DNA of 64,000 nucleotides from an uncultured Acidobacteriota bacterium (GCA_937870635.1 CALMZP010000046.1:20832-84831); one strand, 5' to 3'; positions 1 through 64,000 are shown, counted from the first letter of the stretch. The notes: generated by a model not told the origin, from the letters alone. A program made the numbers and translations.

Positions 1-1214
1 GCTGCCGCCGCAACGCCCAGTCCGCGTGACCGCGCGCGCTCCGCCAGTTCCTGCGAGTCGACGCCGCGCGGCAGCTCGATCCATAGATGCGGACTCATCG
101 CGTGCGCGCGAGGCTCCATCGACCCCAGTCCGCGCGCGGCAGCACGGCGGTTCGTCACGATGACGGATCGCTTCGCTGCGATGGTGCGGTCCGCCGCGCC
201 CGTGTCGACGAGCTGAGTGAAGAGCTCTGCATCGACCGTCGACGTGAAGGCCGTGAGCGCGGCGCAGGCGGCCGTGGCGCGCTCGATCAGCGACTGCGGA
301 ACCGACGCGAAGCCCAGCCGCAGCGACGGCGTGAGGCTCTTCGACGCACTCGTGACGAAAGCCGTCTCCTCCGGTGCCCACGTGTGGACGGGACGCGGAG
401 GCGCGTCGAGCAGGAATCCATACACGTCATCTTCAATGAGAAGAAGGTGATGACGCTTTGCGAGCGCCGCGATCTCCTGCCGGCGTTTCTCCGGCATGAC
501 CGATCCGGTCGGGTTCTGAAAATTCGGGATGAAGTAGAGAGCCTTCGCGGACGAGCGCGCGCACGCCTTCGCGATCGACTGCGGCACGACGCCGTGATCG
601 TCGAGCTCCACGGTCTGCAGGTCGAGGCGCAGCAGCGCAGCGATGGTGCTCAGCCGCGGATAGGTGAATTCCTCCGTGAGGATCGTGTCGCCCGGGCTGC
701 ATGCTGCAGCCAGGATCGAGACGATGGCCTGGTGCGCGCCCGGTGTGATCACGATGTTTTCCGGCGACGTATCGACGCGGGCCCGCCGCATCCATGCCGC
801 CGCCGCCGTGCGATGCCGAAGCGTTCCCTCAGCAGGCTGATACTCAGCGTCGCGGAGAATCGAGCGCAGGGCCAGGACGGTGCGCGGCTCGAGCGGAAGA
901 GAATCGCTCCCGTCCACTACGTTCCGGGAAAGATCGAGAAACCCATTCTCCGGCCGCGGATTTTCGACCGCGGCGCGAACGAACGTACCCCTGCCGACTG
1001 TTGATTGAACGAGGCCACGCCGCGCGGCCTCTTTGTAAGCCCGGGTGACGGTGAGCGGCGTCAGGCCGAGAGAGGCGGCGAGCTCGCGGTGAGTGGGAAG
1101 CCGCTGGCCTTCCCGGATCATGCCGCTCTCGATATCGCGCTCGAGCGCGTCTGCGATGGCCTGGTAGATCGGAGAGGCGGACCCCTGAAGTCGTGGTGAC
1201 CAATTTGTAATCAT
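1..1214 (-). CDS. MocR/PdxR-type GntR-family regulator fused to a class-I aminotransferase-like PLP domain (3' end runs off the window)
   Basis: Absent from the ORF track because no stop lies inside the window. My reverse-complement translation from ATG 1214-1212 gives MITNWSPRLQGSASPIYQAIADALERDIESGMIREGQRLPTHRELAASLGLTPLTVTRAYKEAARRGLVQSTVGRGTFV (GntR winged helix). An aminotransferase fold follows, with the PLP-lysine motif TSASKSLTPSLRLGF. The frame stays open to position 1. Confidence 0.8.
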   Translation of the reverse strand, partial: MITNWSPRLQGSASPIYQAIADALERDIESGMIREGQRLPTHRELAASLGLTPLTVTRAYKEAARRGLVQSTVGRGTFVRAAVENPRPENGFLDLSRNVVDGSDSLPLEPRTVLALRSILRDAEYQPAEGTLRHRTAAAAWMRRARVDTSPENIVITPGAHQAIVSILAAACSPGDTILTEEFTYPRLSTIAALLRLDLQTVELDDHGVVPQSIAKACARSSAKALYFIPNFQNPTGSVMPEKRRQEIAALAKRHHLLLIEDDVYGFLLDAPPRPVHTWAPEETAFVTSASKSLTPSLRLGFASVPQSLIERATAACAALTAFTSTVDAELFTQLVDTGAADRTIAAKRSVIVTNRRAAARGLGSMEPRAHAMSPHLWIELPRGVDSQELAERARSRGLGVAAA

Positions 1215-1242
1215 GACTTTGTAATACTTGATTGTAATACAA
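1205..1242. promoter_or_regulatory. Three direct TTGTAAT(AC) repeats (13-14 bp apart) in the MocR/EamA divergent region; candidate MocR operator
   Basis: TTGTAAT at 1205-1211, 1219-1225 and 1232-1238. The third forms the palindrome TTGTAaTACAA (1232-1242). Local AT-rich island; the first repeat abuts the regulator's ATG. Confidence 0.4.
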
Positions 1243-1265
1243 ACGAGTCAATACATTCTACGTCC

Positions 1266-2231
1266 ATGCAGACAGCTCGCAACCTGATTTCGGTCGACCC
1301 CGCCGAATCCGGCCCTGACGTCGTTCTCTTCCCGTCGGCGCCGAAGCGTGACTCCCTGCTCGGCGCTTACCTCGCCTTCGCTGCGATCTGCATCATCTGG
1401 GGGACGACCTTCGTCGCGATCCGAGTCGTCATCGAGACGATTCCTACGCTGCTCGTCACCGGAATCCGGTTCACCTTCGCCGGCGTCCTTCTCCTCGGGA
1501 TCGCCGCGATCTCCAAGGCGAAGTTCCCCAGGTCGGCCGCTGAATGGTGGCACCAGGCCCTCGCCGGGATCGTGATGGCAGGCGTCGGAAACGCCCTCGT
1601 CGTCTTTGCCGAGCACTCGCTGACCAGCGGCGTCGCGGCCCTGCTCGCCGCCACGATTCCCATCTGGATGGCGATCATGCAGGCCCTCCTCGGCGAAAGC
1701 CCGCTCACGCTCCGTGGCATCGCCGGCCTGGCGCTCGGTTTCGGAGGCGTTGGACTTCTCGTCGCACCGGCAATCGGGTCACCCTCTGTTTCCGCCGGGT
1801 TCTTCCTCGCGGTGCTCGCCATGCAGTTGAGCGCGATTGCCTGGAACGCCGGCACGCTTTACTCGCGGAGGCGGATCGCGCACTCTGATCCGCTCGCGCG
1901 CTCGGTCATTCAGATGTCGTCCGCCGGCCTGGCCGTGACGCTGCTCGCACTGGTAACGGGTGAGCGGACGACGGCTGCGATGTTCACGCCGCGATCGACG
2001 GCCGCGCTCCTCTATCTGGCGATCTTCGGATCCGTCGTTGCGTTCTGGGCCTACAACTATGCCCAGACGAAGCTGTCAGCCGGAAAAGTGGCGTCCTACG
2101 CGTACGTGAACCCGGCGGTGGCCGTGGTCTTCGGCGCCCTGCTGTTGGGCGAGCCGGTCACACTTTCGATGATCGTCGCGATGATCGTGATCCTGGCCGG
2201 GGTCGCGCTCATTCAGTTTCACAGGGTTTAG
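1266..2231 (+). CDS. EamA/DMT-family transporter
   Basis: 321-aa ORF starting at ATG. About ten hydrophobic helices in two EamA-like halves (IIWGTTFVAIR ... YAYVNPAVAVVFGALLLGE). Divergent from the MocR-type regulator. Confidence 0.85.
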   Translation: MQTARNLISVDPAESGPDVVLFPSAPKRDSLLGAYLAFAAICIIWGTTFVAIRVVIETIPTLLVTGIRFTFAGVLLLGIAAISKAKFPRSAAEWWHQALAGIVMAGVGNALVVFAEHSLTSGVAALLAATIPIWMAIMQALLGESPLTLRGIAGLALGFGGVGLLVAPAIGSPSVSAGFFLAVLAMQLSAIAWNAGTLYSRRRIAHSDPLARSVIQMSSAGLAVTLLALVTGERTTAAMFTPRSTAALLYLAIFGSVVAFWAYNYAQTKLSAGKVASYAYVNPAVAVVFGALLLGEPVTLSMIVAMIVILAGVALIQFHRV

Positions 2232-2824
2232 TGGAGCGCGGGCGACCTCGCCCGCGCTCCACCGGACTCTTCCGCGGCGCCAAGCAGTCTCGCCGCCAGC
2301 ACGATCGCCTCGGGGATCGTGTACTCGTCCTCCGGCCCGAGGACATCTTCCGACATCAGATCCCAGGCGGCGCGCATCTTCTCTTCATCGGTCGCTTCGG
2401 TGAAGTTGAGCTCGCAGATGTCGCCTACGTAACGCTCGGCTTCTCTCAGCGGCAGGCCGAACGTGCGGCAGACCAGGGGTCTCGACTCGTACATCTCGCA
2501 TTCGCCCCTCTCGGAGAGGGCGGGGCAGGGGATGCCGGCCGTGCGCTCGAAGAACTCCTCCTTCTCCTCCGGCGAGCACTCGCGCAGATTGGGATGTGCG
2601 AAGGCATCGATGATCTCCTGCGCGCGCCTCACGATCCTCTTGCGCCGCGCCGGGTGGAGTTTTGCGAGTCCCTCTGCGAGCACGGGCACGTCGCCGGAGC
2701 CGATCTCGAACAACCCGTGGCAGCAGAGCGAGCAGCCTCGACCGCACTGGAGGTTTTGCGGCTGCTCGGACATGACCTTTCCGAAGAAGGCGTCGGCGTC
2801 GAGGAGGACTTGCTTATAGCTCAA
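2228..2824 (-). CDS. YkgJ-family (UPF0153) cysteine-cluster protein
   Basis: Motif CGRGCSLCCHG plus later CPAL...GECEMYESRPLVCRTFG. Start uncertain: TTG 2824, ATG 2773, or the maximal TTG ORF to 3019, which would overlap the divergent atp start. The last 10 codons (GGARARSPALH) are encoded by a REP element. Confidence 0.6.
   Translation of the reverse strand: MSYKQVLLDADAFFGKVMSEQPQNLQCGRGCSLCCHGLFEIGSGDVPVLAEGLAKLHPARRKRIVRRAQEIIDAFAHPNLRECSPEEKEEFFERTAGIPCPALSERGECEMYESRPLVCRTFGLPLREAERYVGDICELNFTEATDEEKMRAAWDLMSEDVLGPEDEYTIPEAIVLAARLLGAAEESGGARARSPALH
2231..2262. repeat. REP-like palindrome, full copy
   Basis: GTGGAGCGCGGGCGA-CC-TCGCCCGCGCTCCAC, a perfect 15-bp stem. Lies between the convergent 3' ends of the EamA and YkgJ genes. 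Confidence 0.9.
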
Positions 2825-2957
2825 GGGTCTTTCGTAACGTCCCGGATAGACTGGACGTTCCGCGTTGTGGTAAAAAGCCTCGGCCTCGGATAGCGCGTGA
2901 CCCTGCGGTTCCCCCCGCAGCGATTCCAGGGCAAACGTTTCCACCGAAGCTAAACGT

Positions 2958-3392
2958 ATGCAGATCAATCTCGTACCCGATCCATCTCTGCTTGCGATCG
3001 TGGTGATTTTTTTTCTCAACTACCTCGTGGTGCGCCGCTTCTTTCTGAAGCCGATCAACGACATCATGGAGGCACGCGAGACCGAGTCGGCGACTGCCGA
3101 GCGCCTCTACGAAGAGTCGCTGGCCCGCTTCAATGAAGCTACGTCCCGGATGGAAGAACAGCTCCATGCCGCCAAGCGCGACGCCGCGCAGGTCCGCGAG
3201 CGCTTTCGCGCCGAGGCCGCCGCGCATCGCGCCGGCACGGTCGAGAGGACGCAGGCTGAAGCGAAGGGAATCGTGGCGGCGGCCGACAAGACTCTCACCG
3301 GAGATGTGGCGGAAGCGCGCGAGAAGATCAAGCGCGAGTCCGAAAGCCTGGCCCGCCTTGCCGCCGAGCGGATCCTCGGGAGGGCCGTCTGA
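2958..3392 (+). CDS. F-type ATP synthase subunit b' (second b-type stator subunit)
   Basis: 144 aa. One N-terminal TM helix (LLAIVVIFFLNYLVV) followed by a long charged coiled coil. First of two tandem b-type genes; its stop overlaps the next start (TGATG). Confidence 0.75.
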   Translation: MQINLVPDPSLLAIVVIFFLNYLVVRRFFLKPINDIMEARETESATAERLYEESLARFNEATSRMEEQLHAAKRDAAQVRERFRAEAAAHRAGTVERTQAEAKGIVAAADKTLTGDVAEAREKIKRESESLARLAAERILGRAV

Positions 3393-4042
3393 TGCGGCAC
3401 CTTCTCACCGTCGCCGCCATTCTGCTCGTCGCTGGATTCGCGCTGGCAGATGACCCGAAGCCGGCCGACTCGCTCGACGCGGCCAAAACCGCGACCGCCG
3501 AAGCGCACGAAGAGACCCACGGGAAAGAGGCCGCCGCCGGCGAGCACCATGAAGACGTCTACTTCGGCTTCATTCCCGGCAGCGTCCTCAAATTCATCAA
3601 CATCATTCTGTTCATCGGCGTGATCGTATGGGCCGTGAAGGGCCCGGTCATGACAGCCTTCGCCGCCCGCACCGAAGAGATCAAGCGTCAGGCCGTCGAG
3701 GCGCGCGAGCGCCGCGAGAAGGCCGACAGCCTGGCCGCGGACATCCAGTCGCGTCTCACCCAGATCGAGGCGGAGGTCGTTGCCATCCGGCAGCGTGCCG
3801 AGGTGGAAGGGGAGCGGCAGCGCAAAGAGCTCATGGCGGCGGCGGAAGCGGAGGCCGCGAAGATCCTGCAGGCGGCGCGGAACGAGGTCGAGAACCGCCT
3901 CAAGTTCGCGCGCAAGGAGCTCACCGAGTACGCGGGGGAGCTCGCCGCGGAGCGGGCCGAGGCGATTTTGCGGGAGAAGATCACGCCGGAGGATCAGAGA
4001 AAGTTGTTCCGGGATTCCTTGAGTCAGGTGGGTGAAGCCTGA
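3392..4042 (+). CDS. atpF: F-type ATP synthase subunit b with N-terminal signal-like extension
   Basis: 216 aa. TM helix FINIILFIGVIVWAV followed by an Ala/Glu/Arg coiled coil typical of subunit b. About 60 extra N-terminal residues precede it (signal-like MRHLLTVAAILLVAGFALA, then a His/Glu-rich stretch). Confidence 0.8.
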   Translation: MRHLLTVAAILLVAGFALADDPKPADSLDAAKTATAEAHEETHGKEAAAGEHHEDVYFGFIPGSVLKFINIILFIGVIVWAVKGPVMTAFAARTEEIKRQAVEARERREKADSLAADIQSRLTQIEAEVVAIRQRAEVEGERQRKELMAAAEAEAAKILQAARNEVENRLKFARKELTEYAGELAAERAEAILREKITPEDQRKLFRDSLSQVGEA

Positions 4043-4575
4043 TGGCCCGGCGATTCGCACGTCCCTACGCACGCGCCATTCTCGATGTGGCCGGCTCCGC
4101 TGAAAAAGCGAACACGGTGCGCGCGGAGCTCGACCGCTTCGAGCAGGTCCGCGCCAGCGCGACCGATCTCCAGGATCTCTACTCGAATCCCGGCATCGAC
4201 TTCCAGTCGAAGCTGAAGGTGACGCATGCGATCGCCAGCCGGCTGTCGCTGGGGCAGACGACGGGGAGGGTCCTGGAGATCCTCATCCAGAATCACCGTA
4301 TCAATGGCCTGGCCTCGATCGTGGAGGCGCTTGCCCAGTACATCAATGAAGAGCTGGGAATCGCGGTGGCGAACGTTCGCGCCGCGCAGAAGCTGAGCGA
4401 GCAGGAGGTCGGCGACCTCCGCAAGACGCTCGAGAAGAAGACCGGCAAGCGCGTCGAGGTCCGGGTCGCGGAAGACCCGTCGCTGCTCGGCGGCTTCGTG
4501 GTCCGGATCGGCAGTGAGATCTGGGACGCGTCCGTAGCCGGAAAGATCAGTCGATTTCGTGAATCTTTAACGTAG
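4042..4575 (+). CDS. atpH: F-type ATP synthase subunit delta (OSCP)
   Basis: 177 aa located between b and alpha. C-terminal LGGFVVRIGSEIWDASVAGKI is delta/OSCP-like. The start overlaps the atpF stop. Confidence 0.85.
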   Translation: MARRFARPYARAILDVAGSAEKANTVRAELDRFEQVRASATDLQDLYSNPGIDFQSKLKVTHAIASRLSLGQTTGRVLEILIQNHRINGLASIVEALAQYINEELGIAVANVRAAQKLSEQEVGDLRKTLEKKTGKRVEVRVAEDPSLLGGFVVRIGSEIWDASVAGKISRFRESLT

Positions 4576-4593
4576 CCATAAACCGGAGATCGT

Positions 4594-6132
<1,539 letters not shown>

Positions 6133-6147
6133 CGGCCCACTGAAACC

Positions 6148-7008
6148 ATGCCCAGCACAATCGACATCCGGCGCCGCATCCGCAGCGTCAAGAACACGCA
6201 GCAGATCACCAAGGCCATGAAGATGGTGGCCGCGGCGAAGCTGCGCCGCGCCCAGGACCGCATGTTCGCCGCGCGTCCTTATTCCGCCGGTCTGCGCACC
6301 GTGCTGGCCTCCGTCGCGACGCGCGTCGACATCACGCGTCACCCACTCCTGCAGCCGCGCGAAGAGGAGAAGAAAATCCTTCTCATCGTCGTGACGGCCG
6401 ACAAGGGTCTTTGCGGAGCGTTCAACACCAACATCATCCGCTCGGCGCAGAACGCGATTCTCGACGGACGCTGGGAGTCGGTCGAGCTCCTGCCGATCGG
6501 ACGCAAGGGCAACGATTTCTTCAAACGGCGCACGACACCGATCCGCCGTCAGGCCACGCAGGTTTTCCAGGCGCTCTCGCTGGAGACGGCACGCGACATC
6601 GCCGCCAAGATCACCGAAGACTTCATCACCGGCGAGATCGACGCCGTTTACGTCATCTACAACGAGTTCAAGTCGATCATCGCGCAGAACGTGAAGCTCG
6701 AGCGGCTCCTGCCGATCGAACGCCCCACCGAAACGCCGGCGAACGAGATCGATTACATCTACGAGCCTGGTCCCGAGCAGATCCTCAACGACCTGCTCCC
6801 CAGGCACATTGAATTTCAGCTCTATCGCATCCTTCTGGAGTCCGCGGCGGCCGAACAGGGCGCCCGCATGACGGCGATGGAGTCCGCGACGAAGAACGCC
6901 TCCGACATGATCAGCAGCCTGACCCTCAGCTACAACCGCATCCGTCAGGCCGCCATCACGAAAGAAATCATCGAGATCGTTTCGGGGGCCGCAGCAGCTG
7001 GATCGTGA
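6148..7008 (+). CDS. atpG: F-type ATP synthase subunit gamma
   Basis: 286 aa. N-terminus IRRRIRSVKNTQQITKAMKMVAAAKLRRAQ and C-terminus NRIRQAAITKEIIEIVSGA are typical of gamma. Confidence 0.95.
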   Translation: MPSTIDIRRRIRSVKNTQQITKAMKMVAAAKLRRAQDRMFAARPYSAGLRTVLASVATRVDITRHPLLQPREEEKKILLIVVTADKGLCGAFNTNIIRSAQNAILDGRWESVELLPIGRKGNDFFKRRTTPIRRQATQVFQALSLETARDIAAKITEDFITGEIDAVYVIYNEFKSIIAQNVKLERLLPIERPTETPANEIDYIYEPGPEQILNDLLPRHIEFQLYRILLESAAAEQGARMTAMESATKNASDMISSLTLSYNRIRQAAITKEIIEIVSGAAAAGS

Positions 7009-7021
7009 CGCAAAACAAGAT

Positions 7022-8562
<1,541 letters not shown>

Positions 8563-8572
8563 GAGGACCGGA

Positions 8573-8989
8573 ATGGCCGATCTCCCCACCAAGATCAATC
8601 TCACGATCGTCACGCGCGAGCGCAAGATCATCGACGTCGAAGTCGACGAGGTGGTGCTGCCCGGCGTGGACGGTGAGATCGGCATCCTTCCTGGTCACAC
8701 GCCTCTCCTGGCGACGCTGCGGATCGGGCCGATGCGTTATCGCGTAGGCAGCACGGTCGAGCGTCTCGTTCTGGCGTGGGGCTTCGCGGAAGTGCTGCCG
8801 GATCGCGTGATCGTCCTGGCCGAGAGAGGTGTCCTCCCCGGCGAGATCGACCCGGTGGCGGCGGAGGAAGATCGCCGCCGCGCGGAGCGCGAGCTCGCCG
8901 ATCTTTCGTCGCACGATCCGGAGTTCGCCATCGTGGAGGCGCGGCTCGAGGAGTCGATCGCCATGATCTCCGTGCAGCGCGGACATTGA
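8573..8989 (+). CDS. atpC: F-type ATP synthase subunit epsilon
   Basis: 138 aa and last gene of the cluster. N-terminal beta-sandwich pattern (VVLPGVDGEIGILPGHTPLL) and a helical C-terminus. Confidence 0.9.
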   Translation: MADLPTKINLTIVTRERKIIDVEVDEVVLPGVDGEIGILPGHTPLLATLRIGPMRYRVGSTVERLVLAWGFAEVLPDRVIVLAERGVLPGEIDPVAAEEDRRRAERELADLSSHDPEFAIVEARLEESIAMISVQRGH

Positions 8990-9062
8990 GTGGAGCGCGG
9001 GCGACCCCGCCCGCGTCGGTCAGACTCACCAGGGTTCGCGGGCGACCCCGCCCGCGCTCCAC
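8990..9062. repeat. REP-like composite (two inner hairpins bracketed by GTGGAG...CTCCAC)
   Basis: GTGGAG-CGCGGGCGaccCCGCCCGCG, a 21-nt spacer, then CGCGGGCGaccCCGCCCGCG-CTCCAC. Starts 1 nt after the atpC stop. Confidence 0.9.
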
Positions 9063-9078
9063 ACATCAGTCCATCGAC

Positions 9079-9094
9079 CGGCCTCAGCTTTGCA
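9079..9094 (+). promoter_or_regulatory. Candidate sigma-54 (-24/-12) promoter upstream of the kinase-like/NtrC pair
   Basis: cGGCctcagctTTGCA. GG (9080-81) and GC (9092-93) have the canonical 12-nt register, TTGCA matches the -12 consensus, and the site is 39 nt before ATG 9133. It competes with a TAGAAT -10-like box at 9109-9114. Confidence 0.3.
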
Positions 9095-9132
9095 TCTCGG
9101 GGCGCGGGTAGAATCGGCCCACGGAGTTCACT

Positions 9133-9795
9133 ATGGAGCGCTGGCTGGAAAGCTTCGCGAAAGCGATCTTCCTGCGGAGCAGCGACACCGCTCACGATCT
9201 GAAAACGCCTCTCAACATCGCGGTGCTCAACCTCGAGCTCCTGCGGATGCGTGTCCGCAAGGTGACGGGCGGAGAGGATGACGAGAAGCTGATCGAGTAC
9301 GCGGCCGCGATCGAGACCGAGCTCCGCCGGATGGCGCGAATCTTCGACACGTTCTTCATCCTCTCCACGCCGCCGAAAGGCGAGGGCGATCCGGCGCCGA
9401 TCGACATCACGCCCATCCTCGCCGAGCAGGCCGAGGAGGCGGGGTTCAACGAAAGCGTCGGTAACGGGGCGGTGCCGGTCGCCGTCCACGAGTCGAGAAT
9501 CAGGCAGGCCTTCCGGATGTTCTTTGATGGCGCATCTCGCGTATTCGACGGCGATGGCCGGCGGCTGAACGTGGAGCGTGACGGAAGCGAGCTCCGAGTC
9601 ACCATTTCGGGCAGACTGGTGGACGAGACGCTGGAACCGACGAGGTTGTTCAAGTTCTATTACACGGACCCGTCCGGTAATCCCGACGTGTCTCTTGCGG
9701 CGGCCCGTCTGGTCATCGAGACCTACGGCGGCCTGCTGAACGCGGTAGTCGAAAGTGATAGTGTCTCGCTGCGGATCTCACTCCCAACCAGGTGA
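9133..9795 (+). CDS. Sensor-less histidine-kinase-like protein with intact H-box but degenerate ATP-binding domain
   Basis: 220 aa with no TM or sensor domain. H-box SSDTAHDLKTPLN. The positions expected for the N, G1 and G2 boxes read FFDGASRVF, TISGRLVDE and SGNPDVSLAAARLVIETYGG, so the Asn and Gly-rich ATP-lid residues are missing. Confidence 0.65.
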   Translation: MERWLESFAKAIFLRSSDTAHDLKTPLNIAVLNLELLRMRVRKVTGGEDDEKLIEYAAAIETELRRMARIFDTFFILSTPPKGEGDPAPIDITPILAEQAEEAGFNESVGNGAVPVAVHESRIRQAFRMFFDGASRVFDGDGRRLNVERDGSELRVTISGRLVDETLEPTRLFKFYYTDPSGNPDVSLAAARLVIETYGGLLNAVVESDSVSLRISLPTR

Positions 9796-11178
<1,383 letters not shown>

Positions 11179-11286
11179 ACCTTGGACCGTGGGCCTTGGA
11201 CCTTGGGCCTTGGACCCTAGGACCTTAAGAATCAACTGGTTAGGTCTGTCTCCCAAGGTCTAAGGTCCAGGGTCCAGGGTCCAGGT
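11179..11286. repeat. Tandem-heptamer hairpin, unit CCTTGGA/CCTTGGG versus GGTCCAG
   Basis: Left arm 11179-11227, right arm 11253-11286. Starts 1 nt after the NtrC-type stop. Confidence 0.9.
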
Positions 11287-11330
11287 GTCCGGAATATCGC
11301 CGCGTGCCGTGTTAGTTTGTCGGGCACTGC

Positions 11331-13763
11331 ATGGCCAAGAATCTCGTCATCGTCGAGTCTCCCGCGAAAGCCAAGACCATCAACAAGTTCGTCGGGAAGG
11401 ACTACATCGTCAAAGCCTCGGTCGGGCATGTCCGCGACCTTCCCAAGAGTGTTCTGGGCGTCGACGAAGAGACGTTCGAGCCGCAGTACGAGGTGCTCGA
11501 AGGGAAGGAAAAGGTCGTCAGCGAGTTGAAGGCCGCGGCCAAAAAGGCCGACAAAATCTTCATCGCTTCGGACCCTGATCGCGAAGGAGAGGCCATCGGC
11601 TGGCATGTCATGCACCTTCTCGGCAACGACGCGAAGAAGGTCCAGCGCATTCTGTTTCACGAAATCACCAAGAACGCGGTCCGCAAGGCGATCGACACGC
11701 CGGGCGAGATCGACATGAACAAGGTGAACGCGCAGCAGGCCCGGCGCGTTCTGGATCGTCTCGTCGGATACAAACTGTCGCCGCTCCTCTGGGACAAAGT
11801 GCGCCGCGGGCTGTCGGCGGGACGGGTTCAGTCGGTGGCGATGAAGATGATCGTCGACCGCGAGGAAGCCATCAAAGCGTTCGTCCCCGAGGAGTACTGG
11901 ACGTTCGCGGCGAAGCTCGAGGCCGGTAAGCCGCCCGTGTTCATCGCCAAGCTCTCGAAGGTCGACGGCAAGAAGGCCGAAGTCCCGAACGAAGAGTCGG
12001 CGCGTAAGCTCGAAGCAACGCTCAAGGACGGCGAGTACGTCGTGTCGAACGTGGTGCGCAAGGAGAAGAAACAGTCTCCGGCGCCGCCGTTCATCACCTC
12101 GACCCTCCAGCGCACCGCCTACAACCGCTTCAAGTATCCGGTGAAGCGGACGATGCAGATTGCCCAGAAGCTGTACGAAGGCAAGGAGCTCGGTTCGGAC
12201 GGCCTCGTCGGCCTGATCACCTACATGCGCACCGACTCGGTCCGCATTTCCGAGGACGCGCTCGGTGAAGTGAGGTCTTATATCAGCGCGAAATATGGTG
12301 CTGATATTCTTCCCGAAACTCCTAACTATTATAAGGTCAAAAAAGCTGCACAGGCCCAGGAGGCCCACGAGGCCATCCGGCCGACGTCGACCGAGTTCGA
12401 CCCTGAGCGGGTGAAGGACTACCTCACCAAAGAGGAGTACAACATCTACAAGCTCATCTTCGACCGGTTCGTCGCGTCGCAGATGAAGCAGGCACTGTTC
12501 GACGTCACCGACGTCGACATCGATCGCGCGAACCTCACCCTCCGCGCCTCAGGCGAGGTCCTCAAGTTCCCGGGCTTCCTGGCTGTTTTCCAGGACGCGC
12601 CGACCGAGGATGATGACGATGCGGAGAAAAAGGACGACAAGGCGCTGCCTCCGATGAACGAGGGCGACAAACTCGAGCTCCTCGATCTCGACACGCGCCA
12701 GAACTTCACCCAGCCGCCTCCCCGCTACACGGAAGCGACGCTGGTCAAGGCTCTCGAAGAGAACGGCATTGGCCGCCCGTCCACGTACGGCCAGATTCTC
12801 ACGACCATCCAGGCCCGCGACTACACGTACAAGCACGACGGCAAGTTTCACCCGACGCAGCTGGGCATGCTCGTGACGCGGCTCCTCAAGGAGTCGTTCG
12901 CGGAAATCATCGACGAGGGATACACCGCCAGTCTTGAGCAGGATCTCGACGACATCGAGGAAGGGAAGCTCGACTGGCTGACGGCGATGAAGCGGTTCGC
13001 GAAGAAGTTCAACAAGGACCTCACTCGCGCCGAGAAGGAAATGACCTCGGTCAAGGGCTCGGGAATCGAGACCGACGAAAAGTGCGAGAACTGCGGCGCG
13101 CCGATGATCATCAAGTTCGGCCGCTTCGGAGAGTTCCTCGCATGCAAGAACTATCCGGAGTGCAAGACCACCAAAGAGATCGCCAAGGGCGACGCGGCCG
13201 AGGCGACGGCCGACGACGAGCAGATCATGTGCGAGAAGTGCGGCAAACCGATGGCGCTCAAGCGCTCGCGGTTCGGCCAGTTCTTCGCGTGCACCGGCTA
13301 CCCCGACTGCAAGAACACCAAGGATCCCAAGCTCCTCAAAGCCAACATCCCGACCGAACCACAGCCTCCCTGCGAGAACTGCGGCAAGGAGATGGTGCTC
13401 AAGAGCGGCCGGTACGGCCCGTTTTTCAGCTGCTCGGGTTATCCCGACTGCCGGAACATCCGCAAGATCGGCGGCGGCAAATCGACGCCTCCGAAGCCCA
13501 CCGGGGTCAAATGCCCGACGTGCGGCGAAGGCGAGCTCGTCGAGCGCCGTTCGCGCCGGGGCGTCTTCTTCTCGTGCTCGCGGTACCCGAAGTGCGACTT
13601 CGCGCTGAACAACCGTCCGGTCCCGCGTCCCTGCCCCAAGTGCGGCGCGCCGTACCTGATGGAGAAGGAAACGAAGCGCGAGGGCCACATCGAGCTGTGC
13701 AACAACCCCGACTGCGGCTACCGCGCGCCGATCGAGAAGCCCGAAGTCGTCGCCGCCGAGTAG
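11331..13763 (+). CDS. topA: DNA topoisomerase I with five C-terminal zinc ribbons
   Basis: 810 aa. TOPRIM start LVIVESPAKAKTI, DPDREGEAI, the TYMRTDS active-site region, QEAHEAIRP, then five CxxC...C..C modules. Confidence 0.97.
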   Translation: MAKNLVIVESPAKAKTINKFVGKDYIVKASVGHVRDLPKSVLGVDEETFEPQYEVLEGKEKVVSELKAAAKKADKIFIASDPDREGEAIGWHVMHLLGNDAKKVQRILFHEITKNAVRKAIDTPGEIDMNKVNAQQARRVLDRLVGYKLSPLLWDKVRRGLSAGRVQSVAMKMIVDREEAIKAFVPEEYWTFAAKLEAGKPPVFIAKLSKVDGKKAEVPNEESARKLEATLKDGEYVVSNVVRKEKKQSPAPPFITSTLQRTAYNRFKYPVKRTMQIAQKLYEGKELGSDGLVGLITYMRTDSVRISEDALGEVRSYISAKYGADILPETPNYYKVKKAAQAQEAHEAIRPTSTEFDPERVKDYLTKEEYNIYKLIFDRFVASQMKQALFDVTDVDIDRANLTLRASGEVLKFPGFLAVFQDAPTEDDDDAEKKDDKALPPMNEGDKLELLDLDTRQNFTQPPPRYTEATLVKALEENGIGRPSTYGQILTTIQARDYTYKHDGKFHPTQLGMLVTRLLKESFAEIIDEGYTASLEQDLDDIEEGKLDWLTAMKRFAKKFNKDLTRAEKEMTSVKGSGIETDEKCENCGAPMIIKFGRFGEFLACKNYPECKTTKEIAKGDAAEATADDEQIMCEKCGKPMALKRSRFGQFFACTGYPDCKNTKDPKLLKANIPTEPQPPCENCGKEMVLKSGRYGPFFSCSGYPDCRNIRKIGGGKSTPPKPTGVKCPTCGEGELVERRSRRGVFFSCSRYPKCDFALNNRPVPRPCPKCGAPYLMEKETKREGHIELCNNPDCGYRAPIEKPEVVAAE

Positions 13764-13795
13764 CGACCGAAACTCGTGACTGACATTTCGCGCCG

Positions 13796-14302
13796 ATGAA
13801 CATCCGCGCTGCGACGCCGAGTGACGCCCTCGCTCTCGCGACGATCTACAACTATTACGTCCGCGAAACGATCGTCACCTTCGAGGAAGAGCCCGTCTCT
13901 GTCGAGATCTTCTCGCGCCGGATCGAAGACGTCCTCGCCTCCGCGTTGCCGTGGCTAGTGGCCTTCGAAGATCAGACCGCGGTGGGTTACGCGTACGCCA
14001 CGCCGTGGAAGCCGCGGAGAGGCTATCGATTCTCCGTCGAGGTCACCGTCTACGTGGCGGACGGTTACGCCGGGCGAAGCATCGGCTCCGCGCTTTACGC
14101 CGAGCTCTTTCAGCTTCTGGAGGCCCGTGGTGTCCACGCGGCGATGGGGGGTATTGCCCTGCCGAACGACGCGAGCATGGCTCTGCACGAGAAGTTCGGG
14201 ATGCGAAAGGTCGCTCACTTCGAGCAGGTCGGCTTCAAGTTCGGCCGCTGGATCGATGTCGGATACTGGGAGCGCATTTTTGCGGCGACGGGCGTATGTT
14301 GA
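13796..14302 (+). CDS. GNAT-family N-acetyltransferase (phosphinothricin/amino-acid acetyltransferase-like)
   Basis: 168 aa. ATIYNYYVRETIVTFEEEP ... RGYRFSVEVTVYV ... GRSIGSALY ... LHEKFGMRKV follows the PAT/YncA-like pattern. Confidence 0.8.
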   Translation: MNIRAATPSDALALATIYNYYVRETIVTFEEEPVSVEIFSRRIEDVLASALPWLVAFEDQTAVGYAYATPWKPRRGYRFSVEVTVYVADGYAGRSIGSALYAELFQLLEARGVHAAMGGIALPNDASMALHEKFGMRKVAHFEQVGFKFGRWIDVGYWERIFAATGVC

Positions 14303-14306
14303 TGCC

Positions 14307-14684
14307 ATGCGCGCAGAAAAGCTGTTCAAGGGGCTCGAGTTCGTCGGGACCGCGGACGGGCGTCGGCGGTCGTATCAGGTGTTCGAGGCACCGACTCATT
14401 TCATCGTCGTAGCACTCAACTCACCCCGCTCGGGATACTTCTCGGTCGTCGATCGGGAAGCGGTCGAAACGGCACGCTCGCGATTCGCCGGCAAGACCGT
14501 CACCTCGTCCGATCTCGACGCGAAACTGGCGAAGGGTCGCGTACGGCAGTTCACTTCGCTGAACACGCTGTACGTCCTGGTGGCACAACGTCAGGCGGCG
14601 ATCGACCGGTCGCTCAGCAAGGCGGCCAACTCGTCGCTGTTCTTCAAGATCAAGCCGAAGCCGGCGCGCAAAGTCGCGCACTGA
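14307..14684 (+). CDS. Hypothetical protein
   Basis: ATG at 14307 inside track ORF 14127..14684. GC3-rich codon usage; no motif recognised. Confidence 0.45.
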   Translation: MRAEKLFKGLEFVGTADGRRRSYQVFEAPTHFIVVALNSPRSGYFSVVDREAVETARSRFAGKTVTSSDLDAKLAKGRVRQFTSLNTLYVLVAQRQAAIDRSLSKAANSSLFFKIKPKPARKVAH

Positions 14685-14866
14685 CCCCCCGCCCGCGGTC
14701 CGCTCGTTACCGGACATCCGGCGGGTTGTGGCCTCGGTTGGATTCGACCTACTACTTCATGCTCCCCGCGGCACAGCCTGATCCGGCGATCATCAAACCT
14801 TCGCTCGACAAGCTGAGCCAGGTCAGCCTCTTTCCGTATGACGAGTCGCTGGAATTCGAGAACTGA

Positions 14867-15271
14867 AAAGACGTGGCGGCAGTGGACATGGGTCCCCACC
14901 GAAAGCGTTACGAGACGCTCTTCCGCGAAATGGCGGCGAAGGTCGCTGCCATTCAGGATACCGACGGCTACTGGAAGTCGAACCTTCTCGACCCGAAGGC
15001 GACGCCGCGGCCCGAAACGAGCGGAACGGCGTTCTTCGTCTACGGCCTGGCGTGGGGCGTGAATCAGGGTCTCCTCGAGCGCACGATGTACGAGCCCACG
15101 ATCCGGAAAGGATAGTCGGCCGTCGTTCGCGCGGTGCATCCGGACGGAAAGCTCGGCTGGGTCCAGATGATCGGTGATCAGCCGGGCGATACTTCGGCCG
15201 ATGGGACGGAGATCTACGGAGTCGGCGCGCTGCTGCTCGCCGGTTCCGAAGTGCAGAAGCTGTCGAAATGA
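14867..15271 (+). pseudogene. Decayed C-terminal fragment of a GH105/GH88-type unsaturated glycuronyl/rhamnogalacturonyl hydrolase
   Basis: The frame reads ...HRKRYETLFREMAAKVAAIQDTDGYWKSNLLDP...ETSGTAFFVYGLAWGVNQGLL...IRKG*SAVVRAVHPDGKLGWVQMIGDQP...YGVGALLLAGSEVQKLSK. There is an in-frame TAG at 15113-15115 where family members have Trp (TGG), and an upstream in-frame TGA at 14864. The N-terminal two thirds of the enzyme is missing. Confidence 0.55.
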
Positions 15272-15588
15272 ACTCTTCTTACGAATCGAACTACCGGAAG
15301 GTCGCTCGCGTCGATGAGCTGGGCGACAGGCCGCGCGTGTATCGTGCGGCCGGGGCGACACTCGTCATGAGGCGCGAGGGATCCGACGTCACCGCGATCG
15401 ACGGCTCGTGCCTGACTGACACCTCCTCGGCATCCGAGGAGGTCCGGGTGAAGAGGATCATGGAGTGTGTCGCTGCGGGTGTCGGAAGTTCGACGTCGGA
15501 ATGGAGCGAGCTCCATGCGCGCGCGGGGCTGCCCGTTCGACTCGAGGATGGCGACGTCTGGGTTTGCGTGGAGGGGTGCCGGACGTAG
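15268..15588 (+). CDS. Rieske-fold-like small protein lacking the His ligands
   Basis: 106 aa with a Rieske/NirD-like layout (VARVDELGDRPRVYRAAGATLVMRREGSDVTAIDGSC...VRLEDGDVWV). However, CxH and CxxH read C-L-T and C-V-A-A. The ATG overlaps the stop of the upstream pseudogene (ATGA). Confidence 0.5.
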   Translation: MNSSYESNYRKVARVDELGDRPRVYRAAGATLVMRREGSDVTAIDGSCLTDTSSASEEVRVKRIMECVAAGVGSSTSEWSELHARAGLPVRLEDGDVWVCVEGCRT

Positions 15589-15590
15589 AC

Positions 15591-15626
15591 GGCGCCGGCT
15601 CTTCGCCGGCGCGCCACGTCAGTTTT
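15591..15626 (+). terminator. GC-rich hairpin followed by TTTT between convergent genes
   Basis: GGCGCCGGC-tcttc-GCCGGCGC(g)CC, then acgtcagTTTTg. Lies 3 nt after the stop of the Rieske-like gene. Confidence 0.4.
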
Positions 15627-15643
15627 GCATCGGGCGGGGCTGA

Positions 15644-15814
15644 CTACTCGGCTGCTGCTTTTTCAGCCTTCTTGCGCGGCTTGGCGGCCGGCTTGGCTGG
15701 CTTGGCCGGAGCCGCGAGCGCTGCACTCTTCGCCAGGCGCAGCTTTTCGCGCATCGCCGTGCGGCGTTTCGTGGTGATGTTCGCCCGGGCCTTCTCACCG
15801 TTGATTCTCGACAT
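15644..15814 (-). CDS. Small basic Lys/Ala/Pro-rich protein
   Basis: 56 aa from ATG 15814 with a GAGGAG RBS 7 nt upstream. Sequence: MSRINGEKARANITTKRRTAMREKLRLAKSAALAAPAKPAKPAAKPRKKAEKAAAE. Confidence 0.5.
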   Translation of the reverse strand: MSRINGEKARANITTKRRTAMREKLRLAKSAALAAPAKPAKPAAKPRKKAEKAAAE

Positions 15815-15874
15815 GCATGACTCCTCTGGCAGGGACTCTATCATCCGCTGCGGGTTACGATTGCAGCGAGAACC

Positions 15875-16303
15875 ATGCTCACTGTCGCCGGATTCCTCAT
15901 CCTAGCCGTGGTCGCCGTCGCGGCCGGTGTGCTGACCGTTGGCGCCGTCCGTGGCGCGGGGAGTGCCACCCACCTGGTGGTCTACGGAAGCCTCGCCCCC
16001 GGTGAACCGAACCACCATCTCGTGGCCGGCCTCGGGGGTGAGTGGAGGCCGTGTGTCATCACGGGTACCGTCGAGAACCACAACGGCTACCGGATCTTCC
16101 GGTGGGCCAGAGATGGCGCCCGCATCGACGCGCAGATGCTCATCTCGCAGGAGTTGCCGCGGAACTGGTCGAGGCTCGACGAGTTCGAGGGCAGCGATTA
16201 CCGGCGCGTCGTCATTCCGGCGGAAGTCCGCGGCCGGCAGGTGCTCGCGAACGTCTATACCGACGCGAGGAACGTCCGTACGGGCTCCGAGATCAGGTCG
16301 TAA
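15875..16303 (+). CDS. Gamma-glutamylcyclotransferase (AIG2/GGACT-like) family protein with N-terminal hydrophobic helix
   Basis: 142 aa. VVYGSLAPGEPNHHL ... LDEFEGSDYRRVVIP ... ANVY pattern. Confidence 0.7.
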   Translation: MLTVAGFLILAVVAVAAGVLTVGAVRGAGSATHLVVYGSLAPGEPNHHLVAGLGGEWRPCVITGTVENHNGYRIFRWARDGARIDAQMLISQELPRNWSRLDEFEGSDYRRVVIPAEVRGRQVLANVYTDARNVRTGSEIRS

Positions 16304-17334
16304 TCGATGAGAAAGGTGTCGTGGCCATTCGGCGACGACAGCTCCTCGTGGCGGACATCGCCCTTCATCGCGGCGGCGACCGCCTTCGCCTCATTCGGTG
16401 GGAAGAGCCAGTCGCTGTCGAACGAAACGAGAAGAGTCCTGCCGCGCCACTTCGCGAACGCGGCCTCCAGCGACCCGTGCTGTTCGGCGAGATCCATCTC
16501 GTCCATCGCCGCCTGCACGCGGATGTATGAGTTCGCGTCGTACTGCCCGGAGAACTTCTTCCCCTGATACTCGAAATACGAATCGATTTCGAACTGCCGC
16601 GTCCCGCCGCGACGCCGGCGGCCGAATTTCCGTTGCAGCGATTCTGGTGAGAGATAGGTCATGTGCCCGACCATCCGGGCGATCTGGAGCCCGCGCAGCG
16701 AATCAGGATGTTCGTAGTAGTCGCCGCCGTGAAAATGATGGTCGGCTTCGATGATCTTTCGTCCGATGATGTGCCAGGCGATGCCTTCGACGGGAACGGC
16801 GCCGCCGGTAGCCATGGCGATGATCGACTCCGCCATCTCCGGATACATCGCGCACCACATCAGAACCTGCATGCCGCCGAGGGATCCCCCGGCGATGGAA
16901 CGGAGGCGGGTGATGCCGAGGTGATCGAGGACGAGCTTCTGGGAGACGACCATGTCTTCGATGGTCGGCCACGGATAGTGCGACCCGTACGGCTTGCCGG
17001 TCGCCGGGTTGATCGACTTCGGAGCGGTGGTGCCGAACGGAGATCCGGGCAGGTTCACGCAGACGACGAAGTAGCGCGCGAGGTCGATCGCCTTGTCGTG
17101 CCCGATGAGCCCGTCCCACCAACCGGCCTTCTCCTCCTCGGCATCCGTGTATTTGCCCGCGGCGTGTGCGCTGGCCGAGAGCGCGTGACAGACGAGGATC
17201 GCGTTCGAGCGGTCGGCGTTCAATTCGCCAAACGTCTCATAGACGATCGTGAACGGCGCGATCGTCTGGCCATGCATGAACCTGAAGCCGTCCGGAAGGA
17301 CGAGCTCTTTCGGCGGCGCCGAAATGAACGTCAT
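16255..17334 (-). CDS. metX: Homoserine O-acetyltransferase
   Basis: 359 aa. ILVCHALSASAHAAG, WWDGLIGHDKAIDLARYFVVCVN, nucleophile elbow AGGSLGGMQ, C-terminal SPNGHDTFLI. Confidence 0.93.
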   Translation of the reverse strand: MTFISAPPKELVLPDGFRFMHGQTIAPFTIVYETFGELNADRSNAILVCHALSASAHAAGKYTDAEEEKAGWWDGLIGHDKAIDLARYFVVCVNLPGSPFGTTAPKSINPATGKPYGSHYPWPTIEDMVVSQKLVLDHLGITRLRSIAGGSLGGMQVLMWCAMYPEMAESIIAMATGGAVPVEGIAWHIIGRKIIEADHHFHGGDYYEHPDSLRGLQIARMVGHMTYLSPESLQRKFGRRRRGGTRQFEIDSYFEYQGKKFSGQYDANSYIRVQAAMDEMDLAEQHGSLEAAFAKWRGRTLLVSFDSDWLFPPNEAKAVAAAMKGDVRHEELSSPNGHDTFLIDYDLISEPVRTFLASV

Positions 17335-17356
17335 GAAGCGGCGAGGATAGCAGGTT

Positions 17357-17436
17357 GGATTTTAGATTTTGGATTTTGGATTTTGGATTGAACTCCCTTT
17401 GAGGAGGGGGCAATCCAAAATCCAAAATCCAAAATC
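17357..17436. repeat. Tandem-heptamer hairpin, unit GGATTTT / AAAATCC
   Basis: Left arm 17357-17389, right arm 17412-17436, with 25 bp of perfect complementarity. Lies directly 3' of the pspC-domain gene on the minus strand. Confidence 0.95.
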
Positions 17437-17438
17437 TC

Positions 17439-17648
17439 TCAGGCCTCCTCGGCCGGAGCCTTCGGCACGATGACCCACAGGATGATGTAGGCGATCGTTC
17501 CCGGGAACGCCGCCGAGAGGATCGACACGAGAATGTAAAGGAAGCGGACCATGGTCACGCTCCAGCCGAGCCACTCGGCGATGCCTCCACATACTCCGGC
17601 GATGATGCTGTGTCTGCGTGAACGATAAAGCGGCATGTCACTCCTCAT
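17439..17648 (-). CDS. PspC-domain membrane protein
   Basis: 69 aa. LYRSRRHSIIAGVCGGIAEWLGWSVTMVRFLYIL matches the PspC domain. The ATG overlaps the ligase stop (ATGA). Confidence 0.8.
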   Translation of the reverse strand: MRSDMPLYRSRRHSIIAGVCGGIAEWLGWSVTMVRFLYILVSILSAAFPGTIAYIILWVIVPKAPAEEA

Positions 17649-19297
17649 TCTGTTGCTTCCGTGGAATCCTGAGCTTCGCGTTTCAGCTGCCCTTCATAGA
17701 TACGGCGAACTTCATCGATGGTTGAGATCTCATCGACCGTCTTGTCGTCCCTGATCCGGGCGATGCGGGGGAAGCGTAGCGCGTATCCCGACTTGTGCCG
17801 CGAAGACTGCTGGATCCTGTCGAATGCAATTTCCAGGACGACCTTCGGCTCGACGGCGTGGACCGGGCCGTAGCGGGCGGTCGTCGTCGCCTGGAAGTGC
17901 GTGGTGAGCCGCTCGATCTCGGCGTCAGTCAGGCCGCTGTAGGCCTTGCCGATGTTGACCAGCTCGGCATCGCGTCGAACGGCGAAGGTCAGGTCCGAGA
18001 GCACGGCGCGCCGCCGGCCGTTGCCGTACTGCGCTGCCGTGACGACGCAGTCGAGCGTCGCGAGCGCCTTCTTGTACTTCAGCCACGATTTGCCGCGGCG
18101 TCCGGGGGTGTAGATGGACCGGGAATCCTTGACGACAAGGCCTTCGTTCGCGCGCGCTCGCGCGGCGTCGAAAAGCGCATCGACTTCCTCTGACGTATGG
18201 ACCGCCGACTGGTGGGAAGGACGAATCGCCCGGGCGCCATCGCCAGCGTTTCGAAGGACGTCGCGAAGCCTGGCCAGACGCTCCAGGAGCGGAAGCTCGA
18301 ACAGCGCGCTGCCATCGGCGAACAGCAGATCGAACGCGAAGAACACGACCGGTGCCTCGGCTAGCAGTGTCTCGCTGATCTTCTTCCGGCCGAGCCGCTT
18401 CTGAATCGTCGCGAAAGGGAGGATGCGATCGCTGAACGCGACGATTTCGCCGTCGAGAATCAGGCCGCTGCCGAGTGAAGCCGCGGCCTGTTCGACCTCC
18501 GGAAAACGATGCGTCACGTCATCGAGCGTGCGTGAATAGATCCGCACGGTGCTCCCATCGGTGTGAATCTGCGCTCGGATCCCGTCGTACTTGTCGTCGG
18601 CCAGCGCGCCCTCGCCGAGTGCGGCGATGATCTCGGCCGGATCTTCCTCCGGCTGCGCGAGCATGAAGGCGAACGGATGAAAAAGCGACATCCTCGCCGT
18701 CGACAGCATGTCGCTCTTCGCCAGCAGCGCTGCAGCGCCGATGTCGCCGGTGAACATGTTGGCGCGGCGAACCGCGTCGAGCTCGCGCCCGAAGGCTTTC
18801 GCGATCGCGGACTCGACGAGTCCCTCCTGCAGTCCGATCCTGACCTCGCTCTGCAGGATCTTGACGATGAAGCGGGCGCCCTGCCCGTTCACCTTCCTGA
18901 GCAGCTCGACGAGAACGCGTTCCTTGTCAGCGGGGCCTGACGCGGCTGCAAGCGAGTCGAATGTCTCACCGACCTCCGACAGCGTCACATCTTTTTGTGC
19001 GTCTCCGTAAAGCTCCGCCACGGCATCACCGAGGTCCGCGTATTTCGGATAGATCTCCCAGAGCTCGTCGAGCGACTTTCCGCTCGCCTCGGCGACGGCA
19101 TCGGCGATCGTCGACCAGCCCACACCCGTTACCCGCTGTTCACGCCGCGGAAAGGGAGCACCGGAGAAAAACACCACCGCGCGCTCCAGGGAGGCGTCGT
19201 CGAGGGTGACCAGGTAGTCCGCCAGCACTCTCTCCTTGACGCTCTTTTTCGTGGTGGCGCCGATCTCGTTTGCGGCCTGTGAGAAGTCGGACAGCAT
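17645..19297 (-). CDS. lig: ATP-dependent DNA ligase (Lig1/LigB-type with N-terminal DNA-binding domain)
   Basis: Adenylation motif I DDKYDGIRAQIH, followed by FDLL..DG, EGLVVKD and a GKSWLKYKK OB-fold region. I prefer ATG 19297 over the maximal start at 19339. Confidence 0.9.
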   Translation of the reverse strand: MLSDFSQAANEIGATTKKSVKERVLADYLVTLDDASLERAVVFFSGAPFPRREQRVTGVGWSTIADAVAEASGKSLDELWEIYPKYADLGDAVAELYGDAQKDVTLSEVGETFDSLAAASGPADKERVLVELLRKVNGQGARFIVKILQSEVRIGLQEGLVESAIAKAFGRELDAVRRANMFTGDIGAAALLAKSDMLSTARMSLFHPFAFMLAQPEEDPAEIIAALGEGALADDKYDGIRAQIHTDGSTVRIYSRTLDDVTHRFPEVEQAAASLGSGLILDGEIVAFSDRILPFATIQKRLGRKKISETLLAEAPVVFFAFDLLFADGSALFELPLLERLARLRDVLRNAGDGARAIRPSHQSAVHTSEEVDALFDAARARANEGLVVKDSRSIYTPGRRGKSWLKYKKALATLDCVVTAAQYGNGRRRAVLSDLTFAVRRDAELVNIGKAYSGLTDAEIERLTTHFQATTTARYGPVHAVEPKVVLEIAFDRIQQSSRHKSGYALRFPRIARIRDDKTVDEISTIDEVRRIYEGQLKREAQDSTEATE

Positions 19298-19312
19298 GCC
19301 TTCAGCCTTGCG

Positions 19313-19320
19313 TATAGAAT
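19313..19320 (+). promoter_or_regulatory. TATAGAAT -10-like box upstream of mdh
   Basis: 37 nt before ATG 19357. The same octamer or close variants recur upstream of other starts: 58707-58714, 41582-41589, 9109-9114 and 51319-51326. Confidence 0.3.
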
Positions 19321-19356
19321 GCGCGCGCAAATTACACACCAGACGAGGGTTTTGCG

Positions 19357-20283
19357 ATGAAAACGAAAGTTACGGTAGTCGGTGGCGGAAACGTCGGAGC
19401 CACCGTCGCGCAGGGAATTGCGGCGAAAGAACTGGCCGATGTCGTGGTCGTGGACATCGTCGAGGGCGTGCCCCAGGGCAAGACCCTCGACCTCATGGAA
19501 ACCGCCCCCGTCGAAAAGTACGACTCGATCCTCACCGGTTCGAACGGCTACGACGAGACCGAAAACTCGGACGTCGTCGTCATCACGGCGGGTCTTCCCC
19601 GCAAGCCGGGAATGAGCCGCGACGACCTTCTCTGGAAGAATGAAGAGATCGTTGGCGGCGTCACGCGCGAGATCGTGAGGCGCTCGCCGAAGTGCATCAT
19701 CATCGTCGTATCGAATCCTCTCGACGCGATGTGTGAAGTCGCCCGCCGTGTATCGAAGTTTCCCCGCGAGCGCGTCCTCGGCATGGCCGGCGTGCTCGAC
19801 TCCGCGCGCATGCGCGCATTCATCGCGATGGAGCTCAAGGTCTCGGTCGAGAACACGCACGCGTTCGTCCTCGGCGGCCACGGCGACACGATGGTTCCGC
19901 TGCCGCGTTACTCGACCGTGGCCGGAATCCCGATCACCGAACTGATCTCGAAGGAACGCATCGACGCCATCGTCGACCGCACCCGCAACGGCGGCGCGGA
20001 GATCGTCAACCTGCTCAAGACGTCGGCCTGGTACGCGCCGGGCGCATCGACCGTGGAGATGGTCGAAGCGATCCTCAAGGACAAGCGCAAGATCCTTCCG
20101 TGCGCGGCCTATCTGCAGGGCGAGTACGGCTACAAGGGGCTCTTTGTGGGCGTGCCGGTGAAGCTCGGACGGAACGGCCTCGAAGAGATCATCCAGATCA
20201 AGCTGACCGACGAGGAGAAGGCGGGCCTGGACAAGTCGGCCGCGGCGGTGCAGGAACTGGTGGAGAAGCTGAAGACCCAGTAG
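19357..20283 (+). CDS. mdh: Malate dehydrogenase (LDH-like type)
   Basis: 308 aa. [10 protein letters not shown] Rossmann motif, [27 protein letters not shown]. Confidence 0.95.
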
Positions 20284-20326
20284 TTCCCGGTCTCGGCGCG
20301 AAGGTTCCAACAGCAAGTTTCATGGA

Positions 20327-20623
20327 ATCCCGAGCGAAGCGAGGGATCTCCGGAAGCACCGGCAGGATTTCCCCGAGGAGCGAATGACCCGCTGGGCCTG
20401 ATTCCGGCGGTGGTACCGGAGATCCCTCGCTCCGCTCGGGATTGTTCAATCCGGAAGCACCGGCAGGATGTAGCTCAAGGGCGCAGCAAGCTGCGCCAGC
20501 CTGAGCGGCAGCCAAGCTGCCGCACTCCCTCTCCTGCACGCGCCCGGAATAGCGTTGGCCCGACTTATGTCGTTGGTTCAGATCCTGCCGGTGGTACCGG
20601 AGATCCCTCGCTTCGCTCGGGAT
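20327..20623. repeat. Nested MITE-like element(s) with about 42-bp terminal inverted repeats ATCCCGAGCGAAGCGAGGGATCTCCGG...
   Basis: L1 20327-20368, R1 20401-20442 (inverted), truncated L2 20450-20469, R2 20582-20623 (inverted and nearly identical to L1). The 112-nt interior carries two perfect small hairpins (20480-20497, 20505-20523). Confidence 0.85.
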
Positions 20624-20634
20624 AAAATCCGACA

Positions 20635-21570
20635 ATGAAAAAACTCGTCATCGACATCGAGACCGTCGGGACTCCCTGGGAGGAGCACGACCCGTACGTC
20701 CGTGAATACCTCATCAAGGGTATGAACGACGCGGAAGCGGAAGAGGAGAAGCGCCGCGGGGCGCTCTCGCCGTTCACAGGACGGATCGTGGCCATCGGGA
20801 TCGTCAACGCCGAGACGGGACGATCCTGCGCGATGTACGAGGTTCCCGGGCAGACCGAGCTCATCACCAGGAAAGACGGCAATCGCACGCTCATCTCCGG
20901 AACCGAGCGCCAGATCCTCGAGAAGTTCTGGGAGTTCCTCGCGCCCGGCGACCGCTTCATCTCGTTCAACGGGCGTCAGTTCGACGGTCCTTTCCTGATG
21001 ATCCGCTCGGCGATCCACGGCGTGGTTCCGAAGCGCGATCTCGTCGGCAATCGCTATCGCCTGCATCCGAACTGCGATCTGCGCGAAGTGCTGAACTTCA
21101 ACGGCACGCTGAACCCGCGGCAGATGCGGTTCAATCTCGATCTCGCATGCAAGTCGTTCGGCATCGTCAGCTCGAAGACCGAAGGGATGGACGGCAGGGC
21201 GGTGGCGGATCTCTACCGGTCGGGTCGTTACGAAGACATCGCCACGTACTGTCTCGAAGATGTTCGTGCGACGTGCGAGCTCTATCTCAAGCTGGAGAAG
21301 ACGCTGCTTCTGTTCGAGCAGTCCTTCCGCGAGGCGGAAGAACGTGCGTCGCGCACGCGCCGGGTTCCGGATGAACCCGCGCTGGTGGTTCCGAGCTCGG
21401 AGAGCGGCTTCATCGAAGGGCTGAACGAAAACTCGGCCGTGCTCAGCGCCTCCCTCGAGCAGATCGAGATCAACACCGAGGGCGTCATGTCTGCCAGACA
21501 GCAGGCGATGGTGCTGGAGAAGCTCGTTGCCGCACGCGAAGCGGACGAAGAGATCCCCAAAGGATCATGA
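20635..21570 (+). CDS. RNase-H-fold 3'-5' exonuclease related to the PolB exonuclease domain, with about 90 aa C-terminal extension
   Basis: 311 aa. Exo motifs LVIDIETVG, ISFNGRQFDGPFL and YCLEDVRATCELYL. Confidence 0.7.
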   Translation: MKKLVIDIETVGTPWEEHDPYVREYLIKGMNDAEAEEEKRRGALSPFTGRIVAIGIVNAETGRSCAMYEVPGQTELITRKDGNRTLISGTERQILEKFWEFLAPGDRFISFNGRQFDGPFLMIRSAIHGVVPKRDLVGNRYRLHPNCDLREVLNFNGTLNPRQMRFNLDLACKSFGIVSSKTEGMDGRAVADLYRSGRYEDIATYCLEDVRATCELYLKLEKTLLLFEQSFREAEERASRTRRVPDEPALVVPSSESGFIEGLNENSAVLSASLEQIEINTEGVMSARQQAMVLEKLVAAREADEEIPKGS

Positions 21571-22865
21571 AGATTTACCGGGCCCGCGTCTTCACGCCGG
21601 TTGCCGATCCCTTCACGACAGACGCTGACGGATCGTACGTGTCGCACGACGACGGCTTCATCGCGGTCGACGGCTCGCGCATCACGTCGGTGGGCCCCTG
21701 GGATGGGCATCCCGACGGCGAGATCATCGATCTCGGCCGCCAGACTCTGCTGACTCCCGGCTTCGTGGATACGCACCTGCACGCGCCTCAGCTGGAGATG
21801 ATCGGCTCGTACGGCGGCCACCTGCTCGAATGGCTGAACCGTTACACGTTTCCGACCGAAGCGAAGTTCAGCGATCCCGGCCACGCGCGCAAGGTGGCGC
21901 GCGCACTGTGCGATGAGCTGGTGCGCCATGGCACCTTGTGCGCGCTGATCTTCTCCACGATTCATCGCGAGGCGACGTCGATCTTTTTCGAAGAGGCCGA
22001 AAATTACGGTCTGCGCGCGATCATCGGCAAGACGATGATGGATAGGAACGCGCCCGACTACCTGCTCGAAAGCGCGAAAGATTCATACGACGACAGCCGG
22101 GCGCTCATCCGACAGTGGCATGGCCGAGGGTTGCTGCGCTACGCGGTGACGCCGCGATTTGCGCCGACTTCGACCCCGGAGCAACTGGAGCTCGCCGGAG
22201 CACTGAAGCGTGAGTTCCCCGATGCCTACGTGCAGAGCCACATCTCCGAGAACCTCAACGAGGTGGCCTGGGTCCGCGAGCTCTTTCCGGAGGCGGAGTA
22301 CGCCGACGTCTACGACCGCTACGGACTGCTCAGTGACCGGACGATCCTCGCCCACGGTGTTCACCTCACGGAGGAGGAGCTGGAGCTTCTGAGCCGCAGG
22401 GCCACACGCATCGCGCACTGCCCCAACTCCAACCTGTTCCTCGGCAGCGGCCTTTTTCCGCTGCACCGCGTGATCGAGAGCGGGATCGGCGTCGGGCTCG
22501 GCAGCGATATCGGCGCGGGGACCACTCCTTCGATGTTCACCGCGATGGCCGACGCTTACAAGGTGCAGCAGGTCCAGGGTGTTTCCCTGAGCCCGTTCCA
22601 GCTCTGGTTCCTGGCCACCCTGGGCGGCGCCCGCGTGCTCTCCCTCGGATCCGAGACCGGGAGCCTCGAATCGGGCAAATCGGCTGATTTCCTCGCCCTC
22701 GACCTTCGAGCGACGCCGCTGCTGGCGATGAGGATCGAGCGCGCGGCGAGCATCGAGGATCTGCTGGCGGCGCTCATCTTCATGGGTGACGACCGGGCCG
22801 TCCGCTCCGCCTGGATTGCTGGACGGCAGGTCTGGACGGCACAGCCGTTGAACAGTACATCCTGA
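21567..22865 (+). CDS. guaD: Guanine deaminase (amidohydrolase superfamily)
   Basis: 432 aa. PGFVDTHLHAPQ, SHISEN, AHGVHL, HCPNSNLFLGSG, GLGSDIGAG. The start overlaps the exonuclease stop (ATGA). Confidence 0.88.
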   Translation: MKIYRARVFTPVADPFTTDADGSYVSHDDGFIAVDGSRITSVGPWDGHPDGEIIDLGRQTLLTPGFVDTHLHAPQLEMIGSYGGHLLEWLNRYTFPTEAKFSDPGHARKVARALCDELVRHGTLCALIFSTIHREATSIFFEEAENYGLRAIIGKTMMDRNAPDYLLESAKDSYDDSRALIRQWHGRGLLRYAVTPRFAPTSTPEQLELAGALKREFPDAYVQSHISENLNEVAWVRELFPEAEYADVYDRYGLLSDRTILAHGVHLTEEELELLSRRATRIAHCPNSNLFLGSGLFPLHRVIESGIGVGLGSDIGAGTTPSMFTAMADAYKVQQVQGVSLSPFQLWFLATLGGARVLSLGSETGSLESGKSADFLALDLRATPLLAMRIERAASIEDLLAALIFMGDDRAVRSAWIAGRQVWTAQPLNSTS

Positions 22866-22878
22866 ACAGGAGGCTCCA

Positions 22879-24177
22879 ATGAAACGTGCAGCCGTCGTAC
22901 TTGCGCTGGCACTCGTCGCAGCTGTGTCCGCTTCAGGACAGGACCGTAGCGTCTGGCGGACATCCGCCGATATCCGGGAAGGGTCGGTGGGATCGATCGT
23001 CGGCACGGTGACTGAGATCGAGGCCGGGCGGAACCAGTTCCGGATCCGGCCCGACAACGATCCCTATCAATGGACCACGGTCATCAGCGACAGCGTGACC
23101 ACCACCTATTACGGCTTCGGCGGCGTCATCAACGGGTCGCCGGAGATCTTTCGCGGAACGAGTGGCTTCTCGAACGTTCGCGCCGGTGATCGCGTCGACG
23201 TTCATGGCCAGGGACGTCCCGGTGCGTCGGTCGCCGCAGGACAGATCACGCTTCTCGGACGTTCAGTCGAAGCGGACACCGTCGGCGTCGGTACGACGCG
23301 GGAGGGAACGAGCGTATCGACACCGACCGCTGGAGGCACGACGCCGACGACGCGCGCGCAGACCGGCGCCGGAGTCACCGAAGGAACTGTCCGTCAGGTG
23401 AACGTGAACGAAAGCCGGATCGTGATTCAGACGCCGCAGCGGCGAATGATCACCGTCAACGCCACGCGCTCGACGCCCGTGTACTTTCGCGGCGAGATCT
23501 ACCGGATCTCGAACCTCGAGATTGGAGACGTGATTCGCGTCGAGCCAGAGCCGCGCACGGCGCAGGCGGATGAGATCACGGCGCGCTCGATCGAAGTGAC
23601 CCAGAGCAAGCAGGAGCGCGGTGATCCCCCGTCCGATCAGCGGCTGACCGCCGTCGTAGGCCGCGTAACGCGTATCGACCGCACGGCGGACATGATCCGG
23701 GTGAATACCGGTCGTCAGGACGTCCGCGTGGACATGGTTCGCGCCGCGGATGGCAGCGGACGCCGGCTCCGGGCGAGCGATCTGCGCGTTGGCGACCAGG
23801 TCGACATCACCGGCAGCTACAGTTCGAACTCGGATGTCTTCATCGCATCGACGGTACGCTTCGGAAGCGGTGAACCCAGCGGAACCGAGATCGACGTCGA
23901 CGACCGGGACATGGACGACGATGACGATGCCGAGTACGTGGTGATCTCGTTCTCCGGAACCGTCGCGGAATCGCTCGACACTTCGCCGACGCTGGTGATC
24001 AACGACCGGACGAACAACCGGACGGTCCGCGTGCACGCGACGACGGACTTCGTGATCCGCACTCGCGCCGGGACCTACGCGGCCGCGAGCACTCTGAACG
24101 TCGGTGACAGCGTACTGATCAAGGCATTCCGGGACGAGGATGGCAACCTGCTGGCCCAGACCATAAGGATCAGGTAA
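22879..24177 (+). CDS. Secreted repeat protein (four short beta-rich modules, poly-Asp segment)
   Basis: 432 aa with an AGGAGG RBS and a signal peptide (MKRAAVVLALALVAAVSASG). Recurring ...GD.V.V.G... modules, and DVDDRDMDDDDDAEY. Confidence 0.7.
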   Translation: MKRAAVVLALALVAAVSASGQDRSVWRTSADIREGSVGSIVGTVTEIEAGRNQFRIRPDNDPYQWTTVISDSVTTTYYGFGGVINGSPEIFRGTSGFSNVRAGDRVDVHGQGRPGASVAAGQITLLGRSVEADTVGVGTTREGTSVSTPTAGGTTPTTRAQTGAGVTEGTVRQVNVNESRIVIQTPQRRMITVNATRSTPVYFRGEIYRISNLEIGDVIRVEPEPRTAQADEITARSIEVTQSKQERGDPPSDQRLTAVVGRVTRIDRTADMIRVNTGRQDVRVDMVRAADGSGRRLRASDLRVGDQVDITGSYSSNSDVFIASTVRFGSGEPSGTEIDVDDRDMDDDDDAEYVVISFSGTVAESLDTSPTLVINDRTNNRTVRVHATTDFVIRTRAGTYAAASTLNVGDSVLIKAFRDEDGNLLAQTIRIR

Positions 24178-24192
24178 CCACCACCCAAGGGG

Positions 24193-24219
24193 GCGCGGGC
24201 GAGGTCGCCCGCGCTCCAC
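24193..24219. repeat. REP-like copy with degenerate left flank
   Basis: GCGCGGGCGA-GG-TCGCCCGCGCTCCAC. A solo right arm CCCGCGCTCCAC lies at 24331-24342. Confidence 0.85.
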
Positions 24220-24223
24220 AGCC

Positions 24224-24320
24224 ATCCCGAGCGTCAGCGAGGGACCTGGGTGTGAAGGGGGGGGCGAGGACCGACCTTCGAGCCGCCCCGTCCCCCACGT
24301 CCCTCGCTAACGTTGGGGAT
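24224..24320. repeat. Related inverted-repeat element (ATCCCGAGCGTCAGCGAGGGAC ... GTCCCTCGCTAACGTTGGGGAT)
   Basis: 22-bp arms with 3 mismatches and a 53-nt G-rich loop. Confidence 0.75.
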
Positions 24321-24393
24321 GACAGGCTTTCCCGCGCTCCACCCTTTTTATTTGTAGGAATATCCGGGCTCCGGCCGCTGTAAAAAACGTCAA

Positions 24394-24741
24394 ATGCCCA
24401 AGTCCGATCTCCTTCCCGGCGTCGTCACGGACTCCTGCCCTCCGGCGGTGGTCATCGACTCGCGTCACACGGTGCGGAAGGCCCGCCGTCGCGCTCTTTT
24501 CAGGGACGTCGCGAACCTGGTCATTCTTGGCGCTGTCGACTACGTGTCTCTTCGCTGGCCAGCGGCGCACATCCCACTCGTCAATCGCGAACAGTCGATG
24601 CTGCTCGTCGGACTTCTGAACGCGACCGTCGTGACGCACATCGTGATGACGCGTGTTGCAGCGAGACTCGCCGCCCGCCGGATTGCCGCAACCTGGTCGC
24701 TCCGCGAGAGGGCGCGCTTCTTTCAGAGCGGTCCGCTCTGA
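24394..24741 (+). CDS. Hypothetical small membrane protein
   Basis: 115 aa from an ATG start. Two hydrophobic segments and GC3-rich codons; no recognised motif. Confidence 0.4.
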   Translation: MPKSDLLPGVVTDSCPPAVVIDSRHTVRKARRRALFRDVANLVILGAVDYVSLRWPAAHIPLVNREQSMLLVGLLNATVVTHIVMTRVAARLAARRIAATWSLRERARFFQSGPL

Positions 24742-24792
24742 GACAGCGAAGGGCCGGCTCGACGCCGGCCCCTCCGCTCCCAAACTCTGCTT

Positions 24793-27174
24793 CTACACTT
24801 CCGTGTGTCTTGCCGCGAACAGTTTCTCGCGCCCTGTCAGGTACAGGATCGCGATGAGCACGGCGAACGGGATCAGCGCCAGAACATCAGCATACGGTCC
24901 GGAGAACGCGGGATTTCGCTCCGAGAAACTCTGGATCGCCGCATTCGCGCCGGCCATGAAGGGCACACCGGCGATGAAGGCGATGATGATGCCCGCGATC
25001 GCGCCGCCGGCGATGTAACCCGACGCCATGAGAACACCCGGGCTCTTGTCACCTTCCGCCACGAGCTGATCTTCCGTGAGCGTGTGCGCCGCGTACTTCG
25101 TGCGTCGGATCCAGCGGTCGACCGCCCAGCGGATGATGCCGCCGATGAGAATGGGCGTGGTCGATGACAACGGCAGGTACACACCGACCGCGAATGCCAG
25201 AGACGAGATCCCCGCGAGCTCGAGCACGATGGCGATCATGGCGCCGAGGATCACGAGGCCCCACGGCAGCTGCCCGCCGAGGATGCCTTTGATGATGTAC
25301 GACATGAGCGTGGCCTTCGGTGCGTCGAACTTCGTCACACTGCGGCCCTGGGGATCGTTGCGGTAGGCGCCGTTGATACCGGGATCGACGTAGTATGCGA
25401 TCTGCCCGTTCTCATCGACGAGATACTTCTCGGCGTTACCGCCGCCCGGCGGGTTGTGGAACCAGGCGAAATACTCTTTCTGATCCGACTGTCCCTGCTG
25501 GCCGGCGAGGGACTCGCGGCGAAGGGAGCTGACGTCGACCCGTTCCCCGGGGTTGGCGGTTCCCGCCGCGAAACCGGCAGGCCTGTTGTTCACGGGCACG
25601 TACACGGTACCGGCATCGTTGAGTCTCAGCAGGATGGGCCCGAGGATCAGCGCCGATGCGAGGGCGCCGATGAGGATCGCGATCTGCTGATTCTTCGGCG
25701 TCGCACCGACGAGGAATCCGGTCTTGAGATCCTGCGATGTCGTACCTCCATTGGAGGACGCAATGCAGACGATGGCGCCGATGGAGAGTGCCGTGACGAA
25801 GTAGTTGCTCCCCGTCCATCCGAGGATGACGAATACGAGACAGGTCAGCAGCAGCGTGGCCACGGTCATGCCGGAGATGGGGTTCGACGTCGAGCCGATC
25901 TCGCCGGTGAGGCGCGAGGAGACCGTGACAAAGAGAAACCCGAACACGACGATGAGCAGCGCTGCGGCGATTCGAGCCGCAACGCCGGTTCCGCCGACGT
26001 ACAGCGGATTGGAGAACGCGATGACGACGATCAGCGCGATGATGCCGAGCAGCACGAGACGGATCGAGAGGTCGCGATCCGTCCGCGGCACCGCAACAGC
26101 GTCGGCTTCTGCAGCTCGAGCCGTGGAAACGTCGCGCATGCCGCCCCTGATGCCGTGCCAGATGAGAGGCAGCGACTTGAACACGCTGATGATGCCCGCC
26201 GCCGCAACCGCACCCGCACCGATGTAGAGAATGTACGCGTTGCGGATCTCGCCCGGACCCATGTCGCGAATCAGCGCCGTCGTCTCAGGCGCGAGCGGCA
26301 TCGCCAGAGACTGGCCGAAGTACTTGATCATCGGAATGAGCACGAGATAGGCGAGGGCGCCGCCGGCGCACATGATGCCCGCGATGCGCGGTCCGATGAT
26401 GTATCCGACGCCCAGCAGCTCGGGTGAGACTTCCGCGGCAACACTTCCCGCGGTGAAGGGCGCACCAAACGTCTTTTCGGGAACGTCTTTCCAGGCGCGG
26501 AAGGCAGCCATCGCGGTCTTGTAGGCGAGCCCGATCCCGAAGCCGGTGAAGATCGTCTTTGCGCCGATCTTCGCACCGCCGAGCGCCTCCTGTTCACGCT
26601 TGGCCTGCTCGGATGCCGCGGCCTGCGATTCCTCTGATGCGCCGGCCTTGAGCACTTCGGCGCACGCCGTTCCTTCCGGATACTTGAGGATGCCGTGCTG
26701 AGCGACGATGAGCGCGCGCCGGAGGGGGATCATCATCAGGATGCCTAGCAGGCCGCCGAGGATCGCGACGAGCATGACGCGCGTGATCTCGAGGTCGAAG
26801 CCGAGGATCAGGATGGCGGGCATCGTGACGCCGACGCCGAAGGCGATCGACTCACCTGCCGAACCGGCCGTCTGCACGACGTTGTGCTCGAGGATCGTCG
26901 CCTCGCGCGCGCCGAGCTTGGAGAGAATCCGGAAGAGCGTGATCGAGATGACCGCCACCGGAATCGATGCGCTGACGGTTAGGCCGACCTTCAGCACGAG
27001 GTAGAGAGACGACGCGCCGAAGATCATGCCGAGGATGGTGCCTACGATGATCGGAAGCGGAGTCAGTTCGCGCAGCGAGGTTTCCGGCGGGATGTACGGC
27101 ATGAAGGTCGGGCGCGTCGGCTGGGCGCCCACGATGTCGGGATGACCCTGTCGGTCCTGTGCAGTTGTGCTCAT
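24793..27174 (-). CDS. OPT-family oligopeptide transporter
   Basis: About 793 aa. Many TM helices and an OPT-like N-terminus (ELTPLPIIVGTILGMIFGASSLYLVLKVGLTVSASIPVAV). ATG 27174 preferred; the track start at 27195 is TTG. Confidence 0.85.
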   Translation of the reverse strand: MSTTAQDRQGHPDIVGAQPTRPTFMPYIPPETSLRELTPLPIIVGTILGMIFGASSLYLVLKVGLTVSASIPVAVISITLFRILSKLGAREATILEHNVVQTAGSAGESIAFGVGVTMPAILILGFDLEITRVMLVAILGGLLGILMMIPLRRALIVAQHGILKYPEGTACAEVLKAGASEESQAAASEQAKREQEALGGAKIGAKTIFTGFGIGLAYKTAMAAFRAWKDVPEKTFGAPFTAGSVAAEVSPELLGVGYIIGPRIAGIMCAGGALAYLVLIPMIKYFGQSLAMPLAPETTALIRDMGPGEIRNAYILYIGAGAVAAAGIISVFKSLPLIWHGIRGGMRDVSTARAAEADAVAVPRTDRDLSIRLVLLGIIALIVVIAFSNPLYVGGTGVAARIAAALLIVVFGFLFVTVSSRLTGEIGSTSNPISGMTVATLLLTCLVFVILGWTGSNYFVTALSIGAIVCIASSNGGTTSQDLKTGFLVGATPKNQQIAILIGALASALILGPILLRLNDAGTVYVPVNNRPAGFAAGTANPGERVDVSSLRRESLAGQQGQSDQKEYFAWFHNPPGGGNAEKYLVDENGQIAYYVDPGINGAYRNDPQGRSVTKFDAPKATLMSYIIKGILGGQLPWGLVILGAMIAIVLELAGISSLAFAVGVYLPLSSTTPILIGGIIRWAVDRWIRRTKYAAHTLTEDQLVAEGDKSPGVLMASGYIAGGAIAGIIIAFIAGVPFMAGANAAIQSFSERNPAFSGPYADVLALIPFAVLIAILYLTGREKLFAARHTEV

Positions 27175-27235
27175 GGCCGCACAGTTTAGCGTCAACGGCG
27201 TCTGGAGCAGGGGAGATAGTCCTGGTCCCGTTCAA

Positions 27236-27311
27236 CCACAGAGGACACAGAGAGCACAGAGAAGCACTGAGAGCTTCTCCGGTTTCTCTGTGTGCTCTGT
27301 GAACTCTGTGG
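27236..27311. repeat. Tandem-repeat hairpin, 9-nt unit CACAGAGNN
   Basis: ccacagaggacacagagagcacagagaagc / gcttctc...ttctctgtgtgctctgtgaactctgtgg. Lies 3' of the UvrA-family gene on the minus strand. Confidence 0.9.
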
Positions 27312-27325
27312 TCAACGAAGTCCCG

Positions 27326-30082
27326 CTAACGGGTCGGCGTGGCCTCTGCCGCCTTCATCAGATACCGCCCGGTGATGCTCTTTGCACTGGCGGCGACCTC
27401 GGCCGGCGTACCCTCCGCCACGAGCTGCCCGCCCTGATCCCCACCGTCCGGACCGAGATCGATGACCCAGTCGGCCGCTTCGATCAGCTGCAGATTGTGC
27501 TCGATCACAACTACAGAATTTCCGCGCGTGATGAGGTCCCTGAAGGTCTTGAGGAGCTGCTCGATGTCCGAGCGGTGGAGGCCGGTCGTCGGCTCGTCAA
27601 AGAGGAACAGGCGCCTCGTCTCACCCTTCATCGTCTCACTCATGAACGAGGCGAGCTTGAGGCGCTGAGCCTCGCCGCCGGAGAGCGATTCCGTCGCCTG
27701 GCCGACCCGGAGATAGCCGAGGCCGACCGAGCGCAATGAGTCGAGGCGGCGGAGCACAGCGCGCTTGTCGACGAAGAACTTCATTGCCTCGTCGACGGTC
27801 ATGTTCAGGATCGCGTCGACGTTCTTCCCCTTGTACGTGACCTTCAGTACCTGGTCCTTGAAACGCTTGCCGTTGCACTTGTCGCAGATGACTTCGACGT
27901 CGGCGAGGAACTGCATGTCGATCGTGACGGTACCGGCGCCCTCGCAGGCGTCGCAGCGTCCCCCGTCGGTGTTGAACGAGAACATCCCCGGCGTGATGCC
28001 GTTGAGTTTTGCGGAGGTCGTCTCCGCGAGGAGCTTGCGGATCTCGTCCCAGGCCTTCACGTACGTGGCGGGGTTCGAGCGCGTCGACCGTCCGATCGGC
28101 GATTGATCGACGAACTGCATGTCGTAGATGAAATCCGTTCCTTCGAGCGCATCGACCTTGCCGGCGTCGACGCCGGCGATACCGCGCACGTCACGCTGGT
28201 AACGGTTGAACAGGCAATTGCGGATGAGCGTCGATTTGCCCGAGCCGGAGACGCCGGTGACCGCCACGAGCCGGCCGAGCGGAATCGATACCGTGACGTT
28301 CTGCAGATTGTGCTCGCGCGCGCCGCGAACAGTGATCGAGCCTGCACTGCGGAGTGCGGAAGCTTGCTGCCGCTCAGGCTCGCGGCAGCTTGCTGCCGCG
28401 CTCTCGTCGGGCCGATACGGCCCTGAATACATCACCTCGCCACCGTTCTCTCCAGCGCCGGGTCCGATCTCGATGAGGTGATCCGCGCCGGCGATGATCG
28501 TCGGATCGTGTTCGACGACGATCACCGTGTTGCCCGCGTTCTTGAGCCGGCGCAGAACGGAGAGCAGACGCTCGCTGTCGCGCGTGTGGAGGCCGACTGT
28601 CGGCTCATCGATGACGTACATCGTTTCGGTGAGCGAGCTGCCGAGCGCCGCGGCGAGATTGATGCGCTGCGATTCTCCGCCCGACAGCGTCCGTGTCTGA
28701 CGATCGAGAGTGAGGTACGACAGCCCCACTTCGTCTAGATAGACGAGACGGTTCACGATCTCGCGCCGGAGGTGTCCGGCCATCTTCTCTTCGGTCTTCG
28801 AGAGCGGCAGGAACTCCCAGAACCGCCGCGCCGTCTTCACGTTCATGGCGAAAAAGTCGCCGACGGTGAGGCCGCGAAACTTCACGTTCGCGGCGGCGGT
28901 CTTGAGCCGCGAGCCGTGGCAATGGGGGCACGGCTCGTAGCTGCGGTACTTTGCGAGCTTCACGCGGACGTGGATCTTGTACTTCTTCGTCTCGAGCCAT
29001 TCGAAGAAGCCCTTGATCCCGTACCACTTCGCGCGTCCGTTGTAGAGAAGGTCCCATTCCTTCTCGGTGAGGTCCTTGATCGGCACATCGAGACGGATCC
29101 CATACTTCGCGGCGGCCTTCTCCAGATCCTCGTAGCAGTCCTCGTAGCCGGCGGAGTTCCACGGCGCGACCGGCAGCTCGTCGAGACGCAGTGCGCGATT
29201 CGGAATCACCTTCTCCATGTCGATGCCGATGATCCGGCCGTAACCCTGGCAATGCGTGCACGCGCCGAGCGGCGAGTTGAACGAGAAGAGGTGCGGCGTC
29301 GGTTCGGTGAACTCCGTTCCGCACTTGTTGCAGGCGAAGCGCGAGGTGAATCGATGGCTGATCCAGCCGTCTTCGCTCTCTTCGAGGATGTTGACGGTTC
29401 CCTTCGACAGATCGAACGCCTGCTCGATCGCCTCGCTGATCTGTCCCGGCTTCTCAGGATCGACACGCATGCGATTGATGACCAGCTCCAGCGAGCTGAA
29501 TCCCGTCGTGTCGACGTCCTTGAGGTCCTGGACCGAGTTGTTGATCCAGGCCCGGAAGAAACCGCCCTTCATCAGCTGGATGAGGACTTCCTCGCGGTTC
29601 ATCGGGTCGAAGAAGATCGGCGAGAGAACGACGATCCGCTTCCCCTTCAGCGTCGCCGTGACCTCATTTGCAATGGCCTCGGGATTTTCCTTGCGAACGA
29701 CCACGCCGCAGTCAGGGCATTTGGTCTCGCCCATCCAGGTCATGAACAGGCGGATGTGGTCAGCGAGCTCGGTAGCGGTCGCGACCGTGGAGCGGGCGTT
29801 CTTGACCGAGTTCTTCTGTTCGATGGCGATGGCGGGCAGGATCCCGTCGATGTCGTCGACGTCGGGTCGGTCGATCCGCTCCAGAAACTGCCGCACATAC
29901 GTCGACATCGACTCGACGAAGCGCCGCTGCCCCTCGGCGTAGAGGGTGTTGAAGGCGAGCGACGACTTCCCCGACCCCGAAGGGCCCGTGATCACGGTCA
30001 GCTGCCTCTGAGGGATGTCGACCGAGACGTTCTTGAGGTTGTGCGTGCGCGCGCCGCGGATCGCGATCGTGCGGGTAGGCAT
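27326..30082 (-). CDS. uvrA: UvrA-family ABC ATPase (excinuclease subunit A or a divergent paralog)
   Basis: 918 aa. Two ABC modules (GPSGSGKSSLAF, GVSGSGKSTL), LSGGESQR and LSGGEAQR signatures, and zinc modules CPDCG/CNKCG, CTHCQGYG, CPHCHGSRL and CDACEGAG...CDKCNGKR. The segment FFEWLETKKYKIHVRVKLAKYRSY replaces the canonical NLERRY.ETES block. Confidence 0.85.
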   Translation of the reverse strand: MPTRTIAIRGARTHNLKNVSVDIPQRQLTVITGPSGSGKSSLAFNTLYAEGQRRFVESMSTYVRQFLERIDRPDVDDIDGILPAIAIEQKNSVKNARSTVATATELADHIRLFMTWMGETKCPDCGVVVRKENPEAIANEVTATLKGKRIVVLSPIFFDPMNREEVLIQLMKGGFFRAWINNSVQDLKDVDTTGFSSLELVINRMRVDPEKPGQISEAIEQAFDLSKGTVNILEESEDGWISHRFTSRFACNKCGTEFTEPTPHLFSFNSPLGACTHCQGYGRIIGIDMEKVIPNRALRLDELPVAPWNSAGYEDCYEDLEKAAAKYGIRLDVPIKDLTEKEWDLLYNGRAKWYGIKGFFEWLETKKYKIHVRVKLAKYRSYEPCPHCHGSRLKTAAANVKFRGLTVGDFFAMNVKTARRFWEFLPLSKTEEKMAGHLRREIVNRLVYLDEVGLSYLTLDRQTRTLSGGESQRINLAAALGSSLTETMYVIDEPTVGLHTRDSERLLSVLRRLKNAGNTVIVVEHDPTIIAGADHLIEIGPGAGENGGEVMYSGPYRPDESAAASCREPERQQASALRSAGSITVRGAREHNLQNVTVSIPLGRLVAVTGVSGSGKSTLIRNCLFNRYQRDVRGIAGVDAGKVDALEGTDFIYDMQFVDQSPIGRSTRSNPATYVKAWDEIRKLLAETTSAKLNGITPGMFSFNTDGGRCDACEGAGTVTIDMQFLADVEVICDKCNGKRFKDQVLKVTYKGKNVDAILNMTVDEAMKFFVDKRAVLRRLDSLRSVGLGYLRVGQATESLSGGEAQRLKLASFMSETMKGETRRLFLFDEPTTGLHRSDIEQLLKTFRDLITRGNSVVVIEHNLQLIEAADWVIDLGPDGGDQGGQLVAEGTPAEVAASAKSITGRYLMKAAEATPTR

Positions 30083-30126
30083 TAGCTGATTTAGAACGTT
30101 TTGCGGGTGCGGACTCTTCCGCCGGG

Positions 30127-31113
30127 TCAGACTTTGATGTTGTGACGCTGGTAGAAGTTGTAATCACTGAGCCGCGTCCGCAGTTTTTCGATCACATCGG
30201 GAGGGAGCGCTCCCTCGGCCGCGGCCACGTTGCCTTCCACGTGGCGGACTGTTTTGGCTCCCGGGATCGTCGTCGACACGGCGTCGTGGGCCAGGACGAA
30301 CCTCAGGCTCGCCTCGGTCATGCTGCGCTCGGCGCCGCCGACGATCGAGCGCACTTCGTCCACGCGGGCCATCGCTTCCTCGAGGCGCTTCGGCGTCAAA
30401 AAGTTCTGGCGGATGTCATCGCTTCGGAAGACCGAGTCCTGGCGGTATTTCCCCGTGAGCAGGCCCGAGGCCAGAGGGACGCGGGCGATGATTCCGTAGC
30501 CGCGCGCTTTGGCAAGCGGGAATAGCTCGGATGCTGGAGCCTGATTGAGGATGTTGTAGAGAACCTGAAGGGCATAGCCCCAGTTCTTGTTGATGATCTC
30601 GATCCCTTCGTCGGGGTTGAAGATGGAGACGCCCCAGAAACGGATCTTGCCCAGTTCCTGGAGGCGATCCATGGTTTCCTGGATCTCTTCGCGGCGCAGA
30701 TCCTCCATCGTCGGATTGTGGAGCTGGTAAAGATCGATGTAGTCCGTGCGGAGTCGTTTCAGCGAGCCGTCGACGGCGTGAAGGATGTGCTCGCGCGAAA
30801 AGTCCTTCTTCAGTGTTCCCGCTGAGCTGCGGGCCACGCCGACCTTCGTGGCGATGACGACGTCGCGCCGGTGCCGCGACAGAACGATGCCCAGGAGAGA
30901 CTCGCTCCGGCCGAAACCGTAGCTGTCGGAGGTATCGAAGAAGTTGACGCCGAGGTCACGCGCGCGCCGGATGGCGGCGAGTGATTCGTCATCGCTGGTG
31001 CGTCCCCAGCCGAGCGGAGTGCCCGACGCTTCGGATGCGCCGCCGATCGCCCACGCGCCGAAACCGATCGTGCTGACGCGGATGCCAGTCTTTCCGAGAT
31101 CGCGGTACTGCAT
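30127..31113 (-). CDS. Aldo/keto reductase
   Basis: 328 aa. GFGAWAIGG, FFDTSDSYG, VIATKVG, and a C-terminal AKR pattern. Confidence 0.88.
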   Translation of the reverse strand: MQYRDLGKTGIRVSTIGFGAWAIGGASEASGTPLGWGRTSDDESLAAIRRARDLGVNFFDTSDSYGFGRSESLLGIVLSRHRRDVVIATKVGVARSSAGTLKKDFSREHILHAVDGSLKRLRTDYIDLYQLHNPTMEDLRREEIQETMDRLQELGKIRFWGVSIFNPDEGIEIINKNWGYALQVLYNILNQAPASELFPLAKARGYGIIARVPLASGLLTGKYRQDSVFRSDDIRQNFLTPKRLEEAMARVDEVRSIVGGAERSMTEASLRFVLAHDAVSTTIPGAKTVRHVEGNVAAAEGALPPDVIEKLRTRLSDYNFYQRHNIKV

Positions 31114-31262
31114 GCAGGTGTGATGATTGTAGCCGGACGGCGACGCGATGATCTCTACTTCACCGGTTCGAGTTCGACTTCGATCTCATCGGGCTCATGA
31201 ATCCACCGCCTGCCACTTCCGGCGTCGATCGCAGCGCTGATGTCTGCCTGACGTGAGCCGTT

Positions 31263-31718
31263 TCATGGGCGAGCGGGTTCGAGGTCGACGACGATCTCTT
31301 TTGGCTCGTAGGTGTACTTGGCACCGGTGAACTGATCGACCAGAAAGGCAACACCGCTCGTGAGCAGGGCGGCAGCGGTGTCGTATCCGAAGTCGCGGCC
31401 GTTCACGATCGTGGCCGTCGCGAGGATCGGGCTGAAGGCAAAGTTCGACCAGAAAGCTCCGCTGAAGCTCTGGTCGAGGTCGAGGCGCTGCGTCTTATGG
31501 CCAGCCCTCTCGACGGTCACGCTGCAACCCTGTGCGCGGCGCGGAATGACCAGCTTCGCCGGGGTGGTGCCTCGCGCTACCACGTTTCCTGCGCAGGAGA
31601 TGGACGCCGCTGCGCCATCGGGCCGGGAGTCGACGAAGATCGCGTCGCGGGATCCATGCATGACGGTTCCACAAGCGGTGAGGGCGAAAGCTGCGAGCGC
31701 GACGAAGACTCTGGTCAT
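31263..31718 (-). CDS. Lipoprotein (PEGA-like beta domain)
   Basis: 151 aa. Lipobox LTAC after MTRVFVALAAFA. The ATG overlaps the serA stop (ATGA). Confidence 0.7.
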   Translation of the reverse strand: MTRVFVALAAFALTACGTVMHGSRDAIFVDSRPDGAAASISCAGNVVARGTTPAKLVIPRRAQGCSVTVERAGHKTQRLDLDQSFSGAFWSNFAFSPILATATIVNGRDFGYDTAAALLTSGVAFLVDQFTGAKYTYEPKEIVVDLEPARP

Positions 31719-33298
31719 AGCTTTACCTGCTTCACTTCTTCCATCTCGCGATACGACTTCAGAAAGTTGATCGTGTCGGCATCGAGCGGCGAATCGACGG
31801 TGATGACCGCCATCGCCTTTCCACCGCTCTCGCCGCGGGCCAGGTTGTACTCCGCGATGTTGATCTCCCGGTCTCCAAGGAGCGTGCCGACCTTTCCGAC
31901 GACGCCGGGCACATCCTTGTTGATGATGTAAATGATGTGTCCCTCGGGCTTGAACTCCACGCGGAACGCGTTGACGGAGACGATGCGCTGGTTCTTTTCG
32001 CTGAAGAGCGTTCCCGACACGCAGACCTCCTCGGTTCCCGAGCCGGCGCGGAACGTGATCAGGTTCGTGTAGTCGTGCGGAGTCGGATGGGTCGTGGAGC
32101 TGATGGCGATGCCACGGTTCTCGGCCACGGACTCGGCGTTCACGAAATTCACCGATTCGGCGACGAACGGCGTCAGGACACCTTTCAGCGCCGCAACGGA
32201 GAGAATTTTGGTCAGCCGCTCCTCGATCCCCCAGAGCTCGATTGCAGCGCGGTTCACCGGACCATTGATGATCTGCGCGGCGAAGAGGCCGAGTTTTTCG
32301 GAAAGCTTGATCATCGGGGCCGCGTCCGCGTCTGAAAGACCCTCGAACGGCAGGTTTACCGCCGACACGAAAATGGACCCGCGGAGCGCTTCGACGACCA
32401 TCTCCGCGGTCTGAACGGCCACGCGATCCTGCGCCTCGATCGTGTTCGCTCCGATGTGAGGCGAGAGAATGATGTTCTTCGCGTTGAGCAGGGGATGGTC
32501 TTTTCCCGGCGGCTCGTCCGCGAACACATCCACCGCCGCGCCGGAGACCTTCCCGCGGTTGAGGGCATCAGCGAGTGCCTTCTCCTCGTAAATGCCGCCG
32601 CGGGCGACGTTCACGAGGACGACGCCGTCCTTCATCTTCGCGATGTCGTCCGCGCCGATCATTCCCCGCGTTTCGTCCGTCAGCGGTGTGTGCACGGTAA
32701 TGACGTCCGACTGTGCGAGCAGATCCTCGAGCGATACCTGTTCGGCTCCCACGCGCTCGAACGCGGTTGGCGCGATGTAGGGGTCATATCCGATGACATG
32801 CATCCCGAACGCGCGCGCCCGTACGGTGACGCGGCTGCCGATGCGGCCCAGGCCCACGACTCCGAGGGTCTTGCCGCTCAGTTCGATGCCCATGAACTTC
32901 GGTCGCGTCCACTCACCTCGCTTCACCGACGCATGCGCCTCGGGGATGTTCCGGCAAAGCGCGAGAAGCATCGCCATCGTGTGCTCGGTCGCCGACATGA
33001 TGTTCGCCGTCGGCGCGTTGATGACGAGGATGCCGCGCGCTGTGCACGCGTCGACGTCGACATTGTCGAGGCCAACCCCGGCGCGACCGACGATGCGCAG
33101 GCGTTCCCCTGCGTTCACGAGCTCCGGGGTCACCGCGGTACCACTGCGCGTGATCAAGGCGTCGGACTCGGAGACGGCCCGGAGAAGGTCGGAGCCTTTC
33201 AAGCCGGCCCGATAGTCGAGGTCGACGTCCTGAGCGGCACGAAGGATTGCCAGCCCTGACTCTGCGAGCGTGTCCGTAACGAGAACGCGATGCTTCAC
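31715..33298 (-). CDS. serA: D-3-phosphoglycerate dehydrogenase with ASB/ACT tail
   Basis: 527 aa. GVVGLGRIGS Rossmann motif, VNVARGG, SPHIGANT, and a C-terminal ACT-like domain. The GTG start overlaps the upstream stop. Confidence 0.93.
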   Translation of the reverse strand: MKHRVLVTDTLAESGLAILRAAQDVDLDYRAGLKGSDLLRAVSESDALITRSGTAVTPELVNAGERLRIVGRAGVGLDNVDVDACTARGILVINAPTANIMSATEHTMAMLLALCRNIPEAHASVKRGEWTRPKFMGIELSGKTLGVVGLGRIGSRVTVRARAFGMHVIGYDPYIAPTAFERVGAEQVSLEDLLAQSDVITVHTPLTDETRGMIGADDIAKMKDGVVLVNVARGGIYEEKALADALNRGKVSGAAVDVFADEPPGKDHPLLNAKNIILSPHIGANTIEAQDRVAVQTAEMVVEALRGSIFVSAVNLPFEGLSDADAAPMIKLSEKLGLFAAQIINGPVNRAAIELWGIEERLTKILSVAALKGVLTPFVAESVNFVNAESVAENRGIAISSTTHPTPHDYTNLITFRAGSGTEEVCVSGTLFSEKNQRIVSVNAFRVEFKPEGHIIYIINKDVPGVVGKVGTLLGDREINIAEYNLARGESGGKAMAVITVDSPLDADTINFLKSYREMEEVKQVKL

Positions 33299-34368
33299 GC
33301 GCGCGCCGCCTGTTCGAGATCAGCAAGCATCGCTTCGAGAGATTCGATGGTGATATCGCCCATGTGTCCGATCCTGAACGTCGATTCTTTCCACTCGCCG
33401 TAACCGCCACCGATCGCATAACCGCGCTCCCGCATCCGGTTTCGCAGGGTCTCGGGCGCAATCCTCGGTTTGAGAGCACTCACGGTCACGGATGCATGTG
33501 TGAGGTCGGAAGCGAGCTCGGTGAACGAGGCCGTCCGCTCGATGGTCATGTCGCGCATACGCCGGTGCCGCTCGAACCGCTTCGGTAGCGTCTCCTGGCG
33601 AAGGATGTAGTCGAGCTGTTTCGCCAGCGCGTAAAAATGGGGGATGGACGGAGTCGATGGGACGCTGCCGCCGTCCGCATGCTTCTTGTATTCGAGGAAG
33701 TCGAAGTACGTGCCGCGGTAGGGATGCTTCGCCGCTCTTTTCAGCGCCGCTTCGGAGACGGCAGCGACGGTGATTCCCGGCGGCAGCGCCAGACCTTTCT
33801 GAACGCTGGCAATGCAGACGTCGAGTCCCCATGCATCCACCTCGACGGGCATGCCGCCGAGAGCCGACACCGAATCGACGATGATGATTGAATCGGGGGA
33901 CTCGTCGCGCACCACCTTCGCCAGGGCGGCAACGTCGTTCGTGACGCCGGTCGATGTCTCGTTCTGCGTGATGGTCACGGCGTCGTAGTGGCCGCGGCGC
34001 GAGGCGATGTGATCGGCAAGCTCGCCGGGATCGACAGGTTGTCCCCACGCCGCGTCGAGGCGATCGGCCTCGAGGCCGAGCGATTGAGCGATCGCGTAGA
34101 ACCGTTCCGAGAACGCACCGCAAGTTGTGACCAGAACGCGCCGCGCCACGCAATTCTCCAGTGCCGCCTGCATCACGCCGGTGCCCGAGGATGTGACGAC
34201 GAACGTGTCTCCCTTCGTGGCGAAGAGCGGTTTGAGATCGGCGTTGATGCCTCCGAACAGCTCTTTGAACTCCGCGCCGCGGTGGCCGATCATCGGGCGG
34301 GTCATCTCCTGAAGAATTTCGGGGCGTACCCAGGTGGGACCGGGGATGAAGAACTTGCTCGGGGTCAT
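33295..34368 (-). CDS. Class-V aminotransferase (AGXT/serine-pyruvate type; probable phosphoserine aminotransferase given context)
   Basis: 357 aa. FIPGPTWV, TSSGTGVMQAA, DSVSALGG, and a SVQKGL PLP-lysine region. Translationally coupled to serA. Confidence 0.8.
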   Translation of the reverse strand: MTPSKFFIPGPTWVRPEILQEMTRPMIGHRGAEFKELFGGINADLKPLFATKGDTFVVTSSGTGVMQAALENCVARRVLVTTCGAFSERFYAIAQSLGLEADRLDAAWGQPVDPGELADHIASRRGHYDAVTITQNETSTGVTNDVAALAKVVRDESPDSIIIVDSVSALGGMPVEVDAWGLDVCIASVQKGLALPPGITVAAVSEAALKRAAKHPYRGTYFDFLEYKKHADGGSVPSTPSIPHFYALAKQLDYILRQETLPKRFERHRRMRDMTIERTASFTELASDLTHASVTVSALKPRIAPETLRNRMRERGYAIGGGYGEWKESTFRIGHMGDITIESLEAMLADLEQAARA

Positions 34369-34380
34369 CCGGGAATCATA

Positions 34381-34556
34381 GTGGAGCGGCGGGCGATCCC
34401 GCCCGCCCCCGACACGCGACCCGGCAGTTCATGCGATGCCTGGTGGAGCGCGGGCGACCTCGCCCGCGTGCATTTCTTTTCGTTCGCGGGGCGGGATCGC
34501 CCGCGGCTCCACCTGCTGCGAACACAGAAACGCGGGCGAGGTCGCCCGCGCTCCAC
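34381..34556. repeat. BIME-like cluster of four REP-like units
   Basis: Units at 34381-34407, 34443-34468, 34485-34512 and 34531-34556, with irregular spacers. Fills the whole serB-stop to aminotransferase-start gap. Confidence 0.9.
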
Positions 34557-35201
34557 CTACAGCAGGTGGGGCAGTACCGCGCGCAGATCGCGTTCCGCCA
34601 CATACACGTCGGCGGTTTCCTTCACGCGCGGCCGCACCGCAACGCCGCCGAATCCGATGAAGAGGTCCACGGCCGCCCGCGCTTCGAGATCCGAGACGCC
34701 ATCACCTACGAACGCTGCGCGGCCTTTCGACCGCGCTCGAGCGTCGCGCACGACGAGCTCCTTTCCACCGGGCCGCGCGAGAAAGGAGCGGCGGTCAAAG
34801 TCGCGATATGCGCCATCCTGATCGAACTGCAGCCGCACCGCATGAACGGCTCGATCGTCGAGCCCGAGGTGGCGCGCGAGCGGCAGGATGGCCTGTTCGA
34901 CGCCCCCGGTCACGAGGTGAATCGTCACACCCGCCTCTTGCAGGGTACGAATCGCTTCCTCGGCGCCCGTCACGAGCGACGTCCTGTACTGTTCGCCGAG
35001 CCTCTCCACCCGTTCGCGCGTCGGCCGGATGATCTCGAGCCTCTTCCCATAGACCTCGTCGAGCGGGATGTCACCGTTCATGGCGGCCGCGGTGAGACGG
35101 GCGATCTCGGGATTGCCGTCCGCCAGCTCGTCGATTCCCTCGATGGTGACCAGCGTCGAATCGACGTCGAAGAACACGAACCGGAATGGCGGCGAGGTCA
35201 A
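34557..35201 (-). CDS. serB: HAD-IB phosphoserine-phosphatase-like hydrolase
   Basis: 214 aa. FFDVDSTLV (DxDST), LVTGG, GDGVSD. The TTG start overlaps the upstream stop. Confidence 0.65.
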   Translation of the reverse strand: MTSPPFRFVFFDVDSTLVTIEGIDELADGNPEIARLTAAAMNGDIPLDEVYGKRLEIIRPTRERVERLGEQYRTSLVTGAEEAIRTLQEAGVTIHLVTGGVEQAILPLARHLGLDDRAVHAVRLQFDQDGAYRDFDRRSFLARPGGKELVVRDARARSKGRAAFVGDGVSDLEARAAVDLFIGFGGVAVRPRVKETADVYVAERDLRAVLPHLL

Positions 35202-35860
35202 GCGCCCGCTCCATTACCGACGAGCTTCACCAGATCGGAGAACCGTTCGAGCAGATGATCGGGCTTCGATGACACGAGTTGTTCGAGAGTCGACGATCCG
35301 GTCGCCAGCACTGCCACGTCGATGCCGGTGTTGCGCGCGGCCGCGACGTCGATCGGCATGTCCCCCACGAAGAGAGCGCCCTTCGCATCGAATCCCGCTT
35401 CCTCCATCGTCCGAAAAACATGGCGCGGATCGGGCTTGCGGGCACCGGCGACGTCCGGCCCGATGATCGCGCGGAAGTGGGTGGAAAGTCCGAGGAAGTC
35501 GAGGATCTTGCGGGAGAACGCGGTCGGTTTGTTCGTGCAGACCGCCATCGGTACACCTAGTCTCGTGAGCGCATCGAGAGTCGACTCGACGTCGTCCAGA
35601 ATTCGCGATTCGGCGCAGCAGATCTCGTCATAGCGCGATTCAAATGCGTCACGGACAGATGGCGGAACGTCCTCGAGCTCGAATGCACGTTGAAGGAGCT
35701 TCTCCAAACCATCGCCGACCAGATCGCGAATCCGTTCGGCAGGAAGGTCCTCCAGCGCATGCTCGCGGCGGGCATGATTGACCGCTTCGGACAGGGCAGC
35801 GTACGAGTCGACGAGCGTTCCGTCGAGATCGAACAGCACAGCCTGGTAGCGTTGGGCCAT
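35198..35860 (-). CDS. HAD-IA hydrolase (phosphoglycolate-phosphatase-like)
   Basis: 221 aa from ATG 35860. LFDLDGTLVDS, CTNKP, GDMPIDV. The maximal track ORF extends upstream through a REP element and was trimmed. Confidence 0.8.
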   Translation of the reverse strand: MAQRYQAVLFDLDGTLVDSYAALSEAVNHARREHALEDLPAERIRDLVGDGLEKLLQRAFELEDVPPSVRDAFESRYDEICCAESRILDDVESTLDALTRLGVPMAVCTNKPTAFSRKILDFLGLSTHFRAIIGPDVAGARKPDPRHVFRTMEEAGFDAKGALFVGDMPIDVAAARNTGIDVAVLATGSSTLEQLVSSKPDHLLERFSDLVKLVGNGAGA

Positions 35861-35882
35861 ACCGCCGCGATCATACTCGTGA

Positions 35883-35908
35883 CGCGGGCGAGGTCGCCCG
35901 AGCTCCAC
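35883..35908. repeat. REP-like copy
   Basis: CGCGGGCGA-GG-TCGCCCGaGCTCCAC in the divergent region between the HAD and VWA genes. Confidence 0.85.
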
Positions 35909-35970
35909 TCGTTTCGCGTTTTGCAACGGCACCCCGAAATGTTCGGAGGCTGGGGCCGCTTTGGAGTGTG

Positions 35971-37773
35971 ATGCGTCGCCTGCTGGCTTTGGCGTTTCAC
36001 CTCGTGCTCGTCCTGCCCGCATACGGGCAGGAGCCTGGCACACCGCAAAGCAGCGAGGCGCTGCACATCGCCCTCGAGGTCGTGGGCGACGCACAGGCCG
36101 GCGCGGTCGCGCGCATCACCTTCCGGCTCGCGGTCCCTCAGGACGTGCCGCCCGGCGTGCCGCTGGTGATCCAGGGCTCGCTGCTTCGCGACGGGAAGGT
36201 GCACCGGAACTTCCGAATCGCGATCCCGCCGGAGCAGCGCCAGACCGCTTCGACGATCCAGACAGTGCCGGAGGGTGATCTGACGGTAGAAGCCCGGCTG
36301 CTGGTCCCCCTGGAAGAACAGTCCCCCATTCTCGTGGGCAAGACCAGCGAGACGTTCAAGATCGCGAAGACCGGAACTCCGTACGTAGCGGGCGAAGGGG
36401 AAGGAGCCGAAGCAGTCTTTGCCGAAGGCGTGATGCCCGAGTCGGCCGGCTCGGTCAAGATTCGCCCGCCGCGCCGCGATGTCGCGCCGAATCTCTTCAT
36501 CGTCGACGTCGATGTGAAGCCGCCGGTGAAGCGCGTCGAGTTCTGGGTCGAGGGCAAGCGCGTGCTCGCCCGCGGCGCTCCGCCGTACCGCGCGGAGCTC
36601 GACCTCGGCAAGATCCCGAAGCGCGTCGAAGTGCGTGCGGTCGGATACGACGCGCTGGGCCGATATGTCGATGCTGATGCGTTCGTCGTGAACGAGCGCG
36701 AAAACCAGCTGGAAGTGAAGATCACCCGCACACAGACCTCCGACGGCATCACACACTTCAAGCTCAGTGTGCAGAACCCGACCACGAACGGCATCCGCAA
36801 CGTGATCCTCTTCGCAGGCCAGAAGAAGCTGCAGGAGTGGACCCGGCCGCCGTACGCTCTGGCTGTTCAGACGGCGAGCCTGCAAGGCGTCGAGTTCGTC
36901 AGAGCGTCAGTGATCGACACGACCGGCTTCGAAGCGGCCGATCTCCTTTTTCTCGCCGGCGACCGGTACGTCGAGCAGATCGACGTTCACGTCGTCGAAC
37001 TACCGGTGAGCGTGACCGACAGCGCCGGTGCGCCGATCGTCGATCTGAAAGAGGCGAACTTCACCATTCTCGAAAACGGGAAGACGCAGAAGATCACGTC
37101 CTTCAACTTCGCATCGAATCTTCCGCTGTCTCTCGGTGTGCTGCTCGATCACTCGGGCAGTATGCAGCGGCGGATCAAGGATGCGAAGTCGGCAGCGGTC
37201 GAGTTCTTCCGCGGCATCATGAAGCCGGGCGACCGCGCGTTCTTCGCGCCGTTCGCGTTCGACAGCAGGAACATCTCGCCATTCGTCGGCGAGCCGTCTC
37301 TCGTCGAATCGCAGATCAATGCGTCACCCGATGCGCTTGGGGGAACCGCCCTCTACGACGCGATCGTGACCGGCCTCTATCGATTCCGCTCCGTGCAGGG
37401 CCGGAAGGCGATGATCATCATCACCGACGGCGAAGACACGAGCTCGAGGCTGCCGTACGAGGACATGCTGATGTACGCGCGCTCATCCCGCGTGCCCCTC
37501 CACTTCATCGGCATCGGTCTCGGGTTCGCCGATATCAGCGGCACCGCGAAGATGAAGGCGCTCGCGGCGGAGACGGGCGGCGTAGCGTATTTCCTTCGTG
37601 ACACGAAAGAGCTGGAGGAGACGTACTCGCAACTCGAGAAAGATCTGCGTACGCAGTACCTGCTCAGCTATCACACCGAGAGCACACGGACGGACACGAA
37701 ATACAGGGCCGTGGAAGTGAAGGTCGACCGGCCCGATGCCCGCGTCCGGACCATTCGCGGCTTCATCCCGTAG
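35971..37773 (+). CDS. Secreted VWA-domain protein of the VWFA-related acidobacterial type
   Basis: About 600 aa with a signal peptide (MRRLLALAFHLVLVLPAYG). C-terminal half: VTDSAGAPIVDLKEANFTILENGKTQKI...LLDHSGSM...TALYDAI...IIITDGEDTSS...LRTQYLLSY. From memory this matches the TIGR03436-type architecture. Confidence 0.8.
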   Translation: MRRLLALAFHLVLVLPAYGQEPGTPQSSEALHIALEVVGDAQAGAVARITFRLAVPQDVPPGVPLVIQGSLLRDGKVHRNFRIAIPPEQRQTASTIQTVPEGDLTVEARLLVPLEEQSPILVGKTSETFKIAKTGTPYVAGEGEGAEAVFAEGVMPESAGSVKIRPPRRDVAPNLFIVDVDVKPPVKRVEFWVEGKRVLARGAPPYRAELDLGKIPKRVEVRAVGYDALGRYVDADAFVVNERENQLEVKITRTQTSDGITHFKLSVQNPTTNGIRNVILFAGQKKLQEWTRPPYALAVQTASLQGVEFVRASVIDTTGFEAADLLFLAGDRYVEQIDVHVVELPVSVTDSAGAPIVDLKEANFTILENGKTQKITSFNFASNLPLSLGVLLDHSGSMQRRIKDAKSAAVEFFRGIMKPGDRAFFAPFAFDSRNISPFVGEPSLVESQINASPDALGGTALYDAIVTGLYRFRSVQGRKAMIIITDGEDTSSRLPYEDMLMYARSSRVPLHFIGIGLGFADISGTAKMKALAAETGGVAYFLRDTKELEETYSQLEKDLRTQYLLSYHTESTRTDTKYRAVEVKVDRPDARVRTIRGFIP

Positions 37774-37834
37774 CGGTTTGCGAAAGGGGACTACCTTCAC
37801 CGTCTGTGCGGTGCGCGTCGTCCCGGCAGCCGCG

Positions 37835-40132
37835 TCACCTCGCGATGCGCGAATAGGCGGACCGCAGCATCGTCACGCGTTTCACGTAGTTGCGCGTCTC
37901 CGGGAAGGGGATCGACTCGATGAATTCATCCATCGGCTTGTTCGGAGCGGCGCGGCGCCAGCGCGCGACGTTTCCCTGGCCGCCGTTGTAGGAAGCGACG
38001 GCGAGATACACGTTGCCGCCGAACGTGTTGATGAGAGACTTCAGATAGAACGTACCGAGGCGGATGTTGACCTCCGGGTTCTCCAGGCGTTTCTCGCCGA
38101 AGGGGATGCGAAGCCGTCCGGCAATCTCTTTTCCGGTAGGCGGCATGATCTGCATCAGACCCGTCGCCCCTACCCGGGACCTCGCCAGCGGGTTGTAATA
38201 GCTTTCCTGAAGGATGAGGCCCATCACGAGGTATGGGTCCATGTCGTTCTTTTTCGCGTTCTCTCGAATCTCGTCCTGATATTTGACTGGGTAGTACATG
38301 CTCAGAAAGTAATTCGGAACCGTATCCTGCTCGACGGTGGCCAGCTGCGGATACGCGCGGCGGACGGCCATGTACATGAGCAGGTGATTGCCGGTGCTGT
38401 TGTACAGATCCGCGAGGAGGGCGTCGCCGAAGCGCTGATTCTCGCGACGGATGTTCTTCTGGATCTCGAGACGGGCGTCGCCGAAAGCGGAGAGCGCGGT
38501 GAGCTCGTACGCGAGCCGCAGCTCGGCCGGCATTTCCTTTTCGGCGATGTCGCGCCAGTCCGGGCGATTTTCGCGCCGCAGAGGATTCGACTTCTCTTCT
38601 TCGCGCTTCGCGCCGCGCGCAACGGCGTTCATGGCATAAAGATCGGCGTAAGGGGCCGAGGCGAGGCGCTGGTAGATCGCTGCCGCCTCTTCTTTCTGGC
38701 CCTGCCGTTCGATCGTCCGCGCGTACCAGTAATCGGCCTGCCTTTTCACATTGATGGACGTGTACGTGTCAGCGATGAACCGGAACCGGGGCTTGGCTGT
38801 ATCCAGGTCTCCGCGCGTGTATGCGCCCCACGCCTCATCCCAGAAGTGTTGCAGCGCGGGGTCGGCGAGGGGCTCGAGCTCGATGACCCGGGGGATGATC
38901 TCCATCAGGTATTCGTCCTGATTCTTCTCCTCGGCGATCGAGATGATCGCTTTGAGCACGTCGATGCGCACAGTGTCCGAGAGCGGCAGCTGCAACAGGT
39001 CGCGCAGGCGTTCCGAGTGGAGGCGTTCGTACTCCTCTTTCTTCGCTTTCTTTGCGAGATCGACGAGCTCCACGACCTTTTTCACGTTTGCGTATTTCGG
39101 CTTCGAGACCGTTCGGCGCTTCTTCCCTTTGCCGACTCGAACCTTCACGGTGCCGACGCGCTTCTTCTCCATCACCGTCTTCCGGACGGTGGGGTCGATC
39201 GTGGAAGCCTGAATCCGATAGTTCTTCGCGAGATGAAAGAGCGCAGGGATCGCGTAGCGGTAGTACGTTCCGGTGAGCGGCTCGAGAACCTTGTTCGAAT
39301 CGTCGAGACGGCGGAGGTGATGCATTGCCAGGCCGCGATTGAGATCGACCGGGAGACGGAGAGCAGGCGGTGCGTCCGGCTGCAGCGCCGTGAGCTCAGC
39401 CAATGCGCTGCGTGAATCACCGTCCCGCATGAGCGACACGGCCCGCTCGAGCCGTTCGGAAGGCGTGAGAGCGAGTGGTTTCGGAGCCGGGGTTTCGGTG
39501 AGAGTGCGGAGCACCGCGATGGCATCACCCGCCTGCGGCGCGCGCGGACTGCGTATCGTGATCAGGCGCGCGGCGTCGAACATAGCGTCGAGCTCGCCGG
39601 TAATGAATCGCGCTTCGAGCTCCTGCCAGCGCGCGGTACCGGCGACCGCGGCGTTGTCCGTCCGGTTGGCTATGCCCTGATACACGGCGGCCGCGGCTCC
39701 GAAAGCACCGCTGTGCAGATGGATCCCCGCGAGGCTGAAGCCGGCGTCCGTCGCCTGGACGAATTTTGGTGTCCTCGCCCACAGGCGCGCCAGCGTGCGC
39801 CTCGCGGCAGCGACATTCCCGTCCAGCTGCTGCGCACGCGAAAGGTAGTAGAGGCGGTACTCCTCCACCGCGCGCGGCCCGAAATCGAACGAAGACAGGT
39901 GCCGGACTGCTTCGCGTCCGTCGCCGCGCTGTACCGCCTGGATGCCGGCGAGGAACGGTGTCCGTAGTTTTTCCAGATCGGGCGGCGCCTCGGGTTTGGC
40001 CGTCTCCTCGCGCTCGGCACGCCGCTTCTCACTGCGAAGAGCGAGGTATCCGCCGCCGATCAGAATTCCGATGACAACCGGCAAGCCGGCTGCGATCAGG
40101 ACCCATTTACGTCTCAGTGCCTGCACGACCAC
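37835..40132 (-). CDS. Soluble-lytic-transglycosylase-like protein (N-terminal TM anchor, helical repeat domain, C-terminal SLT domain)
   Basis: SLT motifs ILQESYYNPLARSRVGATGLMQIMP and AVASYNGGQGNVARW. Start uncertain: GTG 40132 or 40126. The track's TTG start at 40201 lies inside a REP hairpin. Confidence 0.8.
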   Translation of the reverse strand: MVVQALRRKWVLIAAGLPVVIGILIGGGYLALRSEKRRAEREETAKPEAPPDLEKLRTPFLAGIQAVQRGDGREAVRHLSSFDFGPRAVEEYRLYYLSRAQQLDGNVAAARRTLARLWARTPKFVQATDAGFSLAGIHLHSGAFGAAAAVYQGIANRTDNAAVAGTARWQELEARFITGELDAMFDAARLITIRSPRAPQAGDAIAVLRTLTETPAPKPLALTPSERLERAVSLMRDGDSRSALAELTALQPDAPPALRLPVDLNRGLAMHHLRRLDDSNKVLEPLTGTYYRYAIPALFHLAKNYRIQASTIDPTVRKTVMEKKRVGTVKVRVGKGKKRRTVSKPKYANVKKVVELVDLAKKAKKEEYERLHSERLRDLLQLPLSDTVRIDVLKAIISIAEEKNQDEYLMEIIPRVIELEPLADPALQHFWDEAWGAYTRGDLDTAKPRFRFIADTYTSINVKRQADYWYARTIERQGQKEEAAAIYQRLASAPYADLYAMNAVARGAKREEEKSNPLRRENRPDWRDIAEKEMPAELRLAYELTALSAFGDARLEIQKNIRRENQRFGDALLADLYNSTGNHLLMYMAVRRAYPQLATVEQDTVPNYFLSMYYPVKYQDEIRENAKKNDMDPYLVMGLILQESYYNPLARSRVGATGLMQIMPPTGKEIAGRLRIPFGEKRLENPEVNIRLGTFYLKSLINTFGGNVYLAVASYNGGQGNVARWRRAAPNKPMDEFIESIPFPETRNYVKRVTMLRSAYSRIAR

Positions 40133-40168
40133 GCGACCCGCCGGTGCGAACGGACTGCCAGAATGTAG

Positions 40169-40190
40169 CCGCGGGCGATCGCGCCCGCGG
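40169..40190. repeat. REP-like core hairpin
   Basis: CCGCGGGCG-ATCG-CGCCCGCGG, 8 nt downstream of the stop of the GAF-like gene. Confidence 0.8.
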
Positions 40191-40197
40191 ATCGTGA

Positions 40198-41541
40198 TCA
40201 AAGACCGAGGATATCGGGGTTCCCGTCGGCGAGAACGCGAACGAGCTCGTCGTAGAAATAGTTCGAATTCTTACGTACGTCTTCGCCGATGCGCTCGTCG
40301 TACATCTGGCGGCTCCGGTCGATGTCTTCTTTCAGACGCTCGTAAAGATCGCGGTTCTTGCGTCCCTGCTCGACTTTCGCCTCGTTGTAAAGCTTGATCT
40401 CCGACACGAGCAGCCGCGCGAAGCGACGGGCCTCATCATGCTTCTTCGATTCTTCGGTTGCAGGACTGCCGCCGCCGCCCCGCTGCAGCCCGGCGGGAGG
40501 AACGAACTGCGTGCTGGGACGTTCCACTTCACCAGGGGACTCGAACGCGCGTGCGGGCGCTGCCGGCTTTGGCGGTGCCGGCGCGACTGCCGGCGCGGCC
40601 GCAGTGACGAGGTCGCGCATGTGCGCTGCGTTGAACGCAACGGTTGCATCCTGCCGCGGTGGAGCGGCAGGCGGAGTGGGCGCGGGAGCAGGCACTGGAC
40701 GCGGCGCTGCCGCAGGGACCGGCGTCGGACGCGGTGCGGGTGCGGGCGGGTGCGCCGGTGCGGAGGTCGCTCTTGGCGCGGGAGCGGCGCCGCTCTCCTG
40801 GCTCAGCGTGGGCGAAGGGATCTTCTTCCGGATCGCCAGCGTATCGACGAGAAGGCCCGTCGTGAATACGAGAAGCTCGATCGAATTTCGATCGAGACGC
40901 TTCTCGTCCGCTTCCACGGCGTCCACGTAGATGGCGGCCGACACCTTGTCCTTGATCACCATCGGCACGAGCAGTGCGCGTGCGGGTGCTGGTACGCCGA
41001 GGCGGCTGGCGATGTTCGCACCGTCCCATTCGACGACGTGTTCCTGTTTGAGCAGCTCATCGAGTTGCGGCACCAGGCCGGGAGCCGCGTTGAAACGTTT
41101 CACGTTCTCGTCGTTTCCGCCGTGCGCGCTGAAGCCCATGCCTTTCCAGCCGCTGAAGGTCTCACCGCGAAGGATCAGCAGCGCGGCACGAGAGCCGAAC
41201 TGCACTGCCTGCTCGAGGAGACCATTGAGCACGTCGACCTGCGACTTCCCCTTCTCGACAGCCTGGACGGCACGCTTGAGGGTTCCCGCATCATTGCCCC
41301 CTGGCGCGGCGGAAGCCGCCGGCGCGGACTCTTCCAGCGCGGCGATCGCAGTGCGGATCTGCGGAAGCAGCGTCATCGACTTCACGTCTGCCTGCACGCT
41401 CTGGAGGGCGGCGGTCAGCTGCTGATCGACTGCTTCGCGAATGTCTTCGACCGATGAGCGGATCTCGCTCACCAGTTTCTCGACGGCCTCGCGTACCTGT
41501 GCGTCGATCGAGCTTGCGACTTCCTCGCCCTTCCCAGCCAT
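40198..41541 (-). CDS. Hypothetical protein: coiled-coil N-terminus, GAF-like domain, Pro/Ala-rich linker, conserved helical C-terminal domain
   Basis: 447 aa from an ATG with a GGAGG RBS. About 80 residues of PAPxP-type linker. C-terminus ARRFARLLVSEIKLYNEAKVEQGRKNRDLYERLKEDIDRSRQMY. Confidence 0.7.
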   Translation of the reverse strand: MAGKGEEVASSIDAQVREAVEKLVSEIRSSVEDIREAVDQQLTAALQSVQADVKSMTLLPQIRTAIAALEESAPAASAAPGGNDAGTLKRAVQAVEKGKSQVDVLNGLLEQAVQFGSRAALLILRGETFSGWKGMGFSAHGGNDENVKRFNAAPGLVPQLDELLKQEHVVEWDGANIASRLGVPAPARALLVPMVIKDKVSAAIYVDAVEADEKRLDRNSIELLVFTTGLLVDTLAIRKKIPSPTLSQESGAAPAPRATSAPAHPPAPAPRPTPVPAAAPRPVPAPAPTPPAAPPRQDATVAFNAAHMRDLVTAAAPAVAPAPPKPAAPARAFESPGEVERPSTQFVPPAGLQRGGGGSPATEESKKHDEARRFARLLVSEIKLYNEAKVEQGRKNRDLYERLKEDIDRSRQMYDERIGEDVRKNSNYFYDELVRVLADGNPDILGL

Positions 41542-41616
41542 AAATCCTCCGGATGCTGTAGCTTGCCCTCAGCCGGGCGATTATAGAACAAAGGTGCTGT
41601 GCTACCTTTTATACCG

Positions 41617-42207
41617 ATGCGCCGCCCGATCCTGGTCCTCGCGATCCTTTTTCCCCTTGCTTGCGCCCCGGAAACGCCCGGTCCGGATCACCAGACGGAA
41701 TGGCGCAAGGTCCTCGAGCAGAAGAAGGCCGCCTTCAGCGACACGACTCCGCAATCGAAACAGGCGTACGCCGACTCCCTCGCCGCGTTCGTACGAAAGC
41801 ACCCGAATCACAGCCGCGCGAGAGAGGTTTACCACCGCGTTCAGCTCGAATTCGCCGACGAGCTGATGGCCCTGGGCCGCCACCAGGACGCCATCCGCTT
41901 CTATCGATCGGTGCTCACTCATGACGCCACGAACCCGGTTGCGCAGCGGGGACTGACCGAGGCCGCGGAAAGGCTGGCGATCTCGCAGGAGAAGCTGGAA
42001 CAGCTCGAAAAGGGCATGTCCCACCGCCAGGTCGCCGGCATCCTCGGCAAGCCCATTCCGGGGTGGACCGTGAAGAAGCGCCACCGGGGGCTCACCGTCG
42101 AGGCCTGGTACTACCGGACGACGGCTGGCGGAATCGCCGGAGTCTATTTCCGCGACGGCCAGGTGTTCGCAGCGGAATCGAATTCGGATGCTCCGCTGGG
42201 GCTTTGA
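41617..42207 (+). CDS. Lipoprotein with TPR-like and SmpA/OmlA (BamE)-like segments
   Basis: ATG 41617 gives MRRPILVLAILFPLAC (lipobox). Later LEKGMSHRQVAGILGKP. Confidence 0.65.
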   Translation: MRRPILVLAILFPLACAPETPGPDHQTEWRKVLEQKKAAFSDTTPQSKQAYADSLAAFVRKHPNHSRAREVYHRVQLEFADELMALGRHQDAIRFYRSVLTHDATNPVAQRGLTEAAERLAISQEKLEQLEKGMSHRQVAGILGKPIPGWTVKKRHRGLTVEAWYYRTTAGGIAGVYFRDGQVFAAESNSDAPLGL

Positions 42208-42208
42208 T

Positions 42209-42316
42209 CGAAGGATGAAGGATGAAGGATGAAGGATGAAGGATGAACTCAGCACAATCATCATCCTTCTGCCTTCCTTTCTCGGGGCTTCATCCTTCAT
42301 CCTTCATCCTTTCGCG
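42209..42316. repeat. Tandem-heptamer hairpin, unit GGATGAA (5 copies) / TTCATCC (3 copies)
   Basis: Left arm 42210-42247, right arm 42289-42309. Starts 2 nt after the lipoprotein stop. Confidence 0.95.
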
Positions 42317-42380
42317 TTAGCACGAAACTCGTGTCTTACTGTGAAATCTCCCCAAAGCCCAGGCTGTTGAAGGACACGCA

Positions 42381-42665
42381 ATGCCTCTCTACGAGTACCA
42401 GTGCGTTCAATGCAGCGAGCGGGTGGAGATCCTGCAGCGGTTCTCCGATCCGCCTTACAGCCATTGCCCGAAGTGCGGCGGCGACATGAAGAAGCTGCAT
42501 TCGTCGCCCGCGATTCAGTTCAAGGGCTCGGGTTTCTACAAGACGGACTATCCGAGCTCCAGCAGTTCCGCGCGGAGCGAGTCCAAGCCGGACTCGAACC
42601 CCGATTCGAAACCAGCTGCGAAGTCCGACAGCGGTTCGTCCTCCTCGGGTTCTTCGGGCGAGTGA
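42381..42665 (+). CDS. FmdB-family zinc-ribbon protein
   Basis: MPLYEYQCVQCSERVEILQRFSDPPYSHCPKCGG, followed by a Ser/Pro/Asp-rich tail. Confidence 0.85.
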   Translation: MPLYEYQCVQCSERVEILQRFSDPPYSHCPKCGGDMKKLHSSPAIQFKGSGFYKTDYPSSSSSARSESKPDSNPDSKPAAKSDSGSSSSGSSGE

Positions 42666-43321
42666 TGGTTCACACGGAATTCGCAGCGGTTGTACCCCCG
42701 GATCTCGCCGCGCCCCGTACAATTGCTGCCGGGACCATGCAGAAGGTGGGAAAGCTCAAGCGCCGTGCGGATTCGATGCTCGAGGACGTGTTTCGCGCGC
42801 TCTTCGAGGAGATCGACACGGACAAGATCCGCGCGGAGATCGCGGCGCTGCGCGCTGCGTCTCCCGCCGATTACGACCCCGCTGAACATGCGCGCGTGCT
42901 CGCCCGCCGCACGGCAATCCGTTGCGCCGCGGCAGGTGCGGTGACAGGCATTCCGTCGATCGGAATCCTGGCGATCGGAACGCTCGGAGCAGACCTCGCA
43001 TATCTGATGTACCAGCAGTTCCGCATGATCGTCGGCATCGCGACGATCTACGGACATGAGCCGTCGTCGCGCGAGCGATTCACCGAAGCGCTGTCGTGTC
43101 TCGCCTACTCATCCAGCGTTGGCCTTGGCAAGCAGGGCCTTGCGGTGGTCAAGGGGCGATTCACGCGCCTGGTGCCGTTCGTGGGCGCGGTGTCGGGGTC
43201 TGCGCTGAACTATTTCGCCGTTCACGCCGTGGCACGAGCAGCGATCCGCTATTACGAATCCCGCGTCGATCCCGGCCTCGCCGAAGAGATCTGGGCCGAA
43301 GGGGACCGGGAGCACGCCTGA
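42665..43321 (+). CDS. EcsC-like family protein
   Basis: 219 aa from an ATG that overlaps the fmdB-type stop (TGATG). Gly/Ala-rich hydrophobic core (AAGAVTGIPSIGILAIGTLGADLAYLMYQQFRMIVGIATIYG). Confidence 0.55.
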   Translation: MVHTEFAAVVPPDLAAPRTIAAGTMQKVGKLKRRADSMLEDVFRALFEEIDTDKIRAEIAALRAASPADYDPAEHARVLARRTAIRCAAAGAVTGIPSIGILAIGTLGADLAYLMYQQFRMIVGIATIYGHEPSSRERFTEALSCLAYSSSVGLGKQGLAVVKGRFTRLVPFVGAVSGSALNYFAVHAVARAAIRYYESRVDPGLAEEIWAEGDREHA

Positions 43322-43322
43322 G

Positions 43323-43356
43323 GGACCTTGGATCTTGGACCCAAGGTCCAAGGTCC
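43323..43356. repeat. Short hairpin built from the CCTTGGA unit
   Basis: GGACCTTGGATCTTGG-ac-CCAAGGTCCAAGGTCC. Starts 2 nt after the stop at 43321. Uses the same unit as the 11179 locus. Confidence 0.9.
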
Positions 43357-43455
43357 GAGCCTCACGTCGTTCGTAGCCGAACGTACCGAAGCCATTTGTA
43401 ACCGCAAAGGCGGAATTGCCCGCCGGGGGAGGGCGTTTCCCGCCCTGAACCGACG

Positions 43456-43758
43456 ATGCCGAAATACATGATGGAGCCAACCCAGGAGCCTCGCTCCGCC
43501 TTCGTGGAGCGCCGCAGGCTGCGGCGCATCCGGATGATCGTCGAGCTCACGCACAACCTCATCAGCAGCGACATGACGGTCGCGCACCGCGAGGCTCGCT
43601 GTCTCGTCGAGTGTGCCCGCAAGGCGATCCTCGACCTGCATCCCGGATTCGAAACGCGTTACGAACGAGTGGTGCGCCCGCACTTCGAGCGCGTCCTCCG
43701 CGACCGCTGGCCGAGCGAAGAGTTGAACTTCGTGCCGGCCGCCGAAACCGTCAACTGA
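43456..43758 (+). CDS. Hypothetical protein
   Basis: 100 aa from an ATG start with GC3-rich codons; no motif recognised. Confidence 0.45.
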   Translation: MPKYMMEPTQEPRSAFVERRRLRRIRMIVELTHNLISSDMTVAHREARCLVECARKAILDLHPGFETRYERVVRPHFERVLRDRWPSEELNFVPAAETVN

Positions 43759-44620
43759 CGGGTGACGGTGGCTCCGGAGGAGGAGACGGGACCTCCGGCA
43801 TTTTCGGCGTTCCCTGAATTGCCGGGGGAGCCGGGGGAGCGGGCGGTGGATCGGGATGCTGCACGCGGACATTGCCGTTCACCGTGCTGATCTTCAGTTC
43901 GTAACGTCCGCCGTTCACCTCACCAGAAACGCGACGCCTCCCCGGATTTGAATGGATGCTGAGTGGGAATGAGGCTTCGAAGTCGCCGTTGACCTGGGAG
44001 AGGTCGCAGGTGAATGAAGCGGAGAGGGGCAGGATGGCCTGCACGCCGCCATTGACCGTCTTGAGGCGCGCGCCGCGGAAATCGTTCGCGAACGTGGCGC
44101 GGATGCGGCCGTTCACCGTCGTGGCCTGGAAATCGTCCGCGCCCTTCACCTCGGCGTCGATCGCGCCGTTCACGCTTTTCAGCTCCGCCCCGCCCGACAT
44201 TCCCCGCGTAGCGATACGACCGTTGACGGTGGTGAGCTCCAGGGCCAGACGTTCCGGCACCTGCAGCGCGTAGTCGATCTCCAGCTTCGCTCCGCTGATG
44301 AACGGGAACCGCGCGTGGACGCGCTTTCTCTCCTGAACGATGCGGAGCGTGCCGCCGTCGATCACCGTTTCGAAGTAGCCGTGATTCTCGCGTTTCGATG
44401 GTGGGATTCCGCGCGCTTTGACATCGGCCACGAGCGTGATGCGATCGGTGTCGGCCGCTTCGACGCGGAGGTCGCCGTTGACGCCCTTGACCTCGAGACG
44501 CTCGATCCCGGCCGCCTTCCACTCCCGGCGCACCGTCTCGGCATGGCGCTCGCCGGCAACGCACCCTGTCAGAAGGAGCGCCGCCCCCAGCAAATAAAAC
44601 CCCTTCCGGCGGATGTTCAT
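43751..44620 (-). CDS. DUF4097-type beta-repeat lipoprotein (putative adhesin fold) with Pro-rich tail
   Basis: ATG 44620 gives MNIRRKGFYLLGAALLLTGC (lipobox). Repeated VNG.I/VNGD strands. The long N-terminal part of the track ORF was rejected. Confidence 0.75.
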   Translation of the reverse strand: MNIRRKGFYLLGAALLLTGCVAGERHAETVRREWKAAGIERLEVKGVNGDLRVEAADTDRITLVADVKARGIPPSKRENHGYFETVIDGGTLRIVQERKRVHARFPFISGAKLEIDYALQVPERLALELTTVNGRIATRGMSGGAELKSVNGAIDAEVKGADDFQATTVNGRIRATFANDFRGARLKTVNGGVQAILPLSASFTCDLSQVNGDFEASFPLSIHSNPGRRRVSGEVNGGRYELKISTVNGNVRVQHPDPPPAPPAPPAIQGTPKMPEVPSPPPEPPSPVS

Positions 44621-44686
44621 CTGGCTCACCATGCGGAAGATACGGCCCCGCCCGCAAGGAGTTTCATCTTTCGAGTAAAAATAACT

Positions 44687-45091
44687 ATGATCGACACCTC
44701 CCAGACCACATTGCTCAGGGTCGCAGCCTTCCTGGTCGATGCACTCTCGATCTCCCTCATCCTGATTCTGCCAGCCTCCCTCGTCAGTTACGGTATGGCC
44801 TGGATCGGCGGCTCGGCGCGCGCCATCCAGATCGTCTGGTGGGTGGCCCTCGCCATCCTGGTCTTCGCCATCCTCCTCCGCGACGGCTTCCGGGGCCGTT
44901 CCCTCGGCAAGCAGATTCTCGGCCTGAAAACGGTGACCCCGGCCGGCAAGGGTTGCGGATATGTCCGCTCGATCATCCGCAACCTGCCGCTCGTGCTTCC
45001 GGGCTGGAACCTCGTCGAGCTGACCCTCGTGCTGGCCGGGCGGGCAAGGACCGGCGATCGCATCGCTCGCACTACCGTAACCGAGGAGTAG
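44687..45091 (+). CDS. RDD-family membrane protein
   Basis: 135 aa from ATG 44687. RVAAFLVDALSISLILIL ... RDGFRGRSLGKQILGLK ... GDRIARTTV. Confidence 0.75.
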   Translation: MIDTSQTTLLRVAAFLVDALSISLILILPASLVSYGMAWIGGSARAIQIVWWVALAILVFAILLRDGFRGRSLGKQILGLKTVTPAGKGCGYVRSIIRNLPLVLPGWNLVELTLVLAGRARTGDRIARTTVTEE

Positions 45092-45692
45092 GGTCGCGGG
45101 TGAAGGCCAGCCGGCGTTCGTCGAGCGATTGGCCGAACGCCGTCGTCCTCGAGACACGAACGTCGAAGAGAAAGTGGTTCGTCTCGCCGAAGTTCTCGCC
45201 GGCGAGCAGGATGTCGGGTGGATCGACGAGGCGATAGGCGACGCTGGTCGATGCGAAGGGCACCTCCACGATGAATCGCTCGCAGAGATAACGCGAGACG
45301 GTCAACGCACCCGCGAGCGTTTTCGCGGCCGTGTCCCGGTAGGCGCGGGTGAGGCCGCCCGAGCCGAGTTTCACTCCGCCGTACCATCGAACGACGACGA
45401 CGCCCACGTCGTGAAGCGAGGCGCCTTCGATCGCGGACAGGATTGGTCTGCCGGCCGTGCCCGAAGGCTCGCCTGCGTCCGAGCTGCGTTGACGCGGGAT
45501 GCCCTTGGCGAAAAGGCGGAATGCCCAGCAGTGATGCGTCGCATCGAAGTGGCGCTTCTCGACGCGCGCGAGCTCCTCGAAGAATGCATCGTCGGTAGTG
45601 ACTGGAAAGGCGATGCCGAGAAATTCGGATCTCTCGATCTTCTGGCGGAACTCCGCCGGCGCACTCAGCGTCCGGAAACTATCAGCGGACAT
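45072..45692 (-). CDS. yigZ: IMPACT/YigZ-family protein (UPF0029)
   Basis: ATG 45692. IERSEFLGIAFPV, HHCWAF, SSDAGEPSGTAGRPIL, VVVVRWYGGVKLG. Confidence 0.8.
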   Translation of the reverse strand: MSADSFRTLSAPAEFRQKIERSEFLGIAFPVTTDDAFFEELARVEKRHFDATHHCWAFRLFAKGIPRQRSSDAGEPSGTAGRPILSAIEGASLHDVGVVVVRWYGGVKLGSGGLTRAYRDTAAKTLAGALTVSRYLCERFIVEVPFASTSVAYRLVDPPDILLAGENFGETNHFLFDVRVSRTTAFGQSLDERRLAFTRDPTPRLR

Positions 45693-46293
45693 TGCGGTAC
45701 GCGGATACGTAGCGGTTTGCGCGCAAAAAAAAGCGAAGAGGCCACGCGGCCGCTTCGCCCGATCCATCGATTCCGACGCGCTGTGTCACGACGATGTCAT
45801 CATCCGACACCTCGATGTCGCGTGGGGTGATGAAAAGACTCTCGCCGTCGAGACGCTCCCCATCGAGCTTGCGGTCGATCGCCATCGCCATGCAGATCTT
45901 TCCGGGACCGTTCGTCAGATCGAAATCGCGTTTGGCTTTCGGCCGGTTCTTCCGCATCGTTTCGATTCCTTTGACCGGCTCGACGGCGCGGAGGAGGACC
46001 GCTTCCGCGATATCCGCTTCCTGCGTGACGACGTTCATGCACCAGTGCATACCGTACGTGAAGTAGACGTAGGCGTGTCCGCCAGTGAGATACATCGACT
46101 CGTTGCGGTCAGAGCGCAATCCCCGCCGCGCATGGCTCGCCGGATCATTCGCGCCGAGGTAGGCCTCGGTCTCGACGATGCGCGCGGCGAGGGTCGTCTT
46201 TCGAATGCGCCGCCACAGCACGCAGCCGAGAAGGTTGCGGGCGACGGAGACTGTGTCGTCGAGATAGAAGTCGGGGGGTAGTTTCGTGGGCAT
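45682..46293 (-). CDS. mpg: DNA-3-methyladenine glycosylase (Mpg/AAG family)
   Basis: 203 aa. ARIVETEAYLGANDPASHA, YVYFTYGMHWCMNVV, LLRAVEP, NGPGKICMAM. Confidence 0.9.
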   Translation of the reverse strand: MPTKLPPDFYLDDTVSVARNLLGCVLWRRIRKTTLAARIVETEAYLGANDPASHARRGLRSDRNESMYLTGGHAYVYFTYGMHWCMNVVTQEADIAEAVLLRAVEPVKGIETMRKNRPKAKRDFDLTNGPGKICMAMAIDRKLDGERLDGESLFITPRDIEVSDDDIVVTQRVGIDGSGEAAAWPLRFFLRANRYVSAYRNVR

Positions 46294-46310
46294 GGTGTGC
46301 GTGTGTACCG

Positions 46311-46370
46311 GGTGCTTAGTGCTGAATGCTTAGTGCTGCAAACAGCACCAAGCACCTAGCACCAAGCACC
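46311..46370. repeat. Tandem-heptamer hairpin, unit GTGCTTA / AGCACCA
   Basis: Left arm 46311-46338, loop caaac, right arm 46344-46370. Lies 3' of the SuhB-like gene on the minus strand. Confidence 0.9.
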
Positions 46371-46377
46371 AGGCCAG

Positions 46378-47193
46378 CTACCTGGCCGCTTTCCGACGGT
46401 CGAGTGCCTCTTCCGAGGCGTGCTTTCCGATCATGCGGAGCAGTTCCTCCTGAACGGCGGGCGGCGCACCGACGATGTTGCCGCGATCGAACCACCGTTG
46501 GCCACCGGAGAAATCACTCACGACTCCGCCTGCCTCCTGAACGAGCAATGCGCCGGCGGCGACGTCCCATGCAGCGAGGTGCAGTTCGAAAAATCCGTCG
46601 AAGATTCCGGCGGCGGTGTAGGCGAGATCGAGGGCTGCCGACCCCGCGCGCCTCACTCCCTTCGCTTTGCGGATGACGTCCTCGAAGATCTTCACATAGA
46701 TGCTCACGTACTCCTGGGCCCGGAAGGGAAAGCCGGTCGCGAGAAACGATCCTTCGACGCCCGTCTGGTTCGAGACCCGGATGCGCTCGCCGTTTCGAAA
46801 GGCGCCCGATCCCCGCTCGGCCGTGAAGAACAGCTCGCGAAGAGGCTCGTAAACGACCGCGGCGACACCTTCATCACCGGAGCGCAGACCGATGGAGACG
46901 CACCACATAGGAAAGTGCTGGAGATAGTTCGAAGTACCGTCGAGAGGATCGATGACCCACGTCCGTTTCGTCGAGCCCTCACTCTTGCTTCCCTCCTCGC
47001 CCAGGATCCCGTCGCCCGGCGCGAGCTCGCGCAGGGTGGCAACGATTGCGGCTTCGCTCTCGCGGTCGGCGTTCGACACCCAGTCGTGCCGCGATTTCAG
47101 GTCGGCATCCTTCTTCCCGAGTTGCTGCCAGTACTTGAGGAGCACGGCAGCGCCGCGGCGCGCCGCCTCTGTTGCGATGTCGATGTCATTCAT
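46378..47193 (-). CDS. Inositol-monophosphatase-family protein (SuhB-like)
   Basis: ATG 47193. SNADRESEAAI, GEEG, WVIDPLDGTSNY, WDVAAGALLVQEAGG. Confidence 0.85.
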   Translation of the reverse strand: MNDIDIATEAARRGAAVLLKYWQQLGKKDADLKSRHDWVSNADRESEAAIVATLRELAPGDGILGEEGSKSEGSTKRTWVIDPLDGTSNYLQHFPMWCVSIGLRSGDEGVAAVVYEPLRELFFTAERGSGAFRNGERIRVSNQTGVEGSFLATGFPFRAQEYVSIYVKIFEDVIRKAKGVRRAGSAALDLAYTAAGIFDGFFELHLAAWDVAAGALLVQEAGGVVSDFSGGQRWFDRGNIVGAPPAVQEELLRMIGKHASEEALDRRKAAR

Positions 47194-47289
47194 GGGCGGC
47201 GCGTATTGTAGGGGCTCCGAGCCTTCACGCTCCTTTTCCATTTTTGGAGGTGGGGGAGAGGGCGTCTCGCGGTTCTCCTTAGCGTGGCC

Positions 47290-50200
47290 ATGAGAGGGGC
47301 TTCGCGTCGCACGGGCGAACTGATGCTCGTGTCTCCAGGCGATTCGTTCGCGTGGGGAACGGTAACGATCGCTACGCTGCGTCACTGCTCGCTGCCCTGG
47401 TACGACGCGTCGGGACCGCCGATCTCGCTTCGCGCGACACCGCTCGGTGACGCCGGCGAGCTCGGGACGAGAGATCGGCTGTCACTACTCGCGCAGTTCG
47501 CAGCGCATCAGGCGTTTCTGCAGTTTGCGGGAATCGCCGATGCGGACTTGGACATCGCCGAGTGGGCGGTCATCCGCAAGCGAGGCACCGACTGCCGTCT
47601 CGTTCGAATCGCAGCGCGTGTGGTCGATCCTCTTTCAGCGCCGCCCGTCCTGTCGTTGACTCACAAGTTCGCGGAGTTCGTTGCTGCGCCGCCCCTCCCG
47701 ATCTTCCGACAGCCGTGGGCGCGCGCGGAGGCCGTGTATGTGGAGGCCGATGAGATCGTGCGCCTCGACGCGAGCGCCGACCTCCGCTGGATGAGACGCA
47801 GCGCAACGGGAGAAGTGCGGGCCCCGGGTGCAGACGCCTTGCGGGCGATGTGGCTGCGCGCGGGCGGTCGTCACACATGCTCCGACCCGGCCGTCATCGA
47901 AACGCTGACGCTCCTGGCGGCGCTCGATTCTTCTACGACGCTCGTCACGCTGGCGAACGATTTTCCGTTGCACCGATACGGCGCTCTCGCTCCTCTGGAC
48001 TCCTCACTCCCCGGCTCCGATCACCCGGAAGCAGTGGTCGCGGAGAGAATCGCAGCTGGTCTGGCGGAGCATCATCATGTCGTGTACGCAGGCGCCCAGC
48101 TCGATGCCGCCTCGCGCCGGGTCGCGGAGATCGCGAGCTCGCTTGGAACCGCCACGTGGATCTTCGCGAACTCAGACGGCGAGTGTCTGAAGACGCGCTG
48201 GTTCCTCCTCGCTTCACGGACCGTCGCGCGAACCGCGATCGAGAGGCACATCGAGACGATTGCCGATCCTCGCCCGTGGCTCGAGCAGTTCGCCGGTTCG
48301 GACCGATATGCCGAGTTTCTCAATACCGGAGAGCTTCCGCCCGACGATGCGTTCTCGAGGCTGGCCGAGCCGAAGCGCTCCTACATCGCCGCGCTCGCCC
48401 TGCTGGGCGTGCGGGTTCCCGCTGGAGTCAGCGCTCGATTCTTGAAGGAGTTTCTCTTCGACCAGTCGCTCGAGGAGTTGTGCGTGCCGGGCGTGACGCA
48501 CATGGAGGGCGGCGACTTTTGCTTCGAGAGCGAAGGAATCCGCGCGCATTGTGCGCGCCACATCTCCGAATCATCGAGAGCCGCGCTATGCCGGACGGCA
48601 GCAGCCGCAGTCGACGCCGAGCGCGCCGCGTTTCTGCTCATCGATGCAGGAGATACGGCCGCTGGGCTGGCCAGACTCGAGTCGCTTCCGTGGACCGGCG
48701 CCGAAGAGATCGCCGATCGCCTGACTCGTGTGCCGGAGTCGGCGTTGACGCCTCGGCTCCTTCATCTGCTCGGCCATGCGCTCGTCGACTGCGGTCGATA
48801 CCGAGACGCAGCGCGTCTCGCAACGAGACTCGACGTCCCCGAGGGTGAGCTCCTGCTGGCGCGGTGCGATCGCCGCGCGGGGGATTATGAGACCGCTCTC
48901 GCACGGCTCGACCGCGGGGCGCGCTGCGGCACCGCTCCAGCCGCAGGATCGTTCAGCTCTGCAGGGTCATTTGCGAGCTCCATCCTTCGCTGCGAGATTC
49001 TCCGCGTTGCGTTGCGTTTTGCCGATGCCATGGCCGTGCTGGCGACGGTCGAACCGAAGACGGACGAAGAGTTCGTGGCCACCGCCTATGAAGCTTCACT
49101 GCTCGCGCTCGAGACCGGGCAGCACTATGACGTCACCTGGACCGATCGCGACCACTACCTGGCCGCGCGGTTCCTGACCTACCGTGCGCTCACCGATTCG
49201 GACTTCGCCTCTGCGGAACAGCTTGCACGCGACGCCCTGCGCCTGGCGCGGTCTCCCATCGAGAGCGTCGACGCATGGCTCGACATCGTCTTCGCGACTT
49301 TCTCGGCCGGACGATGGGGTGAGACACGCGCGCGAGCGCTTGAGGCGTTGAGCGTCATCGAAGAAACGCAGGGTGATCGAGCCGCCGCGGGGATTCTTTT
49401 CACTCTCACGTATCTCGCGGCGGACGACGGACAGTGGCAATCCGCCGCGTCGATGCTCGAGCGCCTGCGACATTACTACGCGGCCGTTCGGGATGCTTCC
49501 AGACTTTTCGAGCTGAAGCTCCTCGACGCCCATCTCAAGTTCTCCCGCGGCGCCTTTGCCGATGCGCGGCGCCTCGCCGCCGACGTCCTCGAGCGGCCAC
49601 AGCTGCTCCCGCAGGTACGAGAGGCTGCCGCGCTGATCGTTGACGAGGTCAACGCGATCGAACATCACGACGCGACGATGCGGTCGACCGGCGGCAGCGG
49701 AAATCGCGAGCTGACGGATCGCCATCGTCTGCTCGCAGCGCGTCGTGGCAATCGGTCGCTACCACCGGACGGAGCATTCAATCGAGAGCTCGAGCGATGG
49801 CAGAAGGCTCCGGCGTCGGAGCCTCCGGCGGCGTCGTCCCGCTCCGAGAAACTGAAGCTCATGCGTGTCGCTCTCGCCTCCCGACGCGCGGAGATCTTCG
49901 AACCGCTCCGCGCCGACCTGGGAGTCGAGGTCGCCGGCGAAGCGCCCTTCGCGGAAGAGCTGGAGATCCTGAGGCTGGCGGCGACGAGCGAGTATCCGTT
50001 CGAACCCTCTGCTTTCAGAGGCATCGAATGGGCATACGCCGAGCGCAATCGCCTCGGTCATTGGAGCATCATGGGGAACACCCCGATCGAACCGGCGGCG
50101 CTCGACGGAATTCTCACGGCTGGCGGGGCGGACTGGCACCGCTGCAGCGATCGGGAGCTCCTGCTCATGCGCGGCTCCCAACGGTGGCCCACTCGCGTGC

Positions 50201-51258
50201 AGGAGACGATGGCGGCGGTGTTCCGGACCCGGGCCGAGAATCACCGGCTCAAGCGCCTCGCCGAGCGTGATGACGAATCGCCTCCGGCCGTCGGCATCCA
50301 TCACGGAATGGTGGGTGAGTCGCCCGCCCTGCAGGGTGTGCTGTACGCGATCGGCCGTGTTGCCGCTCGCGACGTGCCAGTCTGCATCCTCGGCGAATCT
50401 GGAACGGGCAAAGAGCTGGTGGCGCGCGCGGTCCATCGCGAATCGGCGCGCAGGCAGAAACCGTTCGTGGCGGTCAATTGTGCTGCTCTGCCCGAGAACC
50501 TGCTCGAAAGCGAGCTGTTCGGGCACGCGCGCGGAGCATTTACCGGCGCCGATCGCGATCGCGCGGGACTGATCGAGACCAGCGACGGTGGAACCCTCTT
50601 CCTCGACGAGATCGGTGAGATGTCACTGGTCGCGCAGGCAAAGGTTCTCCGTTTCCTCCAGGACGGCGAGTTTCGTCGCGTCGGCGACAACGCGAGTCGC
50701 ACCGCCGACGTGCGGATCATCTCGGCGACCAACCGCCGTCTTGAATCGGCGGTGGACGAAGGGCGGTTCAGGGAGGATTTGTATTACCGGGTTCGCGGCG
50801 TAGAGATCGCGATACCGCCGCTGCGCGAACGAGGTGCAGACGTCCTTCTTCTTGCGCGCCACTTTCTGACCGTGGAGCGCGCAAAGCATCGCTCGGGACC
50901 GGCGGAGATGTCATCCGAGGTGGAGTCTCTGTTCCGGTCGTATCGATGGCCGGGGAACGTCCGCGAGCTCCAGAATGCCGTACGCGCCGCGCATGCGATG
51001 GCGGGTGAGGCCCGGGAGATCGCTGTGGACCATCTGCCCGAGCGGTTCCGGAACGTCGTGCCGGCTCGCCTCATGGCGGGTTCCTATCAGGATGCGGTGG
51101 CGCGATTCCGCCGCGATCTGATCGAACGGTCGCTTCTCGAGGCGGAAGGCAACCAGAACCGCGCGGCGGCGCTCCTGAACATCTCTCGCCAGGCGCTTGC
51201 CTATCAGATCCGCGAGCTGGGCATCATGGTGCGAAAGCCGGCGCCGCGAAGCATGTGA
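47290..51258 (+). CDS. Giant sigma-54-dependent activator: about 950-aa helical/TPR-like N-terminal region without P-loop, then AAA+ sigma-54 interaction domain and Fis-type HTH
   Basis: C-terminal third: GESGTGKELVARAVH, ARGAFTGAD (GAFTGA), LFLDEIGEM, FREDLYYR, NVRELQNAV, AAALLNISRQALAYQI. I saw no GxxxxGK[ST] in the N-terminal part. Start candidates are GTG 47284, ATG 47290 and ATG 47320. Confidence 0.85.
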   Translation: MRGASRRTGELMLVSPGDSFAWGTVTIATLRHCSLPWYDASGPPISLRATPLGDAGELGTRDRLSLLAQFAAHQAFLQFAGIADADLDIAEWAVIRKRGTDCRLVRIAARVVDPLSAPPVLSLTHKFAEFVAAPPLPIFRQPWARAEAVYVEADEIVRLDASADLRWMRRSATGEVRAPGADALRAMWLRAGGRHTCSDPAVIETLTLLAALDSSTTLVTLANDFPLHRYGALAPLDSSLPGSDHPEAVVAERIAAGLAEHHHVVYAGAQLDAASRRVAEIASSLGTATWIFANSDGECLKTRWFLLASRTVARTAIERHIETIADPRPWLEQFAGSDRYAEFLNTGELPPDDAFSRLAEPKRSYIAALALLGVRVPAGVSARFLKEFLFDQSLEELCVPGVTHMEGGDFCFESEGIRAHCARHISESSRAALCRTAAAAVDAERAAFLLIDAGDTAAGLARLESLPWTGAEEIADRLTRVPESALTPRLLHLLGHALVDCGRYRDAARLATRLDVPEGELLLARCDRRAGDYETALARLDRGARCGTAPAAGSFSSAGSFASSILRCEILRVALRFADAMAVLATVEPKTDEEFVATAYEASLLALETGQHYDVTWTDRDHYLAARFLTYRALTDSDFASAEQLARDALRLARSPIESVDAWLDIVFATFSAGRWGETRARALEALSVIEETQGDRAAAGILFTLTYLAADDGQWQSAASMLERLRHYYAAVRDASRLFELKLLDAHLKFSRGAFADARRLAADVLERPQLLPQVREAAALIVDEVNAIEHHDATMRSTGGSGNRELTDRHRLLAARRGNRSLPPDGAFNRELERWQKAPASEPPAASSRSEKLKLMRVALASRRAEIFEPLRADLGVEVAGEAPFAEELEILRLAATSEYPFEPSAFRGIEWAYAERNRLGHWSIMGNTPIEPAALDGILTAGGADWHRCSDRELLLMRGSQRWPTRVQETMAAVFRTRAENHRLKRLAERDDESPPAVGIHHGMVGESPALQGVLYAIGRVAARDVPVCILGESGTGKELVARAVHRESARRQKPFVAVNCAALPENLLESELFGHARGAFTGADRDRAGLIETSDGGTLFLDEIGEMSLVAQAKVLRFLQDGEFRRVGDNASRTADVRIISATNRRLESAVDEGRFREDLYYRVRGVEIAIPPLRERGADVLLLARHFLTVERAKHRSGPAEMSSEVESLFRSYRWPGNVRELQNAVRAAHAMAGEAREIAVDHLPERFRNVVPARLMAGSYQDAVARFRRDLIERSLLEAEGNQNRAAALLNISRQALAYQIRELGIMVRKPAPRSM

Positions 51259-51340
51259 CAATTCCCGAAAGCCGTCGTGCCGAATCTGGTACCACGTTTC
51301 CGGTTCGCGGTCACCCTCCATAGAATCGCGGCATCCGAAC

Positions 51341-52666
51341 ATGAACAGGCGTTGTCGTGAGGCTGCCTCCGTTCTCCTACCCCTCCTGACGGCGGTGCTG
51401 ACCGCGTGTGCCCTCTACTCGGAAGTTTCTGTCGCGCCGCTCAACGTGCTGCCGACGAAGATCGACCGCGGCGCTGACGTTCAGCAGATGGTTCGCAAGG
51501 CCGATTATCTGCGCGCGCTCGAAACTGCGCCCATGATCGAAGCGCGGACCCGGCCACACGCTGCCGACCTGATCGCTCTCGCATACGCGGAGATGGCTGC
51601 GGCGCGCTACGGGCGGGCCCGCCAGCATCTGCGCGCCGCGCTCGACCTCGAGCCGTTCCGGACCAGCCAGGCCGACGCCGCGTGGAACCTGGCCCAGATC
51701 GACTACATGACGAACAACTTCGCGACGTCGCTCGAATGGGCGGAGCGCGCGATCGATCACGGACTGAACGTCATGACGTGGCACCTCGATTACCTCCGGG
51801 CGCTGAAGAACGTCGATGTCTATCAGTTCGCGGGCGCCGTGCGCGAAGACCTGCCGATGAAGATCGGACGCCCCGACGTTCCGCGCATCGACGTGCGCCT
51901 CAACCAGCACCCTGAGATCATCACGGCGATCATCGATTCCGGTGCCGTGCTGTCGATCATCTCGCAGCGGCTCGCGAACACGCTCGGGGTGAAGTCGCTG
52001 CCGGGCGCCCCGGGCACGTTCTACGGGCTCCTCGCGGAGCCGATCTCGGTCCGCTTCGCGGTGATCGACGTGATGCACATCGGGCTGATCGAAGTGCGGA
52101 ACGTACCGGTGGCGATCATGCCGGACGACAAGATGCGCTTCTTCGTCTCCGGCAACCGCGAGTATTCGATGGACCTCCTGCTCGGCGCTCATCTGCTGAA
52201 GGAATTCCGGCTGGAGCTCGACTTCTCCCGCAACCGGCTGATCGTCACGCGGCTGACATCCCTCGACCGCCGCCCTGCGGAGAACCAGAACCTCTTCTTC
52301 GAGAACTTCCGCCCCGTCGTGCGGGCAACCGTGCAGAAACACGGCTGGTACATCTTCGTCCTCGATACCGGCAGCGAGATCACCTATCTGAACGAAGTCC
52401 AGCTCCGCTCGCTGGCGATCGATTACTTCACGCCGCGCATTCACTCCGCCACGCTTCAAGGTCTCGGCGGTGCCAGAAAACACGGCGCGAAGATCGAGAA
52501 CGTCGAGATCGGAGTCGACAAATGGGCCGGCACGTTCAAGACGCTGCCCATGTACACCGGCAACGAGAATGACCGCGCGGTGGGGATCATCGGCGAGAAC
52601 TTCCTGAAGCAGTTCAAGGTGATCATCGACTTCGGCAGGATGCGGGTGGACCTGGAGAGAAGGTAA
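51341..52666 (+). CDS. Lipoprotein with TPR-like N-domain and two retropepsin-like aspartyl-protease lobes
   Basis: 442 aa. Lipobox LTAC. Two catalytic-type motifs, IIDSGAVLS and VLDTGSEITY. Confidence 0.75.
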   Translation: MNRRCREAASVLLPLLTAVLTACALYSEVSVAPLNVLPTKIDRGADVQQMVRKADYLRALETAPMIEARTRPHAADLIALAYAEMAAARYGRARQHLRAALDLEPFRTSQADAAWNLAQIDYMTNNFATSLEWAERAIDHGLNVMTWHLDYLRALKNVDVYQFAGAVREDLPMKIGRPDVPRIDVRLNQHPEIITAIIDSGAVLSIISQRLANTLGVKSLPGAPGTFYGLLAEPISVRFAVIDVMHIGLIEVRNVPVAIMPDDKMRFFVSGNREYSMDLLLGAHLLKEFRLELDFSRNRLIVTRLTSLDRRPAENQNLFFENFRPVVRATVQKHGWYIFVLDTGSEITYLNEVQLRSLAIDYFTPRIHSATLQGLGGARKHGAKIENVEIGVDKWAGTFKTLPMYTGNENDRAVGIIGENFLKQFKVIIDFGRMRVDLERR

Positions 52667-52674
52667 GTATTCTT

Positions 52675-52715
52675 ATCCTGAGCGAAGCGAGGGATCTCCG
52701 GAACCACTGGCAGGG
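52675..52715. repeat. Solo copy of the MITE-like terminal repeat
   Basis: ATCCTGAGCGAAGCGAGGGATCTCCGGAACCACTGGCAGGG, 9 nt after the retropepsin-like gene's stop. Confidence 0.8.
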
Positions 52716-52777
52716 TGCAAGCGTAAGCGCGGAGAAATGACGTCAAGCGTCGGGCTGAGGCGAGTACGGCATCCCCC

Positions 52778-54169
52778 CTACTTCTTCTCTTCCCTCTTCC
52801 TGTTGGCCCATCCTTCGACGATCCGCTGCGGTGTGCGGCTGAGCGCCAGTGAATCCGCGGGCACGTCCTTCGTGATCGTGGAGCCGGCACCCACATACGC
52901 ACCCTTGCCGACGCGTACCGGGGCGACGAGCTGCGTATCCGATCCGATGAAGGCGCCTTCCTCGATCGTGGTTTTGTTCTTCCGCACGCCATCGTAGTTG
53001 CAGGTGATGGTGCCGGCGCCGATGTTCGCATCTGCGCCTACATCGGCGTCACCGATGTAGGAGAGGTGGGAGGCCTTCGCGCCTTTCCCGAAGATCGCCT
53101 TCTTCGTTTCGACGAAGTTCCCGACCTTCACGGACTCTCCGAGCCTGGTCCCGGGACGGAGATGCGCGTAGGGGCCGACGGTCGCGTGATCGCCGATCTC
53201 GCTCTCTTCCGCCACGGTTCCTGTCTTCACGTGAACATCGTTGCCCACGATGACGTCTCGCAGATGAACCCCGGGCTCGATGACGCAGCCCGAGCCGATC
53301 TTCGTCGAGCCTTCGAGCGTGACGTACGGATAAACCACGGTGTCGTTGCCGATGACCACCGTCGAGTCGATGACGACCGTCTGAGGATTTCTGAACGTGA
53401 CTCCCTCGGACATGAGCTTCTGAACGACCCGTCGCTGAATGACCGACTCGACCGTCGCCAGCTCGGCGCGTGAATTGACGCCGAGCGCTTCGTCAGGATC
53501 GGTGACGATCATCGCGCCGACACGCTGGCCCGCGGTCCGAAGGGCGCCGAGAAGATCGGTGAGGTAGTACTCACCCTGGGCGTTCGAATTCGAAAGCTTG
53601 CGGAGGTTGTCGAAAAGGTGCTCGGCGCTGAAGAGATAGATGCCGGCATTCACTTCGTTGATTCGTTTGATCGCGTCATCGGCGTCTTTCGCCTCGACGA
53701 TCTTCTGCACGTTCCCGCTCCCGTCGCGGACGATGCGGCCGTACAGGCCCGGCTCATCGAGCTTCATCGTGAGCAGCGTGAGGGCATTGCCGGCCCGGCG
53801 GTGTTCGTCGATGAGACCTTTCAGGGTTTCCGGCCTCGTCAGCGGGACGTCGCCGGAAAGAATGAGGACATTGCCCGATCGCACACCTTCCGCTTCGAGA
53901 ATCCGCGCCGCCTGCATCACCGCGTGTCCGGTTCCGAGCTGCTCTTCCTGGATGGCGTAGCGGGCGCGGCTGCCAACCGACTGCTGCACGCTGTCGCGCT
54001 GATGGCCGATCACCATCACCGGCGGCCGGGAAGAGATGTTCGACGCGAGGTCGAGCACGTAGTCGACGATCGGGCGGCCGGCGGCGCGATGAAGAATCTT
54101 GATGGTTCTCGATTTCATCCGCGTGCCGAGGCCGGCGGCGAGGATGATCACTTCCAGGTTGTCGGACAT
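52778..54169 (-). CDS. glmU: Bifunctional UDP-N-acetylglucosamine pyrophosphorylase / glucosamine-1-phosphate N-acetyltransferase
   Basis: ATG 54169 with a GGAGGA RBS. ILAAGLGTRMKS, then left-handed beta-helix hexapeptide repeats in the C-terminal half. Confidence 0.95.
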   Translation of the reverse strand: MSDNLEVIILAAGLGTRMKSRTIKILHRAAGRPIVDYVLDLASNISSRPPVMVIGHQRDSVQQSVGSRARYAIQEEQLGTGHAVMQAARILEAEGVRSGNVLILSGDVPLTRPETLKGLIDEHRRAGNALTLLTMKLDEPGLYGRIVRDGSGNVQKIVEAKDADDAIKRINEVNAGIYLFSAEHLFDNLRKLSNSNAQGEYYLTDLLGALRTAGQRVGAMIVTDPDEALGVNSRAELATVESVIQRRVVQKLMSEGVTFRNPQTVVIDSTVVIGNDTVVYPYVTLEGSTKIGSGCVIEPGVHLRDVIVGNDVHVKTGTVAEESEIGDHATVGPYAHLRPGTRLGESVKVGNFVETKKAIFGKGAKASHLSYIGDADVGADANIGAGTITCNYDGVRKNKTTIEEGAFIGSDTQLVAPVRVGKGAYVGAGSTITKDVPADSLALSRTPQRIVEGWANRKREEKK

Positions 54170-54186
54170 TGATCCTCCGGCGCGGC

Positions 54187-55236
54187 TCACGCCTGTGTCG
54201 TCTTACGCATGCGCTCCAGCGTTTTGCCGTAGCGGTCGTAGAGCCGGAATATCGTTTCGGCGAGCGCGGCCGAGTCGTGTCGCACGAAGTTCCCCTCTGC
54301 AATGATGTCGCCGAAAAACGGCGTCACGCCGAGCTCGCGCACTGCATGGATGTCGAACTGCACGGGGAACTGGTTCTGCTGTGAGTAGGTTTGGATGGTC
54401 GATTCCGAAGGGCGGCGCCCATTGATGATGATGACGTCGACCACGAGACCGGCATGCTCGATGAGCGCCTTGAGATGGTCCTGGGCCGTGTAGCCGTCGG
54501 TCTCGCCGGGCTGGGTCATGACGTTGCAGATGTAGACGCGCAGCGCTTTCGCGTCGCGGATCGTGCCGGCGATCCTGCGAATGGCCAGGTTCGGGATCAC
54601 CGATGTGTACAGCGATCCCGGTCCGATGATGATCAGGTCCGCTCCCGCCAGCGCTTCGAGCGCGCGCTGCGGCGGCTCGACATCGGGGGGATCCAGATCG
54701 AGCCGGGCAATGCGCGCGTGGTGAGGGGCGGTGCGCGGCTGTTCGCCGATGTCCGACCCGCTGATGGCGACCTCTCCGACGATTACGGTACCGTCCTCGA
54801 GTGTCGCGCGAAGCCGTATATCCGACAGCGTCGATGGGATGATCTGGCCGCGGATGGCCAGAACCTCTTCCGCCGCCAGGACGGCGTTGTCGAAACCGCC
54901 GGTGATGTCGGTCAGTGCCGTGAGCAGGAGATTGCCGAGCGAATGCCCTTTGAGGGCGGAGTCGGTCTCGAAGCGATAGTTGAAAAGCTGCGAGAGCAGC
55001 TGTTCCTCCTCGGCCAGAGCGACGATGCAGTTGCGGATGTCGCCCGGCGGCAGCATTCCGAACTCCTTGCGGAGAACGCCGGAGCTGCCTCCCTCGTCGG
55101 TCACCGTTACGATCGCCGCGAGGCTGGCGATCGACCAGGGACCATCCGCTTCGACGTACGCCTTCAGGCCGCGAAGAAGGGTGGAGAGGCCGGTGCCGCC
55201 ACCGATCGCGACGATGTTGAGGCCTTCATGACGCAT
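54187..55236 (-). CDS. yvcK: YvcK/CofD-like gluconeogenesis-factor family protein
   Basis: 349 aa. IVAIGGGTGLSTLLRGLK, VTVTDEGGSSG, IIIGPGSLYTSVIPNL. Confidence 0.9.
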   Translation of the reverse strand: MRHEGLNIVAIGGGTGLSTLLRGLKAYVEADGPWSIASLAAIVTVTDEGGSSGVLRKEFGMLPPGDIRNCIVALAEEEQLLSQLFNYRFETDSALKGHSLGNLLLTALTDITGGFDNAVLAAEEVLAIRGQIIPSTLSDIRLRATLEDGTVIVGEVAISGSDIGEQPRTAPHHARIARLDLDPPDVEPPQRALEALAGADLIIIGPGSLYTSVIPNLAIRRIAGTIRDAKALRVYICNVMTQPGETDGYTAQDHLKALIEHAGLVVDVIIINGRRPSESTIQTYSQQNQFPVQFDIHAVRELGVTPFFGDIIAEGNFVRHDSAALAETIFRLYDRYGKTLERMRKTTQA

Positions 55237-55273
55237 CCCTCGCGCATTCTAGTCGCTGTACCGGGGCTCCTAC

Positions 55274-56242
55274 TCAGCCCGCCAGGCGCCCCACGTGGTG
55301 CCTCAACAGGCCGAGGAGGGTGTACTCCGACGTGAGGCGGCTCTGACGCTCCTGCTCGCCCTGGAAGAGGTTGGCCATCGTGCCTGCCCGTTCCTCGTAC
55401 CAGCTGGCGCTCACTTCGCCGTGGGCACGCTTTTCCTCGAGGACCGCCAGGATGTGCTCGCGGTCGATGATCTCCGGATGGTGATTCGCCCCGAAGATGC
55501 GGGGGATGCCCGACCCGGGGTCCGACGCGATTTCGATCATCGTCAGGACGCGCCTGCTCTCCGATTCGAACGCGAGCGGCATGAACGAAGCCGAATCGTC
55601 CGCGACCAGGTCGAAAAGACGGTTGTCGAGAACCCGGAAATGACGGCGATCGGGGAGTCGTTCGGCGAACTTCGCAAACCACGGATGCTCCGCGGCTTCG
55701 TCGCTGAGGAAATTGGTGGGCATGCCGGTGCTCTTCGACTGCCGCATTTCCGGGTGGGCCGCACCGGACCACCGGCAGAGCAGCCCGAACGAGTGGCAGA
55801 TCGCCAGCAGAGCTGACGATTCGTCGGCGGCGATCGAATCGAACAGGTTGAACAGCGGCGACTCCCAGTCGGCGCTCTCCCGAATGCCTTGAGCCCAGAA
55901 TTGCTCGCCGTCGTTCTCACGGGGATCGAGGTGACCTGGTCCGCCCGTGCCGACGTAGAGCCGGAAGCGGCCGTTCGGCGCCGGCGGGATCTCGTGCCGT
56001 CGCCGCACGTCGAAGGAAATGGCCCGGATCACCTTCCCGCGCGACGCCAGTCGACCGCGAGCTTCCTCGGCCGCCTCGAGGATCGCGTGCACGATGGCGT
56101 CGTGGCCTACGTTCGGCCACGAGTGGTTCATGTCGAGGATGGCCACATCCAGCCGGGCCGGATCGGCCGGGGGGAGCGCTCCGCCGTCGAGACGTACGTA
56201 CTCGAAGAAGTCGTGCTTCTCGTGGATGTCGCGGCGCCTCAT
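55274..56242 (-). CDS. Class-I glutamine-amidotransferase-like (GATase1 / peptidase-C26-like) protein
   Basis: 322 aa. Nucleophile elbow LAICHSFGLL and a late GANHHPEI (His-x-Glu). Starts 3 nt after the GCS2 stop. Confidence 0.65.
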   Translation of the reverse strand: MRRRDIHEKHDFFEYVRLDGGALPPADPARLDVAILDMNHSWPNVGHDAIVHAILEAAEEARGRLASRGKVIRAISFDVRRRHEIPPAPNGRFRLYVGTGGPGHLDPRENDGEQFWAQGIRESADWESPLFNLFDSIAADESSALLAICHSFGLLCRWSGAAHPEMRQSKSTGMPTNFLSDEAAEHPWFAKFAERLPDRRHFRVLDNRLFDLVADDSASFMPLAFESESRRVLTMIEIASDPGSGIPRIFGANHHPEIIDREHILAVLEEKRAHGEVSASWYEERAGTMANLFQGEQERQSRLTSEYTLLGLLRHHVGRLAG

Positions 56243-56245
56243 CGC

Positions 56246-57358
56246 TTAGAACTTCAGTCCGTGCTCGGTCTCATTGATGATGAAGTCGACCACATCGCGA
56301 AGATCGTGCCGCTCTTCGTAAACGGCGAGCTGCCGGTCGGCGCCGGGACGATGTTTCACGATCTCACGGGCGTAGTAAACCTCGTTCCGCGAGCCGAGCT
56401 CGTCCACCACGTCGTCGACGAACTCGAGCAACTCGTCGAGCAGGGCCTCGTACGGAACTTCCATACCCTTCCCGAAGTCGATCAGTCTGGCATCCACCCC
56501 AAACCGCGCCGCCCGTGCTTTGTTCTCGTTGATCATCGCCCGCGGGTAGGTCCGCCAGCTCATGTTTCTGCTGTAGAGCTTCCACAGCTTTTTCGTGACC
56601 GCCTGGAAAAGCGCGGCGATGCAGATCGTCTCGTCGATCCGGAGCGGCACGTCGCAGATGCGGTACTCGAGAGTGGGGAAGAATGGATGCGGGCGAACGT
56701 CCCACCAGATCTTCTTCGCGTTGTCGATGCAGTTGGTCTTGATGAGGAGCTTCACGTGTTCGTCGAATTCGCTCCACGACCGGAAGTAGTCCGGCAGGCC
56801 CGTGCGAGGAAAGCGCTCGAACACTTTGGCGCGGTAACTCTTCCACCCCGTGTTGTGCGCGCACCAGAAAGGCGAATTCACCGACAGGGCAAAGATGTGC
56901 GGCAGGAAGTACCGCGCCGCGTTCATGATCTGGATGCGCGTCTCGTCATCTTCGATCGCGACGTGCACGTGCAGGCCGAAAATGAGGTTCGCGCGCGCCA
57001 CCATCTGCAGGTCGTAAACGATCTGATCGTAACGGGCCGCCGCGGTGATGGGGACCGTTGACCAGTGCGAAATCGGATGCGTGCCGGCCGCGGCGATTCG
57101 AAGGCTGCTCTCCCGAGCGAGTTTGCAGATCTCGTAGCGGAGACGTGTGACCTCGCGCCGCGCGTGAGCGACGTCGCGGCAGATCGGTGTGCCGACCTCG
57201 ATGACCGCGTCGTGCATCTCCCGCTTGATCTCGTCCTTCAGCCGCTTTTCACCCTCCGCGAACATCTCCTGGATGTGCGACTTGAGCTCGCGGGTATATG
57301 GCTCGATGACCTGAAACTCCTCTTCGATGCCGAGAGTGAAGGAGGGCTGAACTGTCAT
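56246..57358 (-). CDS. GCS2/YbdK-family carboxylate-amine ligase (glutamate-cysteine-ligase family 2)
   Basis: 370 aa. FTLGIEEEFQV, IEVGTPIC, GTHP, FGLHVHVAI, SVNSPFW, WWDVRPHP..PTLEYRICD. Confidence 0.88.
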   Translation of the reverse strand: MTVQPSFTLGIEEEFQVIEPYTRELKSHIQEMFAEGEKRLKDEIKREMHDAVIEVGTPICRDVAHARREVTRLRYEICKLARESSLRIAAAGTHPISHWSTVPITAAARYDQIVYDLQMVARANLIFGLHVHVAIEDDETRIQIMNAARYFLPHIFALSVNSPFWCAHNTGWKSYRAKVFERFPRTGLPDYFRSWSEFDEHVKLLIKTNCIDNAKKIWWDVRPHPFFPTLEYRICDVPLRIDETICIAALFQAVTKKLWKLYSRNMSWRTYPRAMINENKARAARFGVDARLIDFGKGMEVPYEALLDELLEFVDDVVDELGSRNEVYYAREIVKHRPGADRQLAVYEERHDLRDVVDFIINETEHGLKF

Positions 57359-57454
57359 GTCGTAAGGCGAAGTGTAATGGAGCGGTCGGCATGACAGGCA
57401 TCAGGACCCTTCTCCCCCAGCGAAGACTGGGCGAGAGGTTGCGCCCCGAAGGCC

Positions 57455-57693
57455 GGATGAGGGGGCGTTGAGAGTTTTGAGGGAAGAGGCTCGAGATTTG
57501 AGGTTTGAGAGTTGAGGTTTCTAGGTTTGAGACGGGAATGGGGATGGCGATTTGTGAATGTTCAATGTTGAATGTTGAATGTTGAATGGTGAGTGGTGAA
57601 ACTGAATTCAACACTCACCATTCAACATTGACCATTCACCATTCCCGTTTCTCTTCAGTCGAAATCTTCTCTCCCAACTCGCGCCCCTCATCC
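57455..57693. repeat. About 240-nt imperfect hairpin containing tandem heptamers (GAATGTT, TGAGGTT) around an apex near 57603
   Basis: GAATGGTGAGTG (57584-57595) pairs with CACTCACCATTC (57612-57623). Outer pairs are GGATGAGGGGGCG / CGCCCCTCATCC. Lies 3' of the ATP-grasp gene on the minus strand. Confidence 0.85.
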
Positions 57694-57714
57694 GCCGCCT
57701 CGCGGGATGCAATA

Positions 57715-58683
57715 TCACCTCGGCACAATGGGCTCCCGGATGTCCTTCTCCGTCCGCATCACGGCCGGCCAGGATCCGGTCAGCTCGAGCTTCTTCTTTT
57801 CATTGACGAGTTCGATCAGGACCTCGGCCATGTTCGTGACCATCCAGTCGAAGTTCTCGCGGCCGACCGAGTTGAGGTCGGCGTCAGGCGCGCAGTTCAT
57901 GAAGTCGATCGCGTATGGGATGCCGCCGCGCACGGCGAACTCGACGGTGTTCATGTCGTAGCCGAGTCCTTCGCACAGGGCGACGGCATCGCGATGGATC
58001 TTCGCTTCGAACGCGGGGTCCATCGGCGGAGGGTTCTTCACGTAACGCAGATGGAAGGGTTGCTTCGGGTCGTAGGCCATGATGCGCACGCGTTTCCGGC
58101 CGAGGACGTAGCAGCGGTAGTAGAGCTCGAACTCGATCGCTTCCTGCGCCATCATCGTCAGGTCGCGTGTCTGGTCGTAGGCGGCGAAGAACTCGTCGGG
58201 ATTGTGGACCTTGTACACGTCCTTCCACCCGCCGCCGTATGCCGGCTTCATGAAGACCGGCCATCCCAGGTATGCAAAGAGCTCGTCCCAGTTCACCCAC
58301 TTCATGTTGCGGAACGACTTCGCCTCTGTATTGGGCGGATACTGCTTGTGCGGGAGAAGGGCGGTACGCGGAACGGCGACGTTCGCGGCTTTGGCGACGA
58401 GGTTGTCGAAAAACTTGTCGTCGGCAGACCACCAGATCGGGTTGTTGACGATCTTCACGCCGGACGCGGCCGCACATTTCAGCCACGTCCGATAGAACGG
58501 GACTTCGTGACTGATGCGGTCGAGGACGAGGTCGTAGGCGAAGACACCGTCGTCCTTGAGCCAGGAGATCTCGACCGGCGATGCTTCGACGGAATCTCCG
58601 CCGCGCTCATTGATTGCGTTGATGAGCGCCCACGGAAACGTGTCTTCCATACCGAACAGCAGTCCGATTCTCTTCTTACTCAT
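57715..58683 (-). CDS. ATP-grasp-fold ligase (RimK/glutathione-synthetase-like)
   Basis: 322 aa. WPVFMKPAYGGGWKDVYKV, AQEAIEFELYYRCYVLG, NTVEFAVRGGIPYAIDFMN. Confidence 0.75.
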   Translation of the reverse strand: MSKKRIGLLFGMEDTFPWALINAINERGGDSVEASPVEISWLKDDGVFAYDLVLDRISHEVPFYRTWLKCAAASGVKIVNNPIWWSADDKFFDNLVAKAANVAVPRTALLPHKQYPPNTEAKSFRNMKWVNWDELFAYLGWPVFMKPAYGGGWKDVYKVHNPDEFFAAYDQTRDLTMMAQEAIEFELYYRCYVLGRKRVRIMAYDPKQPFHLRYVKNPPPMDPAFEAKIHRDAVALCEGLGYDMNTVEFAVRGGIPYAIDFMNCAPDADLNSVGRENFDWMVTNMAEVLIELVNEKKKLELTGSWPAVMRTEKDIREPIVPR

Positions 58684-58706
58684 TGGGTTCTCCGGGAAAA
58701 CGATCG

Positions 58707-58714
58707 TATAGAAT
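58707..58714 (+). promoter_or_regulatory. TATAGAAT -10-like box upstream of the esterase gene
   Basis: Identical octamer to the one upstream of mdh, 26 nt before ATG 58740. Confidence 0.3.
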
Positions 58715-58739
58715 CGCCGAGCAGTCGCGCAACGCGATC

Positions 58740-59447
58740 ATGTACCGCGAATACGGACAGTGGTGGAGCCCCTCCCTCGGCCGGACGATGGAGTTTCTGT
58801 GGTTCGGCAAGTTCGGCCGGCCGGTGATGATGTTTCCCACCTCATCGGGGCGCTTCTTCGAGAACGAAGACTTCGGCCTCGCCGCTTCGGTTGCGGACAA
58901 AGTCGACGCCGGGGAAATTCAGCTGGTGCTCGTCGACACCGTGAACGGCGAGAGCTGGTACAACAAGTCGGTCCATCCGCAGGTTCGTGCTGCACGACAC
59001 GTGCAATACGACTCTTATCTCCGCCACGAGATGGTCCCCTACATCTTCAATCGGGCGCAGCGAGGCGACCTGACGGTGTACGGAGCGAGTTTCGGCGCCT
59101 ATCACGCATCGAATTTCGCGGCCCGCTATCCGGACGTCGTCAGCCGCGCGATCTGCTTCTCAGGTGTCTACGACATCTATGCATTCACGGACGGATACTG
59201 GGACGACAACTGCTATTACCACTGTCCGGTCGCCTTCATCGCGAACATGGACGGCAACCTCGCTGCGCGCCTGGCGCGGACGAGCTGGGTAATCGCGACG
59301 GGCGAATACGACTCACTGGTGCAGAAGAACCGGGAGTTTTCGTCGCTGCTCTGGTCGAAGGGAATCCCGAATCACTCGGAATTCTGGGGCGGCGTCTTCG
59401 GCCACGACTGGCCCTGGTGGCGGGATCACCTGAGAAGGTTCGTGTAG
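58740..59447 (+). CDS. Esterase-family alpha/beta hydrolase (esterase-D / putative-esterase type)
   Basis: ATG 58740 (the track start at 58683 is TTG). Nucleophile region VYGASFGAYHASNFAARYPD and late FGHDWPWW. Divergent from the ATP-grasp gene. Confidence 0.7.
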   Translation: MYREYGQWWSPSLGRTMEFLWFGKFGRPVMMFPTSSGRFFENEDFGLAASVADKVDAGEIQLVLVDTVNGESWYNKSVHPQVRAARHVQYDSYLRHEMVPYIFNRAQRGDLTVYGASFGAYHASNFAARYPDVVSRAICFSGVYDIYAFTDGYWDDNCYYHCPVAFIANMDGNLAARLARTSWVIATGEYDSLVQKNREFSSLLWSKGIPNHSEFWGGVFGHDWPWWRDHLRRFV

Positions 59448-59460
59448 GGAACGCGGGGGA

Positions 59461-59527
59461 CGCGGGCGAGGTCGCCCGCGCTCCACTCAGTTGCGCGAGA
59501 GGTGGAGGGCGGGCGACCTCGCCCGCC
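59461..59527. repeat. Pair of REP-like units in tail-to-head arrangement
   Basis: CGCGGGCGAGGTCGCCCGCGCTCCAC (59461-59486), a 15-nt spacer, then GTGGAGGGCGGGCGACCTCGCCCGCC (59502-59527). Lies between convergent 3' ends. Confidence 0.9.
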
Positions 59528-59548
59528 CAGCCCATGTCGTTCGCGAAC

Positions 59549-60523
59549 CTACTTCCGGGCCCGCTTGTGGGACATCAGTTCGCGGAGCGCGTCGGCGGGG
59601 ATGGAGCCGGTGATTTCGACCGCGTTGTCCGAACGCTGCACTTCGAAGCGCCGGAGAACGGGAACGAACTCCGGATTGCGATCCCTGACCGACAGACGCA
59701 GCGCGGAGAGTGCGCCGCGGAGCGTATCTTCGACGAGCTGGAGCGTCTCTGCGTCACTGGTCAGGCCGAACGCACCGAGCTTGAGCGAATCGCCCGTGTC
59801 GGTTGCCCACATGCCTACGGTGGAGATGTTGCGGACCGCCGCCGACAGAGCCTGCCCGTGCTGCTTGTTGCCGTGATGCTGGAGGCCGTCGGTGCCGCCG
59901 GTGAGACGAGAAGCGCGAGTGACATCGACGAGGGCCCACGCGGATGCGCCGGCTTCGACTCGCCCGACTTCGTGACCGAGGATGCTCTGCCCGAAGCCGG
60001 TGCCGCCGTCTTTGAAGGCCTGAAGTGCTTCGACGACCGCGCTTTCACTGCCGGCAATCGCCAGCGTCGCTGACGGGAAAGCGACCGCGCCGGTCTTGTT
60101 GCTTTCACGGCCGGAATCGGGCAGGGTGAAGTAGTTCGCTTTGCGGACCGCGCCGCGCGAGATGAGGGCTGTGGAGAGACGGTCGACCGAGAAGCGGCCG
60201 TCGGCGAGCACGAGCACTTCTCCTTCAGAGCCGAGGCGCGTCAACGGAGAAGTGGCGACGACGAGAACGTCGATGTCCTTCGCAAGGTCGAGGCCGGCAT
60301 CGCTGAGGAACTGCGCCGCCTCACCGTTCGTGCCGAAGCGGTCGGCATGCTGGAACAGCGTCGAGGACAGCGGGCTGCTGCGAAGGTCGGCCACGCGCAC
60401 GACACCAACGGAGACGGCGTCAGCGGGAACGAGAGAGAGGGCGCCGCCCGCTGCGAACAAAGAAGTGGCAGCGAGAGTGAGCGGGAAGAGAAACACGAGA
60501 CGGCGAACGAGGGAGGGAGTCAT
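59549..60523 (-). CDS. Secreted/periplasmic hypothetical protein, last gene of the ABC-2 cluster
   Basis: ATG 60523 with an AAAGGA RBS. Signal peptide MTPSLVRRLVFLFPLTLAATSLFA. Starts 2 nt after the permease stop. Confidence 0.65.
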   Translation of the reverse strand: MTPSLVRRLVFLFPLTLAATSLFAAGGALSLVPADAVSVGVVRVADLRSSPLSSTLFQHADRFGTNGEAAQFLSDAGLDLAKDIDVLVVATSPLTRLGSEGEVLVLADGRFSVDRLSTALISRGAVRKANYFTLPDSGRESNKTGAVAFPSATLAIAGSESAVVEALQAFKDGGTGFGQSILGHEVGRVEAGASAWALVDVTRASRLTGGTDGLQHHGNKQHGQALSAAVRNISTVGMWATDTGDSLKLGAFGLTSDAETLQLVEDTLRGALSALRLSVRDRNPEFVPVLRRFEVQRSDNAVEITGSIPADALRELMSHKRARK

Positions 60524-60525
60524 GA

Positions 60526-61386
60526 CTAGAATTCCTTTCTCTGGAAAAACCACGAAGCGAGAGCAAAACATCCGATTCCGAAAGCCGCGGTGGTGAGGAA
60601 GGGCGCCGGCGTCAGCACCGAAGCGATGCGCTCCGGCACCATCTCAGCGCCCACATAGGCGACCACGGCCTGACCGAGCTCCGCGGTCTTCGGAATGATC
60701 CAGTACAGCGTGTTGATGAGCGTTGCCTGCCACTCTTTCGAGACCGCCGCCTCGATACGCTCGTGCGCGACGAGCATCAGCGCGAAGAAGAAGAGGCCGT
60801 AGGTAGCCATGATCGAGACGGCCGTCGACGAGGTGACGACGCCGATGAGGAACGCGAACGCCAGCAGCGTAGCGATCACGAAGAGGATGATCGCTCCGGC
60901 GAGAAGGAAGCGTACGTTCATCACGCCCGTCTTCCAGCCGACGATGAGAGAGATCGCGCCGAGCAGGTAGATCACATTGCTCGCTGCGAGCAGGACGCCC
61001 GCAAAGTAGCGTGAGATCAGAAGGCTGAAGCGCGATACGGGACGCGACAGGTAGAGATCGATCGTGCCCTTCTCCTGCAGCCGGGGAACCAGGTGCGCCG
61101 TGGCGAAGATCGCCATGAATGTGCAGAGGAAATAGAGGATCGCAGAGAACCCGGTCTCGAAACCGAGAACGAGGCGCTCGATGCTCAGTTCCTGCGGGCC
61201 GCCGCCCATTTGCACTTCCTGGCCGAAGAGTTTCGCGCCCGCCAGCGTCCCATCAACAATATCGAGGTTGATTGCTGAAGCAAAAATAATGAGAAATATT
61301 GATGATAGGAAGAAGTAGGCAATTAACGTCCATCTCGCGGCCGCTTCGCGCCAGACGTCTTCCATGCTGGCCCACATCAGTTTCAT
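60526..61386 (-). CDS. ABC-2-type transporter permease
   Basis: 286 aa with six hydrophobic helices. The ATG overlaps the ATPase stop (ATGA). Confidence 0.8.
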   Translation of the reverse strand: MKLMWASMEDVWREAAARWTLIAYFFLSSIFLIIFASAINLDIVDGTLAGAKLFGQEVQMGGGPQELSIERLVLGFETGFSAILYFLCTFMAIFATAHLVPRLQEKGTIDLYLSRPVSRFSLLISRYFAGVLLAASNVIYLLGAISLIVGWKTGVMNVRFLLAGAIILFVIATLLAFAFLIGVVTSSTAVSIMATYGLFFFALMLVAHERIEAAVSKEWQATLINTLYWIIPKTAELGQAVVAYVGAEMVPERIASVLTPAPFLTTAAFGIGCFALASWFFQRKEF

Positions 61387-62342
61387 GAGCGTCCCTCCTC
61401 CATTCCGCCCACCTGGACGTCGGACGCCCGGACGAGATCGACGAACACGTCTTCGAGGGTGGACCGCACCGGCGACAACTCGGAGAGCATCCCGCCGCCG
61501 GCACGGAGCTTGTCGACGAGCGCGTTGAGATGCTGCACCCCGTCGACCGAGAGGATCACATGGCCGTTGACGCGTTCCACCGCTGCACCGCTCTCCCGGA
61601 ACGCCGCCAGCAGGGCGTCATCCATCGGGGAGGCGATCATCTTGTACTGCTCGCCCTTGCGCGTGAGGTCGGCGATGCGTCCCGCCACGGCCACCTTTCC
61701 CTTGCGGAGCACGGCTACGCGGTCGCAGGTCAGCTCGATCTCCGAAAGAAGATGGGAGTTGAGGAGGACGGCCGTGCCGCGCGAGGCTTCGGCGCGCAGC
61801 AGATCGCGAATCTCACGGCGTCCGACCGGATCGACGCCGTCCGTCGGCTCGTCGAGCAGGAGCACGTTCGGCGAGTGGATGAGCGCGCAGATGAGACCCA
61901 GCCGCTGGGTCATGCCCTTCGAGAACTTCTTGACCCGCATGTCGCCCCATTGACCGAGGCCGACCTGCTCCAGGAGCTCGGCGGAACGGCGCCGGATGTC
62001 CGCCGTCTCCATCCCCGACATCCGTCCGAAGATCGAGAGCGTCTGGCGGGCGGTCAGATATCCCGGAATGCGATGCCCTTCAGGGAGATACCCCACGCGC
62101 CGCCGCGATTCCGGATCGCTGACGGGCAGGCCGCTCACGCGAGCGGACCCTTCCGTCGCGCGGGTGAGCCCGAGGAGGATCTTGACGGTCGTGGTCTTGC
62201 CGGCCCCGTTCGGCCCCAGGAGCCCGAAAAGCTCGCCGGGGCCGACGGTGAAGTCGATGCCGTCGAGGGCCGTCACCCTCGATTGCCCCAAGGCCGACCG
62301 GTACACCTTCCGCAGCCCCGTGACCTCGATGAGAGGAGTCAT
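61383..62342 (-). CDS. ABC transporter ATP-binding protein (ABC-2/DrrA-like)
   Basis: 319 aa. GPNGAGKTTT, FSKGMTQRLGL signature, LLLDEPTDGVD. Confidence 0.92.
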   Translation of the reverse strand: MTPLIEVTGLRKVYRSALGQSRVTALDGIDFTVGPGELFGLLGPNGAGKTTTVKILLGLTRATEGSARVSGLPVSDPESRRRVGYLPEGHRIPGYLTARQTLSIFGRMSGMETADIRRRSAELLEQVGLGQWGDMRVKKFSKGMTQRLGLICALIHSPNVLLLDEPTDGVDPVGRREIRDLLRAEASRGTAVLLNSHLLSEIELTCDRVAVLRKGKVAVAGRIADLTRKGEQYKMIASPMDDALLAAFRESGAAVERVNGHVILSVDGVQHLNALVDKLRAGGGMLSELSPVRSTLEDVFVDLVRASDVQVGGMEEGRS

Positions 62343-62379
62343 AGAGCGATGTTACGTCTCCGGGCGCGGATGGTTGCGA

Positions 62380-63006
62380 CTATCTGGCCGTGGCCGTCAC
62401 CTCGACCGCCTGAATCCGCTTCTCGACCGCGTTCCAGTCGACGTTCGAAAGGAACGCCTCGATGTATTTCGGGCGGTCGGCCGGCTTGTAGTCCAGCAGG
62501 AACGCGTGTTCCCAGACATCCATGACCAGCAGGGGGATGAATCCGGCCACGTTCCCCGTCTCGTGAAGGGTGATCCAGTGATTCGAGACGCTGCCGTTGG
62601 CGGGATCGAGGTAACAGATCGCCCAGCCGACTCCTCTCATCTTGCCGACACCCACGAAATCGGTCTTCCAGATGTCGTAGCTCGGAAAGCTCTTCTCGAC
62701 GGCGGACCGGAAGGCGCCTTTCCCGGCATCGTCCCCGCCGTTCATCTTCATGTTTCCGAAGTAGTACTCGTGGAGAACCATTCCGTTGTATTCGAAACCG
62801 AGGCGGCGCGTCAGCTCCGAATACGCAGGCATCTCTTCCTGGTCGACCTCCCCGTCCGAGAGGATGGCGGCGATGCGCTCCGTCAGCGTGTTGGCGTTCG
62901 TGACGTATCCCTCGTAGAGCTTGAAGTGCATCTCGAGCGTCTTGTCGGAGATCCCTTTCAGGCCGGAGAGATTGAAGGACTTGGGCTTGTAGGTTTTTGT
63001 TTCCAT
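62380..63006 (-). CDS. Fe/Mn superoxide-dismutase-family protein (divergent N-terminal motif)
   Basis: 209 aa from ATG 63006. All four metal-ligand positions are recognisable (LEMHFK, VLHEYYF, DVWEHAF). The canonical KHH after the first His is absent. Confidence 0.75.
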   Translation of the reverse strand: METKTYKPKSFNLSGLKGISDKTLEMHFKLYEGYVTNANTLTERIAAILSDGEVDQEEMPAYSELTRRLGFEYNGMVLHEYYFGNMKMNGGDDAGKGAFRSAVEKSFPSYDIWKTDFVGVGKMRGVGWAICYLDPANGSVSNHWITLHETGNVAGFIPLLVMDVWEHAFLLDYKPADRPKYIEAFLSNVDWNAVEKRIQAVEVTATAR

Positions 63007-63053
63007 GCGCCTCGGCGCTTGCATAACGCGCACCGGCGGCGCAGCGACGCGCC

Positions 63054-64000
63054 TCAGCACTGGCGTACCGTACGGAACTTTGCCCACACGTACGGATAGT
63101 TCCCGCGGAACCAGTTGCGGAAGCTGGGGCGCACGAGCTCGCGCGCCGTTGCCGGTGACGCGCCCTTCATCACGTAGTGCTGACCGTCGAAAAAGTCAGC
63201 AGAGTAGCGGCGATAGGTCGCCATCGGACGAAAGCCTTCGAAACCGTCGAAGACAGTCGACGTCCACTCCCATCCGTTGCCGATCAGGTCGTGGACTCCC
63301 CAGCGGCTCGCCGTATCGGGATGAGAGCCGACCGGGTCCGGATCGAATGAGGCGAAGTCGAAATTGCCGCCGCTCGCTCCGAGCGCCGCGCGGCCGTACT
63401 CCGCCTCCGAGGGCAATCGTCTCCCGCACCACCGCGCATACGCAGCTGCCTCGTCGTGCGTGACCCAGGCCGGCCAGTCGAGAGGAAGGGGCAGCATCTC
63501 GAACATACCTCGCCAGAACCACTCGCCATCGACCGCGCTCCAGAAGTGCGGGGCCTTCGCGCCGGTCGCGTTCATGTAAGCGAGGTACTCGCTGTTCGTG
63601 ACGCTGAATCGATCGATGTCGAACGTACGCACATGAACCACGCGCCGCGGAAACTCGTTGTCCCACCCGAACGAACTTCCGTCGGCGCCGAGGGTGACCG
63701 GCCCCGGCGGAATGCTGCACCCCCCGCTCCGCATGAGTCCCTTTTCACGCGGAGACGCGGACAGCGCGGAGTCACCGCCGATGACGTTCCTCTTTTTCGA
63801 ATACGGCAGGTTGTGAAACATGTAGAGCAGAGTCTCCTGATGCATCAGCTCATGCTCCACGATGTTGCTCGCCGCCTCGACCTCCACCGGATCGGTGTCG
63901 TCGAGGTTGAGGAGTGCGCGCTCGATGAGCGCGTCCGCCTCCTGGCCGTACCGCTGCACGTCCTCGCGCGATGGCCACATCTCCGCCGGATCGCGCACGG
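63054..64000 (-). CDS. EgtB/SUMF1-family non-heme-iron sulfoxide-synthase-like protein (DinB-like N-part + FGE-sulfatase domain); 5' end outside window
   Basis: HELMHQETLLYM (DinB_2-like), then GWDNEFP, VTNSEYLAYM, HDLIGNGWEWT, GASPAT. The ORF is open to the window edge. Confidence 0.7.
   Translation of the reverse strand, partial: VRDPAEMWPSREDVQRYGQEADALIERALLNLDDTDPVEVEAASNIVEHELMHQETLLYMFHNLPYSKKRNVIGGDSALSASPREKGLMRSGGCSIPPGPVTLGADGSSFGWDNEFPRRVVHVRTFDIDRFSVTNSEYLAYMNATGAKAPHFWSAVDGEWFWRGMFEMLPLPLDWPAWVTHDEAAAYARWCGRRLPSEAEYGRAALGASGGNFDFASFDPDPVGSHPDTASRWGVHDLIGNGWEWTSTVFDGFEGFRPMATYRRYSADFFDGQHYVMKGASPATARELVRPSFRNWFRGNYPYVWAKFRTVRQC

Follow-up and report, generated by a model that had tools for sequence, protein, structure and literature searches.

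Precedents for ligases of the GCS2 family are YbdK, EgtA and haloarchaeal GshA. [quoted passage not shown] A cassette combining an esterase, an ATP-grasp ligase, a GCS2 ligase, a circularly permuted (CP) ATP-grasp ligase and a Cys hydrolase is said to have been flagged by Iyer, Abhiman, Burroughs and Aravind in their 2009 survey of amidoligases. Glutathione and glutathionylspermidine biosynthesis (GshA, GshB, GspSA) runs through the same types of enzyme in turn: first a ligase of the GCS superfamily, then an ATP-grasp ligase and a ligase resembling a permuted ATP-grasp enzyme, with a cysteine amidase for the reverse direction. The CP-ATP-grasp family is itself related to Gsp synthetase.

A second group of paradigms pairs gamma-glutamylation with deglutamylation. 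In PuuA/PuuD (putrescine), in BesA with its gamma-glutamyl cleavage (beta-ethynylserine), and in EgtA/EgtC (ergothioneine), an ATP-dependent ligase attaches the gamma-carboxylate of glutamate and a hydrolase with a Cys nucleophile removes it later. The protein families differ: PuuA is GS-like rather than GCS2, PuuD has the GATase1 fold and EgtC is a class-II (Ntn) amidotransferase. BesA couples the gamma-carboxylate of Glu with an amino acid (10.1101/2025.10.10.681649). Arabidopsis GGP1 (structures 9k7i to 9k7l) acts through a gamma-glutamyl thioester intermediate. In thioglutine and actinothioneine clusters, a sulfoxide synthase (NHISS) with a RimK-like or YbdK-like ligase makes gamma-Glu-2-thiohistidine, and the known products are gamma-Glu dipeptides (PMC13674229).

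The locus considered here lies in a stretch of 64,000 nucleotides (the window) from an uncultured Acidobacteriota bacterium. The preliminary description placed four genes in it, two amidoligases, a GATase1-like protein (GATl) and an esterase (Est), and all four are borne out by ORF calls (table 1). The ATP-grasp ligase (ATPg) heads the ATPg–GCS2–GATl string, in which 3 nt separate the GCS2 stop from the GATl start. Est is divergent from ATPg, with 56 nt between the starts if Est begins at ATG 58740. This start is probably the correct one and the listed TTG at 58683 is doubtful, because the alignment of relatives begins at MYREYG. The spacer between the ligase genes contains a heptamer repeat (six found, none expected). 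An Rfam search of its hairpin returned sub-threshold miRNA-hairpin look-alikes and nothing else, and a promoter and terminator scan gave no signal exceeding shuffles. The ATPg–GCS2 spacing among relatives ranges from 8 to 653 nt.

Table 1. Features of the module, in window positions.
Feature	Position	Strand	Remarks
GATl, GATase1-like cysteine hydrolase	55274..56242	-	322 aa; ORF call; no Pfam/NCBIfam match
GCS2/YbdK-family carboxylate-amine ligase	56246..57358	-	370 aa; PF04107, NF010039
Spacer with heptamer-repeat hairpin	57359..57714		not conserved; outside cassette components
ATPg, ATP-grasp amidoligase	57715..58683	-	322 aa; complete three-domain fold (model)
Est, cytoplasmic serine esterase, GASFG nucleophile elbow	58740..59447	+	PF00756

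GCS2 belongs to its family by full-length model matches over curated cut-offs (PF04107, E 3.8e-57 and 194 bits where the cut-off is 21; the 'carboxylate-amine ligase' model NF010039 of NCBIfam, cut-off 371, at 518 bits), and its gene is the only one of this kind in the genome. It matches the structures 1r8g (E. coli YbdK, E 1.8e-45) and 1tt4 at about 1e-45. Window GCS2 shares family and fold with YbdK, but differs in its gene context and in belonging to the NF010039 subgroup; all 14 control genomes, E. coli among them, stay below the cut-off of that model. Glutamate–cysteine ligase equivalogs (NF010043 and others) all score under their cut-offs on GCS2. ATPg has a single, sub-threshold Pfam match (R2K_2, E 0.005), and neither PF02955 nor TIGR01380 matches it. 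Its AlphaFold (AF2) model, at pLDDT 86, predicts a three-domain ATP-grasp fold. Foldseek aligns this model with Ddl, LysX/ArgX, RimK and PsnB at E 1e-11 to 1e-13 (TM 0.6–0.75), with no particular resemblance to GshB.

Est matches PF00756 (E 4.3e-10, 40 bits, cut-off 22), and its closest solved structures are 5vol and 6vh9 (FphF), at E 7e-6 to 2e-4. S-formylglutathione hydrolase had been offered as its family background; Est is not an orthologue of that enzyme, as the FghA equivalog model TIGR02821 does not match it and its assignment is to the general PF00756 family. A relative of the second esterase of the cassette, Est2, reaches 20.9 bits against TIGR02821, whose cut-off is 281.7. A 1038-aa neighbour of Est in 15 relatives is a subtilase, unrelated to a spermidine-synthase-like protein, also of 1038 aa, beside the further ligase X406 described below.

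GATl has no match in Pfam or NCBIfam, PF00117 and PF07722 included, and it belongs to a small family, with 216 representatives when clustered at 50% identity. Its AF2 model (pLDDT 87) shows a class-I amidotransferase fold with a C-terminal helical extension. A triad, Cys149–His255–Glu257, and a GGPG oxyanion motif (G100–G103) are invariant across the family. Judged on the model, GATl has the class-I GATase fold: the predicted GATase1 fold is accompanied by a nucleophile-elbow Cys, a His-x-Glu pair and a GGPG-type motif. The best structural match is GGP1 (Foldseek, 9k7j, E 2e-11; Z 17.2 over 233 aligned residues), which has the same Cys–His–Glu triad chemistry; identity is only 15–16%, however, and GATl has added N-terminal and C-terminal parts. 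VIA Z scores of 15–17 are obtained against many GATase1 structures, and the scores for the TM1158 GATase and MetA are 16.9 and 16.7; PuuD follows at 14.6. Because the hydrolase GGP1, the amidotransferases TM1158 and CPS small subunit, and the acyltransferase MetA all lie within 1 unit, the fold by itself is no proof of hydrolysis.

Among relatives, three states are seen between GCS2 and X406: GATl, an M29-like aminopeptidase, or no gene. In classes without GATl the aminopeptidase takes this slot; it is present in 8 of 20 loci, contiguously in four (L106, L107, L119 and L120), and the two proteins are never seen together. In other classes, GATl adjoins a PGM1-like ATP-grasp protein that matches BesA at 159 bits, far short of the equivalog cut-off of 750 bits. 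A role for GATl as a gamma-glutamyl hydrolase is favoured because its slot alternates with a peptidase and a BesA-like ligase neighbours it elsewhere. The invariance of its triad and oxyanion motif and the top structural match to GGP1 point the same way.

The module as a whole is strongly conserved. The contiguous Est|ATPg–GCS2–GATl core is kept, between variable flanks, in 68 of 80 loci of Thermoanaerobaculia, so the four-gene linkage far exceeds chance. GCS2 adjoins GATl in 78 of these loci, and Est is the divergent partner of ATPg in 68 and also adjoins it in other classes. There the order is shuffled: 13 of 20 loci from other Acidobacteriota classes have Est–ATPg–GCS2, some of them with Est2 as well, and GATl is found with its partners ATPg, GCS2 and Est in four arrangements. 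(ORF calls by GC3 were used in place of a wrong-frame ORF at L088:8035-9444.) In a sample of 401 Acidobacteriota genomes, 29 of 30 that bear GATl also carry ATPg. ATPg itself is present in 135; this tally, like that for NHISS (36/81), includes the unpublished genomes G024 and G152, whose sequences did not enter the analysis. Median identity in relatives is 81% for ATPg (74 related loci), 79% for GCS2 and 77% for Est, compared with 76% for GlmU. The module is nonetheless dispensable, since three genomes of the same family lack it, as do about two-thirds of the Acidobacteriota sampled.

The window holds only part of the cassette. In this genome X406 is intact on contig C44, and Est2 is on contig C42. 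X406 follows GATl in 32–35 of the 80 related loci and aligns with CP_ATPgrasp_2-type ligases (hhalign probability 93%, E 3.5e-7). It appears from this profile alignment to be a cryptic third ligase related to circularly permuted ATP-grasp enzymes. Its spermidine-synthase-like neighbour was considered as a functional partner and set aside as synteny, because its recurrence is limited to the class. Other variants include the M29-like aminopeptidase and, in one case, a DASS carboxylate transporter. Co-occurrence and clustering of the multi-amidoligase cassette (Est, ATPg, GCS2, a CP-ATP-grasp-like ligase and a Cys hydrolase) are thus confirmed within Acidobacteriota. The families and the logic are those of the cassette introduced above, with two or three ATP-dependent amide ligases of different kinds alongside a GATase-like protein with a Cys triad and PF00756 esterases; differences are the split in this genome, four genes here and X406 and Est2 on other contigs, and the alternation of the GATase-like slot with the M29-like aminopeptidase. 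The view of the four genes as a functional unit holds, with the neighbourhood kept in Thermoanaerobaculia and shuffled in other classes, but it is incomplete, since a third ligase and a second esterase are elsewhere in the genome.

The module is the core of a conserved multi-amidoligase cassette whose enzymes probably produce and later trim a small cytoplasmic peptide of gamma-glutamyl type, or a peptide conjugate. We infer the following scheme. (i) GCS2 would activate a carboxylate as an acyl phosphate and couple an amine to it; by family precedent, the carboxylate would be the gamma-carboxylate of Glu. (ii) ATPg would append a second residue. (iii) X406 may extend or conjugate the product further. 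(iv) GATl, through a thioester on Cys149, would strip a gamma-glutamyl or amide group, for turnover or deprotection. (v) The serine esterases Est and Est2 may cleave another bond, whether an amide, an ester or a thioester. Unlike the known gamma-glutamylation/deglutamylation pairs, the cassette includes neither an oxidoreductase nor any further enzyme for tailoring; what recalls the BesA pair is the BesA-like ligase next to GATl in other classes. The gamma-glutamyl theme of the preliminary description is plausible on the GCS2 precedents, the structural tie of GATl with GGP1 and this neighbour.

The gamma-glutamyl peptide is supported, but the thiol product proposed alongside it is not. In a glutathione-like route, GCS2 would make gamma-Glu-Cys, ATPg would be an analogue of glutathione synthetase and X406 would act like glutathionylspermidine synthetase, with GATl and Est recycling conjugates or thioesters. 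The genome, 98.7% complete, does lack both canonical genes: gshA (PF04262) is not found, and for gshB PF02955 scores at most 23.5 bits, on another contig, with nothing for TIGR01380. Each cassette member has a counterpart in glutathione metabolism, the GCS2 precedents are of this kind, and one CP-ATP-grasp member has a faint GSH-S_ATP match. In a family of the same class, canonical GshB is present in 9 of 9 genomes and ATPg in none, but this complementarity is weak because about 250 of the 401 genomes have neither. Nothing points to a thiol, or to cysteine or glycine as substrates. None of the cassette proteins reaches the GshA, GshB or GspS models, the fold of ATPg is not specially GshB-like, Est is not an FghA, and the amidase of GspSA is a CHAP domain whereas that of the cassette has the GATase1 fold. 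There is no GST_N domain in the genome. A BshC-like gene (229.5 bits, its N-terminus cut by the contig end) and a pair of EgtD and an EgtB-like enzyme already suggest other thiols, and same-family genomes do without the module. Such a route is accordingly unlikely. It is also improbable that GATl is a true glutamine amidotransferase subunit, passing ammonia to GCS2 here and to CP-ATP-grasp or BesA-like ligases elsewhere; the product would then bear an amide, by a logic such as that of MurT/GatD or NAGGN. All three class-I GATase motifs are conserved, the Z scores tie with genuine amidotransferases, the GCS2–GATl gap is short here and no more than 45 nt in most relatives, and GATl, when clustered, always adjoins an ATP-dependent ligase. 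Yet the exchange with an M29-like aminopeptidase better fits a hydrolase, GATl is far from any ligase in several genomes, and at 322 aa it carries large extra elements compared with GATase subunits of about 190 aa. Nor is a ligase fusion found: the only long match, P0391, is a frameshift artefact joining GATl to the next gene, and P0264, P0278 and P0292 are artefacts of the same kind.

Two further explanations have still lower probability. The ligases may extend a protein at a carboxylate, in the way RimK modifies ribosomal protein S6, and the hydrolases would take the added residues off again. R2K and linked ligases have been predicted to be protein modifiers (PMC4431377), ATPg has weak R2K_2 and RimK-type likeness, and its conservation, no weaker than that of GlmU, would be compatible with a protein substrate as well. 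The cassette, however, has no conserved candidate substrate gene or small ORF, the ATPg–GCS2 spacer being variable; GCS2 members of known activity use small molecules, and the aminopeptidase and DASS transporter of the variants suit small substrates. Tagging is therefore very unlikely. A thiohistidine-peptide cluster, in which NHISS would supply 2-thiohistidine for gamma-glutamylation by GCS2 or ATPg to a thioglutine-type product, is more improbable again. Its appeal lies in the precedent clusters (PMC13674229) and in an EgtB-like NHISS gene 4.4 kb from the module: NHISS is less than 5 kb from an ATP-grasp and a YbdK-like ligase, and the window NHISS is divergent, scoring under the OvoA, EgtB and SenA cut-offs. 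But unrelated genes, an ABC exporter and an SOD gene, stand between, and only part of one family shows the association. Of 80 related loci from a single class, just 15–16 have NHISS within 10 kb; of 40 loci from other classes, none does. Three genomes of the same family retain NHISS without the module (G056, G305 and G341), and some 1 Mb lies between the two in family f4. The conserved NHISS–ligase adjacency of thiohistidine-dipeptide clusters (PMC13674229) was therefore not found, and the proximity looks like accidental synteny, broken in relatives. The window NHISS is probably the genome's EgtB, because the genome has an EgtD, on another contig. Together with this separate EgtD, the class-I fold of GATl, unlike that of EgtC, and the retention of NHISS without the module also set the locus apart from the mycobacterial EgtA–EgtE pathway.

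Within the preferred reading, a small gamma-glutamyl-type peptide or conjugate, a more specific product may be considered, though we regard it as tentative and rather doubtful. The cassette with X406 and Est2 might make an undescribed gamma-glutamyl peptide–amine conjugate, a glutathionylspermidine-like stress or redox metabolite of wide occurrence in soil phyla, with GATl and the M29-like aminopeptidase as interchangeable recyclers. The exchange of these two proteins in one slot, the BesA-like partner and the cryptic third ligase narrow experiments to gamma-glutamyl substrates. If true, synthesis of the peptide–amine conjugate would be the first physiological role assigned to the YbdK/GCS2 NF010039 subgroup. 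The ligase core is carried by about one-third of the Acidobacteriota genomes sampled and the cassette enzymes change about as slowly as GlmU; if the metabolite were identified, the physiology of soil bacteria would gain a common small molecule.

The window carries only part of a multi-amidoligase cassette, which in this genome (G000) is split between contigs. Its four core genes encode an esterase (Est), an ATP-grasp protein (ATPg), a GCS2/YbdK-family carboxylate-amine ligase (GCS2) and a GATase1-like protein (GATl). All four are real and lie where the preliminary description placed them: open reading frames agree with family and fold assignments. GCS2, the sole member of its family found in the genome search, scores 518 bits against the NCBIfam model NF010039 'carboxylate-amine ligase' (cut-off 371) and matches the Escherichia coli YbdK structure with E 1e-45. 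Every NCBIfam glutamate-cysteine ligase equivalog falls below its own cut-off on this protein. The model of ATPg (pLDDT 86) resembles D-Ala-D-Ala ligases, LysX/ArgX, RimK and PsnB. GATl has no match in Pfam or NCBIfam; its AlphaFold model (pLDDT 87, 32 homologues in the input) has a class-I amidotransferase fold. Cys149 in a CHSFG elbow, His255-Pro-Glu257 and a GGPG oxyanion motif are invariant in the family. Translation of Est probably begins at ATG 58740 and not at TTG 58683, because the alignment of its relatives begins at MYREYG. The spacer between ATPg and GCS2 contains a hairpin built of TTCAACA-type heptamers (six matches against none expected). As the spacer varies from 8 to 653 nt in relatives and is not conserved, the hairpin is probably a REP-like insertion.

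Features of the cassette, of its surroundings and of related loci. Positions without prefix are those of the window; C, contigs of G000; L, neighbourhoods read around related loci.
Feature	Position	Strand	Remarks
GATl	55274-56242	-	start 3 nt past GCS2 stop
GCS2	56246-57358	-	full-length PF04107 match, E 3.8e-57
Hairpin	57455-57693		long, imperfect, of heptamer arrays; in spacer 57359-57714
ATPg	57715-58683	-	R2K_2 match only, sub-threshold
Est		+	PF00756, 40 bits (cut-off 22); GASFG nucleophile elbow
EgtB-like sulfoxide synthase	63054-64000 and beyond (G000:C46:83888-85312)	-	DinB_2 + FGE-sulfatase
X406	G000:C44:86292-87473 (L135:7287-8489)		relocated third ligase (predicted)
Membrane protein, 1038 aa	L135:8978-12094		spermidine-synthase domain; convergent to X406 on C44
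BshC-like gene	G000:C101:23441-24894 (L138:1489-2952)	-	229.5 bits (cut-off 265.8)
Three gamma-glutamyltranspeptidases	C167:4973-6517, C83:15072-16595, C148:15566-17287		present with canonical glutathione synthesis genes absent
Secreted subtilase, 1038 aa	L028:192-3308 and 14 other loci		Peptidase_S8 + fn3; between ABC exporter unit and Est
PGM1/IQCH-type ATP-grasp, 510 aa	L084:10575-12113, L086:7796-9328, L093:7922-9451 and others		distantly BesA-like; paired with GATl; L084 also has a DASS carboxylate or sulfate symporter
Double DsbA/thioredoxin-domain protein	L092:10567-12060, L094, L095:7873-9435		one genus; adjoins GATl, no ligase there

Linkage of the core genes is widespread. A search of one genome per species gave 453 species with a relative of GATl, and the best 80, taken as loci, are Thermoanaerobaculia throughout. 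The core, with Est divergent from ATPg, GCS2 and GATl, is contiguous in 68 of these 80 loci, and GCS2 adjoins GATl in 78. The flanks vary: yvcK-glmU follows GATl in only 25/80, and the ABC exporter, SOD and EgtB-like genes of the opposite flank are often displaced or missing. Median identity to the window proteins is 81% for ATPg, 79% for GCS2, 77% for Est and 62% for GATl, with GlmU at 76%. The subtilase insertion of 15 Thermoanaerobaculia loci does not occur in the window.

Of 401 sampled Acidobacteriota genomes, including the unpublished G024 and G152, which enter the tallies alone and not the sequence comparisons, 30 carry GATl and 135 carry ATPg. ATPg accompanies GATl in every case but one, a contig-end fragment, and both genes are missing from three members of the family to which the window belongs. 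Other classes were compared through 20 GATl loci and 20 ATPg loci, the latter mostly from GATl-less genomes. GATl occurs there as [GCS2]-ATPg-CP_ATPgrasp_2-GATl-[PGM1-like ATP-grasp]-[DASS]-esterase, as GCS2-ATPg-Est-Est2-PGM1-like-GATl, as a bare pair with the PGM1-like gene, or alone. Esterase, ATPg and GCS2, often with a second esterase (Est2), cluster in 13/20 ATPg loci. These three form the widest core, and GATl is accessory. Clustering is kept despite reshuffling in several lineages, which argues for functional linkage; the core genes are a unit, with a neighbourhood conserved within the class and, in other gene orders, beyond it. Atlas look-alikes point to Bacteroidota, Myxococcota and Chloroflexota as possible further carriers.

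Clustering of every ORF of the related loci yields two further recurrent members, Est2 and X406, a protein of approximately 400 aa that matches neither Pfam nor NCBIfam models. X406 directly follows GATl in 32-35 of the best 80 Thermoanaerobaculia loci, and GCS2 in other classes. Profile-profile comparison links it to ligases of CP_ATPgrasp_2 type in the other variants of the cassette (probability 93%, E 3.5e-7, 209 columns), and the aligned columns include KP..(F/Y).GG.GV and QE motifs. From this link, X406 is predicted to be a cryptic third ligase. Whole-genome search locates X406 intact on C44 (74% identity to a cassette copy) and Est2 on C42, each in an unrelated gene context. The four genes first taken for the whole module are thus an incomplete set. 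Neither PGM1_C nor a recognisable CP_ATPgrasp_2 gene was found in the genome. The pairing of X406 with its spermidine-synthase-domain neighbour recurs in 10/80 related loci, none of them outside the class, and may reflect no more than synteny or else point to a polyamine substrate.

The modelled structure of GATl does not by itself decide between hydrolase, amidotransferase and acyltransferase. VIA Z scores are tied: 17.2 for GGP1 gamma-glutamyl peptidase, 16.9 for TM1158 amidotransferase, 16.7 for MetA acyltransferase and 15.9 for the CPS small subunit. Where a class lacks GATl, the GCS2-X406 slot is either vacant, as in L114 and L115, or taken by an M29-like aminopeptidase gene; this gene is present in 8/20 loci and contiguous in L106, L107, L119 and L120. 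No locus examined has both GATl and the M29-like gene. Such alternation with a peptidase at a single position points to GATl as the hydrolase of the cassette. Conserved GATase motifs and tight coupling to a ligase would also suit an amidotransferase; this role is unlikely, and a search for fusions of GATl with a ligase found none. The PGM1-like ATP-grasp protein adjoining GATl in other classes scores 159 bits against the BesA model, far under the equivalog cut-off. BesA couples glutamate, through its gamma-carboxylate, to an amino acid (10.1101/2025.10.10.681649). The neighbours of GATl therefore represent two ligase families with known members that make gamma-glutamyl amides, which fits a putative gamma-glutamyl hydrolase.

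Canonical gshA (PF04262) and gshB are both absent from the 98.7%-complete genome, in line with the original proposal. No GST_N domain was found there, and two glutaredoxin-like domains are unspecific. Canonical GshB exceeds its cut-off in only 10 genomes of the phylum sample (n = 401), nine of them in one family without ATPg. Complementarity between GshB and ATPg is weak, because approximately 250 sampled genomes have neither. Other thiol routes are available: EgtD (348 bits, contig C26) accompanies a single EgtB-like sulfoxide synthase, and the BshC-like gene, whose N-terminus is lost at a contig end, suggests a possible bacillithiol-type thiol. No evidence here ties the cassette to cysteine. 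The genome's one sulfoxide synthase is divergent, under the OvoA, EgtB and SenA cut-offs, and is probably an atypical EgtB. It lies 4.4 kb from ATPg, and sulfoxide synthases beside RimK-like or YbdK-like ligases have been shown to yield gamma-Glu-2-thiohistidine (2026; PMC13674229). A functional link to the cassette, with a thiohistidine peptide as product, is nevertheless highly improbable and was rejected. Adjacency is lost in relatives (10 kb or less in just 15-16/80 loci and in 0/40 loci of other classes; approximately 1 Mb from ATPg in one family, f4), and the three genomes of the family that lack the module still have the synthase.

The best available reading of the cassette is a non-canonical gamma-glutamyl peptide module. 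That much of the preliminary description stands; its thiol part is without support. The cassette is of an already known kind. New here are its split state in G000, the placing of X406 among the relatives of permuted ATP-grasp enzymes, the exchange of GATl and M29 in one slot, and the BesA-like partner of GATl.
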